Source: Adineta vaga | Taxonomy: Eukaryota > Animalia > Rotifera | NCBI GenBank assembly: GCA_021613535.1 | Contig: CP075496.1 | Span: 434,001 to 498,000, forward strand | Length of the DNA: 64,000 nt | Direction: 5' to 3' | Shown here: piece by piece, positions 1 through 64,000 of the stretch | How the letters are laid out: each line of letters starts with the position of its first letter | How positions within the stretch are numbered: the stretch's first letter is position 1 | Notes under the pieces: model-generated | The model's database searches: none | Told to the model about the DNA's origin: nothing | The model's input: the letters and a program-made list of their open reading frames with translations, nothing else | Program-made: the position numbers and the translations under genes

Positions 1-694
1 ATCTGTTAGTAAAATTTCAAACAGAAATCTATTCTTTCAATTGATAAAATTGGGATTATTATATCAAATAGTAAAGTCTCACATATGTTTTGATGTATTA
101 TATATTTGCATATAGACTTTATATTTCAAAAAGTTCAACTTTTCAGTGCCAGATGATACCGTGGTTCATCATCTACAGATTCTAATACATCTATATAATA
201 AATCCCTAGTAAATCTTTATAGCTCAATAGAACTAATGAATTGCAATTAAAGGATAATTAGTTCAAATTTAGCCAGAAGAAAATAAATTCTATATAAATA
301 TTAATAGTAGCAATAAATGAGTTGACCACGGGATTGAATCGTCGAATATATGGAGAATGAAGAATAGTTGAATAGGTGTTAAACTAATAATAGACAATCA
401 AAATGATAAATTCATTAATAACTACGATTTCTGGCGGTGCGGCAACGTTTGATTAGCACGATTCATAATTATCCACCAAAATTTAAAATTATAAATTTTT
501 AATTACTCCAGTGTCTGTCAAAAACTTCTTTCATGTGCATGCATCAAAAATTTTTGTATGTTTTTAAGAGTCAAATTTATTTGGGATATAAAAGAAGTAG
601 TAGGATTTTAGAGTATTTTTAAAAGGACAAATTACAACGAATAAAAGTAATGCGCAGTACAATACATACAAAATATGAAAAAACAATTGTCAAC

Positions 695-1687
695 TTAATC
701 TTGTGTTCGAGTACGCCGTTGTTGAATGTTTTTTCTGAATAGTTTGATAAGTTCTTGACGAAAATACTTACTAGACATTGTGTAAATGTAAAATGAAAAG
801 ATCTTGTCTACTAAACTGAACCAGACAGCGACATTTAGTAGAAGCGCTTCGACCGATATGCGAACATCATTCTTTACTATTGATAGAGGAATGAGCGCAT
901 ACAATTTCATGACAAAAAGTGGTATCGAACAAACAAGATATACAATAACTTGCGTAAAGAGCAATCGAATATTAGCTTGATTATTTTTTCGATTTTTCAT
1001 TGAGTTGTTAGCCATCGTCACTGATGTTTTCACGACTGCTGAAGCCAGTACTTTTGGTTCAAGACTTCGAACTTGGCGAATGTGTATCAGCGTACCAATA
1101 CCAAATATGAGCATAAACATAGGTGGGCCAACAGATTGAAAAACAAAGTAATTAGCTATATCTGCCGAACCACATTCACTGTTTTGTTGATAGCATGGTA
1201 CAGGTTTAGTAAACTGGTTGATCTCATAGCAATAAAGTGTTGGCACATAGACACAGGGTACAATGGTAATTACGATGATCATGATACGACGAGTCATTTT
1301 CATATTGCTGTACGAGCGCAGTCTGACATCGCGAGACGACGAAAAGAATCGATCAACACAACAACCTACCATTAACCAACTTGAGATAACAATGGATATA
1401 TAGTAGAGATAAACGTGCATTTTGCATAAGATTGATGAAGTATACACTAACATAAGATTAAAACCCAGAAATGTACGCAATACAAGATAAGGATAAATGG
1501 TCACCAGATTGGAAATAGAAGCAACTAGCAGCAAAGGAATACTCGGTGAAAGTGTCCACATGGCACGTCGTCTGAACAAGATGATGTTCAATACGTTACC
1601 TATAGTGCCAAGAATGATAAAGATGACACCTACGGAAATTAGGAGCTTGTTTCTAATATCATTGATTAACAACGATGTGGCAGACAT
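695..1687 (-). CDS. Rhodopsin-class (7TM) orphan GPCR, intronless
   Basis: Seven hydrophobic segments; TM1 GTIGN, TM3 CCVDRF (DRY-like), TM7 FYIYTMSSKYFR. First ATG at 1687 (MSATSLL); the ORF track start at 1750 is a TTG. Confidence 0.9.
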   Translation of the reverse strand: MSATSLLINDIRNKLLISVGVIFIILGTIGNVLNIILFRRRAMWTLSPSIPLLLVASISNLVTIYPYLVLRTFLGFNLMLVYTSSILCKMHVYLYYISIVISSWLMVGCCVDRFFSSSRDVRLRSYSNMKMTRRIMIIVITIVPCVYVPTLYCYEINQFTKPVPCYQQNSECGSADIANYFVFQSVGPPMFMLIFGIGTLIHIRQVRSLEPKVLASAVVKTSVTMANNSMKNRKNNQANIRLLFTQVIVYLVCSIPLFVMKLYALIPLSIVKNDVRISVEALLLNVAVWFSLVDKIFSFYIYTMSSKYFRQELIKLFRKNIQQRRTRTQD

Positions 1688-3115
1688 TCTTAATATAGCG
1701 ATGTCTTTGTAAAAATCAACAAGTATATAATGAAGTTTAGAGAAAAACAAGTGAGAATAATTGTAATTGTATGCGTGCTTAATTGTTTCTGCTTTTTGTT
1801 GTAAAGATTAAGTAGCTCTCTTTTTTTATCTCAAGCTATGTTTCTCACAAACAGAAAAAGAAGAGTAGCGACGAATGTAAATTTATTCCAAGAGAGGTAA
1901 TGAGAAAAATGGTAAAAGTGACTACTGTAGATAAATAATGGTTTTGTGTTGGTTAGTAATCATCTCGTGAGTGTTCTCTCTTTGTCTTTTCTCTATTTTC
2001 TTTCCCATGTACCGAAGTAAAGTTTACAGAAAGAAAAGAGTTAGCGTTACTGTCAACAGAGTTGCCACATGTATTTGATTTAGAAAGGCTTTTTAATGTG
2101 TATTATTATAAGCTGATCTTTTAAGAAGAATAAGTCATTTTTTTCTAATAGATTTTCTAACATTTTTAAATAAATCTTTGTAACGAAAGGATTGGGCTAA
2201 AGAGAATAGCAGCATTCGCTTAGTCTTCAATTTTTTGTTTATACTTATGTTCATTCTCTACATAGAAATGAATTTTGATTTTGATTTTGATTTTGATTCA
2301 TTGAATATGATAATGATGGTTAAATGAAGTGGAACGAGTACAATGAAATACAAACTTTTGAACAATCAGAAGTTAAAACAGTAACAATAGTGAATAAAAC
2401 TCGTGGTTCCAGTGGAGACGTTGATTTAATCAATCGATATGTTGACCGAAGTATATACCTATTTCAAGTGTGAGGTGAGGTTTTGAGTGTTCTTCTGATC
2501 CTCAGACTCAGACACACCCACACCCACATCCTTCAAAATTTATTTTTTTATTAGAAAATTCTGATCATGCAATTAGTAATGAACATGAACAAATCATTCA
2601 ATGTATTCAATCTATTCATGAGTAATTTATATTCATCAACAGAAACTATTCTTATTATTCTTTATGATGTCATTTGAATTCAAATTCTAATAATATTATC
2701 TAGTTGATATTTGTTATACAGAATGACGTAACCAGGATTTTCAAATGAATGGACAAAAACGGCTAATTTTGACAAAAATGTTTTTTTCGATGGGCAGAGG
2801 GTTTTAAAAGCGGTAAAAATTTATAAAAATAGCGAAACAAAGAAAGGGAAACTCCAGTAATAATATAAAATAGAAAGAATCTGGTAATAAATATACTTTA
2901 GACAAACTTTCTTCATCTGTTATTGAGCCAAATAGGTCTCAAAATGAAGTAAGAAAAGTAATAAGATAATTATACTTTTTGTTGACCTAAACAAGTTCGA
3001 TAATCTTTTTAAAATATTCGAATTTTTAAATGTTGATTATGTTGATGTTCGTTCTTTCAAGCGATTAGTCATAATCAAAGAGAAAAATATCACATGGTGA
3101 TGTGACAATTAACAT

Positions 3116-3188
3116 GGGGATGTAGCTCATATGGTAGAGCGCTCGCTTAGCATGCGAGAGGTATTGGGATCGATGCCCAACTTCTCCA
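3116..3188 (+). tRNA. tRNA-Ala(AGC): tRNA-Ala, anticodon AGC
   Basis: GGGGATGTAGCTCATATGGTAGAGCGCTCGCTTAGCATGCGAGAGGTATTGGGATCGATGCCCAACTTCTCCA folds as a cloverleaf with anticodon loop TTAGCAT, the G3:U70 alanine identity pair and a eukaryotic Ala-type T-loop (GATCGATGC). One U6-U67 mismatch in the acceptor stem. Confidence 0.95.
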
Positions 3189-3197
3189 AATGGTTCC

Positions 3198-3206
3198 TTT
3201 TTTTTT
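3198..3206 (+). terminator. RNA polymerase III terminator of tRNA-Ala
   Basis: Run of 9 T starting 10 nt after the tRNA 3' end. Confidence 0.75.
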
Positions 3207-3651
3207 ATAATTATTTTTGGATGTTAAAAATAAAAGAACACGATGCCTTTTGTTCCGTTCTCTGATTGCTATGCACACATCTTACTGCAAAATTAATCGC
3301 GATATTATATTATTATCTGCTTTATTTTCGCTTTGTCTCTTTGAAAGAGATTCAAACAACAACAATCTATGTGAACATTTGTATAAAAAGATATATCACT
3401 TTCATCTTTGTTTCGATGTTCTATAGCGTGGCCGCTATACTTGATTGATACCTCAATTGGTCTATGCTTACTATACAAGTGTAGATTTTGTATGCAAATG
3501 GAAATTTGTTGATAAATCTTTCGAACAAGAAAATTTTTACTGATAATGACATAGTGACTTGTTTTATTTTTTTGAAAGTATAATAAATGGATTTCTTTCT
3601 TAATCATTTTAAACAGACATTCGTTCTCGGCAAAAACAAGAGTTGAAATTA

Positions 3652-6600
3652 TTAATTTATCGGTAACTGCTTCTGGCTATGCAATATTGCTATTGCTTTT
3701 TCTAGAAAACACAATGCTTTTGATTCTTCGTCCATATGTTTGTATACTGAGCTAATATTGTTGCAGGAAGCGGCTAAACTAGGATGATTTGTTGGTAGAT
3801 TTTGTTGACCTATTTGCAAATCTTTTTCGAAAAATGATAGAGCTTGTGGATATTCGCCGAGAGCTAGATGTACCGAGCCTATATTGTTGTAGGACGCAGC
3901 TAAGTTTGGATGATTTGCTGGAAGAATTTTTTCACAGATATCAATAGATTTCTTGTAGAAGACTAGAGCTTGAGAGTAATTCTTCATACTTTGATACACG
4001 GAGGCTATGTTGTTGTAACAAGTAGCTAAACTATGTTGATTTACAGGATTCATATTTTGTTGAATATCGAGAGCTTTTTCAAGATAGGTAAGTGCTTTAG
4101 AATACACCCCTGTTTGATCGTATATCAAGCCAATGTTGTTGTACGAAATGGCTATATCAGTATGATTTGACGGAAGAATTTTCTGTTGAATATTAAGAGC
4201 TTTCTCATAGAATAAAAGTGCTTCTGTATTTCGGCCCGTATCACCATAAATCAGACCAATGTTATTGTATGAAACAGAAATATCGAGATGATCAGCAGGA
4301 AGAATTTGTTGACGAATATCAAGAGCTTTTTCATAGTAAGAAAGTGCTTGTGCATACTGGTCCATATTTTTATATACTACGCCGATATTATTGTACGAAG
4401 TAGCTATATCTTGTGGACTTGCAGGTATGATCTTTTGTAGAATAACGAGAGCCTTTTCATAGTAAGAAAGTGCTTTAGAGTAATCACTCATGTCGTTATA
4501 TACCGAAGCAAGATTGTTATAGGAGATAGCGATGTCGGGATGATTTGAAGAAAGACAACTTTGAGCAATATCAAGAGCTTTCTCCAGATATGAAATGGCT
4601 CGTGTATATTCTCCTCTATTTTTGTAGAGTAATCCTATATTGCCCAAGATATTGGTCAAGTTTGGATGATGATTAGGAAGGTTTCGATGATAAAGAGCAA
4701 GAGCTTTTTCATAATAGAAAAGTGCTTGTGGATAATTACTCATAATATCATATACAGAACCGATGTTGTTATGAGAGATAGCTAGATCAAAATCATCGAT
4801 ATGAGAAAGTTTTTCTTTAATACCAAGAGCTTTTTCAAAGTATGAAAGTGCCTGTGAATAAGATCCCATATTCTTGTGCATCGAAGCAATGTTGTTATAA
4901 GAAACAGCTATGTCCAGATGCCATTCCGGATGTATTTCTTGTCGAATATGAAGAGCTTTTTCATAATAAAAGAGTGCTTGTGAATATTCACCCTTTTTGT
5001 CACATATTGTACCAATATTATTATACGAGGTAGCTATACCAGGATGTTTTTCAGACGAAGTCTTCTGTAAAATATCCAAAGCTTTCTCAAAATAAGAGAG
5101 TGCTTGTGAATATTCACCCATATCATAATATACTGAACCAATATTGTTATAATATGTGGCTAAATCAGGATGATGTGTAGCAAGAAGTTTTTTTTGAACT
5201 ACAAGAACTTTTTGAAAATAGGAAAGTGCTTCAGAATATTTCCCAATCTTTTCATGCATTAAACCAATATTATTATATAAAGTAATTATAAGATGATGGT
5301 TAAGAGGAAGATTCTTTTGTTGAGCATTGAGGGCTTGTTCATAGTATGAAAGTGCACGTGAATATTCGCCCATTTTATCGTACACAGAACCAATATTATT
5401 GTAAGATGTAGCAATATCAGGATGTTCTTCGGAATAATTCTTTTTTTGAATATCGAGAGCTTTCTGAAAATAGATGAGTCCTTCGGAATACTCGTTCATG
5501 TTACAGTTTACTAAGCCGATATTATTGTAAGAAGTTGCGAAATCAGAATGATTTACAGGAAGCGATTTCCGTTGAATATCAAAGATTTTATCGTAATACG
5601 AGTGTCCTTTGGAACTTTCGGCCTTCATAGTATAAATCAAAGCAATATTGTTGTAAAAAGTAGCTAGACTAGGATGATTTGTTGGTAGATGTTTCTGATG
5701 AATACTAAGTGCTTGATTATAGTACGAAAGTGCTTGAGAATAATCTCCCATAGAATGATACACTGAACCCAAATTGTTGTATGAAATCCCTATTTCAGGA
5801 TGATCAGAAGGAAGAAGTTTTAGTTGAACGTCAAGTGCTTTTTCATGGTATAAAAGAGCTTTCGAGTAATCACCTGTATATGTATATACCATGCCGATAT
5901 GATTATATATGTGTGCCACATAGAGCGTATCTGATGTTTGAGATTTTTTGTGTTCTTCGAGAACTTTTTCATAATATTCAATCGCTTGTTTATGGTTTCC
6001 TTCTTTTGCCTTAATTTTTCCTAATGAATAATAACATTTATATTGATCTTGATTGTTTGGATTTTTATCGAGTAGAGTGTAAAATAATTTTTCTGCTGTT
6101 TTTAGTTTTCCAAGATAGATCAATAATTCACCTATTCGTGTCCATCCGACTTCTTCATCCTCTTGTTCAATTTGAGTAGTTAATTTACGAAGTTCTGGAT
6201 CATCATCACTAGTTAAATCGAGAAACACTTCAAAGAGACGATCATTGTTTTTGTCTTTTTCTATCTTCTTAATACGGAATACTGCATGCATTGAAAAGAG
6301 TACTTCATCTTCGTCTGGGATAAAACTAATATTGCTAATATAAGCAAATGATGTCACGTCTAACTTGGGATTCATTGTCATGATAAATAAAATTCCCATG
6401 ACTTTTAAGTTTTGTGTTGCACTTTCAGCGTACATATAAGCAGGTGCTTTCTCCCTACTAGTCGAAATGAAACTATTAAAAGCAATCAATCCGTTTTGAC
6501 TTTTTTCTAGCCGACGAAAGTCATCTAATTCGAGTATCTGTCCACGATAAAAATTGACTGGCTCATTGCCATGATTGTTCACTTGTTCTTTGTATAATTT

Positions 6601-7383
6601 ATAAATCTGTTGATGAAGATCATGAATAAAGAAACTCATAAAAACAATAATATCTGGTTCTAGAAGTCGAAGAGCTCGATTTAACATTGGATAAATAAAA
6701 GAATCTCTCGTGTACCACTGTATTGCCTTATCAGATCGATAATTTTCATTAAATTCATCTACCATTGCTAATGTTTTCGGATTATCCCGAAATTGATCTC
6801 GACAAAATTCAATTAGCATTGAATGACTTCGATCATCATACTTCATATTAAGTATTGTATTTTTGAATATTTGAGTGTACATAAAAGATGGTTGTAGTCG
6901 ATTGAGATCTACATGTTCATTCGTTTCATTCATTCGTGCAAAACTGATCGGCGTACTATCTTGATCGCATTGCTTAGCAGCTAGACGAATTATTTCAATC
7001 ATTGGTTGAATAGTGGTATGAATTCCTTTAACTTTCGACCATTCTATAGTCCATTGTTCATACCATGATTGATATTCATCATAAATATAGATTGCATTCA
7101 AAGATTTTATTGAATGAATCTGTGGAACCAATATTTGTGCAAAGGAAGCGGATGTAATAACAAATATTTTTTCCGATTCAACTTCTTTTAGAAATTTCAG
7201 AGAATCATCTATTGTATTGAATAGTGTTACAGCATTAATTACACTACGTAACTGCTCGACGTTATTCTGAATATTATTATTTGATAAATCGGCATTAGCA
7301 TCAATCCAAACAAGTAAATAGTTTTGTACAATTCGGCTTCCAACTGTGCGATATTGTGATTCAGTTTTTGAAGTTGCCATCAT
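3652..7383 (-). CDS. NAD:arginine ADP-ribosyltransferase domain + TPR array protein (1243 aa)
   Basis: N-terminal receiver-like alpha/beta region (LLVWID...IFVITS...IYIY), ART motifs FYRGQ / FISTS / DEDEVLF, then about 18 repeats of 42 aa (HPDxAxSYNNIGxxY...ALxYYEKAL). Single open exon. Confidence 0.92.
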   Translation of the reverse strand: MMATSKTESQYRTVGSRIVQNYLLVWIDANADLSNNNIQNNVEQLRSVINAVTLFNTIDDSLKFLKEVESEKIFVITSASFAQILVPQIHSIKSLNAIYIYDEYQSWYEQWTIEWSKVKGIHTTIQPMIEIIRLAAKQCDQDSTPISFARMNETNEHVDLNRLQPSFMYTQIFKNTILNMKYDDRSHSMLIEFCRDQFRDNPKTLAMVDEFNENYRSDKAIQWYTRDSFIYPMLNRALRLLEPDIIVFMSFFIHDLHQQIYKLYKEQVNNHGNEPVNFYRGQILELDDFRRLEKSQNGLIAFNSFISTSREKAPAYMYAESATQNLKVMGILFIMTMNPKLDVTSFAYISNISFIPDEDEVLFSMHAVFRIKKIEKDKNNDRLFEVFLDLTSDDDPELRKLTTQIEQEDEEVGWTRIGELLIYLGKLKTAEKLFYTLLDKNPNNQDQYKCYYSLGKIKAKEGNHKQAIEYYEKVLEEHKKSQTSDTLYVAHIYNHIGMVYTYTGDYSKALLYHEKALDVQLKLLPSDHPEIGISYNNLGSVYHSMGDYSQALSYYNQALSIHQKHLPTNHPSLATFYNNIALIYTMKAESSKGHSYYDKIFDIQRKSLPVNHSDFATSYNNIGLVNCNMNEYSEGLIYFQKALDIQKKNYSEEHPDIATSYNNIGSVYDKMGEYSRALSYYEQALNAQQKNLPLNHHLIITLYNNIGLMHEKIGKYSEALSYFQKVLVVQKKLLATHHPDLATYYNNIGSVYYDMGEYSQALSYFEKALDILQKTSSEKHPGIATSYNNIGTICDKKGEYSQALFYYEKALHIRQEIHPEWHLDIAVSYNNIASMHKNMGSYSQALSYFEKALGIKEKLSHIDDFDLAISHNNIGSVYDIMSNYPQALFYYEKALALYHRNLPNHHPNLTNILGNIGLLYKNRGEYTRAISYLEKALDIAQSCLSSNHPDIAISYNNLASVYNDMSDYSKALSYYEKALVILQKIIPASPQDIATSYNNIGVVYKNMDQYAQALSYYEKALDIRQQILPADHLDISVSYNNIGLIYGDTGRNTEALLFYEKALNIQQKILPSNHTDIAISYNNIGLIYDQTGVYSKALTYLEKALDIQQNMNPVNQHSLATCYNNIASVYQSMKNYSQALVFYKKSIDICEKILPANHPNLAASYNNIGSVHLALGEYPQALSFFEKDLQIGQQNLPTNHPSLAASCNNISSVYKHMDEESKALCFLEKAIAILHSQKQLPIN

Positions 7384-8168
7384 GTTAACTAATATGTGTA
7401 TGATACGCAGTGAAGAGCACGAGAAGCATTATTATTTTATAGATAAATAACATGCTTGAATAAATTCACCTGTTCTTTCTTATCGTATAAAGAGAAATGA
7501 TGGTTATAAATCATGACTATTTTTCTTTTCATCAAAAATACGATTTTTGAACCGTTACGAAGTTGGAATAAACCAAGATCTTAAGAACAAGTTTGATACT
7601 TTTATAGGTCTACAATGATTTAAATTTCTAAATGTTGAAGCTGATTTTCGATCGCTCGTTGGATGAAAGTAAGTGCAAAACGATTTCCGCCACATATATT
7701 TTTCTATACTGAGACAATCTCTTTCATTTTTATCATATCTGCTAAGTTCCGAGTCAGTTGGTTCTTTAGCTAAATTATTAAAACAATCTGGAAAGCATCT
7801 AATCGAATCGAATCTGAACATTTTTTTATAAACAATGCATAATCGTGCTGTTGATATACGTCCAGTAACAAAATCAAAAGCGATGACTATAGCTATCAAT
7901 ACTCCACGAGTCTCTGATACTAATTGAATAGAACAACCGGAATGAACATGAAAGTCTAGTACGACTACAACAGTCCCACTCAATATCGCAGAAACAATAG
8001 TAATAGTATTTACTTGCCGTACACCCACATTCGAAATTTAATTTATTATAGAAGTGACATATACATTAACTGAAAAAATGACGTTTACTTTTCTTCTTTC
8101 TTCTTTGAAGAATATAACAATAAATTAGCGATCAATGTTATACACAATTTGTAGATATTTATCTTCTT

Positions 8169-9071
8169 CTATGATATTGCTCCAATCACATGTGTTCGAA
8201 CTTTGAATAATTTCATTACAGACGCTTTCAATGGATCAGTAACTTGATATAAAGCAATTATATTAAATAATACTAATACATGAATAAAGAAAAATGCAAT
8301 ACGAAAATGATATTTTGGTGCACTGTTAAAAAATGACATGAAAATAAATAACATATATGGAAAACCAATTATAGCCAATGTCATTATAAGTTTAACTATA
8401 CGTTGAATCATTTTTAATTCTCGTTTAGCACGATTTAACGTATTAGTCGATGCTGTAGATTTACTCATTTTTTTTACATATAAAATTAATTTTAAATAGA
8501 CAAATATTATTATTGATATAGGAATTATATAGATACAAATGACGGTATAAATCAAAGAGAAAGAAAGTTTAAGAGGTAATTGACATATTTGATTATCAAT
8601 ATTGTAAATAACTTCATTTCGAAGTATAAATTCTAATGGAAAGATAAAAGCATAAATCCATAAAATACAAATAGTTAAAATTTGAAATCTTATGGTTTGA
8701 TAAAATAAATAACTTGGATACACAACAATAATATAACGATAAATAGCTTGAATTAAATATGCATGAATAGATAAAATACTAATAACTTGATTAAAATATG
8801 CTCGAACAATACAAAATGAATCTTGAAAATGAATTTGTTGAAGATCATTTTGAAGAGTAAATATATTCATACTAAGAAGAATACATGCAGATATAATTGC
8901 AATAAGATATGTATGAGCAATTAACATTATCGCAATTGTATGACATGTTTTATCAAGTATAACAATAGAGAGAAAAAAAATAGAAAGTATAATTATCAAT
9001 ATACTACATATTATTATAATAATATCGATTGGAATAAACCAAGATTCAATATTTATCATAGATGAATTCAT
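8169..9071 (-). CDS. Rhodopsin-class (7TM) orphan GPCR, intronless
   Basis: Seven hydrophobic segments, QAIYRY at the DRY position, conserved Cys in TM3 (SFC) and ECL2 (ICQL), KRELKM before TM6. Confidence 0.88.
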   Translation of the reverse strand: MNSSMINIESWFIPIDIIIIICSILIIILSIFFLSIVILDKTCHTIAIMLIAHTYLIAIISACILLSMNIFTLQNDLQQIHFQDSFCIVRAYFNQVISILSIHAYLIQAIYRYIIVVYPSYLFYQTIRFQILTICILWIYAFIFPLEFILRNEVIYNIDNQICQLPLKLSFSLIYTVICIYIIPISIIIFVYLKLILYVKKMSKSTASTNTLNRAKRELKMIQRIVKLIMTLAIIGFPYMLFIFMSFFNSAPKYHFRIAFFFIHVLVLFNIIALYQVTDPLKASVMKLFKVRTHVIGAIS

Positions 9072-9720
9072 TATTAAGAATATAAAGAAAAGAAAATATT
9101 AACTATTCATCTACGGAAATAATCATACGTGAGACTTTGAAAATGTCAGAATCTTTATTAATGTAATAGAATCATTTCCGTGATTGAGTAGCTATCTAAT
9201 TTAACTTCGAATATAAATGATCATTTTAAAGAAATGTATTTTGATAGATAAAAGAAAATTTATTCTAACTCAAATTTCGTGATTTATTTTCGAAATGATA
9301 TCAAATAGTTGAATATGCATTTGTATTCCAATTAGATAGTTCATGTTTACCATTCAATGACGTAAGAACGTTGATTTGATAAAAATAGAATATGAATCAT
9401 ATATTCTTTCGAAATAATATTACGTTTAATTTCTTTTTTTATCTAATAAATGACTAAGGATATTCGTCGTTAATAAGTTATTAATTAATTAATTCTTACA
9501 CCATCCATATGTAATATAAGACAAATATTAAGAACATGTATACGTCATTATCATCGATGACGATATTTTTGTATTGTTCTATATAAAGAAAAAAAACATG
9601 ATTATATTTTTATGGTTGAATGAATCTTCGTTTTTACATAAACATATGTTAAACTATATAAATTCCATTCGTATCTAGTTTCATTTCATAAAAATATAAA
9701 CAATATTAAATAAACTTAAT

Positions 9721-9879
9721 ATGTTTCCTGGTCGAATTATCAATCCATGTTGTCCACCACCACCACCACCACCAATATGTGTTCCAGTATGTTGTTGTGT
9801 TGAACGAGTATGCTGTGATCCTTGTTTAGGATTACGTCGTATTACTCAATGTTTTCAAACAATGGTACGAATACAATAA
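9721..9879 (+). CDS. 52-aa Cys/Pro-rich microprotein (below ORF-track cutoff)
   Basis: MFPGRIINPCCPPPPPPPICVPVCCCVERVCCDPCLGLRRITQCFQTMVRIQ*; 10 Cys; codon usage like neighbouring genes (cca, tgt, cga); TATATAAA at about 9655 and AATAAA at about 9927. Confidence 0.7.
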   Translation: MFPGRIINPCCPPPPPPPICVPVCCCVERVCCDPCLGLRRITQCFQTMVRIQ

Positions 9880-10656
9880 TGTTTGATTGTGTTAAATTAA
9901 CTTTTTTTTTCTTATTGATATTTTATAATAAACAAGATTTTTCTGATTAAAAACAGTTTTCAAAATGAGTTGATAAATATTTATTTCCCATTCATCACAA
10001 TATCACTATCGTTGGTATATTGAAGTGCACACATACTATGTTGGAGAACAGAACAAAGATTCGGAAAAGACAATGTAAACACATATAAAGTATGATATAA
10101 CTACGAATTGTACGATAATGGTTAAAAAAAAAACGTTTATACAATTAAATAAATAACATCTATAGATAGACAATCGTTTTCTCTTTCAAATAATTCATAG
10201 AAACGAATAATATATTATTACTAATAAAACAAGATAATGTTCGTCGGGGTCGGCAAAATCGATAAAATCATATACTATCATGGACATTAAACTCGAACAA
10301 AACATCTATTTCTGTTTCATATCCAGATATTTTAGCATCAGTGCTGCTGGTACTTGAGGATGGGTGTGGATCAAAATATCTCTTCTCCGCCCATAACCCA
10401 CACCCTATAACCACACCCACACCTTGCTAACTTCTCTACAGTTGATTCAAATGAGCTGAACTTTTTACTATAGTGGTTTCTAAACATGATCTACTGAATA
10501 CACGAAACAAATGTTTTGATCAGTGTTTCTAATTTTTCATACTGTTATGTACTCTCTCTTCTTATAGCCGCGATATCACGTATACGTGTCCGAAGAGTAG
10601 GATGATGTGTCGGTAACGATTTTTGTGCGATTTGTGTGGCACATTACAGATAGAAA

Positions 10657-13476
10657 CTAGCTTTTGGATAATTCTTCGTATACTGCGCTGATGTCGCTGT
10701 ACGATGTAAGTAGATCAGGATGATTTTGGGGAAGTGACTGTTGTCGAATGTCAAGACTTTTTTCAAAACATAAGAGTGCTCTGGGATAATCATCCAGATA
10801 AAAACACATACAACCAATATTGCTGTAAGTTGTTGCCAAATTAGGATGATTTGAAGGAAGTAATTGCTGTTGTACGTCAAGACACTTTTCATAAGATGAG
10901 AGTGCCCTTAGATGGTGATCCATTTGGTGACAAACCCCACCAATGTTGTTGTAAGATACAGCAATATGAGGATGATTCGGTGGAAGTGATTGCTGTTGCA
11001 TGGCAAGACATGTTTCAAAAGATGAGAGTGCTCTTGGATAGTCACCCATTTTGTGATATATCTTACCAATATTGTTGTAAAACACAGCAACATCTGGATG
11101 ATTTGGTGGAAGTAATTGTCGTTGTATGTCAAGACATTTTTCATAAGATGATAGTGCTCTTGGGTAGTCACCCAGTAAGGAACATTGATCACCAATGTTG
11201 TTGTATGATGTAACCAAATCAGGATGATTTGGTGGAAGTGACTTTTGTCGAATCTTAAGACATGTCTCATAAGATAAGAGTGTTCTTTGATGATCACCCA
11301 GAGAACGACATATACTACCAATATTGCTGTAGGATGTTGCCAAATCAGGATGATTTGAAGGAAGTAATTGCTGTTGTATGTCAAGACACTTTTCATAAAA
11401 CGAGAGTGCTCGTGGGTAGTCACCCAGTAAGTAACATAGAGTACTAATGTTATTGTAAAATACAGCAACATCAGGATGATCAGATGGAAGTAATTGTTGT
11501 TGTATGTCAAGACATTTTTCATAAGACAAGAGTGCTCTTGAATAGTCACCCAGTAAGTAACACTGATTACCAATACTGTTGTATGATGTAACTAAATCAG
11601 GATGATTTGGTGGAAGTGAATGTTGCCGAATCTTAAGACATTTTTCATAAGATAAGAGTGCTCTTGGATAGTCACCCATTTTGTGATAAACCCCACCAAT
11701 GTTGCTGTAAGATACAGCAAGATGAGGATGATTAGATGGAAGTAATTGCTGTTGTACGTCAAGACACTTTTCATAAGATGAGAGTGCTCTTGGATAGTCA
11801 CGCATGTGGTTATACGCATTACCGATATTGCTGTAAGATAAAGCAAAATGAGGATGATTTGGTGGAAGTGATTGCTGTTGAATATGAAGGCATTTTTGGT
11901 TAAATAAAGTTGCTTTGGAATACTCGCCTATCTTGTAATATACATTGCCAATGTTGTTGTAAGATAAAGCTAAATAAGGATCATTTGGTGACCGTAATTG
12001 CGTGCTAATTTCCAGAGATTTTTCATAGAAACTTATTGCTTCATCATATTTTCCTACATAAGTTTTGATGGCACCAAGCTGACCATAAATTCCTGCCTTT
12101 TCGTCATTATTTGTACTTTCATCAAGTATCATCTTATAAATTTCTTCAGCTTTCTCATTTTGACCCGATTGAATTAGCACCACACCTAATTGATACCATC
12201 CTCCGACGTGTCGACAAGTCTTTTCTCGTATATACTCAGTAAGTTCATGTAATTCTTTGTCATTGTCACTCGTTAGTTCTAGACTTATTTCGTAGAGTCT
12301 AGCATTGTCATTAATCGATTTTATATCTTTAATTCGAAATACACTATGCATTGTGAATAAAAATTCGTCTTCTTCTGGAAAATAACTTCTGCCACGAAGA
12401 CAAGCAAAAGCTGCTGTTGATTCACTTGGATCAACTTTTATAATGAAGAGGATCCCTATCAAATCTGGATTGCTTACATTACATTCGGCAAACATAAAGG
12501 ACACGTCGCGATCTTTGCTGGTGGATAAAAAGTTATTGAATGACATTAATCCACCTTTCGACTTCTTCATTTCATCAAAATCTTTCTTTGATAATCCTTG
12601 ACCCCGATAAACCGTAAAGACTTCATTGGCTGAATGTTTACCGAATTGTTCTTGATGTAATTGTTGAATTTGTCGATGCAGATCATTGACGAAAAATCCC
12701 ATTCGTGTAATTAAATCTCCATCCATCAATCGTAGAGCACGATTAATCATGCAATACAAATCACTATCCTTCGTATACCACCAAATAGGTGTTTGTAGAT
12801 AATACTCTTCTACTAATTGGTCAACATTTTTTAGTTCTTTTGTTTTGTTAACAAATGCATCAGGACAAAAACAAACAAATTCTTTGACGTATTGTTTTCC
12901 GAAATTAATACCTAGTAGAGCTTCTTTGAAAAGTTGTGTATACATGAAAGATGAATCAAGTTGATCTAGTCGTGTTTTTGTTTGTACAAAACTCATTGAT
13001 ATATCATTCTGCTTACATTGTTGAGTTCTTTTCTTCAAAGCTTCACAGATTGAAGTAACATCTGTAGAAACACATTTGATCTTTGACCATTGTTTAGTCC
13101 ATTGTTCATAAGATGTCTTGTTGTTGTTACAGATAATAAAAATCGAATCAAGTTGAGAGATATCATGTATACAAGGCAGGAGAAATTCTCCGATTGAATC
13201 GAAAATGATGAGAGAGACATTTGAGTGGTCGACATCGAGAATAAACTCAATACATCCATCAGTATCTGTGAATGTGTGAGTGTCGTAAGCATAGCTATGA
13301 AGTTGTACAATTGTATTCTGATTATCTTCATTATTGTGATTGATATGATTATTCAACCAAACTACAGTGATATTTTCTATGTTCTGAGTATCAATATGTT
13401 GATGCTCATATGTTTCCTGTGAAGTAACAGTAACTTCTGTACTTTTAAGTTTATTAGCGGATTGTGCATCGTCCAT
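10657..13476 (-). CDS. NAD:arginine ADP-ribosyltransferase domain + TPR array protein (939 aa)
   Basis: Same architecture as 3652-7383: VVWLN receiver-like region, VYRGQ / FLSTS / EEDEFLF, then 10 complete and 1 partial near-identical 42-aa repeats. Confidence 0.92.
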   Translation of the reverse strand: MDDAQSANKLKSTEVTVTSQETYEHQHIDTQNIENITVVWLNNHINHNNEDNQNTIVQLHSYAYDTHTFTDTDGCIEFILDVDHSNVSLIIFDSIGEFLLPCIHDISQLDSIFIICNNNKTSYEQWTKQWSKIKCVSTDVTSICEALKKRTQQCKQNDISMSFVQTKTRLDQLDSSFMYTQLFKEALLGINFGKQYVKEFVCFCPDAFVNKTKELKNVDQLVEEYYLQTPIWWYTKDSDLYCMINRALRLMDGDLITRMGFFVNDLHRQIQQLHQEQFGKHSANEVFTVYRGQGLSKKDFDEMKKSKGGLMSFNNFLSTSKDRDVSFMFAECNVSNPDLIGILFIIKVDPSESTAAFACLRGRSYFPEEDEFLFTMHSVFRIKDIKSINDNARLYEISLELTSDNDKELHELTEYIREKTCRHVGGWYQLGVVLIQSGQNEKAEEIYKMILDESTNNDEKAGIYGQLGAIKTYVGKYDEAISFYEKSLEISTQLRSPNDPYLALSYNNIGNVYYKIGEYSKATLFNQKCLHIQQQSLPPNHPHFALSYSNIGNAYNHMRDYPRALSSYEKCLDVQQQLLPSNHPHLAVSYSNIGGVYHKMGDYPRALLSYEKCLKIRQHSLPPNHPDLVTSYNSIGNQCYLLGDYSRALLSYEKCLDIQQQLLPSDHPDVAVFYNNISTLCYLLGDYPRALSFYEKCLDIQQQLLPSNHPDLATSYSNIGSICRSLGDHQRTLLSYETCLKIRQKSLPPNHPDLVTSYNNIGDQCSLLGDYPRALSSYEKCLDIQRQLLPPNHPDVAVFYNNIGKIYHKMGDYPRALSSFETCLAMQQQSLPPNHPHIAVSYNNIGGVCHQMDHHLRALSSYEKCLDVQQQLLPSNHPNLATTYSNIGCMCFYLDDYPRALLCFEKSLDIRQQSLPQNHPDLLTSYSDISAVYEELSKS
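10670..11975 (-). repeat. 126-bp coding tandem repeat array (TPR units)
   Basis: Recurrent units with 126-nt period, e.g. aggatgatttggtggaagt...caagacacttttcataag...gagtgctcttggatagtcaccca; boundaries approximate. Confidence 0.9.
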
Positions 13477-14834
13477 GATTTCGTTTGCCTGCTCGTTTGT
13501 ACACAGAATATTTCGAATGTAGAAGGTTTCTTTATAATTCTTCTATTTACTCTGAAAAAGAAACGACATTAACATGAATCTTTGTCGGTAGTGAACAAAA
13601 GAAGAAATATATAAGGAGAATATTTGCGTTGTTTGCATTATTCAAGTAAATCAACAAGAGAAAAAAAGGTAACTGAGATGCCTTTCTTTACTTGATTCTG
13701 AAGTACATATTGTTAAAGTTTTGAAGGTTGGCAAAAATAAGAAATTAGTGAATATTATGCGATAGATTGTGAAATAATAAAAGCTACCAACGACTTGTTC
13801 CTGTTACATCCGTCAATTTATTATTATCAATATAATGATAAATAATATCTCCTTGTTTTATATTAATATGATTAAGAATTAATTGAATATTTAATAATAA
13901 TTCATTATAAGTCCATATTTGATCATCAATAACTTCAATAGCAATTTCATTCGAATGTTTTTCTAGATTTTCATAAAAACTTTTAAGAAAATCTTTTTGT
14001 ATTTTTATAATTTAAAAAAGAAAAAAGTTTGTTTTCCTCTCTGTCAATTTACTATACATTCAATTTCTGTAATAACCTATCGTCACCAAACTTTCACCTA
14101 GATCATCATTGTATTATAGTTTACGTGACCAAAGCTCCTAAGACACTTATGGGACAAAAAGAGAGTATTCGCTGAACTGAACGAGCGATTTCTTGGAGCG
14201 CGCGCGAAGATGAATTATTTTAGATAGATTGATAAAAATCAATGTGTTGTCAACTTTACTTTTTGAAGTACACATATCACATTCGGATTTCAATCCAATG
14301 TTTTCGCATCTATTTAATATTATGCAATGGCAGTTGTATTAATCTCGTTAAAATTTGAGCGTATATTCCAAACAAAACGACAGTTTTTAACGGAGTTTAG
14401 GATCTTTTTTTCTCTATTTTTGTACTTGATAAAATGTATATTTCATCTGCATAATTTCGCAATCAACAGACTAAACTTTATCATCTTTAAGCGAAACATA
14501 CTATAAAAGAGAAAAGAAGGAAAAAAGGACGACAATGACTTAATTTTTAAACAATCAACAACGAACCGACGAAATGATAGAAAATTCTTTTGGCACGGCA
14601 CAGCTAAATTCATGGTCAAAAAAATGAATTGCGAATTGAATTTGTTAATAAATCTAAGAAAATTCTTGTAAATATATCTAAATAAAACTTACTTGAAATC
14701 AATTCTATTTGATTTATTTATAATTATAGAAGAAAAAGAAAAAATAATCGTTATAATTTATCTGATTATATAGTGAGAAACGAAAAGAATAACAAATGAT
14801 TAATAAAATAATCATCGATTAGGATTTATTTATT

Positions 14835-15398
14835 TTATAAAATTCTTTCTCTCATTGGTGATAATGCATTTATACGAAATGAAATTCCATTTATTAATTG
14901 ACTTGGTAATAAATAATTAAATAAATCAATAACTTGTTTTATTAATAAATCAGATGGACGATAAGTACCTGAATTATTATTTAAATATAAATCTTTAAAT
15001 TCATCACACCAAATTTCACCTGCAAATTTGACATATTTTGAACGACTTGATATTGTTATATGTTTACATAATGGATGAAATGATTTTGGTAAAAGATATG
15101 GAACACGTATGATGATTATTGAATCATTTAAAATAACAAAACTATAACGAATTTGTGAATTTTTTTCTTTTAATAAAATTTTAATAAAAGATTTTAATGA
15201 AATCCAATTTGAATTTTCATCAATATAATCATCAAATGGTATTCGAGTTGATTGAGAATAATATTGAGAAAAAAAATAAATTCGACGATAATAATTTATT
15301 TTTGTATTTTCTGAATAGGCAATTAAATCATTTGGTAAATAATAATTTATTATTTCAGATGGAATTGATATCTTATAAACTAAACATTGATCATACAT
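14835..15398 (-). CDS. 187-aa protein with H...AGE...NNSGTYRP motif domain, function unknown
   Basis: Ordered motifs YSFVIL, KHITIS, VKFAGEIW, LNNNSGTYRPS resemble the NxSG[HT]YxP domain of fungal/oomycete C2-associated proteins, plant IQM proteins and bacterial toxin-like domains (recognised from memory). Confidence 0.65.
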   Translation of the reverse strand: MYDQCLVYKISIPSEIINYYLPNDLIAYSENTKINYYRRIYFFSQYYSQSTRIPFDDYIDENSNWISLKSFIKILLKEKNSQIRYSFVILNDSIIIIRVPYLLPKSFHPLCKHITISSRSKYVKFAGEIWCDEFKDLYLNNNSGTYRPSDLLIKQVIDLFNYLLPSQLINGISFRINALSPMRERIL

Positions 15399-16962
15399 TT
15401 CGTTTTTTCTTTTTATTGTAAATGATCATTTACCTTCGTTGTGCATCAATTATTTTCTCTTCTCACAAGGATTCTATCAATTCTTTAAGATCAAACAAAG
15501 AATACACGTGTTTCTTTTTTTTAATCAAACCACGCAATCTTTCTCATTCTCATTAGATACAATGTCAACATAATATATCATATAAATACTTGACAAGGTC
15601 ATTTATCATTGTTATAATAAAAAATGAACGAAATTTTGAGAAAAAGTTTTCTATCGTTAATTTCAATATAAGTACATGTACTTTTATGTAGTTTTGATGT
15701 TATTTCGTTCTCAAGACGATGAATACGAAATCTATGTACACCTGTAAACATATATCTCCGTCAGATCGTGTACAGAGGTAAACACATGAAAACGAACATC
15801 GTATACAGACTCCATTTGTCAAGTCAGTATACGATCCTATTTTTCTACATATAATATCGTATTTCTCTAAACAAGACAATTTATGGCCGTCCTGTTCGGA
15901 CATGAGTTTCGAACGAATGTTCGTTGTTTATTTAGTAAATAACAAAATACACACACACACACGACACTATATACACTCTATGCTGTGGTCAAACATGTAT
16001 ATATATATGTAATCACATATAGAAGTTCTTTATAGAAGATCAATTTTGAATAGATGAGATATAAATTTGTATTTTCTTTATTTAAAAAAACAATTTGTTT
16101 TCTCATATCCTTTTTTGTCTCTTCTGTAAAATAATTTTTTTATTTAAATCGAGATTAGGATTGTTATCTATTTTTAAATGATGTTTATTATAAATATTGA
16201 CATTAAAGATAATTTTAAAAAGAAAAATCTAATTATTAAAATGTACAAGAGTGAATCAATAGACTTTCATCAATTCAATTTTCTAAAAATATAATAAAAA
16301 TAGAAAAAATTGTTCTTCAACAGTTATATTTATTTCACTTCTAAACATTTCTTATTTAATATTGACTCAAAATGAAATTGATCTTATGAAAATATGACCT
16401 ATACATGTTTGAATTTCATTATCGATCATAAATATATTCAAAAAAGATTTATAAGAAACATTTTATTATAATTTATTTTAAATATCTGTGTATAATATTC
16501 AAATCTAAGAAAGATTCATTTGCATTTAATTATATACTAGTCGATTTAATTTTGTTATTATTCAATTTTTCAATAGTGATAGAAAAAGAAAGGTATATCG
16601 ATTAATGTCAATATTTGCTTCAGTCAGTTCTTATTTTCTCATCATTGATAAAATTATAATATACTGAAAAGAAAACTACGTCGAATGGTAAGTTAAATGA
16701 AAATTGTGAGTCAGATACCACCTGCTTTACATTGTTCTCCTTGAAAAATTGTTGAAAAAAATATTTGTATTGTAAAAAAAACTCTTTGAGGTCTATATTT
16801 TACAATTGAAATAGATTTTTAAAAGAACAACGTTTTTTATCAGTTCTTTAGTGTGCATTTCAACGTATTAGAAATATGTTTGTTTTAGAGAAAAAAAAAC
16901 ATCGCCTTTTTTCAAAGAACGCGTTCGTTTTCCTTTATGTGTTTATTAGAATAAACATAAAT

Positions 16963-19158
16963 ATGATTTTCTCGACAATGAAAGATGTATCATCAGAAGA
17001 AGAACAAGAATCATGTATTAGTAATAATAATACAACAACTGATGTGTCAACTAAATCTGAGCATCTATCCATTCGACAAACAACATATGAAGAAGATAGA
17101 AATTTTGAATCTTTTGCTTTAATATGGTGTGATAGAAATGTTAATAAATCCGATGATTATTAGGAAATTCAAATGAAACTTCGAGAAATTGTAAATTTTT
17201 TAAGAACATTTAATGATTGTATTTCTTGTGAATGTTGGTTACAGCAACGTCAGACCAACTCTACTGACAAGATTATTCTTATTATATCTAATGAACTAGG
17301 AAGAGAATTAATTCCTAAAATTCATCATTTATCACAAATCATTTCGATTTATATATTTGATATGGTCAAGAACAACAATTCAAATTGGTCAAACACATTT
17401 CAGAAGGTATAATATGGATATAATAGTGAATAATTAGAAAAGATATTTAGTATCGCTTTTCATTCATAGATCCGTGCTGTTTTGACAGAATCCATGGAGT
17501 TATTGTCGACAATCGAGTCAAATCAACAAATGCTTGAAAAACTGGAAAAACTCTCATCAATACCAATGTCGATCTATGACACATCGTCATCAATCACAAG
17601 TGAACAATCATCAAAAATACTAAACGGAAGTTTTTTATGGTTTTGGCTCTTAATTGAAACTTTACTTCGTATGCATTATAATGAAAATGATCGTTATGAA
17701 CTTATTCAATTTCTAAAAGATAAATGTAAAGGTAATCATATTCAACTACAAATCATTGAAGAATTTCAATTTTCTTGTACAAATCAAAGAGCTTTATGGT
17801 GGTACACTCGAAATAGTTGTATCTATAGAATATTAAACAAAGCATTACGTTGTCAGAATCTTGATACAATTATTCTATTTCGAACATTTATTAAAGATAT
17901 GTATATTGAATTAAAGAATCTTCAAGAAAACGAAAGTAATAAATGTATAAGACGAGTCTATCGTGGTCAATTAATGTCAATAGAAGAACTGCAAAGATTA
18001 AAATTATCTATTGGAAAATATGTCTCAATGAATAGTTTTGTTTCTACAACTGTTGATCGAAATACAGCATTGTTCTTTGTTACACCGTCAACAACTTTCA
18101 TTGAAAATCATCTTCAATCTGTTTTACTTGATATTGATATTAATAAATCTGTAAAAGATGTTAAACCATATAGTGATATTTCATCTCTAAGTTATTTTAA
18201 GCAAGAAAAAGAAATTTTATTTATGATTGGATCAATTTTTAAAATTGAAAATATTTTTCAATCTGAATTTGATTGTATTTCAATAATAAAATTATCATTA
18301 TGTAGTGAAAATGATCATGAATTAAAAGAACTTTCATCATATATTCAAATGGAAATATTTGAATCTAATCCTAATTTAATCTCACTTGGAAATATGTTAA
18401 GAGAAATGTGTGAATATAGTGAAGCAAGAAAATGTTTTCAACGTCATTTAAATCAATTAGAAGATATTCAATCTTCTGAAATTGCATTATGTTATACAGG
18501 TCTTGGAGATATTGCTCGAATTAAAGGAGATAATGATTTATCTATAATATATCATAAAAAAGCATTAGAAATTCATTCATTATTATCAAATAATAATCAG
18601 AGAATATCTATTGCCTATAATAAATTAGCTGCTGCTTTTCGTCAAAAAAAACAATATGAAGAAGCATTACAAGTTTATCAGAAATGTTTACAAATCGAAA
18701 TGGAAAAAACAAATGGAAATCTCGAAAGTGAAGAAATAGCCACGACTTATTATAATATGGGTATTCTTTATGAAGAACAAGATAAATTCGTTGAAGCATT
18801 AGAATATTATAACAAATCATTGACAATTCGAGAGAAATATTTACCTTCAGATCACTATAAAATTGCGCGATTATACAGAGGAATGGGTGAAACTTATTAT
18901 TATCATACAGATTATACATTTGCATTAGAATATTTAAAAAAAAGTTTAATTATTTCTGAAAAATCACGTACAGAAATGCATTATGATTTAGCACTTCTCT
19001 TTCATCATATTGGTCGAGTCTATGAAGATACAGAACAATTTGATTTAGCTTTAGAAAATTATATTAAAGCAGATCAAATCTATAAACATGCTTTGCCTTC
19101 TACTCATGAATGGATTATAGAAAATCAAGAACATATCGAGAATGTTAAGAACAAATGA
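16963..19158 (+). pseudogene. Third ART-TPR gene with one in-frame TAG in exon 1
   Basis: ORFs 16876-17163 and 17173-17412 share a frame, separated only by TAG at 17161-17163. GT-AG intron 17407-17469 joins NTFQK to IRAVLTES. ART motifs VYRGQ / FVSTT / QEKEILF, followed by about 6-7 TPRs. Confidence 0.8.
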
Positions 19159-20735
19159 AAAAGAAAATAATCATTTGAATTTAATTTGATGATTATTGAT
19201 TGTATTTTGAAATGTTAATAAAAGATTATGAATCTCAAATATAATTTTCAATTGTTCATTTATCTATTTAGAATTGTAATTTTAGTCGGTCATCGATGTC
19301 CCCATGGTCCACTACTTGTGACTGCTCAAGTAAGGGAATCACATGTATGACCGCCTTCAGTTGTACATGCTCCTTCTCTTTAGCTATTCGTCGATTATAT
19401 ATAAAGTCAGGTAATACGTAAGTAACAGCTTATCGTACTTCAATAATCCGCATTGAGAAAGAGTAAGTCCGCATCAGGTTACAAAACCATTCAATCTCAC
19501 TCAAATAATTAACATAGACGACGATATTAAACTGAATGATTTCCTAATTTGCAGTAGTAAAGGTTTGCATACGATCCTGTAGTTTTAGAAGAGTATGGGT
19601 GGGTTAATGTTAACTGGATCAATATACTAACCCACACCCCAAATTTAACTTTGTTATGCAGAAACCAATCATTTCGAAGTATATCATCAGCAAGATGAAT
19701 ATAGTACTTTTTCAGAATTTTAAATGGACGCTAATGCAACTGATATCGAATGACGTGAAATGTAATGTTGATGTATTGATACGGACTATGTCGTTATTCC
19801 TGGTTTGTTGCAACACTCATAAATTGATTTCAACTGAAAAGGTAAATCATGAATTACATGTTCAGTATAATAAATTGATGTCTGATGAATTCAGTTCAAA
19901 CTTTTTCTATGTATATGATGAATCATACGAGTCATGTTACTGAGAGAATTGTCCTTTCAAATCGCTATAAGTTTATCTAAAGGCAAGAAAAAGTTAATAT
20001 AACAGAATTGAGGGATAAATATTTCTGACATAATAATATAGTTACTTTATTCATCTTGTCTAATTACATTATCCTATTCATCATGTATTCAAAATAGGTC
20101 AATAAATAATATAGAGTAATGATTATATTCCAGATATATATTATTACTATGTTAAATCATATTTAATGGTACTTTTATTTTTCATTTACTAGAAGAAAGA
20201 AAGAGAAAAAAACATGTAAATGCTTCTTAATCGTTAAAATATCGAATTTTACACTTTGAAAAAAATTGTTATTCTTTCTTGATAAACAAAACAAGTTTGA
20301 AACTATTTTTTTCGTTACATTAATGTCTAAATAATTTTGCTCGACGATTAGAATTTTTTGTAATATTACAATCTAAAAAAAAGGAAAAACGAAAGTACTT
20401 TTCGAATCTGTAATTCATCAAAAATTAAATAAAGTCATTTTCCATCATTTCTGATCAATTTATCTGTTAAAATCATATTTTTTGTTAAACAATGTCATTT
20501 ACAACTTGACTATTCGCTGTAGATTTAAAATGAAAAGTTTGTCTCAAGAATTAATAATTATTGAATATTTTCATTTTTGTGAAGATTTGAAATAAATTCA
20601 TTTCTTTTTCTGTTTTTTTTTCTTTTCTTTCCTATGAAGATTTATTTAATCGAAAGGAAAGAAAAGTTCCCTTATTTTTTTCGAAAAAAAGGACATTGAA
20701 AGGTTAAAAAAAGAAAAATTGTTTTTCAAGTAAGA

Positions 20736-21423
20736 ATGTTCATTGTAAATTTTAATGAAATATCAATTCCAATGATTCGTTGTAAGTTATTTTATTAAAT
20801 TTTAGAAAATCAATCGAAATGAATTTTATTAGATGGATGTTTTTCTTGTTCCTTTGATGAAAGTTATCCAAACGAATTAAATGGATTAATTACAAAAGAA
20901 AATTTTCAAAAATCAATTGATGAAATTAATCATTCATGTCAATTATTATTTAAAGAAAAATTTCTTTTCTTTATTTCATTTTTTAATCTTTTTATTGGAT
21001 TAATTCTATCGATTTGTGGAGGTATTTTTCAAGAAAATTTTCATCAAAAATTGTATTTTATATTAGTTGCATTTGGAGTTTTAATGATTATTTGTGGAAT
21101 TATTTTTTATTTAATTTCTTATTTAAAAATTAATTCAAATCGTTTGAAAAGAATTCAAAATGAAATTCATTCAAAATCATCAAAATTAATTCAATGGGAA
21201 TTCAATGAAATTGATTTATCAAAGAAAATCAATCGAAATCATCAATTTAATTTAATTGATTATCATGTAAATATTCTATTTTATTTATTTTATTTTATTT
21301 ATTTTATTTTAGTTTTCAATTATAATAAAAACAAATTGGAATGATTTACCAACTTATGAAATAAGTTTAAATGAAATTCATCCTCCATCTTATTCCGAAA
21401 TTCATCAATCATCATCTTATTAA
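20736..21423 (+). CDS. Golgin-A7/ERF4-like domain membrane protein with C-terminal PY motifs (3 exons)
   Basis: Exons 20736-20781, 20833-21266, 21313-21423 splice in frame; FDESYPNELNGLITKENFQKSIDEIN is ERF4-like; two hydrophobic helices; LPTY and PPSY at the C-terminus; AATAAA at about 21453. Confidence 0.7.
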
Positions 21424-21486
21424 AGATTTTACAAAGAAAAATTCATCCAGAAAATAAACTTAATGAACATTGTTTATATTCTTTCA

Positions 21487-21625
21487 TTTATACAAAGTTC
21501 CCTCGACTGAAAGGAGGGTCATGTGAAAAGACAGTTTGTGTGTTTGTCTGTATGTGTGCGTCAGGGTCAAAGGTCAAAATAACATTTTTTTTGAAAATGC
21601 TCAAAACTTAATGAAATTTAGTCTG
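21487..21625 (+). mobile_element. 5' end of a DINE-1/HINE-like (Helentron-associated) non-autonomous element
   Basis: TTTATAC start, short hairpin CCCTC(21500-21504)...GAGGG(21514-21518), GTNT-type microsatellite, then GGGTCAAAGGTCAA. No matching 3' end found; GC-richer non-coding TE-like sequence continues to about 22950. Confidence 0.5.
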
Positions 21626-23269
21626 GGAAGGATGAGGCTAGGGACAAATTAAAAACCAATAATCGGTTGTAATTTCGAAACAAATTTCTGCTCTTGGTCA
21701 ATTTCTACACTTCCTTTTTAGTAGTAGCGTTCTCGCGTCCTTAACTAGTCGACAAACAGACACTATTTCTTGAGACGCTAGGACGTTGTTCCCTCGATTG
21801 GGTATGGGTGAGGACCTGGGTGTTGGGGGAAACGTTGGGTGAAATTGATTTCACGAAAAAAAAGTTAATATTCTGTTTTTGAAGGTTAACAGATATTTCA
21901 ACAATAACATTAGAGCCGTTTTCTCGTATCTTAAGTTTCCAGATCAATTCATCTCACCATTGAATGAAGCTGAAAATACCCATCCTCCACAGTGTAGGAT
22001 TAAGCGAGTGTGCCCGACGAGCGTTACTTGTCGACAATACGTTAATAAATAGAAATTATCGTTTCATAAGAAAATATGTACCGAACATGGACATCTTGAA
22101 AAATTATAAATGGATGTTCGTTCTGCTCTAATACTTTCATTAACGGGTATTCTGACGATTTTTTATGGAAGAGATGTATGCGCTGATGGAACTACGCCTT
22201 TATTTATTTCTTCCTCATACATCGCATCGTTCTGTTACAAAACACACGCTTATAGACTCTTCTGTCAAAGAGAAGGAAAGGGAATACTGAAATACATAAA
22301 AATGCACCGAAGTAAGGTCATAAAAAGAAACGAACGGACAAATAGCATGCATACAGCGCATGTATGCGAGATTGTCAGAGGTATGTCCTAGCGGGCTGCG
22401 AGTCTACTCTTATCGGAAAATTTCTTCCAAACATGTCGCTAGACATCACACCACTCGGTGCAGAATTTCATTCTATACATAATGAGCTATTTGGTTTTAG
22501 TTTTTCTGATCAAAGGCAATTCCTGAAGTCCTGTAAAGTTCTCGACTTGCTGCTCATAGTACAAACTTCCACATGGATGCATCGATCCCATTCTTGGGTA
22601 GAAATCTCAACAATACCGAGAAGATTAACACTTTAAAAAATCATATCATTTTAAGGATCTGAAAAATGCGGATCAACAATAAACTGTATCACAACGTTAC
22701 GTTGATATTTCTCATTTTTGTCCGAAAGAAAACAGTGGAAAGAAAATTTTTTTTAGCTTCAGAAAGCTCTACAAGTTCGGTAGTTCTTTTATGTGACGGC
22801 GTTACGCGACCCTTGAACTCTTGCAGAGATAACAAGCAAAAATCTAAACGATTTATTTTTCCAGCACTGCAGATAGAGCTTAGTTAGCTGCATCCAACAG
22901 CATTTAAACCAATGCGTTAGCTATTTTAGTTCTCGAGAAAATGTCACAACGTTTCGTTTGGACAAGCCCCAGAAGAAAAGAAAAAAAATGAGTATGGCAA
23001 ATTCATAATCATTGTTTCACGACAAAGAAAAGTCTCTCTGATAGGATAACATGATACAACTTAGAAGAAATTCAAAATCATTATCCTTTTCATCTTTGTT
23101 GTTTTCCACTAATAAAAGATCATCAGTTTGTTTAGTACCTAAATGTAATGCATTGAGGGTACGAGTAGCATGTTTGCACAACAATCTCACCCTCATCCAT
23201 GATAGAGGTATCGGTTAGATTTCCAATTGCAGATTCAACAGATGATTTATTTGCCTTGTTTTTCTACAT

Positions 23270-23348
23270 CCCAGGACGATGATTCCTGAAGCTGTTTTCC
23301 GTAAGTCTCCAGAACCGATAATTTCCGCACCGGATTGTCTGACCTGGG
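23270..23348. mobile_element. Short MITE-like element
   Basis: Imperfect terminal inverted repeats CCCAGGACGATGATTCC / GGATTGTCTGACCTGGG, with AT on both flanks. Confidence 0.5.
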
Positions 23349-24607
23349 ATACGGTGATTAATCACTAAGAACTTCTTAGAAATGACAGATTAAATGTCGA
23401 AAACGTAGAAAGTTGGTTTACTTGCTTTTTTGTGAAAAATCAAGGCTGCTATTAAAGCGACATGTTGATAGCTACATATTAATATCAAACATATATCTTC
23501 TTCCTGTTCAACTTCTTTTGGACGTTCTGGAAAATAATCATTACCATCACAAATATAAACAAAAGGATGAAAAGAAAAACAAATTATCATAACAGTGTAA
23601 AATGAGTTCATTACTTCGAGATTTTTATAAAATGACACCATATGAAAGAAAATGTGATTTGTTTTACTTTTTAGAGTGTTTATGTAGCTGACATACGCAA
23701 ACAAATATAGTCTGAATATGTATTACACAATCATCAGAAAAAATTTGTCAAGAAGACAGATTATGTTATTATATAGAAAATAAGCAATTTTGGCATACGA
23801 TAGATTAACTCTTATTCATCTCAAGTGTACAGTTACCCTTGCCAAACATTTTTTATATCTATTTTTTGCATTGCTTTGACATAAATCTAATCTGATTCGA
23901 GGCATATAGTCTTTATGCATTTATCGCAAACGTTGTTTTTTCATTCTCTCTTACTTTTTTAATCGATGTGCAATAATATAGAAAAGACAATGTGGATTTA
24001 CTGATGACTATTTTTACTAAAATTTTCGTAGATAAGTTTTTTTGATTGTATATTATTCATTATTAATTGTTGAGTTATGAAATCCGAATCATCTTTCATA
24101 TAAGAGAATACAAAAATTCTTGGAAAATCCATTCTAGCAACGTGCATAGAATTGATTCTTTACAAATGTTTGTTCTATTCTATAATTCTTTTTTCACATT
24201 TTAAATGAAAGGTTTGCATCAAATTACTGAACAAAATACTTAGACTTTATTATATTATTTTTCATCTAACAAACCAAGAAGAGTGTTTGAGTGTGATGAG
24301 AATAATATTTCTTAAAACTCAACACACTAATTTTCATAAAATATTAAACAAAAATAAGACTATCTAGATAGATCTTTAATTATGATTGTGACATCTGAAT
24401 ATATTTTATCTTTAAATATAAATAACATAATCTGAATACAAAGCTTGAGTTTTTTTTCATTTCTATTTTATTAGAATGAAGATTAAATCTTGATAGACAA
24501 TCTCTTTTTTCTTTGATCTTATGAACTCTCTTATTTTAACAAAAAAAAGGATCTATAAATATTCTTAAAATAATAAAATAAACTTTCATATAAGATTTTA
24601 CAAAAAA

Positions 24608-25591
24608 ATGTCCTCTTCAGAAGAAATAATTTATCTTGTATCTCAATGGTTAAATTATTTTTTTGGAATTCCAATTATTATATTTGGTATAATTGGTGCA
24701 ATCTTAACTATAATTGTTTTCATTCGACAACGAACATTTTGGCATAATCCAACCATCACTTATTTATTAGCAGGTGCATTCATGACTGCATTACATTTAC
24801 CAACAATTTATCTTTTAGTTGTTCTTGCTCAAGGTTTTAATATTGTTCTATTTATGAAATATGAAATTATCTGTCGATTATTTAATTATTTTCTTTATGT
24901 CACAACAGTTTCGGCTATTTATTTTCCATGTTTAGCTGCTTTTGATCAATATGCAAGTACAAGTCGTAATGCAGCTTTTCGAAATCGTTGGCACAATATG
25001 AAAGTTGTTCGTTTTGCAATTTGTGGAACAATTCTTTTCTGGTTAATTTTATATTTACCAGTTTTAATTGTTAGTGATCTTAGTCATGGTTATTGTTATA
25101 TAACAAGTTATAACATAAGAATAATGCTTAATTATATAACAGTACCATTATTTTTCACTATTATTCCAATTATTTTAATCATATTTTGTCTTCGAGGTAT
25201 TGTTCGAAATCTTCGTGGTTTTGTACTTAATAATCAACAAGATCGATTTGAAAGACAAATTCGTCGAATGTTAATTGCACAATTACTTGTTCTTGTTGTT
25301 TCAGGATTTCCTTTTGCATTAGAATCAGCTTATCTTGAAGCAACAGCTACATTACAAAAAAGTAATCTTCAAATAGCTATTGAAACTCTTACTTTAGAAG
25401 TTCTTCGATTCTTTTTTCATGTAAATTTTGTTGGAACATTTTATATTTATTTATATATTTCAAGTGAAGTACGAAAAACCCTTCGACAATTTTTTATGAA
25501 GATCCGTGGTTTTAATGCGATTGGTCCTATCAGAGTTACTGCTGACAATCAAAATATTTTACCAACACTTAATACTACAAATCCAACTTAA
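24608..25591 (+). CDS. Rhodopsin-class orphan GPCR, paralog A
   Basis: Seven TM segments, AAFDQY at the DRY position, FYIYLYISSEVRK at TM7/helix 8. Confidence 0.9.
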   Translation: MSSSEEIIYLVSQWLNYFFGIPIIIFGIIGAILTIIVFIRQRTFWHNPTITYLLAGAFMTALHLPTIYLLVVLAQGFNIVLFMKYEIICRLFNYFLYVTTVSAIYFPCLAAFDQYASTSRNAAFRNRWHNMKVVRFAICGTILFWLILYLPVLIVSDLSHGYCYITSYNIRIMLNYITVPLFFTIIPIILIIFCLRGIVRNLRGFVLNNQQDRFERQIRRMLIAQLLVLVVSGFPFALESAYLEATATLQKSNLQIAIETLTLEVLRFFFHVNFVGTFYIYLYISSEVRKTLRQFFMKIRGFNAIGPIRVTADNQNILPTLNTTNPT

Positions 25592-26399
25592 TAATTATTT
25601 TCAATGATTTAAAGTTCGAAAGTATCAGACTTATCATTTCATTTTACTTTTCTTATATATGTTGTATTTGTTTTTCAACTGTTGTCTTCTAAATTAAATG
25701 GAAGTTGTGGAGCTGCTCGTGGCATATTCATATTCACAGGATCTTATAATTATATAAGATACTTTTTCATTTTATCATCAGAATTGAGTGCAGATGTGAA
25801 AGGAAGCTGAGAATATAAATCTCGATAAAATAAATAAATTTTGCAAACAATAAATCATGTTGATATGTTTTTTAAAAAGAGAGAAATACAGTCGAAATTG
25901 TCAATCTCTGCTATTCAAAGAAGAAGATATATAGTAACTAAAGACAAGACAATTTTATATATAAAACAAACTATTTTCCATTTTTGTCGATTATTGTATA
26001 TTCATAAATTTCACATAATCGTAAAGTTGTTTGAAAAGAATTTGAATTTTCTAATGACTTTCTCGTATGAATACTATATGTCTAATCAAATGTTTGTTTA
26101 TACATTGAAGAGTATATAAATAATTTTAAAGTGAATAATAAATAATAGAATAATAATATAATTCATTTTTATATAAATAAAAACATAGAATTCAATCTTT
26201 ATCGAAAGAATTTTCAATTGTTTAAAAATCCTATTCTGTTTTTTAAACATCTTTTTTTTTTATATCGAAACCGAATAATAAATAGTATATTCTTTCGAGT
26301 AGTTCAATATGTCTTATCTAACGATCTAAGAAAAGTATTTGAATGAAAAAGAAAATATGATGTACAACCGAAAAAGTGAATTTCTACTAGAGAATATTA

Positions 26400-26790
26400 T
26401 AAATTTTCAGTGCAAGGATCCAATGGGCTCTCATTGATTTTACATAAAGTTGTATATTTATGAAATATCATAAAGATTTGATATACAGAGAAATCTGACT
26501 GAACGACAAGAATATTAATATGAAAAACATGATTTAAATACATATTTTTTTTAACTTTATTTATTATCATGATAAAGTGTATTAGAGATTGAAATATCAT
26601 ATATTTGGTATGACTGGATCAGTCTTTATTAGATGGTACTTTTATGACTGTAATAATAATTTATCTTTCAGTTGCTCGTCCTATTTCGCGTATGATGTAA
26701 CAAGGATTTGACAGGATACTGGATGTCATCCAATCATGCTTACCTTTTGTTATTCTACTAACTGCAAGTCTAAATATTATTCGTAGATGT
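26400..26790 (+). pseudogene. Highly degraded GPCR fragment
   Basis: Residual TM5-like peptide CLPFVILLTASLNIIRR at about 26736-26786 among stops and frameshifts; boundaries approximate. Confidence 0.3.
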
Positions 26791-27335
26791 TCAATATACT
26801 AAATCGTCATGTATGAATGAATATAATGAGATAGAAGATGATCTATGATATATGTTCTACAAACTGGATGTTTGACTACTGTAGTTAGAGTATAGTATGA
26901 TGAAAGAGAGTAATGATTTGTTGAGAAATAAAATGTAGAAGAAAAAATGTTTTATTTCGAATTTGTATTATTAACATTATATTAAAGAATAAAATGAATA
27001 CTTTCAATTTTGAAAGGAGTTTATGTGTTATAGTGATTTCCAGGAGATTCATTCTCATCACGCTTCGAAGCACCTTCCGTCGAGTAGATAAATTGCGTTT
27101 TCCTGGAAATTAGATAGCATACGTAACTGATCCATTATGTCATGTCTATAATGAAGAATAAATCCAATTTCCGGAGATTCGTTTGTTATCCAAAATACAT
27201 ACAATTTGCTGAGAATCGCTATAACGCATCATATGCTTGAAAGACAAGAATATAAATAAGAAAAAAATATGCCAGAAAAATCTTTTCAAAGAAAAACATG
27301 ATTTGTTTGAAAGAAAAAAGCATTTATCAAAAGAA

Positions 27336-28244
27336 ATGTCATCTGTCATTGATGTTCAAACTATTTCTACAATAACTCGTTGGCTTAATTATGTTCTTGC
27401 AATACCAATGATTATCTTTGGTATGATTGGATCAATCTTAACTGTTTTAGTTTTTGCAAGACGACGAACACTTTGGAATTATCCAACCATCACTTATTTA
27501 CTTGCTGGATCGATTATTACCGCAATACATTTACCAACAATTTATCTTTTAGTTGTTCTTGCTGATGGATTTGGCATTGTTTTATTTAATTATAATGACA
27601 TTATTTGTCGATTATTTAATTATTTTCTTTATGTCACAACAGTTTCGGCTATTTATTTTCCATGTTTAGCTGCTTTTGATCAATATGTATGTACATGTCC
27701 AAATGCAGCTTTTCGAAATCGTTGGCACAATATGAAAGTTGTTCGTTTGGCAATTTGTGGAACAATTCTTTTCTGGTCAATTTTGTTTCTACCAATTCTT
27801 ATTATTTATCAACTTGTTAATAATTCATGTTCTATAACTAATTATTCTCCACGAGTATTGAAGAATTATGTAGTAACACCATTATTTTTTACGATAATTC
27901 CAATTATTTTGATTATATTCTTTCTCCGAAGTATGATTCGAAATATTCGTTTACTAAAACTGAATAATTATCAACAAGATCGATTTGAAAGACAAATTCG
28001 TCGAATGTTATTTGTTCAATTAATTATTCTTGCTGTTTCAGGATTTCCTTTTGCATTAGAATCAGCTTATCTTGAAGCAACAAGTACGATACAAGAAACA
28101 AGACTTCGTAAGGCTGTTGAGAATCTTGTTTTACAAGTTCTTCGATTCTTTTTTCATGTAAATCTTGTTGGAACTTTTTATTTATATATTTCAAGTGAAG
28201 TACGAAAAACTGTTCGACAATTGTTTATGAGATTTCGTGATTAA
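27336..28244 (+). CDS. Rhodopsin-class orphan GPCR, paralog B (C-terminally shortened)
   Basis: Clear paralog of 24608-25591; ATG at 27336 (MSSVIDV); 2-codon deletion in TM7 (FYLYIS vs FYIYLYIS); TAA at 28242 falls where similarity to paralog A still continues (NGIFP vs NAIGP). Confidence 0.85.
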   Translation: MSSVIDVQTISTITRWLNYVLAIPMIIFGMIGSILTVLVFARRRTLWNYPTITYLLAGSIITAIHLPTIYLLVVLADGFGIVLFNYNDIICRLFNYFLYVTTVSAIYFPCLAAFDQYVCTCPNAAFRNRWHNMKVVRLAICGTILFWSILFLPILIIYQLVNNSCSITNYSPRVLKNYVVTPLFFTIIPIILIIFFLRSMIRNIRLLKLNNYQQDRFERQIRRMLFVQLIILAVSGFPFALESAYLEATSTIQETRLRKAVENLVLQVLRFFFHVNLVGTFYLYISSEVRKTVRQLFMRFRD

Positions 28245-29581
28245 AATGGAATTTTTCCTGTTAATGCTGTTCTTTAACAATCAATTTTTTTGAAGAATTG
28301 ATGCAAAATGAACAGTATATTTAGGATCCGCACACAATGAACAAGGATCTAGATCGAGACAATATCAAAGAAGATAGATGATGAAATCGAAATCGAGGTG
28401 AAAGATATAAGACCGAAAGAAAAACATATGTGAATACTAAAGAAGATGATTAAGATCATCCTTTAACAATATTGTATATATTTTTTCTAATAATTTTTGT
28501 CTTGTAAAATAAAATAAACATTTAAATCTATTTGTTTTTATTATTATGAATGATGCACATGATTATCGTTGGTTGACTCCCTCAAATTTTGATATATTTA
28601 CAAGAAATAAAAAACATCGAATTCATTATAACTAATACATTTTATTTCTCATTAGATATATTCATCAATTGATTCAAATTAATAAACTTTCTTCAAAGAA
28701 AATATACGAAGATATTAAAGAATCTTTGAAAAGAATTCTTATTAAAAATCAAAATCTTATTCTTTCATTATACATTGAAGATGATACTTGTATGGAGAAT
28801 TTAAATAGATATTTTCTAACTTATTCATCTTCAATAATTTACTTTACATTGAATCGAATTCTTTAATTTCATTTCCATAATCTTTTGTCATTAACTATTG
28901 ATTTTTGACTATATATATACTCACCGATTTTTCGATTCATTCGTCGAAATTAATCATTGATTGTTAATTATAAATTCATGTTTAATACAATAAAATTTAC
29001 TCATTTAATTATCAATTGTTATATTATCAATGACAATTATCGAAACAAATTGTTTATTTAATAAAAAATACTGATATTTTTGTGTCGGTGTATTATAGTT
29101 AAAAATGAAATAACAGAAGTCAAAGTAAAATAAATCACTAAAATGGAACAAGTGACGTTTATTCTTTACCTTTGTTATTGTATAAAGCATTTTCAAGTAA
29201 ATCTTATGGATCATAAAAGTATAATGATTAATTTTGGTTAAGATCAATGAAAATGTTTCTTTTCTCACTTGTTTATGTTTTCATATTTCAAACAACAACA
29301 ACAAATTATCAATATCGAGTTTTTATTCGATAATTATACAATCAAACATTTAGACGATAGTATTATTTGAATCATTTATTAATCTTGATTTTCCAATGAA
29401 TAAATTTATATATTGTTGTATTATGTGATAAGAAATATTCGTATGTGACGTCAGAAAAAGATAATAAAAATATATCCAGTTTATCTCTAAACTAGTCATG
29501 AGTAATTCGTCAATTATAAATAAAGAAAATATCTATTTCTAAAAATAATTTTGACAAACGAATATTGGTGAAAATGAAATT

Positions 29582-30724
29582 ATGTCTAATTCAACATTAA
29601 CTACAAATATTCGAATAGAACATATTGATTCTGAACGCATTTGGAATCCTGAAAGTGTACCAAAAGAATTTTTCTGTCCAATATGTTCGTGTTTATTATG
29701 GAAACCACGTTCTTGTGGATCTTGTCAAAATATCTTCTGTGAAATTTGTATTTCAAAATGGTTGAAAACGAATACGTGATGTCCATTTGGATGTGAAGAA
29801 TATGACGATAAACGTTGTTCACCACAAATTCGATGTCAAAGTACTCCGTTTGGTTGTAAAGTAGTACGATTTTATGATACATTAGAAACACATCAAACAA
29901 ATGAATGTCAATATCTATCTATTCGATGTCGATATTGTGAAAATCTGATGTTAATCAATAAAATTGTTGATCATGAACAAAAGTGTGGTCAACAACTTAG
30001 TGTTTGTATTGAATGTAATCATCGTTTTCCTTTATGTTCTATGAATGAACATCAATTATCTTGTATAACAAACAATACACAACAATTTCAAGAAAATTTT
30101 ATTCATTCTAATGCTTTACCGTTCGAAAACAATGGAACATTTCAAGCATTAAATCAAGTACTTTTTACAGAAGAAGAACGAGAAATTCAGTTAAATTATT
30201 ATAATTTATCGTGGTATTCTCGTTTATTAGTTTTAGCTTCTGTTATTTATCAATATCCATTCAAGATTCCATATATTAGTCTTGTTATATTATACATAGG
30301 CATTGTCCTTTTCTTTTCATATGTTTTAGGATGGATACTCGTCATCTTTGCTTTTTGTTTTCGAAACATATTTATCGGTTTTCTTTCAGTTATCTTCTTC
30401 ACTGGACTTTTTCATACTTTTTCATCATGGTTTTTCAATTTAACTGATGAAAATTTTATTCTCTTTTTTTTTACTCTCATTTTCTATTTAATAGGATTTT
30501 TATTGATTTACATTGGTGCTCCTTTCATAGAAGGAGATCATTATATACCACTTGGTACATTAATACATCTTGGATATATTATTATGTGTAAACTTCTTTT
30601 ATTCTTCATTCGTTTCTATTTTCAATGGATTCCAGCTTATGTAACAGCAACTTTCACCACTGGAATTGGTCTTTTCATTACTTCAATACATCGACATATT
30701 TTGTCATTACAAGTACCAACTTAG
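29582..30724 (+). pseudogene. RING + TRAF-type zinc finger + multi-TM protein with in-frame TGA
   Basis: CPIC...CGSC...FCEIC RING continues in frame through TGA 29777-29779 into CPFGC, then FGC...H...EC...CRYC...HEQKC TRAF fingers and the hydrophobic C-terminus of ORF 29948-30724 (same frame). Confidence 0.75.
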
Positions 30725-33541
30725 AAACGATTGTCAGAGTTAACTGATATACTGAACAAAACGTATATTCAAAAAAGAGCGGATTGATTAGTTATTGCTC
30801 GTTGTTTTATCTAAAGAATGTAAGAGAATTTCTCTAGAGTGAGTTTGAGGTTGTATCTATCAATGAAATGAAATGAAATGAAACAAATATGACCTCGAAA
30901 AAGGAAAAAAAGAATTCAAATTGACTCTTTTTTTTTAAATTCACAAAAATCTGTGATATATTTTATTGATTTTAATTTTTTGAAGATTTTTTTGAAATAA
31001 AATTCTATGACACACTGTTTTATCAAACAGTCAATATACTAAGATATCAAGACATTATTTTATCAAAAGTAAATTGACCAACTATTTCAACAAACGAGAA
31101 AATAAAACTTTTATTATATTCTTCTTTCTTCATATTATGTAAATATATCTTACAATGATCTCTTTTTTCTTATTACTCTAATGATTGGTTTTGTTTTAAA
31201 CAGGATTCAATTTTTCTCGAACAGATAAAATGTGCATTATTCATTCAAATACTTTTCTTATTCTTCATTTAAATCAAAATAAAGAACTATTCGACATAAA
31301 ACCAATTTATTTCAATTTGAAATATTCTTTCTTTTTTTATACATAGAATTATAAAACAACATAAAAATTATTCATTTTGATACAAAAATATATATATATG
31401 CTACAGGGCAAATTAAAATTATTTCGATTTTTTCTACATTCTATTAGAATATTATTAGAATTTTGATTTCCAAAGTCTTGGGGGTGTGGACGTGTGCGAC
31501 CTCATTGTCTCACATTTCGTCCACATTCACCCAGCCTAGCAAGTGTGAATTTATTAATGTAGTTTAAAAGGCACAGTTTTCATTAACTTTGATACTATAT
31601 CGATTACAGCCAAAGTCGTACTTTGCTATTACGCCATCCCATCACAACAAAAAGACGCCATGGTAACTCAGCTTGACGTTTTCTAATAGATAGCTGATGT
31701 TCATTTCTTGTAGTTCTATTTAATATATTCAATTTTCCTCTATCGCAGTCCAAGGTCAGATCGAATATGTTATTATTACGAAATAAAATTAGTCACTTCT
31801 ATTCTAATCAAATATCGAAATATCTCGTCTATATATCTAATAAATGTTTTATTAAGTATTGCTAATGTAAAAGTGAAAACTTTTAATCGTATTGACATGA
31901 TACGTTTATCGATTATTACCTGAATATTTCAATAAGAGAAGTAAAATCATTGGCAAAAGTTTTTATTAGTTTTATGTTGGTATCATTTTATGAATTGTTC
32001 ACATATGTTCTCAATTTTGTTAACATGGAATTTTTTTTCTTAGATAAACTATTGCTCTTTTTCTAACTATAAAATATCAAATAAGATGTGCTGATGAAAA
32101 ACAAAAAAAAATAGCAATCAAACACGAGTTAAAGTTCGTCGATGAAAAGAGAAAATAAGTTTTCTACTGAATTAAGAAAATAAACTAATTATTGGAAGCT
32201 TGTCCGTTGAAACACGACTAAACCAATAAAACAATATTAGTTGATTTATAAAGCTCTATCATAAGACATTTTGTTAAATTTATTGACCATAACGATAATA
32301 CATGACATGACTCATTTGTCCAATTCTTTTCCTGTTCTTCTATTTAGTTAAAATAAAACGACCTCCACAAACAATTCGTATATTATGATTATAAAATTGG
32401 TTCATTTCAGTACTGTAATTCGTTATCATTTACTTCGACTTCATCCATTCATTTATGGATGAAATACATACTACACCATATATATCATCTACTAAAATAA
32501 ATTGAATTATTTCTTTTCTAGATTATAGTTTGAAATGATGAATTCCTCTGTTGCTGATATTCGAAATCTTTATCCAATGGTTGATAACAATTCTCTTCAC
32601 TTTTGCTTTCTCGTGGTGCATCATTTTCTAGAACAGTCTGGTTGGAAGCTAGTACACAAAGAACAGGTATGACAGAAATATCTTGTTGTATAATGTAAAT
32701 TTTAATCCATTGTTTTCTAAAAGGTGCTATTATTCCATGAATTATGGAATAATTATTTAACTCGACTTGACTGGAAATATAAGAACAATTCCAATAAGAT
32801 ACTTCAGACAAAATTACTTCATCGAGATGGTGAATTTGTGTTTTATCTCGAAGTAAGTTATTGGTAAATTTCGTTTAGATACCACGAAAATCAAGTCGAA
32901 AGTCCATCAAATTACAAATCAAACAATTGGAAAATAATCGAGAGTAAGTGATCGTTTTTTCTTATTATTTAACAAAACAAATACTTACCTATAGTGCTCA
33001 AGAAATCTTGTAAGTTTTATATTCAAAACTACAATCACAAGTGAATGAATTAGTACCAAACCATGAACAAAAAGAAGGAAAACAAGCAAACAACGAAGTA
33101 CGAAAATGTCAAAATTCAAATCATGGACATGATGATATATATGTTCAAACTTGTGTAAGAATATTATTCGTTTCAATCTTATGTGAACGTCTTTTCTTTA
33201 GACATCGACATTCAAAATACATTAACACCAACGCAGTAAGATGCGCTCGAAGCAAAACAATTAACCGCACCAAAATAAAATCTGAATTATTGCACAAGAT
33301 ATATAAAATATACGAGTATTTATTATAAAAGAACTCTCATAGTTCGTTCTGCTGATCACGTTTGTCTCTTATCAGAGTTTTTCTGTTATTCTCTTTGTTT
33401 AACATCTGAAATAGATGAGAAAAAGCCTTATCCTTTTGTTTTATCAATTTGTCCTTTCATTCATTGTTCTACCTGACGGCAGCTAATAAGATAGAGCAAG
33501 AGAATACATAAAGATAAAGAATTATTAAGAGAAGATAAAAG

Positions 33542-35278
33542 ATGCAACATATAACAATGAACATAGGATATTCAGATGTTCAATTAATAGATCTACCTGA
33601 TGAAATACTTTTATTGATTTTTAAAAATTTGGCCAATATCGAAGTACTTTATTCTCTGTTGGATGTGAACAAACGACTTCATAATTTAGCAAGTGATCGT
33701 TTTTTTACTGAATATCTAACATTACTAGTATATTCGCCGAATGGCATCAGAAGTACAATAATTAATTCGATGCTTGAACGTTTTTATAGACAAATTCTAC
33801 CTAATATTCATTCGAAAATCAAATGGCTCGATCTCGAATCATCATCTATGAAAGATATTCTTTCTGCAACTGAATATCCTAATTTACATGGACTCACTCT
33901 GTTTCATGTTGAACGTGAAACAGATTTATGTCCATTTGGTGGTAAGTTGTCTCGATCATTATCTTAACTGTCATAGACGACGAAAAATCATTCTTTATTG
34001 TTTAGATTATTCGTTTAAAAATCAAATTAGAACATTGATCATTACGATCAATGACACTAATTCATTAAAACAAAGCTCAGATTTAACCGCTGTTGTGTAT
34101 GATCAAATCTTTTCTCTATTCAAGAATGTAGTATGTGTAAAAGTCCAACGATCGCATGAATGGTATTATTGTACTATTGAACGATTAAAGTTTCGTCAGC
34201 AATCTCCAACATTTACTTCATCGACTTTAACGGAATTGTATGTCAATGTAGAAAATTCTAACGATTTGCTTTATCTACTAGATGGTCACTTTAATCAACT
34301 TCACACATTGCATGTGACTATTCATTTTTTGGATGAGTCATCTTAGTCGATCAAAAAGGTATAAGAATTAATTAGAAAAACAAGATAATGATAATTGATA
34401 TTTTTGTTTTCTAGGAAAGATTAATTAACTTGAAGATTTTCTCATTAACCTGTAGATTAGAAGTACTCTATTATGATGATACATTAGTGCCACTTTTGCA
34501 TCGAATGTCACATCTTGACGTATTATTTTTGAATGTTTGCATTGAACATAATATTCCTCACGAACCATTTATTGATGGAAATAACTTGAAGAATAATATA
34601 ATAAATTATATGCCAAGGTTAAATAAATTTGTGTTTAGTATTCATTCAAATATAGATCATTTATTACATCTACCTTCTAATGATGACATTCAACATACAT
34701 TCAAAGATCTTCAAAATTATCAAGTTGTGTCCTATATTCATTATTTTCCCAAATCTAATATAAGTCAATGTCATATCTATTCATATCCATATTATATGGA
34801 TAGTTTATATCGTCTTACCAATAGTTTTCCGGATGGATTGTTTGAATTTGTTTCCAAGATCTATTTATTTGACGAAAAACCTTTTGAACATGTATTTTTC
34901 ATGCGAATTGCTCAAGCATTTCCATATCTTAAGACATTGTTGATAGACAATAATTCACCACAAAAGTACAAACACGATTCAGAATCAAATGAAAGTGATG
35001 AAAATTTGAAAATCATAAAATATTCTCATCTTAATTTACTTATCATTAACTGTTCTCATGAAGATTATTTGGAACAATTTCTAGATTATAACAAAACGTG
35101 TCTGTCAAATCATATTAAACTTGTTGTAGATTATCGTTCTCTTCAAACAGTAACGCACAATTTCACAAGAACTTTGACACGAATCAATTGCGAAAAAATT
35201 CGATTCATCTATGATATTGATAAATATAATGTTCCAAAAAGTTTTTACAATTATTTTTCTCATATTGAAACGTTGTAA
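33542..35278 (+). pseudogene. F-box protein (rotifer-type F-box/LRR-like) with in-frame TAG in exon 2
   Basis: LIDLPDEILLLIFKNL F-box; introns 33942-34005 and 34359-34414 keep frame; family motifs LLDGHFNQL, FIDGNNL, CHIYSYPY, DEKPFEHVFF; TAG at 34344-34346 lies 12 nt before the donor. Confidence 0.8.
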
Positions 35279-35554
35279 CTTAAATTATTAAGTACCGTTC
35301 TGGATATGAAACCTTTTATATTAATGAATGATTGTCTTACTTCATCACAAATTATTAACGTACACAATAATCGTGAAATGCAACGAGATTGAACCCACCC
35401 TCAGATGGTCTTATTCTTGTATTTAATTATTCACTTGATTATATTAATATCTTTCTCTTTAGTCGTAAATATCAATATAATGAAAATATTGAATAATATT
35501 TCTGGAATAACTTTATTTAAAAATAAAACAACAAAAAGGAACATATCGAACAAG

Positions 35555-38500
35555 TTATTGAAAAGTAAATGTTGATATAAATGAATCTCTTTGATCCATA
35601 AATCTTGCTGAAACTTTTTCTAATCGATTAATAAAATTTAAATCATGATTTGAATCAATATTATGTGATAATTCATGACAAGTAACCATATAATAAAAAT
35701 TAATAATACGACGTACAATTGGATTTGTGGATGTTAAATTTCCATTTAAATATGGTTCAAGATCATTCCAATAAATTTGTTCAAAATAACGAAGATTAAA
35801 AAATAATGATCCATTACTATTAAATGCAATACGTGCTAAAAAAAAGAAAGAAAGAAAAGATACATGTAGAACTTGAAAATGTTATTAAATATAAAGAATA
35901 ATCATACCACTATCAATATCACGAAAAAGATGCATTGTTTCAATTGGAATATGAAAAATTTGTTTAGCAAATGATGATAAAAGAAAAGCAAAATATTGAC
36001 TTTGTTCAATCATTAATTGATTTAATTGAACATTTTCATCAATATATAATGGAATTCCATAAAATAAATGTGAATAACGAATCATATTTGATGATGGAAT
36101 AAATTCACATGAATTATTAACTTCATTTCTTGAATGTTCAACTTGATGAAATTCTTTTTCACTATAAGATCGACTTGAACCAAGAATTTGTTTAATATCA
36201 TTTTCATCATCAGTTTTATGTTGATTAAAATTATTTATACGAGGTGTTTCAATTTGACTTGAAAGATTTTCATTAGAATTTCTCAATGAAGATAATGGAA
36301 TTGGATTTAAATAACTAAAAGATTTTCAAATATTAAAACAAGTTTCTTTCGAACAATTTCTTCATTTACTCTTTTAGACTTTGTAAAAATCCTCGTGATT
36401 GATTTTGTAATTCTTGTTGAGATTGTTTTCTCACAGGTGATTGTTGTTGCACAGGTTTTTCTTCAATTTGTTGAGATTGTCTTCTCACAGACGATTGCTG
36501 TTCCATAGGTTTATCTTCAATTTGTTTTCTCACGGTTGATTGTTCTTGTTGTAAAGGTTTTTCTTCGAGTTTTTTATGTTCAATTGGTGATGATAACTGA
36601 AGAGCTAAATGAAAAAGAAAAATCTTTTTGATGAATTTTTGTATTTGTCTCTATCAGGATTACGGTGGTAAGCAACTTTATAAATCTATACGAGGTATAT
36701 GATAGACTCAAACATCAGCATTCGGATAATAGCTCAACGATATTAAGAACTATGAAGATGGTTTTTTACCATTTATATATGATTTCAATAATTTTGAGAA
36801 TAAAATGTGTTTTTTTATAACTCAGTCATTTCTTGAGTAGACTAAAAACTTACTTTGTTGTTGAATTTTTAATAAACGATCAACAGGAATTCCTCGTCTT
36901 TTAAGTGTTTCTAAAGGTGATGAAAGTTTATCACTAATTGAATGAATTAATGAATGAATTGCTTTTTTCGAAACAAATCTTGTTAATTCACTTGCAATAT
37001 CAATATAATCAAGTGTTGAAAGATTTTTCAAAATAAATAAATAAACTTGATTTTTATCAAATTCTAATGCACATGAACTACATTCACTTGACTTAAATAA
37101 AAGAAAAAAAGAGAAATGAAATTTCTTTTTAAAAAAAAAAAGATCAAATTCTTACATTTAATGTTATTGTTTTCTTTTCAAATGTTAAGTGACATTGAAT
37201 ACCTTCTGATTCATAAACTAATAATTTATTTCTTAATAATTCAATACGTTTTTCATCAAGATTTTCAATTCTTTCTCCCTAAAGAAAGAATTTATTTCAT
37301 TGAAAATTGTTCTTTTAGAAAACAAATGAAATATTTTACTCGATTATTAACAAATAACATATCTAAACGATATAAAATTAAATCTTTCAATTTTTGACTT
37401 CGATCTGTCAGAAATGTTTTTCCTAAAAGAAAAGAAAAGAAAAGAATTTCTTTAAAATAAAAAACAGAAATAAAAACCTTGATGAATTAAAGTTCTATGA
37501 ACAGATTCTGAAATCCATTTAGCTCCAAATTGTTCATATAATTTAGTTAATTCTGGTTCATCTGGTGCACATAGAGGATGAAGATCAATTGAACATTGAT
37601 GATCATCATCAAGATAAATTTCATTTGGTTTAACAATACGAAATATTCTTTCTTTATTTCCATGAGAATTTTCAATAATTTGATAACCTAAACACCATGA
37701 TGAATTTCTTAGACGACTTTTTAAAGGTTCTTCGTGAAATTCTCTTGCAACATTCGATACCACAGCTAATTGTTTTAAACAATTTGTATAAAATTGTAAT
37801 TTTAATGGTAAAATTTCATTTGAATTATTTAATGACAAAAATTTCACTTGTCGATCAATTAATAAATTAGCAAGATTTTCAGCTGATGGATAATACGTAA
37901 CACCAATTGATGTTAAAAATGAATTACTTTCTTCTCCATAATCAATATAATCAATTAAACCTTGAGTTGATATTTCATCGAATTTTTTATCTTGAGAAGA
38001 TTTTGGACGAATAAAAACTTGATTGATTTTCATATAATTATTTTCTAATGGAATAAATGATCGTTTTGATATTTCATTAATAAATTGTTTATTTAAACCA
38101 TCTAATTTATTTAAATAAGTAAAATAAATTGATGCTGTTGAATTATTTAATAATTCATTTCGTTTTTCCATTAAAATTTGAAAAGCAATTGAAATTGATG
38201 GACGATGTTTAACACCAAGTAATCCAATATCAAAATATTGTGAAAAATATCCAATGACTTCAGGAATTAATGATGAACATAATGGACTTGATTCTATTCA
38301 AAGAAAAAAGAATATTAATTCTAAAACTATCAATCAAGATTTTTATCAATATGAGAAAAACGCTCAAAGAACATAAACGTAGTGAAATGAGATAAAGTTC
38401 TTCTAATAAAAAACTGTATTATACAGAAATTTTAGGCTTAAGTCGATGTTGCTATCGAACTGCTAAACCAAATAGAGTTAGAAATATTAGGATTAAAAGA

Positions 38501-41500
38501 ATACCTTTAAAAACATGTTCAGGTATTGATAAAAAGACTTGAGTTGATTGTTGAATAAATGGAGATATTGATGGAAGAAATGGAATTTTAATATTAGAAT
38601 TTTTCCAAATTTTTGAATAAAAACTTTGAAAATTTTCCGCAAAAAATTTCAATGCTAATGGTATTTGATATTCATTAAGTATTTGTTTTGTTTCTGAATG
38701 TTCTTGATTAATTCTTGAAATTAATTTTGGTAATTCAATCATTTCTTTAACACCAAGTTCTTTTAAAAATAAATATTCTGAAGAATTCTTTTCAATATCA
38801 AACCAATCTAATATTATTAAAGATTTCCATTGAAGACGATTTGAAATTGATGGAAAATATAATTCATGTGGAAGATATTTTCCTTTTATTTCATTTGTTA
38901 TTCCAATTAAACAATGACTTGTTTTTAATGCTTTCAAATCATTTTCACTCAAAGTTTTTCTTTGTTTTAATAAATTTTCAATAAAACATTGATTTGTTTG
39001 TAAATTATCATCATTGGAAAGATTTGTTTGAATATAAATTGTTCGACAACCAATTAATTTAAGTAATTCTAATGATATTGGATAATTAAGAAATTCTTCT
39101 TTTGAATTTGAATTTGATATTTGTAAAATATGATATTGTATTATTGGTAAATTTGATGATAAATTATCTGATGGAATATAAGATTCAGAAGGTAATTTCA
39201 TTCCTTGACTTGTTAATATACATTTTATATTTGATAATTTTAATTTTATTTCATTGATTTCATTTGATTGAAATTTATTTAAATGTTTAGAAATTAAATA
39301 AAGAATTATCATTGAATAATTCGATTTTTCAAATAAATGTTTTTGTTTTTCATTAAGATAATATTCAATTAAATATTTTATTGGAATTTCAGATAAAAAT
39401 AAACGTTTTTGTAAATCTTCACGTGAGATATAAGAAATGATTGATGATGGTAAAATATTTCTTGGTAATGGAATAAATTCAAGATTTAATTGATCAAAAT
39501 ATTGAATATTTTCTAATAAAATTATTTCCGATGAATTGATTTGACGAAATTTTAATTTAGAAAATATTTCTTTAAGAAATCTTTTATCTTGATGATGATT
39601 TAATGTTAATAACCAATGAAATAATTCAATAAATTCATTAAATGAAAAAATTGTTTCAGAAATTATTTTACAAAGAATTTCATTTGTGATTTCATTTATC
39701 CATTGTCGTCGTTTTAATATTTGAAAAAAATCATGTTTACCTATTTCATATGGAATTATTGGTAATGGAAGAAATTTTTCCATTTCTTTATTTGTTATTA
39801 AATAGGCTTCATTCGATGGTATTAATGATAAATGTTTATCAATTGGAGATCGTTTAACTGGTACAAGAATATCAGAATCAGATGAAAAAAATCCATCAAC
39901 AATTATTCGACCTAAAAGAAATCGATTAGATATTTATGTTTACTTAGAAATCATATAGAAATACCAATCTCTTTGTTTGGTGATGATTGAATAAATGCAT
40001 AAGGTGAAAGAATAAAATGAATTTGATCAATTGTTTGAATTTCTAATTGATTAACAAAATCTTTTATTGTTTGATCATAAATAAAACGAATAATTTTTCC
40101 AATTGAAATTAATAATTGTTCATTCCAAATCGAAATAAATGGATCTTGTAAATCAATATTTTCTCTTTCAATTGTTGGAATTAAATGAGTAAATAAATGC
40201 ATTCCAATACCAGTTGATTGATTTGTTGCTAAACCAATAAAGATTTTTCCATCAGGTAAAATATCTTTTTCATGAAATCTTAATGGAATTAATGTCTTTA
40301 ACATTGAATTTTTGAAATTCTCTTCTTGAAATATCTTTAAAACAAAAAAGAAAAAATACAAGTGTATGACAGAGAGATGAATCATGTTCGAATGTCTGTA
40401 CATCAAAAATCTTTTCGATATATTTTTTTTCTAACTCAGCCATGTATTCTCATTTTTTGAGTACATTGAAAAAGAAAGATATTTACTTGATTTGATGGAA
40501 ATAAGAATTGAATATGAATTTGATTTGGTAAAGATTTTTTTAAAACATTTTCCATTTGTTTTTGAAATTGTTTATCTAAATGAATATTTGCAATAACATC
40601 AATATGATTTAATGTTATTGATGATTGATTTAATATTGTAAATGTTTGTTCTGTTTGTTTTAATGAATCAAAATGAATAAATTGAAAATCATCAGAAGCA
40701 TTTAATCTTTGAATATTTGCTGATAATTTATTTTTTGTAATTAATTCAATTGTTTTATTTATTTCAAATATAATTTCATTATTTATTTTAATAATTAATT
40801 TATTTAAATATTTTGTAAATGAAAGAACTTTAATAAAATAAGATTTTAAATCATTTAAATTCAGTAGTGGAATAATTTCATTTGTTAAACGATTTGTTTT
40901 TGATTTTAATTTTTTTTTATTTAATTTTGTTTGTAAAACAAATTTTGTTTTCATTGGAAGAATAATTGATGTCGTAGATGTTTGTTTATCTTGAGATAAT
41001 TCTTTTCGAAATGTTGTTAATGATTTACCATTTTGCCATGAAAAAGCTAAACAAGATTTTCCTGATTGAATTATTGGTTTTTCTGAATAAGAAAAAACTG
41101 AAAAGAAACCAACACCAAATTGTCCAATTGCATCAACATTTGTATTTCCTTCAGCTATTGTTATAACTCTTTTCCAATCATCTTCATTAAATATTTTTCC
41201 ATTATTTATTGTTCGAATTTCATGAATAAAACAATTATTAAATTGATTTTCAATTTGATTTTCATTTTCTGAATTCGATATTAAATGGTTTTTAAATAAT
41301 TTTCCAATATTTCCAAATAAATTTGAATTATTAGTATTGTCTTCATCAATTAAGTCCGAAGTTTTATTTAAATCACAAAATATTTCTAAAATAAATAATG
41401 TTGATTCAGCATCATCGGAATTTTGTATTAATTCTCTTAAAACAACAAAATCTGATGAATAACGTGATAACATTTTATCAATTAACATTCGTTGATTAAC

Positions 41501-41557
41501 TTCAACACGATCTTCAACTCCTTCATTGATTATTTCTGACCAAAATTCATTCGACAT
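35555..41557 (-). CDS. Large multi-exon GHKL/HATPase_c (sacsin-like) + DUF3684-type protein with C-terminal HEXXH metallopeptidase motif
   Basis: N-terminus VEVNQRMLIDKMLSRYS...LRELIQNSDDA...NNGKIF...IGQFGVGFFSVF (Bergerat fold); PTIERENIDL; last exon 35835-35555 reads IAFNSNGSLFFNLRYF...VTCHELSHNIDSNHD. ORFs 40436-41557, 39951-40406, 38452-39783, 37452-38171, 36822-37031 and 35885-36286 are its exons. Confidence 0.85.
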
Positions 41558-42581
41558 TCTTGAAATTGAAATTTAAAGAAAATGATAAAGATATTTCACA
41601 AAATATCAATCTTAATAGAAATTCGACCAATGCTATTTCAATGAAAGAGGTCACTAAATATCGATGTTTAGAAAATTTTATTTCTTTTCATACACTTTTT
41701 ATTGATATTGAAGAAAATAGAACAAAGAAATTTTTTGGTAGAAACAATTAACGTCCCATGAGATGGGATGGGATTATTCCATCCGATGCGGAGCTCTTGA
41801 TTCTTTCATTATTATTTCGTTGTTTGAAAGTCTCAAAAAATGAGTAGCTGCCTCATTCGAGTTCGAATATAAATAGAGATTTCAAAAAGATATCTGAGCA
41901 TAAAAATGACGCTGGAGAAAGACATAGTTTTACTTATTCATACCTACACTTCATATTTAAACATAGACGCACCTGTATATTGTGAGTTATGACTAAGTAA
42001 GACTAAAACAAATCTATTCCGAACAATTCCTATTTCTACAGGAAAGCATTTAAATGAACTAAAAATATATCAAATCAAAATCACAACTAGTTCTACTATA
42101 AACAAAAGCTTTAGTTTTCGTTCTGTTCATTTATTTTCGAAGTTTCAACAATAGCACCTGAATCTTCATTTATATTATAACTCGAATTAGGCAGCTCATA
42201 TGGTTTTATCTGATTTTGTTCCACGTGAAATAATTGTTGTAATGAACTTGAGAAGAGAAGTGCCTGATGTTTACCAGCATCTTGTGCACGTATTTTCGAC
42301 AATATGTTCGATATCAAACTGAAAGATTTTATATTATCGATAAGTTAGTATTTATTTTCATATTCTTTCCTTGATCTCATTGACACCTATTTATTTATTA
42401 TACAGTTTATGTGTTAATAACCAAATTGTATCAATGATCAACTTTTATTCAATTATTGATGTTGGAATAAGTTTATCGACATTTATTTATAGTATCATTA
42501 AAAAGTGATCAAGTATGCACTTTCAGTGTTTCAATAGTAACATTTTTTTATCGTTTTATTTTTATGTTGTGAACCTTTTTC

Positions 42582-43080
42582 ATGGATTGTCTGATATGGA
42601 TGAAGAGAAAACTCGTTGATTTCGACGTTAGACTTAGCAATCTTGAAGAAGAACAGAAACACAATTCGTCTACATCATCACAAAAGAACGCATCTGATCA
42701 TCATTGGAAAGAAACAAAGAATTCGAGCACTCTCTTGAAAACGACAATTCCAAAAGAAGAACAACATTCAACCTGTTTTCGATGTCCTTGACAGAAGAAA
42801 GTTTGTTCATTATATTTCGATGACTTGTACGATTTCGATAAAAAAAGAAATCAACACGAGTATTGGTGCTAATTCAGATCGTTTCACATGTAAATGTGGA
42901 CATTTAATTCGTTTTCATCAACATCATCCAAGTAATTCTTTTCATATGAATTTATCATCAAACAGATCTGTTCATTTAATTTAGATTCACCAAATGAACC
43001 ACTTCCTTCTTTTGCAAATCCACCACGGGTTCAACTCTTATATGAAGAATTTATTCCACCAATTATTCAAGATTGAATCT
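42582..43080 (+). pseudogene. Disrupted gene with Cys/His (zinc-finger-like) cluster
   Basis: CFRCP*QKKVC and, after a frameshift, TCKCGHLIRFH; several stops and frameshifts. Confidence 0.4.
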
Positions 43081-43423
43081 TGTAAGTTGTTATGTTTATC
43101 ATTACGAATTTTTCGATATATCAATCTTTTAATCAGATTTTCTTGAAAATATTTCTTTCATTCCAATATAAGAGAAATATTACTATGAAGAGCAAAAACG
43201 TTCGAACTTTGTTTTACATTGAGATTGTTTTATTTAAACTATCTTATCGAACAAACAAATCCAAAAAAGTGATTTAATTAAAGAATAAAAATATGATGAT
43301 GGTATTTATTACATCATTCCTAATATCAATACGAATTTGAAACAAAAAAATGATTGCCTTTTTCTTATTGATGATAATTAACACTAAACAGAGTTCATTT
43401 ATTTATTCTCAAAAGAAAATTTT

Positions 43424-44758
43424 TCAATTAAAAAACGTAAAATGATTAATCTGATTATTATTTTGACAAATTTGTGAAAAATTTTGATAAATAAAAAAGC
43501 GTTGTTGAATTAAATGAATAAATTGAGGTAAAGGACAAGATTGTCCCGGTCCATGTGAACATCCTGGAATTGGTTTAGGTGTTGAATTAATTAAAATTCG
43601 AATAAATGTTCCATTTGAACATTGAAGTCTTTCAAATGCAATTCGAGCTAAAAAAGGAATAATTTGACTTGTTTTCCAAAATCTTTCATGATTTATTTGA
43701 GTTAACGATAAATTTGTTTGATTAAATAAACCTAATGCATTTAATATAATAGGAAACATTTCTCTATGAGTAATTGATAAATAAATATTTTGTTTTGTTT
43801 TTCTTTGATTCGAAAACAGATCTGTTATTGCTTTAATCCAAGGCATTCCTAAATATGTTGATAAATAATTTCCATAGGAAATTTCATAAAAATATTTTAT
43901 ATCATAATAATATTCAAATGAAATCCATTCTTCTGAATTAAATAAACGACAAAATGGTGATGAACCTTTGATAATTGTTTCATAACCACAAATTTGTTGC
44001 ATTGCTAAAATATCTTTCGGAAGAAATTTATAATTTATTGAATTTAAATTAAATTTTTCTAAAATTGATTTCGTATAAATATTTAACCAATAATTTGCTT
44101 CATTTGAACCTTTTGATGCATTATATTTACGACAAGATTTTGTTGGTGTTAATGTATTTCCACCACGAGATTTATCTTCAGATATTGATATGACTTTTCC
44201 ATTCACTTTTTTTCCAGTTAAGAAACCTTTAAGAATATATAAAGCAGTTTGATAAGTTCGTGATGAAGATGATGTCCAAATTAAAAATGATTTCGATGAA
44301 TTTTTAGGTAAAAGATGTTCATAACGATATGATAATTGAACACCTAATTCATAGGATTCATATAAACCATATTTTGTTAATTTTTCAATTTGTTTTTTTG
44401 AATTTGTTATTGGAGATTTCCATTGATTTAAAAATGAAAATAATTTTGAATTTTGAAAATCTTTTTTAGATATTCTTTTTAAAAATGGTTCAATTATTTG
44501 TAAATAATCATAATCATCAACATAAACTGAACCATGACGAATTAAATATGATACTTTATCAACATAACATTGATCTGGAATGGATGGATTTAATTTATCA
44601 TCAGAATTTAATTCAAAATATGGACTTATTCCTGATAAATGATGAAGAATTTGAAATTTATAATTTGGATATGTTCGATCAGATAAAATAATTTCATCTT
44701 TATATAATTGAATACATTCACTTGGAATTAAAATAGATATTATATAGATTAATAACAT
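43424..44758 (-). CDS. Secreted histidine acid phosphatase / 3-phytase-like protein, fungal type, intronless
   Basis: Signal peptide; HHLSGISPY; C.VDKVSYLIRHGSVY; CGYET...SPFC.LF..EEW; SITHRE at the HD position; ERLQC...RILIN...C..GPG.SCPL. Confidence 0.88.
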   Translation of the reverse strand: MLLIYIISILIPSECIQLYKDEIILSDRTYPNYKFQILHHLSGISPYFELNSDDKLNPSIPDQCYVDKVSYLIRHGSVYVDDYDYLQIIEPFLKRISKKDFQNSKLFSFLNQWKSPITNSKKQIEKLTKYGLYESYELGVQLSYRYEHLLPKNSSKSFLIWTSSSSRTYQTALYILKGFLTGKKVNGKVISISEDKSRGGNTLTPTKSCRKYNASKGSNEANYWLNIYTKSILEKFNLNSINYKFLPKDILAMQQICGYETIIKGSSPFCRLFNSEEWISFEYYYDIKYFYEISYGNYLSTYLGMPWIKAITDLFSNQRKTKQNIYLSITHREMFPIILNALGLFNQTNLSLTQINHERFWKTSQIIPFLARIAFERLQCSNGTFIRILINSTPKPIPGCSHGPGQSCPLPQFIHLIQQRFFIYQNFSQICQNNNQINHFTFFN

Positions 44759-45083
44759 TTCTTTTTGTGATCATTTGAAATTATTTCTTTTCTTTTTTCT
44801 CTTTTTTATAAATCAAATGAACTTTATTTAAGATTTTCAATTTACTCTTTTTGTAATATTTTCATTCTAAATGTCACAATAGAAAATCAAATTTTTCTTC
44901 TATTACAAATATCAAAGAATATTTACAAAAGCAATCAATAGATTATCGCTCTTTGTCATTGATTTCAAGTCGAATAAAGAGCGTCATCTATAAAAAGAAT
45001 GAAATAATTGGTTAACAGATCTGTTTTTGTAACTATAGTATATATATATATATTGTACTGTATGTAATTTCAGAAAGAGAAAA

Positions 45084-45542
45084 ATGCCTGAATTAAAATT
45101 AAAAGTATATGTCAAAGCACGTTTTGATGTTATTTGGGAAAAACTTTTGGATAAAATTTATCATCCTGAAAAATATGTCGATGGAATAAAAAATGTTGAA
45201 ATTTTAGAAGATGAAAAAGATCATGTTTTAAGAATGATTCATTTTAATGATTCTACATGGCAAGAATTAAAAGAATTAATTGTTTATGATAAAACAACGG
45301 GAATTATTGTTTATCGTTTAATGGATCATCCATATTTTGAAGGTGAAACAATCAATATTTGTCGAACAACAAATGAAATTTATCATTCAGAATTAGAATA
45401 TGAAATTAATTGGAAATTAAAAGATACAAATCAATTGGAATCAGAACAACAAAAAGATATTTCAGCAAAAGCATTACAATTAGCAATACAACAAATGAAA
45501 GTTGTTTCAGAAGAAGCAGAAGCTGTTTATAAACAAACTTGA
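45084..45542 (+). CDS. AtaL/DUF1857-like SRPBCC (Bet v1-fold) protein, intronless
   Basis: IWEKLLDKIYHPEKYVDGIKNVEILE...VLRMI...ELIVYD...LEYEINW pattern; TATA-like run at about 45040; AATAAA at about 45646. Confidence 0.75.
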   Translation: MPELKLKVYVKARFDVIWEKLLDKIYHPEKYVDGIKNVEILEDEKDHVLRMIHFNDSTWQELKELIVYDKTTGIIVYRLMDHPYFEGETINICRTTNEIYHSELEYEINWKLKDTNQLESEQQKDISAKALQLAIQQMKVVSEEAEAVYKQT

Positions 45543-46299
45543 TATCTAACACTCAAATTACAATAGTCATTTATTAGAAGTATTTCTACCTCAAATTAAA
45601 ATTACTCAAACTTGTTTTTTTTTAACCAAATAGTTTATTTTCAATAATAAATAAATCTTTATTCTTGATTGAAGTGAATTTGATAAACAACATTTTTATC
45701 GGAACAACAGTGAGATTAAGGAGAAAAAAAAAGTTTAACCATCTTCATTGTAATTAGCAATATCACTTGGAATCAAAATACAAGACTGCTTTCATTATTA
45801 TTTATCGAATCCTTTCTTCTATACCATTTATCTTAATTCTCATGTTCTGTGTACATAAGATGTATGCTATTCATATACATTATCTTGTCACTTTTAGATT
45901 ATTGTGTAACTTAATATTTTTTCTTTTGTCTACTCTTCTGAATTATACTTAAATTCCTTGTCCGCATTGGTATGATCAGAATAAGACGATGGTTAAAACT
46001 TTATTAGTTGATAGTAGAAATATTTGTTTATCTGTACGATATTATCGAAGATAATTTTATTTAAACAAAAAACTACGTTGTTAACAGACGGAACAATATA
46101 CAACAAAATAAATCACGAACTGAGCATCATTTTGTCTTTTAATTGATGTGCTTGAGCTAAAGCAGAGTTTTGTGTCATTTATTAAGAATTGTCTGATTTA
46201 CACATACCATAGGCGAGATATTTTTCATGAATATCAGTCATCATAGTTAGAACGTTGTTGCTATTTATGTTTAATGCTTGTAAATCCAACTTTCGTCGT

Positions 46300-47065
46300 G
46301 CGAACTTCAACATATTATATAATTCATAGAGTTGATGCTGTATCTCTCCCATCATTGTGATAATACTGGCTGAAAATTAGATACAATAAAATTATATTCG
46401 AATTGATATGACAACAAGCTTATTACTTGGATCAATTTGACAATATTGTTGTAAAAAATACCGAATTTTTCTATTTACTTTGTGTTTTGTTGCCTGCTTT
46501 TCCCTCTTTTTGTTAACTACTTTCAATCTTGTACCGCCCCATGATGAAATCGAACTCTTATATCTAAGAGATGATGAACTATCACTTTCACTCGATGAAT
46601 CCGTGATAGATAAATCAGACATCTTCAACTGGTTGATGCTTTTATCACCAAATGAACGATCATCTAAAATGAGAAAATAGGAGAAATCTTATATTTCTTA
46701 TAATTACATACTGATGTTGAATTCCTTCAATTCTTTTTCATTATGTTCAACAGGTTGTCTAAAGTCATTATAAAGATAAATAAAATACATATGGATAAAA
46801 ATACTTACATTTTATTGATCGATGAATTGTGTGGTAGAACAGTTTCGACATAAATAACAGAATTCGGAGGTAAACGTGCAAGTAATGTATGAGAAATGAT
46901 AGAACTATATGCTGTATCAAGAAAATGAAGCTTTTCATCCAAAGGTAGATTGAATTTTTCTCGAATGATAGTTTCTGTGCTATCCCATGGAACTTCTTGA
47001 TCAAATTTATATTTCATTTTCACATCACCACGTACAAAATATAGACATTTCAAAGTTGACGGCAT
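46300..47065 (-). CDS. Multi-exon hypothetical protein (ubiquitin/PB1-like N-terminal exon, Ser-rich and basic downstream exon)
   Basis: ORFs 46805-47065 and 46392-46628 separated by short intron-like segments; 3' end not resolved, may be degraded. Confidence 0.4.
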
Positions 47066-47565
47066 GATTGTATGTATAATAGCGATAGTAAGTGTTGATG
47101 CTCAATCCTCTGTACTATAATATGACTTTGTTTCTTTATTTGTTTTAATTCAATTCGATTCATTGGAAAAGATTAATCATTGATGAACGATATACTTAAC
47201 TAATAATTTTCAAGAAAACAACGTTACTTGAAAGATCAATTATTTTCTATCGACTATGAAATAGTCTTTTAATTATTCATAAATTTTTATAGATATCGTT
47301 GCTTGTCAAAATATACTATGCAGAAGTTCAAGTCTAAAAAAACAGGTTGTATAATCAAAGCAAACTTAAATACTCAATATATACCATAATAAGGTGAATC
47401 AAATGGTCCAACTATTTATTGATAATGAATTAAAATTAGATTTAAAATATTTTGATTATATGGAATATGTATATGGATTAGAAGAACATCGTGATGACTT
47501 TTCTCGAAAAATTCTTATCCGTGATCATTAATTAGATGTTTTTTGAATTCAACAAGATTAATTAT

Positions 47566-47900
47566 CGAAATAATTGATTTTTCAGTGAAGAGAGACGAAA
47601 TTGTGATTTTCTTCATTTTTCGACGTTCGTTCGTCATCTACGATGACATCGTCAGGACACCACGAACTACACCATCATATTTATTGAGAGCATTTTATTT
47701 TAATTTTTGTGTTTAAATCTTGTTCATAGTGAAGTCAAAATGCTCTCAATAAATATGATGGTGTAGTTCGTGGTGTCCTGACGATGTCATCGTAGATGAC
47801 GAACGAACGTCGAAAAATGAAGAAAATCACAATTTCGTCTCTCTTCACTGAAAAATCAATTATTTCGTTAAATTTGCATTTATTAAAACCTTTTCTGTTT
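47566..47900 (+). mobile_element. Penelope-like inverted pseudo-LTR insertion (131-bp perfect inverted repeat + 33-nt tail, 12-bp TSD)
   Basis: 47566-47696 is the exact reverse complement of 47737-47867 (40-nt spacer); unpaired tail 47868-47900; AAGATTAATTAT repeated directly at 47554-47565 and 47901-47912. Confidence 0.75.
47772..47813 (+). ncRNA. Degenerate minimal hammerhead-ribozyme-like motif (mirror copy on - strand at about 47620-47661)
   Basis: CTGACGA (47778-47784), T, stem II GTCATC-GTA-GATGAC, then GAAC GAAC GTC. Core GAAA appears as GAAC and stem I is weak. Confidence 0.5.
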
Positions 47901-48898
47901 AAGATTAATTATGTTTGACTTTAGGAAGATTTATTTTAAAAGAATTACAAAATCAAAATGATCAAAGACAAGACAAGCGATTGTTTGTAAGGAATTTTCT
48001 CTCTTTTTTAAGTATCACTTGAACCAGGATGGAAATTCAATACTGATGGTGTTTATCAAAGTCTTCATATGAAAGTCCTTTTATAAAACCATTAAGACCT
48101 GAAAATGAATTTGAACCAAATCTAAAACAATGGACTAAATATTTAAATGATCGAAATAATTTAGTTTATTAATAATACACAAAATCGTCTGACGTAAGTT
48201 TTATTTTTATTTTTCCTCTAAGAATTATTTCATTTTCTATTTTAGAGGAAAACAACGGTCAGTTGATGATGCTTATTGTTGTGTTAATGATTCAAATATA
48301 AAAATTATTAATACATTAAGAATTTAATTTAAAAGATTCAATGAAATATCATCACGATGGATTTAAACACGTCCACTTGGTAAACAATTCAATTGTAATG
48401 CAATGGGTATTGCTGCTGTTAGTTCATCAGCTGATTTAATGTGAAAATTCAATCTTTTATATTGGGATCATAATTATTTGTCCATGTTCAAATATTTATC
48501 ATTAGAAGTTCCATTCATTTATCAAGAAGATAAAACAAAAAAAACCAAGTGAAATTTCTGCAGAATTTTCAGATGATTTATATTTTGAAAATTTCTCATT
48601 GTTTTCACAATACCTTTAAAAGTGTCAAATTCGAAAGACTTTTAACTTTGGTGCAAATGGTAAAAAATATTTCGAATAACATAAAATAGAACTTATATAT
48701 TCATCTGATTTATCGTTTCATAAATGATTATTTATATAATGATTTGTTTAATAAGAATAAAAACGTTTTCTTTTTATTATTTAGAAAATAAATAATCGAT
48801 GAAATGAAACGTTAACTAAGAATGAAATTAGTAAGTGAAATAAAACAAAAAAACTTAGCTGAATTAATTTATTTTTTATAAAATCTTCACAAAAATGT

Positions 48899-49392
48899 CT
48901 AAACTGATCTCATAAATGAACCAAATTCTGATTTATCAATTTTTCCATCATGATTCACATCAGCATAATCAAACATCGCACCAGCTGGATCATATTGATT
49001 ACTTTTTCTTGCAACATTAGGTGCTCCAATACCGACATCAGGACCAAGACCATATGTATGACCTTCTTGAGCAGCTGCACCACTTGTAAATTTTTCATAT
49101 TCAATTGGATTTTGTGTAAAACCAGCAACAGCTACATCAAGACCAACTGGATATGTCACAGTTTCTGCTGCACCTGAAGACTTTAAAAAGAAAATAAGAA
49201 TTTAAAAATAAAATTTAATCAAATGAAATAAATTACTTGAAAAGCTTTAATATCTTGTTGAGAAATATTTCCTGATAATCTTCTTTCATTTTGAACTGGT
49301 CCAAGAAATTGTCGAAATTCTTTTTCATCAATAGTTCCATCATGATTTGCATCAGCTTGATTAAATTGATTATCAAATCTTTGAGCACTCAT
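48899..49392 (-). CDS. 145-aa protein with two EF-hands at opposite termini (2 coding exons)
   Basis: Exon 49392-49237 (DANHDGTIDEKEF) splices in phase 0 to exon 49180-48899 (DVNHDGKIDKSEF); Gly/Ala-rich linker. Confidence 0.8.
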
Positions 49393-50863
49393 TATTTGTT
49401 TTATTTATTTAAAATAGAATTGATTATTTTGATTAAACCTTGCACTAATAAATACTTACCTATGACGTTTACCTTCTAAATCAACCGGAACGATGAATCT
49501 AATCAAAAAAGAAGAAAAAAAAAAACGTATCAACGATTTTTCTCATCTATATTCATTCATTAAGTAAACCTCAAGGTTATTTCTGACATTGATATGAAAC
49601 ATACCATTCATTTTTTCCTTTTCTATTCAAAATTATCGATCTTTTTTTCTTTCTTCTTCTTCTTCTTCATTTAAAAATAACTCAATCTAGTCTTATAATT
49701 GTCCACTTGATAATACTTTGCAATGATTTAAGACGCAATTGATAATTACGAAAAAAATATTTGTCATTAGGAAATAAAAATATATAAGAAAAACAAAAAA
49801 ACAACATTCTTGTTTTTATCTATTTGATGAGTTTTATTTTTCATTGATATTTTAAATATTATGTTTACATTTTTATGAGAAATTCAATTTCTTTTTAATT
49901 GTAAACAATATTAGTTTTTTCTCTATAAAGAATTCAATAGAAGAAAAAAAAAGAAAGAATAATTGATATTATGAAGAAAGATTTCCATGAGAAGATAAAT
50001 CTTCTTTGTTAATTCGTTTTATTCCACTAAAATTAAAGAAAAAATAAATTGATTTTTCTTAAATATAAATTAACAAACCATGTTGAATCAATTCCAGCAT
50101 TGATATAAATTCCTTGATCAAAATAAATTTCATTTAAATGTCGATCAAGTGGTTGAAGAGAATTTCTTCGTAATTGATTTGGTTTTAATGAAAATTCTTC
50201 TTTTTCAACATGAAGATTGTCCATAGATTATTAGTTGATAATATTCTTTTCTCTTTAAAGATCGTATTTTTATCGTTTTCTGACATTTATAATTATATGA
50301 GAAAACAAAATAAGAAAAATATATTACGTGTTGACATTTATCTATTATTATTATTATTATCAGTTTTCTTCTTTTTTCTTTCCAAAGGATAATATTTGAA
50401 ATAATCTTATTTTATTTATTAAATATACTTTCAATATCCTCTTCCTCACCTTGTGATGTATCTATTTGAGATATTTTTTCTTAAAAACGAATTTTTGAAT
50501 GTATAGGTCATAAAGAACTTTCATCATTTGCTCTACAAAACTTCTGAGTTTTTCCTCAGTAATAGAGACCTGTTAACACTTTAATTCTATACGAACGAGA
50601 TCAATGAGTGCCATCTTGAGGGTGTGGGTGTTATTGATATGATTTTAAATTTGATATAAAAAGGGAAAAAAGTCGAAAATTTCTTAAAACGTACTTAAAC
50701 TACAGAAAAAAAGAAATATTTTCTTTAAAAATCTACGAACACGTGTTTTGAAAAACGTGAATATTATATAAAAATTTGTCCTCAATGAAATGATAGATAA
50801 GAATACATTTTTTATAAGATATATAAATATGTCAAGATTAACGACAGAAATTAATAAAAACAA

Positions 50864-52966
50864 ATGTCTCAATTATTAAATTCAACAAATGAAATCATTT
50901 CATCAAGAATTGGAGGAAAAATTGTAAGTGGATTATGTTTAATTATTGGTTTAATAACAACAATTTATCAAATAAAGAATAAAAAATATTCAAAAAAAAA
51001 AGAAAAAACTCTGGATGATTATTCATATCGAGATCTTTTTCATTTTTTTATTAATCAAGAATATCATTATGATAAAATACATTTAGCAAAAGGTTTGTTT
51101 TTCTTTTTAATTAATTAAATAAACAAAAAAGCCGAATAAATATTTCTTTTTAGAATTTAGTGAACGAATGCATCATGAAGCTGAAATCTATATGATGAAT
51201 GATCATGAAGATAATCCTGATTTTCCTGATCATTTTACTTATATTAAATATAATAAAGAAAAAATCAAAGAAAAATTAGATTATATTTTTCAAAGATTAT
51301 TTAAAGAAAAATATCTTGATTGTAAGAAAATAAAGTTCTTTCTTAAAAAAACGAAATAATTTCTATTTAAGGGTTAGATGCTGGTCAACCAGTTACATCG
51401 GATTCTCATTATTGGTGGGCACAAACAAAATTACATTTAATAACATATTTAATTCAACGTGAACCATATCATTTAACAGATGGTATTTGGTTACGTGGGA
51501 TTTCTCAAGGACCAATGTCATTAATTGATTCAAAATTATTTTCAATTTATATTGATGAATTAGGAAATGGTGATGAAAATCAAAATCATCCAAATGTTTA
51601 TTTAAATGTTTTAAAAGATCTTTCACTTGATATTCCTTCAATTTATTCACGAGAATTTGTTGATCAAAAACAAATTATGAATATTAGTTTTCAAAAACCA
51701 CTTTTAACATTAACAACATCACTTTTTCCTAAAAGATTTTATCCAGAAATTCTTGGTTATACTTTAGTATTTCATTTAGAAAAAGAAAAATGAAATTTCT
51801 TTATAAAGAAAAACTTTTTCTTTTCTAGTGGCTTGAAACAACATCAGCAGCTGAACATGCGGGTTTAAGAAAAATTCTTGAACGATATAATTTAAATCCA
51901 AAATTTTCACTTCTTCATACAGCAATTGATAATAATTTAAATGGACATGGAAAATATGCACGAGATATTGTAGAAAAATATCTTGAAGATATTTTTGAAA
52001 ACGAAGGTTTAGATTCTGTTGAAAAACATTGGAAAAGAATTTGGATTGGGTAAAAAAAAAGATTTAATTAGGTTTTTAATTTGTTTTTTTCTTCAAGATA
52101 TGTTGCTTATGGTACAACGGGAGATATTTCGAAAGATTTAAGAAAATTATTTGATCAAAGTAAAATTTTATCACCAAGAGATGAATTTATTGAATTAATT
52201 GAAAAGAAAAGTTCATTTGCAAAACAAATGCATGGAAATAGAAGAATGGGTTCAAATAATTGTTTATTAAATGATTTATTTGCAAATAATCAACCAGAAA
52301 AACTTTGTTTTGAATTAGAAAATTCTCCTTTTATTGTTAAAGGAAATCCACGAGAAAGTAAATTTCTTAATCATGTTGTTTCATTTAATGGACCAATGTA
52401 TCAAGTAAATTAAAAAGAATTTTTCAATTTATTTATTCAACTTTTATTTTTAAATCAAAGGTATTTAATGCAGATGAATTATCAATTATATCACGATGGA
52501 TTATATCATTAGCTCCATCAAGTTTAAATGAAATTCTTTCATTAATATTAAAACATCGGAAATTATCAGAGAATTTAATAACAAATATAAAACTTCAATT
52601 ATCTGATGAAACTGAAGAATTTTTATTAAATTTATTTCAAAAAAATCCATCTGATCTATTATCTGCTTTTCGTTCATTAAAATGGAATATTCCTTTTGTA
52701 AAAATAAATTAAAAATCTTCTTTTATTTATTACTTTTTTTGTCTCTTTTCTAGGATGGTTCAAATGTAACAAAAGATAATGTTAATACATGTCAATTAAT
52801 GAAATCTATTGAAAATGATAGTATTCTTTCAAAAATTTTTAATAATAATGATCAAGATAAACAAATTATTGCAAATTGGATACTTGATGGATCGCCTCTT
52901 CCCGAAGAAACCTTCTTCAAACCAATTCATATAAAATCACATGAAAATTTTCAATTTTCTTTTTAA
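50864..52966 (+). CDS. Iron-containing redox enzyme (heme-oxygenase-like diiron oxidase/oxygenase family), 7 exons, N-terminal TM anchor
   Basis: Spliced reading gives PYHLTDGIWL, IYIDELGNG...NHPNVY, PEILGYTLWLE, LLHTAIDN...GHG, WKRIWIGY, SFNGPMY. Introns at 51093-51153, 51322-51371, 51767-51828, about 52050-52098, about 52405-52460 and about 52698-52753. Confidence 0.85.
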
Positions 52967-53492
52967 CGAAAAAAAAAACACGAAACGTTCATTTTTTTTC
53001 TTCTTCTTTCTCTTCTCTTCTGATATGTATATAATAGAAATATGAAATGATATTGGTTCGTTGATCAATGTTAAAATAAATGATGAATGTAATATGTCCC
53101 AAATATTTGGTTACGGTTCATTTGATATTACATCATTTCTTTTTTTTTTCTCTTTATTTGAACATCGACAATTATGATAGATGAGAAATGAACAACGAAA
53201 GACGTGAGATTAGTGTGAAGTAAAAAATGTAATAGATCATTGAACCATGACTGAAATATATGAAAGAGAAAAAGAAAAAAAAAGAAAACGAAATAAACGA
53301 ATACTTTGATCATTTCTTCGTTTTAGTTGTTCGTGTCGATTTCGTTTGCATTTTTTTTATTCTGATCTAAAAGAGAAAGAATTCAGACTGGCCACTTCGA
53401 AAAGAACTTCGTCATCATCATCATCATCAGTATCTGTATCTTCATCTCCATCATCATCAAGTACAGCAAGTAGTGTGGAAATTTATACAGTT

Positions 53493-53996
53493 ATGGGATT
53501 ATTTAATAGTGGTAAAAGTGAAAAAGTTGAAAAAGTTGAAAAATTTGAAGAACATCATGAACTTGAATCACCTAAAAATCGTCCATCACGATCATCAAAA
53601 CATCATCGTCCAAATAAATATGGAGCAATAATTCGACCAATGCCTCAACCATTACCAATAAATGGAAATATTTTTCAAGGATCAATTGCTTATCCAGGAA
53701 ATATGTTTTCAAATATGTCTCAATATAAATATGGATATCCATCAAATATTCCATATGATTTAAGTAAATTTACACCACCAACATATTCTTATAATCAATA
53801 TCCAATTGCTCAAACAACACCAATTAATTTTCCAGCAATCTGGTCCAATGGAATTTATCAATTTAATGATCGATCACCATTTCAACAACAACCACAACAA
53901 CAACAACAACAACAAGCATTTAATAATTTTCAACAAACACCATGGCCTTATATGCAACCATCTAATTATGGTTTTATGCCACCTATGAATTTTTAA
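53493..53996 (+). CDS. Low-complexity Pro/Gln/Tyr/Asn-rich protein with N-myristoylation motif
   Basis: First ATG gives MGLFNS (MGxxxS); P/Q/Y/N/F-rich body with a polyQ run. Confidence 0.65.
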   Translation: MGLFNSGKSEKVEKVEKFEEHHELESPKNRPSRSSKHHRPNKYGAIIRPMPQPLPINGNIFQGSIAYPGNMFSNMSQYKYGYPSNIPYDLSKFTPPTYSYNQYPIAQTTPINFPAIWSNGIYQFNDRSPFQQQPQQQQQQQAFNNFQQTPWPYMQPSNYGFMPPMNF

Positions 53997-55458
53997 AAAG
54001 CAAAACATTTTCGTTCCTTTTTTTTCGTCTTCGAACATTGATTTTCAAAAAGTTCAGTAGAAATATATTCATTTTTAATAGATAATATAGTTCATATAAT
54101 GTTCATTCAACCTTAACGAATGACCTTTTTTTTTCTTTTTCTTTCGTTTTCTTTAAACAAATGAAAATAATTCTTTAGTTTTTATTTCTTACTATAGAAT
54201 TAGTTTTACTAAAAATAAAATCTTTCTTTTTTTTTTATTTCAAATAATTCAATTTTAATTTATTTGAATTGATCAACTTGAAAAAGGATTTTATTAAAAT
54301 TACAACGATTAATCAAGATTATTTCTTCTCTTTCTTTTTTTCTAACTTTGTTTTATAAATAAGATTTTTGATTTGTTTCTCAAGTTTTAAAAAGACAAAT
54401 TTGATCTAAAGAATTATTGTTCTTAATAAAGATAAAGAAATCAAAGAAAAATATCAGTTTAATTTCATTAAAATTTCTTAACCTAATTATCAATAGAAAA
54501 TATTCATTCGATAGACAATTTTATCATTGTTCTTTCAACCTTAACGGATGACCTATTTCGTTGTCTTTTCAATGCAAATCAAATCTTCATTCACATTTAG
54601 TCTAACCATATCAAAAAGAAATGATTCAATTTATTCATACTAGAACCTTTTTTACAAATAAAAATCTTCATTTAGAAAGATTATTTTATACAATTTCTCA
54701 TCATTAATGAACATTTGATTAAAAAGAAGTCTATAATTCAAATATCAAATGAAAATAGTAAACGTCAAAAACCATTTCATGTCTATTGATTTATCTTAAT
54801 TAAACAATTGTTAAAATAGATAATTATAGTATAGAATTCTCTAGAAGAAAATCAACAAACGTCTTTCATCATCATTAATTTATCTCTTCTTCTCATGTGT
54901 ACAATAAATAGGATAGGATTTCAATTGAGATATTGCCATTCTATAGCATAGATACACTTTTTATTCCTCGAAATAATAGTGCAGTTATTTCAAATAAATT
55001 TTAATGACATGAACTGTCTAAATCAAATTTGAATATAAATGTACATTTATCTATTTGATATCATTTCGAAAATAAATCACGAAACTTGAGCTAGAGTTTT
55101 TCCCATAGAATAGGAATTATTTTATTTTGATTACCATTGATTATAATTCAAAATTCTGCACATAACTCTGCTTATAAATTATATTTATCAGTCATACAAT
55201 CTAAACCTTTATCTATCAAAAATAATGACTATAGGAACGCTTTTAAAAAAAAAAAGCGTGATTTATATTCGAAGTGGAATTAGACAGCTACTCTAAAATA
55301 CCCAATTATTGAAGTTCATCATTTTTATGTATATAGTTGAGAACATATTTATATGTATAGTTGATCCTTGTTCTGTCAACCTTAACGAATGACCTTTTTT
55401 CTTTTTTATTAAAACAAAAGAAAAGGGAAGTAGAAGATTTCATTTTCAATTTGAAAGA

Positions 55459-58424
55459 ATGCGTCGTAATCATTTCAGTTTAATCTTACCATCTAAACGA
55501 AGTCATTCAATTTCATCATTAAATTCCACTCGTTCATATCATTTTATACGAAGTGCCGAAAGAAATTCATTAAATCAAAGTTTTTATGAAGATTCCTTTT
55601 CATTAAAACGAAGAAAATCAAGTATTCGATGTGCTCATTATATTGTTATTGAATATTCATCAACATCAAATCCAACACGTTCAAATCATCAATTTATTCA
55701 TGCTGGAACATCTTTAGAATTAACAAATAAAACCAATTCAGATTTATCCAATGGTGAAACATTATTTCATTTATCATCACGTCTTGGTCATGAATATATT
55801 TTACGAAGATTAATTGAAGAAACACCTTATGGAACACGATTAACAAATTCCAAAGGACAAACACCATTATTATGTGCAATACAATCTTCTCATAGTTCAA
55901 CAGCAATCTTTCTAATGGATATTGATCCAATAACAATAACTGTTTGTGATGAATATTTAAATTCTGTTTTTCATTATGCAACATATTTATGTAATGATAT
56001 TGTTTTATCACGAGCAATAATATTAATTAAACGAATTAATAGTCCACAATTAAAAAAACAAGTCTTTTGTCGATTAGTTGAAAAGAATATTTATGGTAAA
56101 AGTCCATTTTTAATTTCAGTTGAAAAAGGAAATATTCGTTGTAATCGATTATTTTTTTCCAATGAGAATTTTTTTAAAAAAAATTCTTTAGATATTTGTT
56201 TATTTTTAAATAATGAAACTGTTCAATGTGCAATTGATAATGATCGAATTGATATAATGATGTATTGGTTAAGTGATTGGAATCGTTTTGAAATTTTATT
56301 AAATATTTTAATTGAAAATTCTTTAAATTTATTTGAATATTCAATTGAAAATGAAAAAATATCATTTATTCATTTATTTCTTATACAAAAATTTCCAATT
56401 GATCAAAATTCTTTAAAAGAAAAATATAAAAATTTTTTAAATAATTATAATCTCGATGATCGTTTAACACCAATTCAACGTCTTTTAAAACGAGAAAATC
56501 TTTATGATTTTATTCCTTGTCTTCTTGATCATTTTTTAATTGAAAATAATGGTGCTGATTTATCAATTATTGATGATTGTTTATTTCATTGTCCATCATC
56601 AAATCAATGTTTATTTGGACATGAAAATCATCTTTGGTCAAAAGAAAATTGGTTAAATGAACATCCATTAAATAAAATTTTACATATTTCAAATAATTCA
56701 ATTTATGATCATTCAATAATACATTTTTCAATTGATTTAAAATATCAATTATTTGGTTATATATTTTATTTAGCTGTTATTATTGGACAAATCTTTTATG
56801 TATTATTATATACATTAATCTTATTATATTCTCCTAAAACATCAATTGATAATTTAAATTATTATACATTAATTAATAAAACATGTTATGAACTTTGTTT
56901 TAAATTAATTAATAATGAAAAAATTCATTTAGAAGAAAATTCATTTTATTTAAGATTATTTCGATATATTTTAGTTTTTATATCGATATTAACTTTGTTG
57001 AAAGAAGCTTTTCAATTAATTCGACAAAAAAATCAATATTTTCAAAAAATATTTTTAAATTTACTTGAAATTCATATGTATGTAAGTGAAATTTAGAGTT
57101 TTTTCGGGCTTTTTTTTTTCTTAAATTTTGTTTTCAAAAGATCAGTGGAATTATTTATGGAATTGATTTTAATCAATGTACACGTCAAACAGGTATTCGT
57201 TGTAATTTTCAATGGCAAATTGGTTCAATTGGTTTATTATCTGTATGGATATCATTATTATTTGTTTTTATGAAAGGAATTAAATCAGGAAAATATGGTT
57301 TACTCTTTTTAACTGTTTTATTTACTTTTATTAAATTTATTATTTTTTATTCATTTATTTGGATCGGATTTTATCTTGTTTTTTATCTTTTATTAAAAGA
57401 TCTTTTTCCACAATTTAATTCATTTTATTTAATTCCAAAACTTTTAGTTATGTTTATTGGTATGATAAAAAGATATTGACTATATTTTCATCTAATAATT
57501 CTTTCGTTTCTTTTTTAGGTGAATTTGATTTTGATGAAACATTCTTTCCAAATCAAAATCCAATCAAAGGAAGTGAAGGAGCACTTTTTGTTTATTCAAT
57601 TTTTATTTTTACAATGTTTATTGTTATGTCAAATATTATGGTAATATACGAAATGTTTCTTTCTTTTCCTTTTCACAATCGATCAGTATGTTCATATGTT
57701 TATCCAATGAACTCATGATATTTTTCTTCTTTCTGAATCTTTGAAATAAAGATGAATAAGTCAAGTTCGATTAATCCGATAGGTAAAAAAAAGTCATATG
57801 TAGTACTAAAAATTTGCAACAACTGATATTTTAACGCCGATTCGTCCATCTCGAATTTCGAAGAGTGAGAGTTTCATTGAAAAACTAATCGATTGTGAAG
57901 GTTATAATTGTAGTGTTTAGATCTGACTTTCGCTTTTTTAAATTCAGGCTGGTCTTGCTGTAGCTGATGTGAAAGAATTTCGTTTAAATGCAAAACGTGA
58001 ACATTTACGTTGTCGAATAGAAACAATTTTACAAGTTCAAAGAAATTTTGGTTTTCTTTGTGAAATTTGTTCAAAAATTACATTAAAATTTTTAAATAAT
58101 AATTATTTAAATAAATATATATTTAAATATGATATGTCACGTGTAAAATTTCTTAATCGAACTTATGAACATTTTGGAATTGAAACAACAACTGGCTTAA
58201 TTAAATCAAATAATTTTAAACAAAGAGGAATTCTTTCAAAAAAATCATTTTTAATTGAAAAAAATCCATTTATCAAAAATGAAAATCAATTTGAAGAATA
58301 TTTTCAAGAATCAATATTAAAAATTCAAAGTCAATTGAAAACAATTCATTTACAATTAAAAACAGATATTCAAGAATTAAAATTACATCTTGATCAAATT
58401 ATTTCAAATAATTTTAATTTGTAA
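55459..58424 (+). CDS. TRPA-like cation channel (ankyrin repeats + 6 TM + coiled coil), 4 exons
   Basis: Ankyrin repeats (GETLFHL, GQTPLLCA, NSVFHYA, GKSPFLIS); TM region WQIGSIG...W.SLL, pore VMFIGEFDF, S6 IVMSNIM/AGLAVADV; introns about 57082-57140, 57460-57518, 57641-57947. Confidence 0.88.
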
Positions 58425-58847
58425 TTTTTTTAAAACATCAGTAGAGATATTTGTATGTGTATATACATTTTTAATAGTTCATATAATGTTCATTCACTCT
58501 TAATTGAATGGCAATTTTTTATTCTTTTCATTAAAATAAATGTTTGTTGAATTCTATTAAACAGATTTCTCATTGAAAATCTTTCTCTTTAAAGAATCAT
58601 TATGCAGAATAAGTATTTTATTTGAAAGTGACGGACTTTTTCTAAGTTTTACACGACACAAAAGACAAATATTCTTTGTTTCTATAATTAAATCAAACCA
58701 ATATATCTATGTGGACAATCATTGCAACATATGCTCTTCATATACCTGGAATTTGTTATTGTTTCTTTATTTATGCTATAACATAAGAAAAATATTTCGA
58801 TTTAAATTATTTCATTAACTTCTATGGAAACAAAACATACATATCTA

Positions 58848-59487
58848 ATGGCGTCATCATCGTCTTCTTCTATGTCGTATGATGTATTCATCACCAGTGG
58901 TGGTCATGTTCGACGACGAGCGGTACTTATAAATGATTATGGTTTTGGCTGACGTTCTCGGTCAAATTAACACTAATTATCTGACAAAGAGTGATCTTGT
59001 ATAAATAGATTGGGAGAATACCGAAGGAGAAAATTCTTAAATATCTTATACTGTCGATGACCATTTCACCATTTATTGAATTAGTGCGTATAATTGTTTT
59101 TTGTTACTTTCTTGCTTTATGTTCGATTGGATAAGCTATACTATGATCAGAAAACTACATTAAATGTATCTGCATAATATTCTTGTTGTCATAGAAATAG
59201 AACAATAGTTAGTAAAATGTACTTTTTCTTTGTCTTTTTAGCTAATTCAAATGAAAGATAAACAAACGAAGTTAATGAACGATCTGGTGAAAGCAAGGGA
59301 AAATGTTTCACAATGCAGCTTTATCGAAGATCCATTAAAATGGAATCAATTATTTGATATTGTTTTAACATCTGAACTTCAACGATTTGAAGGTAAGCTA
59401 GTTTAGTTTTACTTAATTGTTTAACATTTTTGTTATATAGATTGTCAGAAAAATATCCATAAAGCTAAATTACCATATTCCTCGTAG
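58848..59487 (+). CDS. Small three-exon GGHVRRR-motif protein, copy A (about 90 aa)
   Basis: Exons 58848-58922, 59242-59392, 59441-59487 splice in frame (GT-AG); paralogous to 62109-62843. Confidence 0.65.
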
Positions 59488-59715
59488 TGTATTCGATCCA
59501 GTGTATTATTCATTGGGTATGTTTTTTGCTATTATAATCAATATCTTGGATGTTTATTTTTAATTTTTATTATAATCAAGATTTTCGATCTCCTCTTTGC
59601 TATTACTATCAAGATCTTTAATAGGTTTTTTTTCTATTCTAATCAAAATTCTCAATGTGTTTCTACAATATTTTCTTGATTTTTTGAACTGTTATTATGT
59701 TCTATGAAAATAAAA

Positions 59716-59813
59716 TTGAAGAATATTTTGAAGAATCAATATTAAAAATTGAAAATCAATTGAAAAAAGATATTCAAGAACTTAAATTACATCTTGATCA
59801 AATTATTTCAAAT
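59716..59813 (+). repeat. Duplicated fragment of the TRP channel 3' end
   Basis: Closely matches 58291-58409 (ttgaagaatatttt...aaattacatcttgatcaaattatttcaaat) with an internal deletion of about 21 nt. Confidence 0.8.
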
Positions 59814-59985
59814 CATTTACATTTTTGAATTTTCATTTATTTATTATTTGTTTTTCATTAGAAAAAAGATATTTCAGTTATGATTATATTTCTTGTTTTT
59901 GTCTTTCGTTTTCACCTTGAAATAAATCACATGTTGATGAAAAAAAAACAAATACGTAAATCAAAGAAAAAGAAATATTTTCTTT

Positions 59986-61180
59986 TCAAAGATAATTATT
60001 AATTATATATGGATCTTGATTATAATTTCTATAAGGATCAAGTAAATGATTTCCATATTGTGCATCAGTTACATTCGAGACATATTCACGTGCTAATGCT
60101 GTTATTAATGGTGAAGGAGTTTGATTATGATAATATTGTTCACTTAATGACTGATTTCCATAAGACATCATCGAGTTATCAGGATAATATTGCTGTTGTT
60201 GTTGTTGTTGTTGTTGATAATGTTGATGCTGATGTTGATCATATGGATAATTGTTATAATCATACTGTGGTTGATATTGAGGTTGATGATATGAATCAGG
60301 TTGATTATATGTTGGATAAACTAATTGACTTATTCCTAACGTTGGTCCTTGAGCTTGTGGAGCCATTCCATATGGACCTATTGGTGAATTTCCCCAAACA
60401 TTTTGTTGATTGTTTCTTAAAGAAATAAAAATGTTTCAGAAAAGAAAAAGATTTAGATTTAATTCAACTAACTTAGATTTTGGTGAAGATTGTTGATTTC
60501 TTGATGACATAGTCATATCTAATATATAGAAAATTAACGAAAAAAAACAAACAATTGTCATAATAAGACCAACAAGACCATTCCACCATGCCCAATCAAG
60601 AAATGCTCCTACACGACCACTTCGACCCTGAACAGACATTACACCTAATGTTGCCGAGAGAAATGTTACTAAAACAAACAAATTCATTCGTTGTTTTTCT
60701 TTTTTTTTTGAAATATTATTCAACATACTACAAATTAGTAGAAGACCGGCAGCTGCAGCGAACATTGTTATAAATAATCCAGCTAGATTTATTATTCCGA
60801 TTATAATAAGAACAGCTGCTATGACATAAAATATTAAAGAAATAATCTCTAATGCTTGTGAAGTTCGAATAAAACCTTTTTTTAGAAAACAAAATTAAAA
60901 TTAAATTTTGAATAAAATCTGAATAAATACTTGGTTTTGATGTTCCAAGTACAAATGTAGTTATATTTGATGAATAAGTATCATCAGCCCATTGATTACA
61001 AAGACCTGATGTTGATGTATCACAAACTCTCCAAAGACCAAAACGAATTGGTGCATCAGTATATGTAATCCATGATGTTCCAGCAAATGAAACAATATTA
61101 AGAACAAGATATGATATTGTTGATAAAACAATCAATCCTAATAAAAATCGTCCAAAACCACTACGAGGAAATAAAACCAT
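59986..61180 (-). CDS. Claudin/PMP22/EMP-like tetraspan protein with Gln/Tyr/Pro-rich cytoplasmic tail, multi-exon
   Basis: W...FGLWRVC...C signature in ECL1; four TM segments across exons; LDWAWW before TM4; low-complexity tail in ORF 59986-60366. Confidence 0.85.
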
Positions 61181-62108
61181 TTCTTTCGCTACTTCTATTA
61201 TTTTGTGAATCCATCCGTATCATATTTTTTACCTTATTATATATATAGTACAGGTAAGGACAAACATATTTTTATATTGACATTTTTCATATCACGTGTT
61301 TTATTTTATATGAACTAAGAAACATTAATTATCTTGACAATAAAAACTATATTTCCATCATTTTGTTTTTCTTATGTAATTATTTTAGAAGAAGAAAAGA
61401 AAAATAGATAAAAACCGTTTTTTTATATATGATTTTACGATTGTCTATAGTCAATAACTATATAAGAATGTAACACATTCATTTGTTGTCCTTCGTTTTC
61501 TATCCAATTTTCTCAAGGAAGTTTCTCATTCATTAAATTAACGATAAGAGTAATCCTTCTTATGAATCTGACATTCAAATCATTGTAGGAATGTTCATAC
61601 TTATGACAAGAAAGATAGAGAAAAAGGTGATTAATCATCTGATCAACATTCTCGTCAAACTATTGATAAATAAAATATTGTGTCACAAAAAAGAACTAGT
61701 CAATGTATACAATTACTTTGTATAGATAAAAGTAGACACGCATAATAATAGTATTGATTCCTTATTTTTTTATGGTATAGTGTCATTTGACCGAAACGGT
61801 TTTTTTTGTGTCGAAATATCGAGAATAAAATAGTGACTTATGTAAAAGAAAATTATTTTATTTTATTAAATCTTTGAAATGTAATGTAATAGTATCAATC
61901 AATACTTGATGAAAGTGTATATTAAAACATGAAACAGTCCAATATTATAATCAAAGAATAGTTGCAGAATTTCGAGCTATCTGCATAGATAAAATCCAAG
62001 AATAGAGTCCAACAGAGTAATATGTTTTTTGTACGTAATGTGAGGGTGTCGTTGAACATTGTTCTTATGAATACACACACCCTCACCTTCAAGATGGTCG
62101 AGATTAAA

Positions 62109-62843
62109 ATGTCTATGTTTCCCGACTTATACGAAAGTATCAATCAATTTCAATCTGCTGGTGGACATGTTCGACGTCGGATTGTAAGAATTAATTTCTT
62201 TTTTTTGATCGTGAACAATACGATTTTCAGTCTGATATATTAGCATAAAAACATATATATAATGAGAGAGATTAAGCGAATAAACTCATTCACAGTGCTT
62301 GAGATTGATAACGAAGAATGGCAATTGATCCCACAATAGAAACCGTATGTAATTCATCTTTCTTCTCGAACAAAAAATGTAGTTGTAGACATATTTCACC
62401 TAATACACTGTGTGAGATTTAGTGAGAAATTATCTGTTATATTAACCTTTTCGATCCCGACATGAGAGACGGAAAGGATTAAGATATGAACAAGTATCAA
62501 ATAATATGAAATATTATTACAAAGCATTTTATTCTGTATTTCTATTTCTATTCAAATTTTAGTTGCTCAATGTTAAACATGAACATGAACAACAAAAACA
62601 GCATTGTGATGACTGTCGAATCTTGTTAATGAATTGTACAAATATGCATTCATCAGAATGGTCAATTTTATTGGATAATCTAACAGCAGCTCATATTAAA
62701 CTCGGTGAAATATTGAATGAATTAAAACGATTAGAATGCAAGTTCATTATTGAATATTTTGAGAAATATTAAATAATATTTTCATTATAGATACTCATAT
62801 CAAATCAGGTGGACATTTACCATATCCTTCAATTTCTATGTAA
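62109..62843 (+). CDS. Small three-exon GGHVRRR-motif protein, copy B (about 100 aa)
   Basis: Exons 62109-62183, 62563-62737, 62791-62843; second intron uses a GC donor (GCAAGT at 62738); AATAAA overlaps the stop. Confidence 0.65.
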
Positions 62844-63254
62844 TAAAAAAAGTCAAATAAATTTACTTTCATCAACTATTTATGATTAGAAACTAATGAT
62901 AGAAATAAAAAAGAAGTCTTTTTTCTTTTATCCATGACAATCAATGAGAAAATCAATAGGAATTCAAATAAACACGATAAAAAGATTTGTATCTCTTATC
63001 TTTGAAATAAACTGAGATATTAGTCACAATTAAAGAAAACATTGCTAAGGATTTTTCTAATTCGTTTATATCATTATTTGTTACTTGTGTAGTAAAATCA
63101 TAAAAATTCAGATCATTTGAAAATATTGATAGATAATAGGTTATTCGAAATGAATTAGTTATTGATTTGTTTTGATAGATATATTTGAGGGAAAAGATTA
63201 TTTATATGTATATATGAGAATTAATAGTGGTAACAAAGAAAAGAAAGAACTAAA

Positions 63255-64000
63255 TTAATAAAAAATTGATCTCGTACGATGAAAAGGTGTTTTTTCATAA
63301 ATATCAGATCGTTCTCGTCTTTTTCTCCATAAATAAACATCAACAAGTGGTTCATTCAATCGTTCACCAAAATCTCCTGTATCTTTTTCTAGAGGAATCT
63401 TTTCATTTGCTTCATTTGCAATAAGATGAACAGCTAAAATAGATGCAGCACGAATTTCACATTCATCGGAATCACCAAATGGTATTTCTTCTTTTTTTTC
63501 TAATCGATGTTTTAATTTAGATGAATAAACGAGAACACCTTCATGTGCCAACACTTGTGGTACACGATAATCAGCAAACATTGTTAAACGATCCTATTTA
63601 CATATTCATTTTCATATGAATTATAGTAGAAGAAAAATAACAAACCATATCAGTAAAATGTGCTATACCATGGCCATTAAAACATCCCCAAATATCACTA
63701 ACTAAGATTTGAGCTCGTTTATAGAAACTTACTAAACGTAGAAAAAAAAGATATTCAATAAACTATTTCAATAAGAAACAAAAATAAACCTCGTTGTCCA
63801 TCATAAACAGCTTCATCTCGATATGCAGGAAATTTTTTTACAACTAATTCTACAAGATCAATAGCACTACCACCACTCTGTTCAATACAACGAAGAAAAT
63901 GTCCACCATATTCCTTCGAATAAAATTAAATAAATATATAAATAAATCAAAATTGTATAACAACAAACCTTAAGAAGAATAGAACCAGTTTCATGTAAAA
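63255..64000 (-). CDS. QNG1: Queuosine-5'-phosphate N-glycosylase / queuosine salvage protein (DUF2419), 3' part only
   Basis: FPAYRDEA, FYKRAQILVSDIW, LTMFADYRVPQVL, EIRAAS, DVYLW, PFHRTRSIFY across short-intron exons; 5' end lies beyond the window. Confidence 0.92.

Follow-up and report, generated by a model that had tools for sequence, protein, structure and literature searches.

The window analysed here is a 64-kb stretch of the Adineta vaga genome (C4:434001–498000), and it carries a 335-bp hairpin insert flanked by 12-bp direct repeats (TSDs). The coordinates of the parts of the insert, together with the TSDs of related inserts described below, are collected in Table 1. The insertion site is intergenic. 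It lies ~500 bp from the ATG (47065) at which a minus-strand gene begins; on the other side, an EF-hand gene, likewise on the minus strand, has its RNA-covered 3' end, and the site is ~850 bp past this end. At window 48747–49404 (frames 48902–49201 and 49222–49404), contigs of very high depth span the 3' end of the EF-hand gene. Window 46637–47061 is matched in a probable RNA run by a 942-nt contig of a ~90% paralogue, which skips 48 and 54 nt with CT..AC ends, that is, short minus-strand introns. One probable RNA run has no contig across 47062–48746, a span that includes the insert, which the original prediction had suggested would, if transcribed, give long dsRNA and be a possible source of small RNAs.

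Table 1. Parts of the hairpin insert (window positions) and TSDs of four related inserts
Feature	Position	Strand	Remarks
Left TSD copy, 12 bp, AAGATTAATTAT	47554..47565	.	
Inverted unit copy, unit positions 153 down to 23	47566..47696	-	Outer end is the tail-less, proximal one
Minimal hammerhead core of inverted copy	47622..47655	-	3-nt CGA insertion, as in direct copy
18-nt 3'-end remnant of upstream unit's tail (tandem junction)	47697..47714	+	
Direct copy of pseudo-LTR-like unit, positions 1–153	47715..47867	+	47715–47736 unpaired in loop; 47737–47867 is the right arm
Minimal type I hammerhead core of direct copy	47778..47811	+	CUGA-C-GA, bulged U, 6-bp helix II, GAA[CGA]AC-GUC
ATG-opened 28-codon frame, running to tail end	47817..47900	+	ATG 6 nt past predicted cleavage site
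Tail, 33 nt, unpaired	47868..47900	+	Interval between the family's proximal and distal ends
Right TSD copy, 12 bp	47901..47912	.	Exact junction contig in three runs
TSD of C2:10097k copy, GAAATTAGTGAT			
TSD of C5:1935k copy, AAGGTTTTTATT			
TSD of C4:537k copy, GAAACAATT(C/T)TT			11/12 identical
TSD of C5:2788k copy, ATAAATTTTGCA			

The original prediction had described 131-nt perfect arms, a 40-nt loop, a 33-nt tail and a 12-bp direct repeat, and each of these values was reproduced exactly on re-measurement. The arms are complementary at 131/131 positions, and the pairing extends to 135 nt at 99% when four flanking bases are included. When both strands of the window were searched, AAGATTAATTAT was found twice, and both occurrences flank the insert. 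The predicted RNA fold of the insert has an energy of −235.8 kcal/mol, compared with −68.5 ± 5.0 kcal/mol for shuffled sequences (z = −33.5). Rfam scans of the window region and four sibling loci gave only sub-threshold matches to miRNA precursors, and any long hairpin draws such matches. The longest frames in the insert (57–63 codons) consist of arm sequence, and a single ORF combining an RT of the Penelope-like element (PLE) type with a GIY-YIG endonuclease is absent from the 335 bp.

Read evidence for the locus consisted of short contigs in all runs, and these confirmed the right junction. A 239-nt contig with zero differences covers 47838–48076 (arm end, tail, repeat and flank) and is present in three runs of three studies, dated 2013, 2015 and 2022; its depth is close to that of one of two allelic contigs nearby, that is, about single-allele. 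None of the listed short contigs bridges the left junction or the palindrome. Read variants without the 3 nt at 47627 derive from other family copies. The flanks at 47239–47438 and 48128–48308 are each represented by two contigs of similar depth in three DNA runs, one with the window sequence and the other ~5–6% different (two haplotypes), and at 47909–47985 the reference form alone was seen among the contigs. The original prediction proposed looking for an empty allele with a single 12-mer; no contig skipping 47566–47912 was seen among the short contigs, where absence proves nothing at such lengths, and in the paralogous region the sole paralogue (C4:11295710, 78%) stops 200 bp before the insertion point.

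A foldback chimera of long reads was considered, as the listed contigs leave the palindrome unbridged and PLE tandem and inverted structures are known to trouble assemblies (PMC8557442). Nevertheless, we regard an assembly artefact as extremely improbable, given the exact right-junction contig in three independent studies, the TSD around the unit, and four other loci with the same architecture and TSDs of their own.

These other loci were found by searching the whole genome (100.8 Mb, six contigs, ~27% G+C), and the window insert belongs to a small family with about six loci; as the original prediction had anticipated, the arm is not single-copy. A genome search matched the sequence on both strands at C2:10097k, C5:1935k and C4:537k. 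A subfamily copy with ~71% identity, at C5:2788k, came from the hammerhead pattern search and a covariance model; the covariance model of the unit also gave one decayed hairpin, at C3:17354k, and a U-specific pattern search gave no further loci. The genome search also found a 100-bp fragment of the unit at two C3 sites. These two loci were ruled out as a larger parent element, being one old fragment within a >20-kb, 99% segmental duplication; the duplicated regions, C3:17504000–17523999 and C3:19522000–19541999, are separated by 2 Mb and share ~99% identity along 20 kb or more.

Five inserts (the window copy and those at C2:10097k, C5:1935k, C4:537k and C5:2788k) each have a 12-bp TSD, and all of the TSDs are different. 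Alignment of all arms defines a unit of ~186 nt, equivalent to window 47715–47900. The order is the same in every insert: an inverted copy, 3–38 nt of the 3' end of the tail, and a direct copy starting at unit position 1. The tail-less outer end falls at unit position 153–155 in the window, C5:1935k and C4:537k inserts, at the corresponding point in the C5:2788k subfamily and earlier, at ~131, in the C2 copy, while the tail-bearing outer end falls at unit position 180–186 or at the equivalent point in the subfamily. All inserts have the tail at exactly one end, which may be either side, and its length is 33 nt in the window copy and 29–37 nt in the siblings. Two inserts have it on the long copy and three on the short one. 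Inner junctions vary from insert to insert; in the C4:537k copy the short arm is the outer 50 nt alone. Because the side of the tail and the inner junctions vary among inserts, each hairpin was made at insertion rather than inherited whole. Judged from these alignments, the hairpins were built from two outward-facing 3' ends and are not 5'-truncated copies of one another.

The same alignments bear on a foldback or MITE-type DNA transposon, whose transposase would make 12-bp duplications. Such an element would agree with the long inverted arms and with a TSD of constant length in five copies. The two outer ends, however, are unequal, as only one of them has the tail, and the tail is not always on the same side; in one copy an arm comprises just 50 nt of the outer part, and another copy ends ~20 nt early. 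Since the outer ends lie at unit positions ~131, 153, 155 and 180–186, the termini are not conserved recognition sites, and the argument against a MITE in the original prediction is upheld by this lack of conservation among copies. Moreover, the arms carry an oriented hammerhead and ATG layout resembling that of a Penelope pseudo-LTR. No DNA transposon superfamily is known to give 12-bp TSDs. A foldback transposon is, in our judgement, highly improbable.

Arm identity within a copy is 98–100%, whereas copies differ from each other by 7–15%. The insert had been called very recent from its arms; the arm identity holds, but it is no proof of age, since copies 7–15% apart also have 98–100% identical arms. 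Either the inserts are young and derive from diverged masters, or their arms have been homogenised by gene conversion, so that recency is uncertain on these comparisons. The closest relative of the window copy (C4:537259–537462, 93.5%) is just 55 kb off on one chromosome, and this proximity may reflect local reinsertion. At C2:10097098 the tail-less end falls ~20 nt short, with seven T after it (in the sense of the copy), and the TSD of this insert matches unit positions 141–152 at 9 of 12 positions, which suggests that priming took place at a microhomology within the unit.

The end of a tail directly before the start of a unit constitutes a partial tandem, and it was found in 5/5 inserts, including the ~71% subfamily. 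This junction sets the family apart from solo pseudo-LTRs, in which a full-length Penelope (inverted pseudo-LTR, pseudo-LTR, ORF, pseudo-LTR with tail) has lost its ORF by recombination between the direct pseudo-LTRs. From the typical structure (PMC3846280), such a deletion would leave an inverted pseudo-LTR, one direct pseudo-LTR and a tail within one TSD. However, what stands before the direct unit is a tail end and not a 3' UTR, the tail-to-unit-start junction recurs in all five inserts, and an ORF-bearing relative was not found in searches of the assembly. The presence of the junction in all five inserts implies that the template was already ORF-less, and its occurrence even in the ~71% subfamily indicates that the ORF-less unit is old and propagates as such. 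The unit is accordingly best read, from its junctions, as a self-standing old lineage and not a local deletion product, and we consider the origin by recombination very unlikely.

The unit holds the elements of a hammerhead: CUGA-N-GA, a single bulged U, a 6-bp helix II (GUCAUC/GAUGAC) and GAAAC-GUC. Cervera and de la Pena listed the characteristic traits of minimal PLE hammerheads (PMC4209133), and the unit has the bulge between 9 and 10.1, the G10.1-C11.1 pair, a long helix II and a palindromic 15.2–16.2. Across copies, position N7 is C, G or U, loop 2 is variable, and one helix pair is G-U in one copy. Helix II co-varies among subfamilies (GUCAUC/GAUGAC, GUCAAC/GUUGAC and UUGAC/GUCAA). A genome-wide search with the hammerhead pattern gave 15 matches, against 1 in the reversed control, and three unrelated helix II sequences form six consecutive pairs each, compared with ~1% by chance. 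The Rfam hammerhead models gave zero matches at E ≤ 10 in the window region and four sibling loci, as expected because the hammerhead is a minimal one without helix III. In both arms of the window copy a 3-nt CGA insertion interrupts GAA|AC, while the C2 and C5 copies have an unbroken GAAA box; the hammerhead core of the window copy is probably dead, as judged from its sequence.

Minimal hammerheads of the same type also occur, on both strands, in unrelated ORF-less hairpins with pseudo-LTR-like arms (C1:4913345–4913522, C5:3883711–3884038 and others). In the C5:3883k/C1:1638k family some ends extend ~30 nt beyond others (a tail), and no clear TSD was found at the C1:4913k and C5:3883k hairpin families.

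A small hammerhead-bearing unit could also be a metazoan non-LTR retrozyme, in which the 186-nt unit would be cut by its hammerhead and circularised and the circle reverse-transcribed. The size of the unit, the hammerhead, a template of more than one unit and the low GC content all fit, PLEs have been proposed as mobilisers of such elements (PMC7229834, PMC7761336), and a rolling template would account for the tail-to-start junction. On the other side, the hammerhead is the minimal PLE variant and not the canonical type with loop contacts, tandem arrays were not found in the genome (at most 1.2 units stand in direct order), and both arms of the window copy carry the core insertion. In addition, the 18-nt remnant at the tandem junction of the window copy is of the tail type found in the C2 copy and does not match the insert's own 3' tail; since the remnant and that tail differ at several positions, the template was not a monomeric circle. 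A retrozyme is therefore an unlikely explanation of the family.

A complete element with the same ends is present in the genome. PLE loci were located by searching for the GIY-YIG Pfam domain and with a 1080-aa Penelope ORF as query. PLE ORFs lie, for example, at C5:761420, C1:7719581, C1:16065429, C1:12432222 and C1:14660580, and the insert at C2:285173–292234 (7062 bp) comprises a complete copy and a 5'-truncated copy, head to head on opposite strands. The complete copy has an RT/GIY-YIG open frame of 1310 aa, with a match to GIY-YIG. Both 3' ends face outward, a 31-nt tail is present on one side only, and the insert is flanked by a 12-bp TSD, GAGTTTAATCAA. Its hammerhead is of the same type, with the palindrome AGCU, and lies 9 nt before the ATG; 12 codons of the ORF are inside the pseudo-LTR. 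The tail length, open frame and ORF codons in the pseudo-LTR are those of Pen2a-type elements (Arkhipova et al. 2013, PMC3846280). By analogy with Pen2a-type pseudo-LTRs, the 28-codon frame of the window insert is most readily seen as a vestige of the start of an ORF. The layout of the unit is collinear with the C2:285k pseudo-LTR, and their nucleotide likeness is not significant (z about 1–1.4). Two further PLE loci that were checked had no internal repeats, and none of the PLE loci compared with the unit has sequence in common with it.

An autonomous element with unit-like nucleotides was sought genome-wide by blastn, covariance model and pattern search, with the best candidates scored, and none was found. 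Likewise, no PLE ORF adjoining a family copy was found in the genome searches. The original prediction had proposed an arm search for further hairpins and for copies next to an RT and GIY-YIG ORF; these searches revealed the former and not the latter.

Structural traits were compared with published descriptions (PMC8557442, PMC3846280, PMC4209133 and PMC11167929). In PLEs, inverted copies, partial tandems and a tail of 30–40 bp on one end have been described (PMC8557442), pseudo-LTRs are the sufficient cis elements (PMC3846280), the tail corresponds to what lies between two RT start sites, and cleavage by the hammerhead is dispensable in vitro (PMC11167929), and PLEs are the presumed mobilisers of small hammerhead units (PMC7229834, PMC7761336). 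The Penelope-type reading of the original prediction was supported: the insert has a partial tandem, a TSD, a hammerhead, a one-ended tail of 30–40 bp and an inverted copy with 5' truncation. The four other family copies flanked by TSDs show these end traits again, as does the RT/GIY-YIG Penelope at C2:285k. The insert is very probably a non-autonomous, pseudo-LTR-only PLE derivative made by target-primed reverse transcription, with a partner that we infer.

The proposed course of insertion of this PLE derivative is as follows. The ~186-nt unit consists of upstream sequence, the minimal hammerhead, an ATG and two alternative 3' ends ~31–33 nt apart, and the template would be an RNA intermediate with more than one unit. 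A GIY-YIG endonuclease, presumably supplied in trans by an autonomous Penelope, would make a cut with a 12-bp stagger, and both 3'-OH ends of the cut would prime reverse transcription. One start would be at the distal site, giving the tail end (the right side in the window insert), and the other at the proximal site, giving the tail-less end (the left side). The two cDNAs would then be joined head to head. In the window insert, the longer cDNA may have run past the start of the unit into the tail of the previous one, leaving the 40-nt loop.

The TSD may hold a clue to the choice of start site. The comparison used five one-tailed inserts, namely four family members and the Penelope at C2:285k. 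When the TSD, in the sense of the tail-less copy, was compared with the first 12 nt of the insert's own tail, 6, 7, 6, 8 and 8 positions matched (sum 35/60), compared with null values of ~3.7 per insert and ~18.6 summed, and 0/200,000 resamplings reached 35 in this small, post hoc sample. We tentatively consider, as a possibility that falls short of an even chance, that the family is a minimal substrate (≤186 nt) in which one 12-nt 3' overhang pairs with the first 12 nt of the tail in the RNA and thereby primes reverse transcription from the proximal site, while the complementary overhang cannot do so and primes at the distal site, resulting in one tail. Alternatively, the likeness could arise if the endonuclease favours tail-like targets. 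If the pairing is real, it would explain why a PLE insert has one tail, and the hammerhead broken in both arms of the window insert would mean that ribozyme activity is dispensable in vivo.

The family can be placed among known systems. Like the EN+ Penelope of Adineta vaga of the Pen2a_Av type (PMC3846280) and the C2:285k insert, it has an inverted and a direct pseudo-LTR, a short TSD, an optional tail of ~31 nt on one end, a minimal hammerhead just before the ATG, and an ORF start within the pseudo-LTR and tail. It differs from them in having neither an RT/GIY-YIG ORF nor any internal region, and in a pseudo-LTR sequence without significant similarity. The TSDs published for A. vaga PLEs are 8–10 bp (PMC3846280), whereas those of the window insert and C2:285k are 12 bp. 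The family resembles the pseudo-LTR-framed captured sequences and solo pseudo-LTRs of A. vaga (PMC3846280) and non-autonomous Chlamys elements such as MRC1 (PMC8557442) in being TSD-flanked and non-coding, and, as in the captured sequences and MRC1, pseudo-LTRs alone would serve as the cis sequences for mobilisation in trans. Unlike these, it carries nothing between the repeats and is a lineage of pseudo-LTR and tail only, kept through ~29% divergence.

Metazoan non-LTR retrozymes (Cervera and de la Pena 2020, PMC7229834) are likewise small (170–400 nt), AT-rich, hammerhead-bearing and non-autonomous, and they too are presumed to be mobilised by a PLE. They form direct tandem arrays, have canonical type I hammerheads and give abundant circRNAs, in contrast to the inverted pair, minimal hammerhead and tail of the window insert. 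Two adjacent RT start sites bound the tail also for PAc (Poseidon, Anolis) in vitro (Frangieh et al. 2024, PMC11167929). As for PAc, the broken core of the window copy may point to hammerhead cleavage being dispensable. The start sites of PAc in vitro have no homology to the cleaved DNA, whereas in the family the TSD beside the tail-less end is similar to the first nucleotides of the tail. The insert is a small and clear-cut case of an element type already known and not a new kind.

PLE integration is the least understood mechanism of retrotransposition, and the complex ends of these elements confuse annotation; hairpins of this type should not be named MITEs or miRNA precursors. The family packs the whole PLE end signature into 200–335 bp and narrows the cis requirements to ~186 nt. 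It lends structural support to the published idea that small non-autonomous units with a hammerhead are moved by the PLE machinery, and it is chiefly useful as a compact, naturally occurring substrate on which to study PLE integration.
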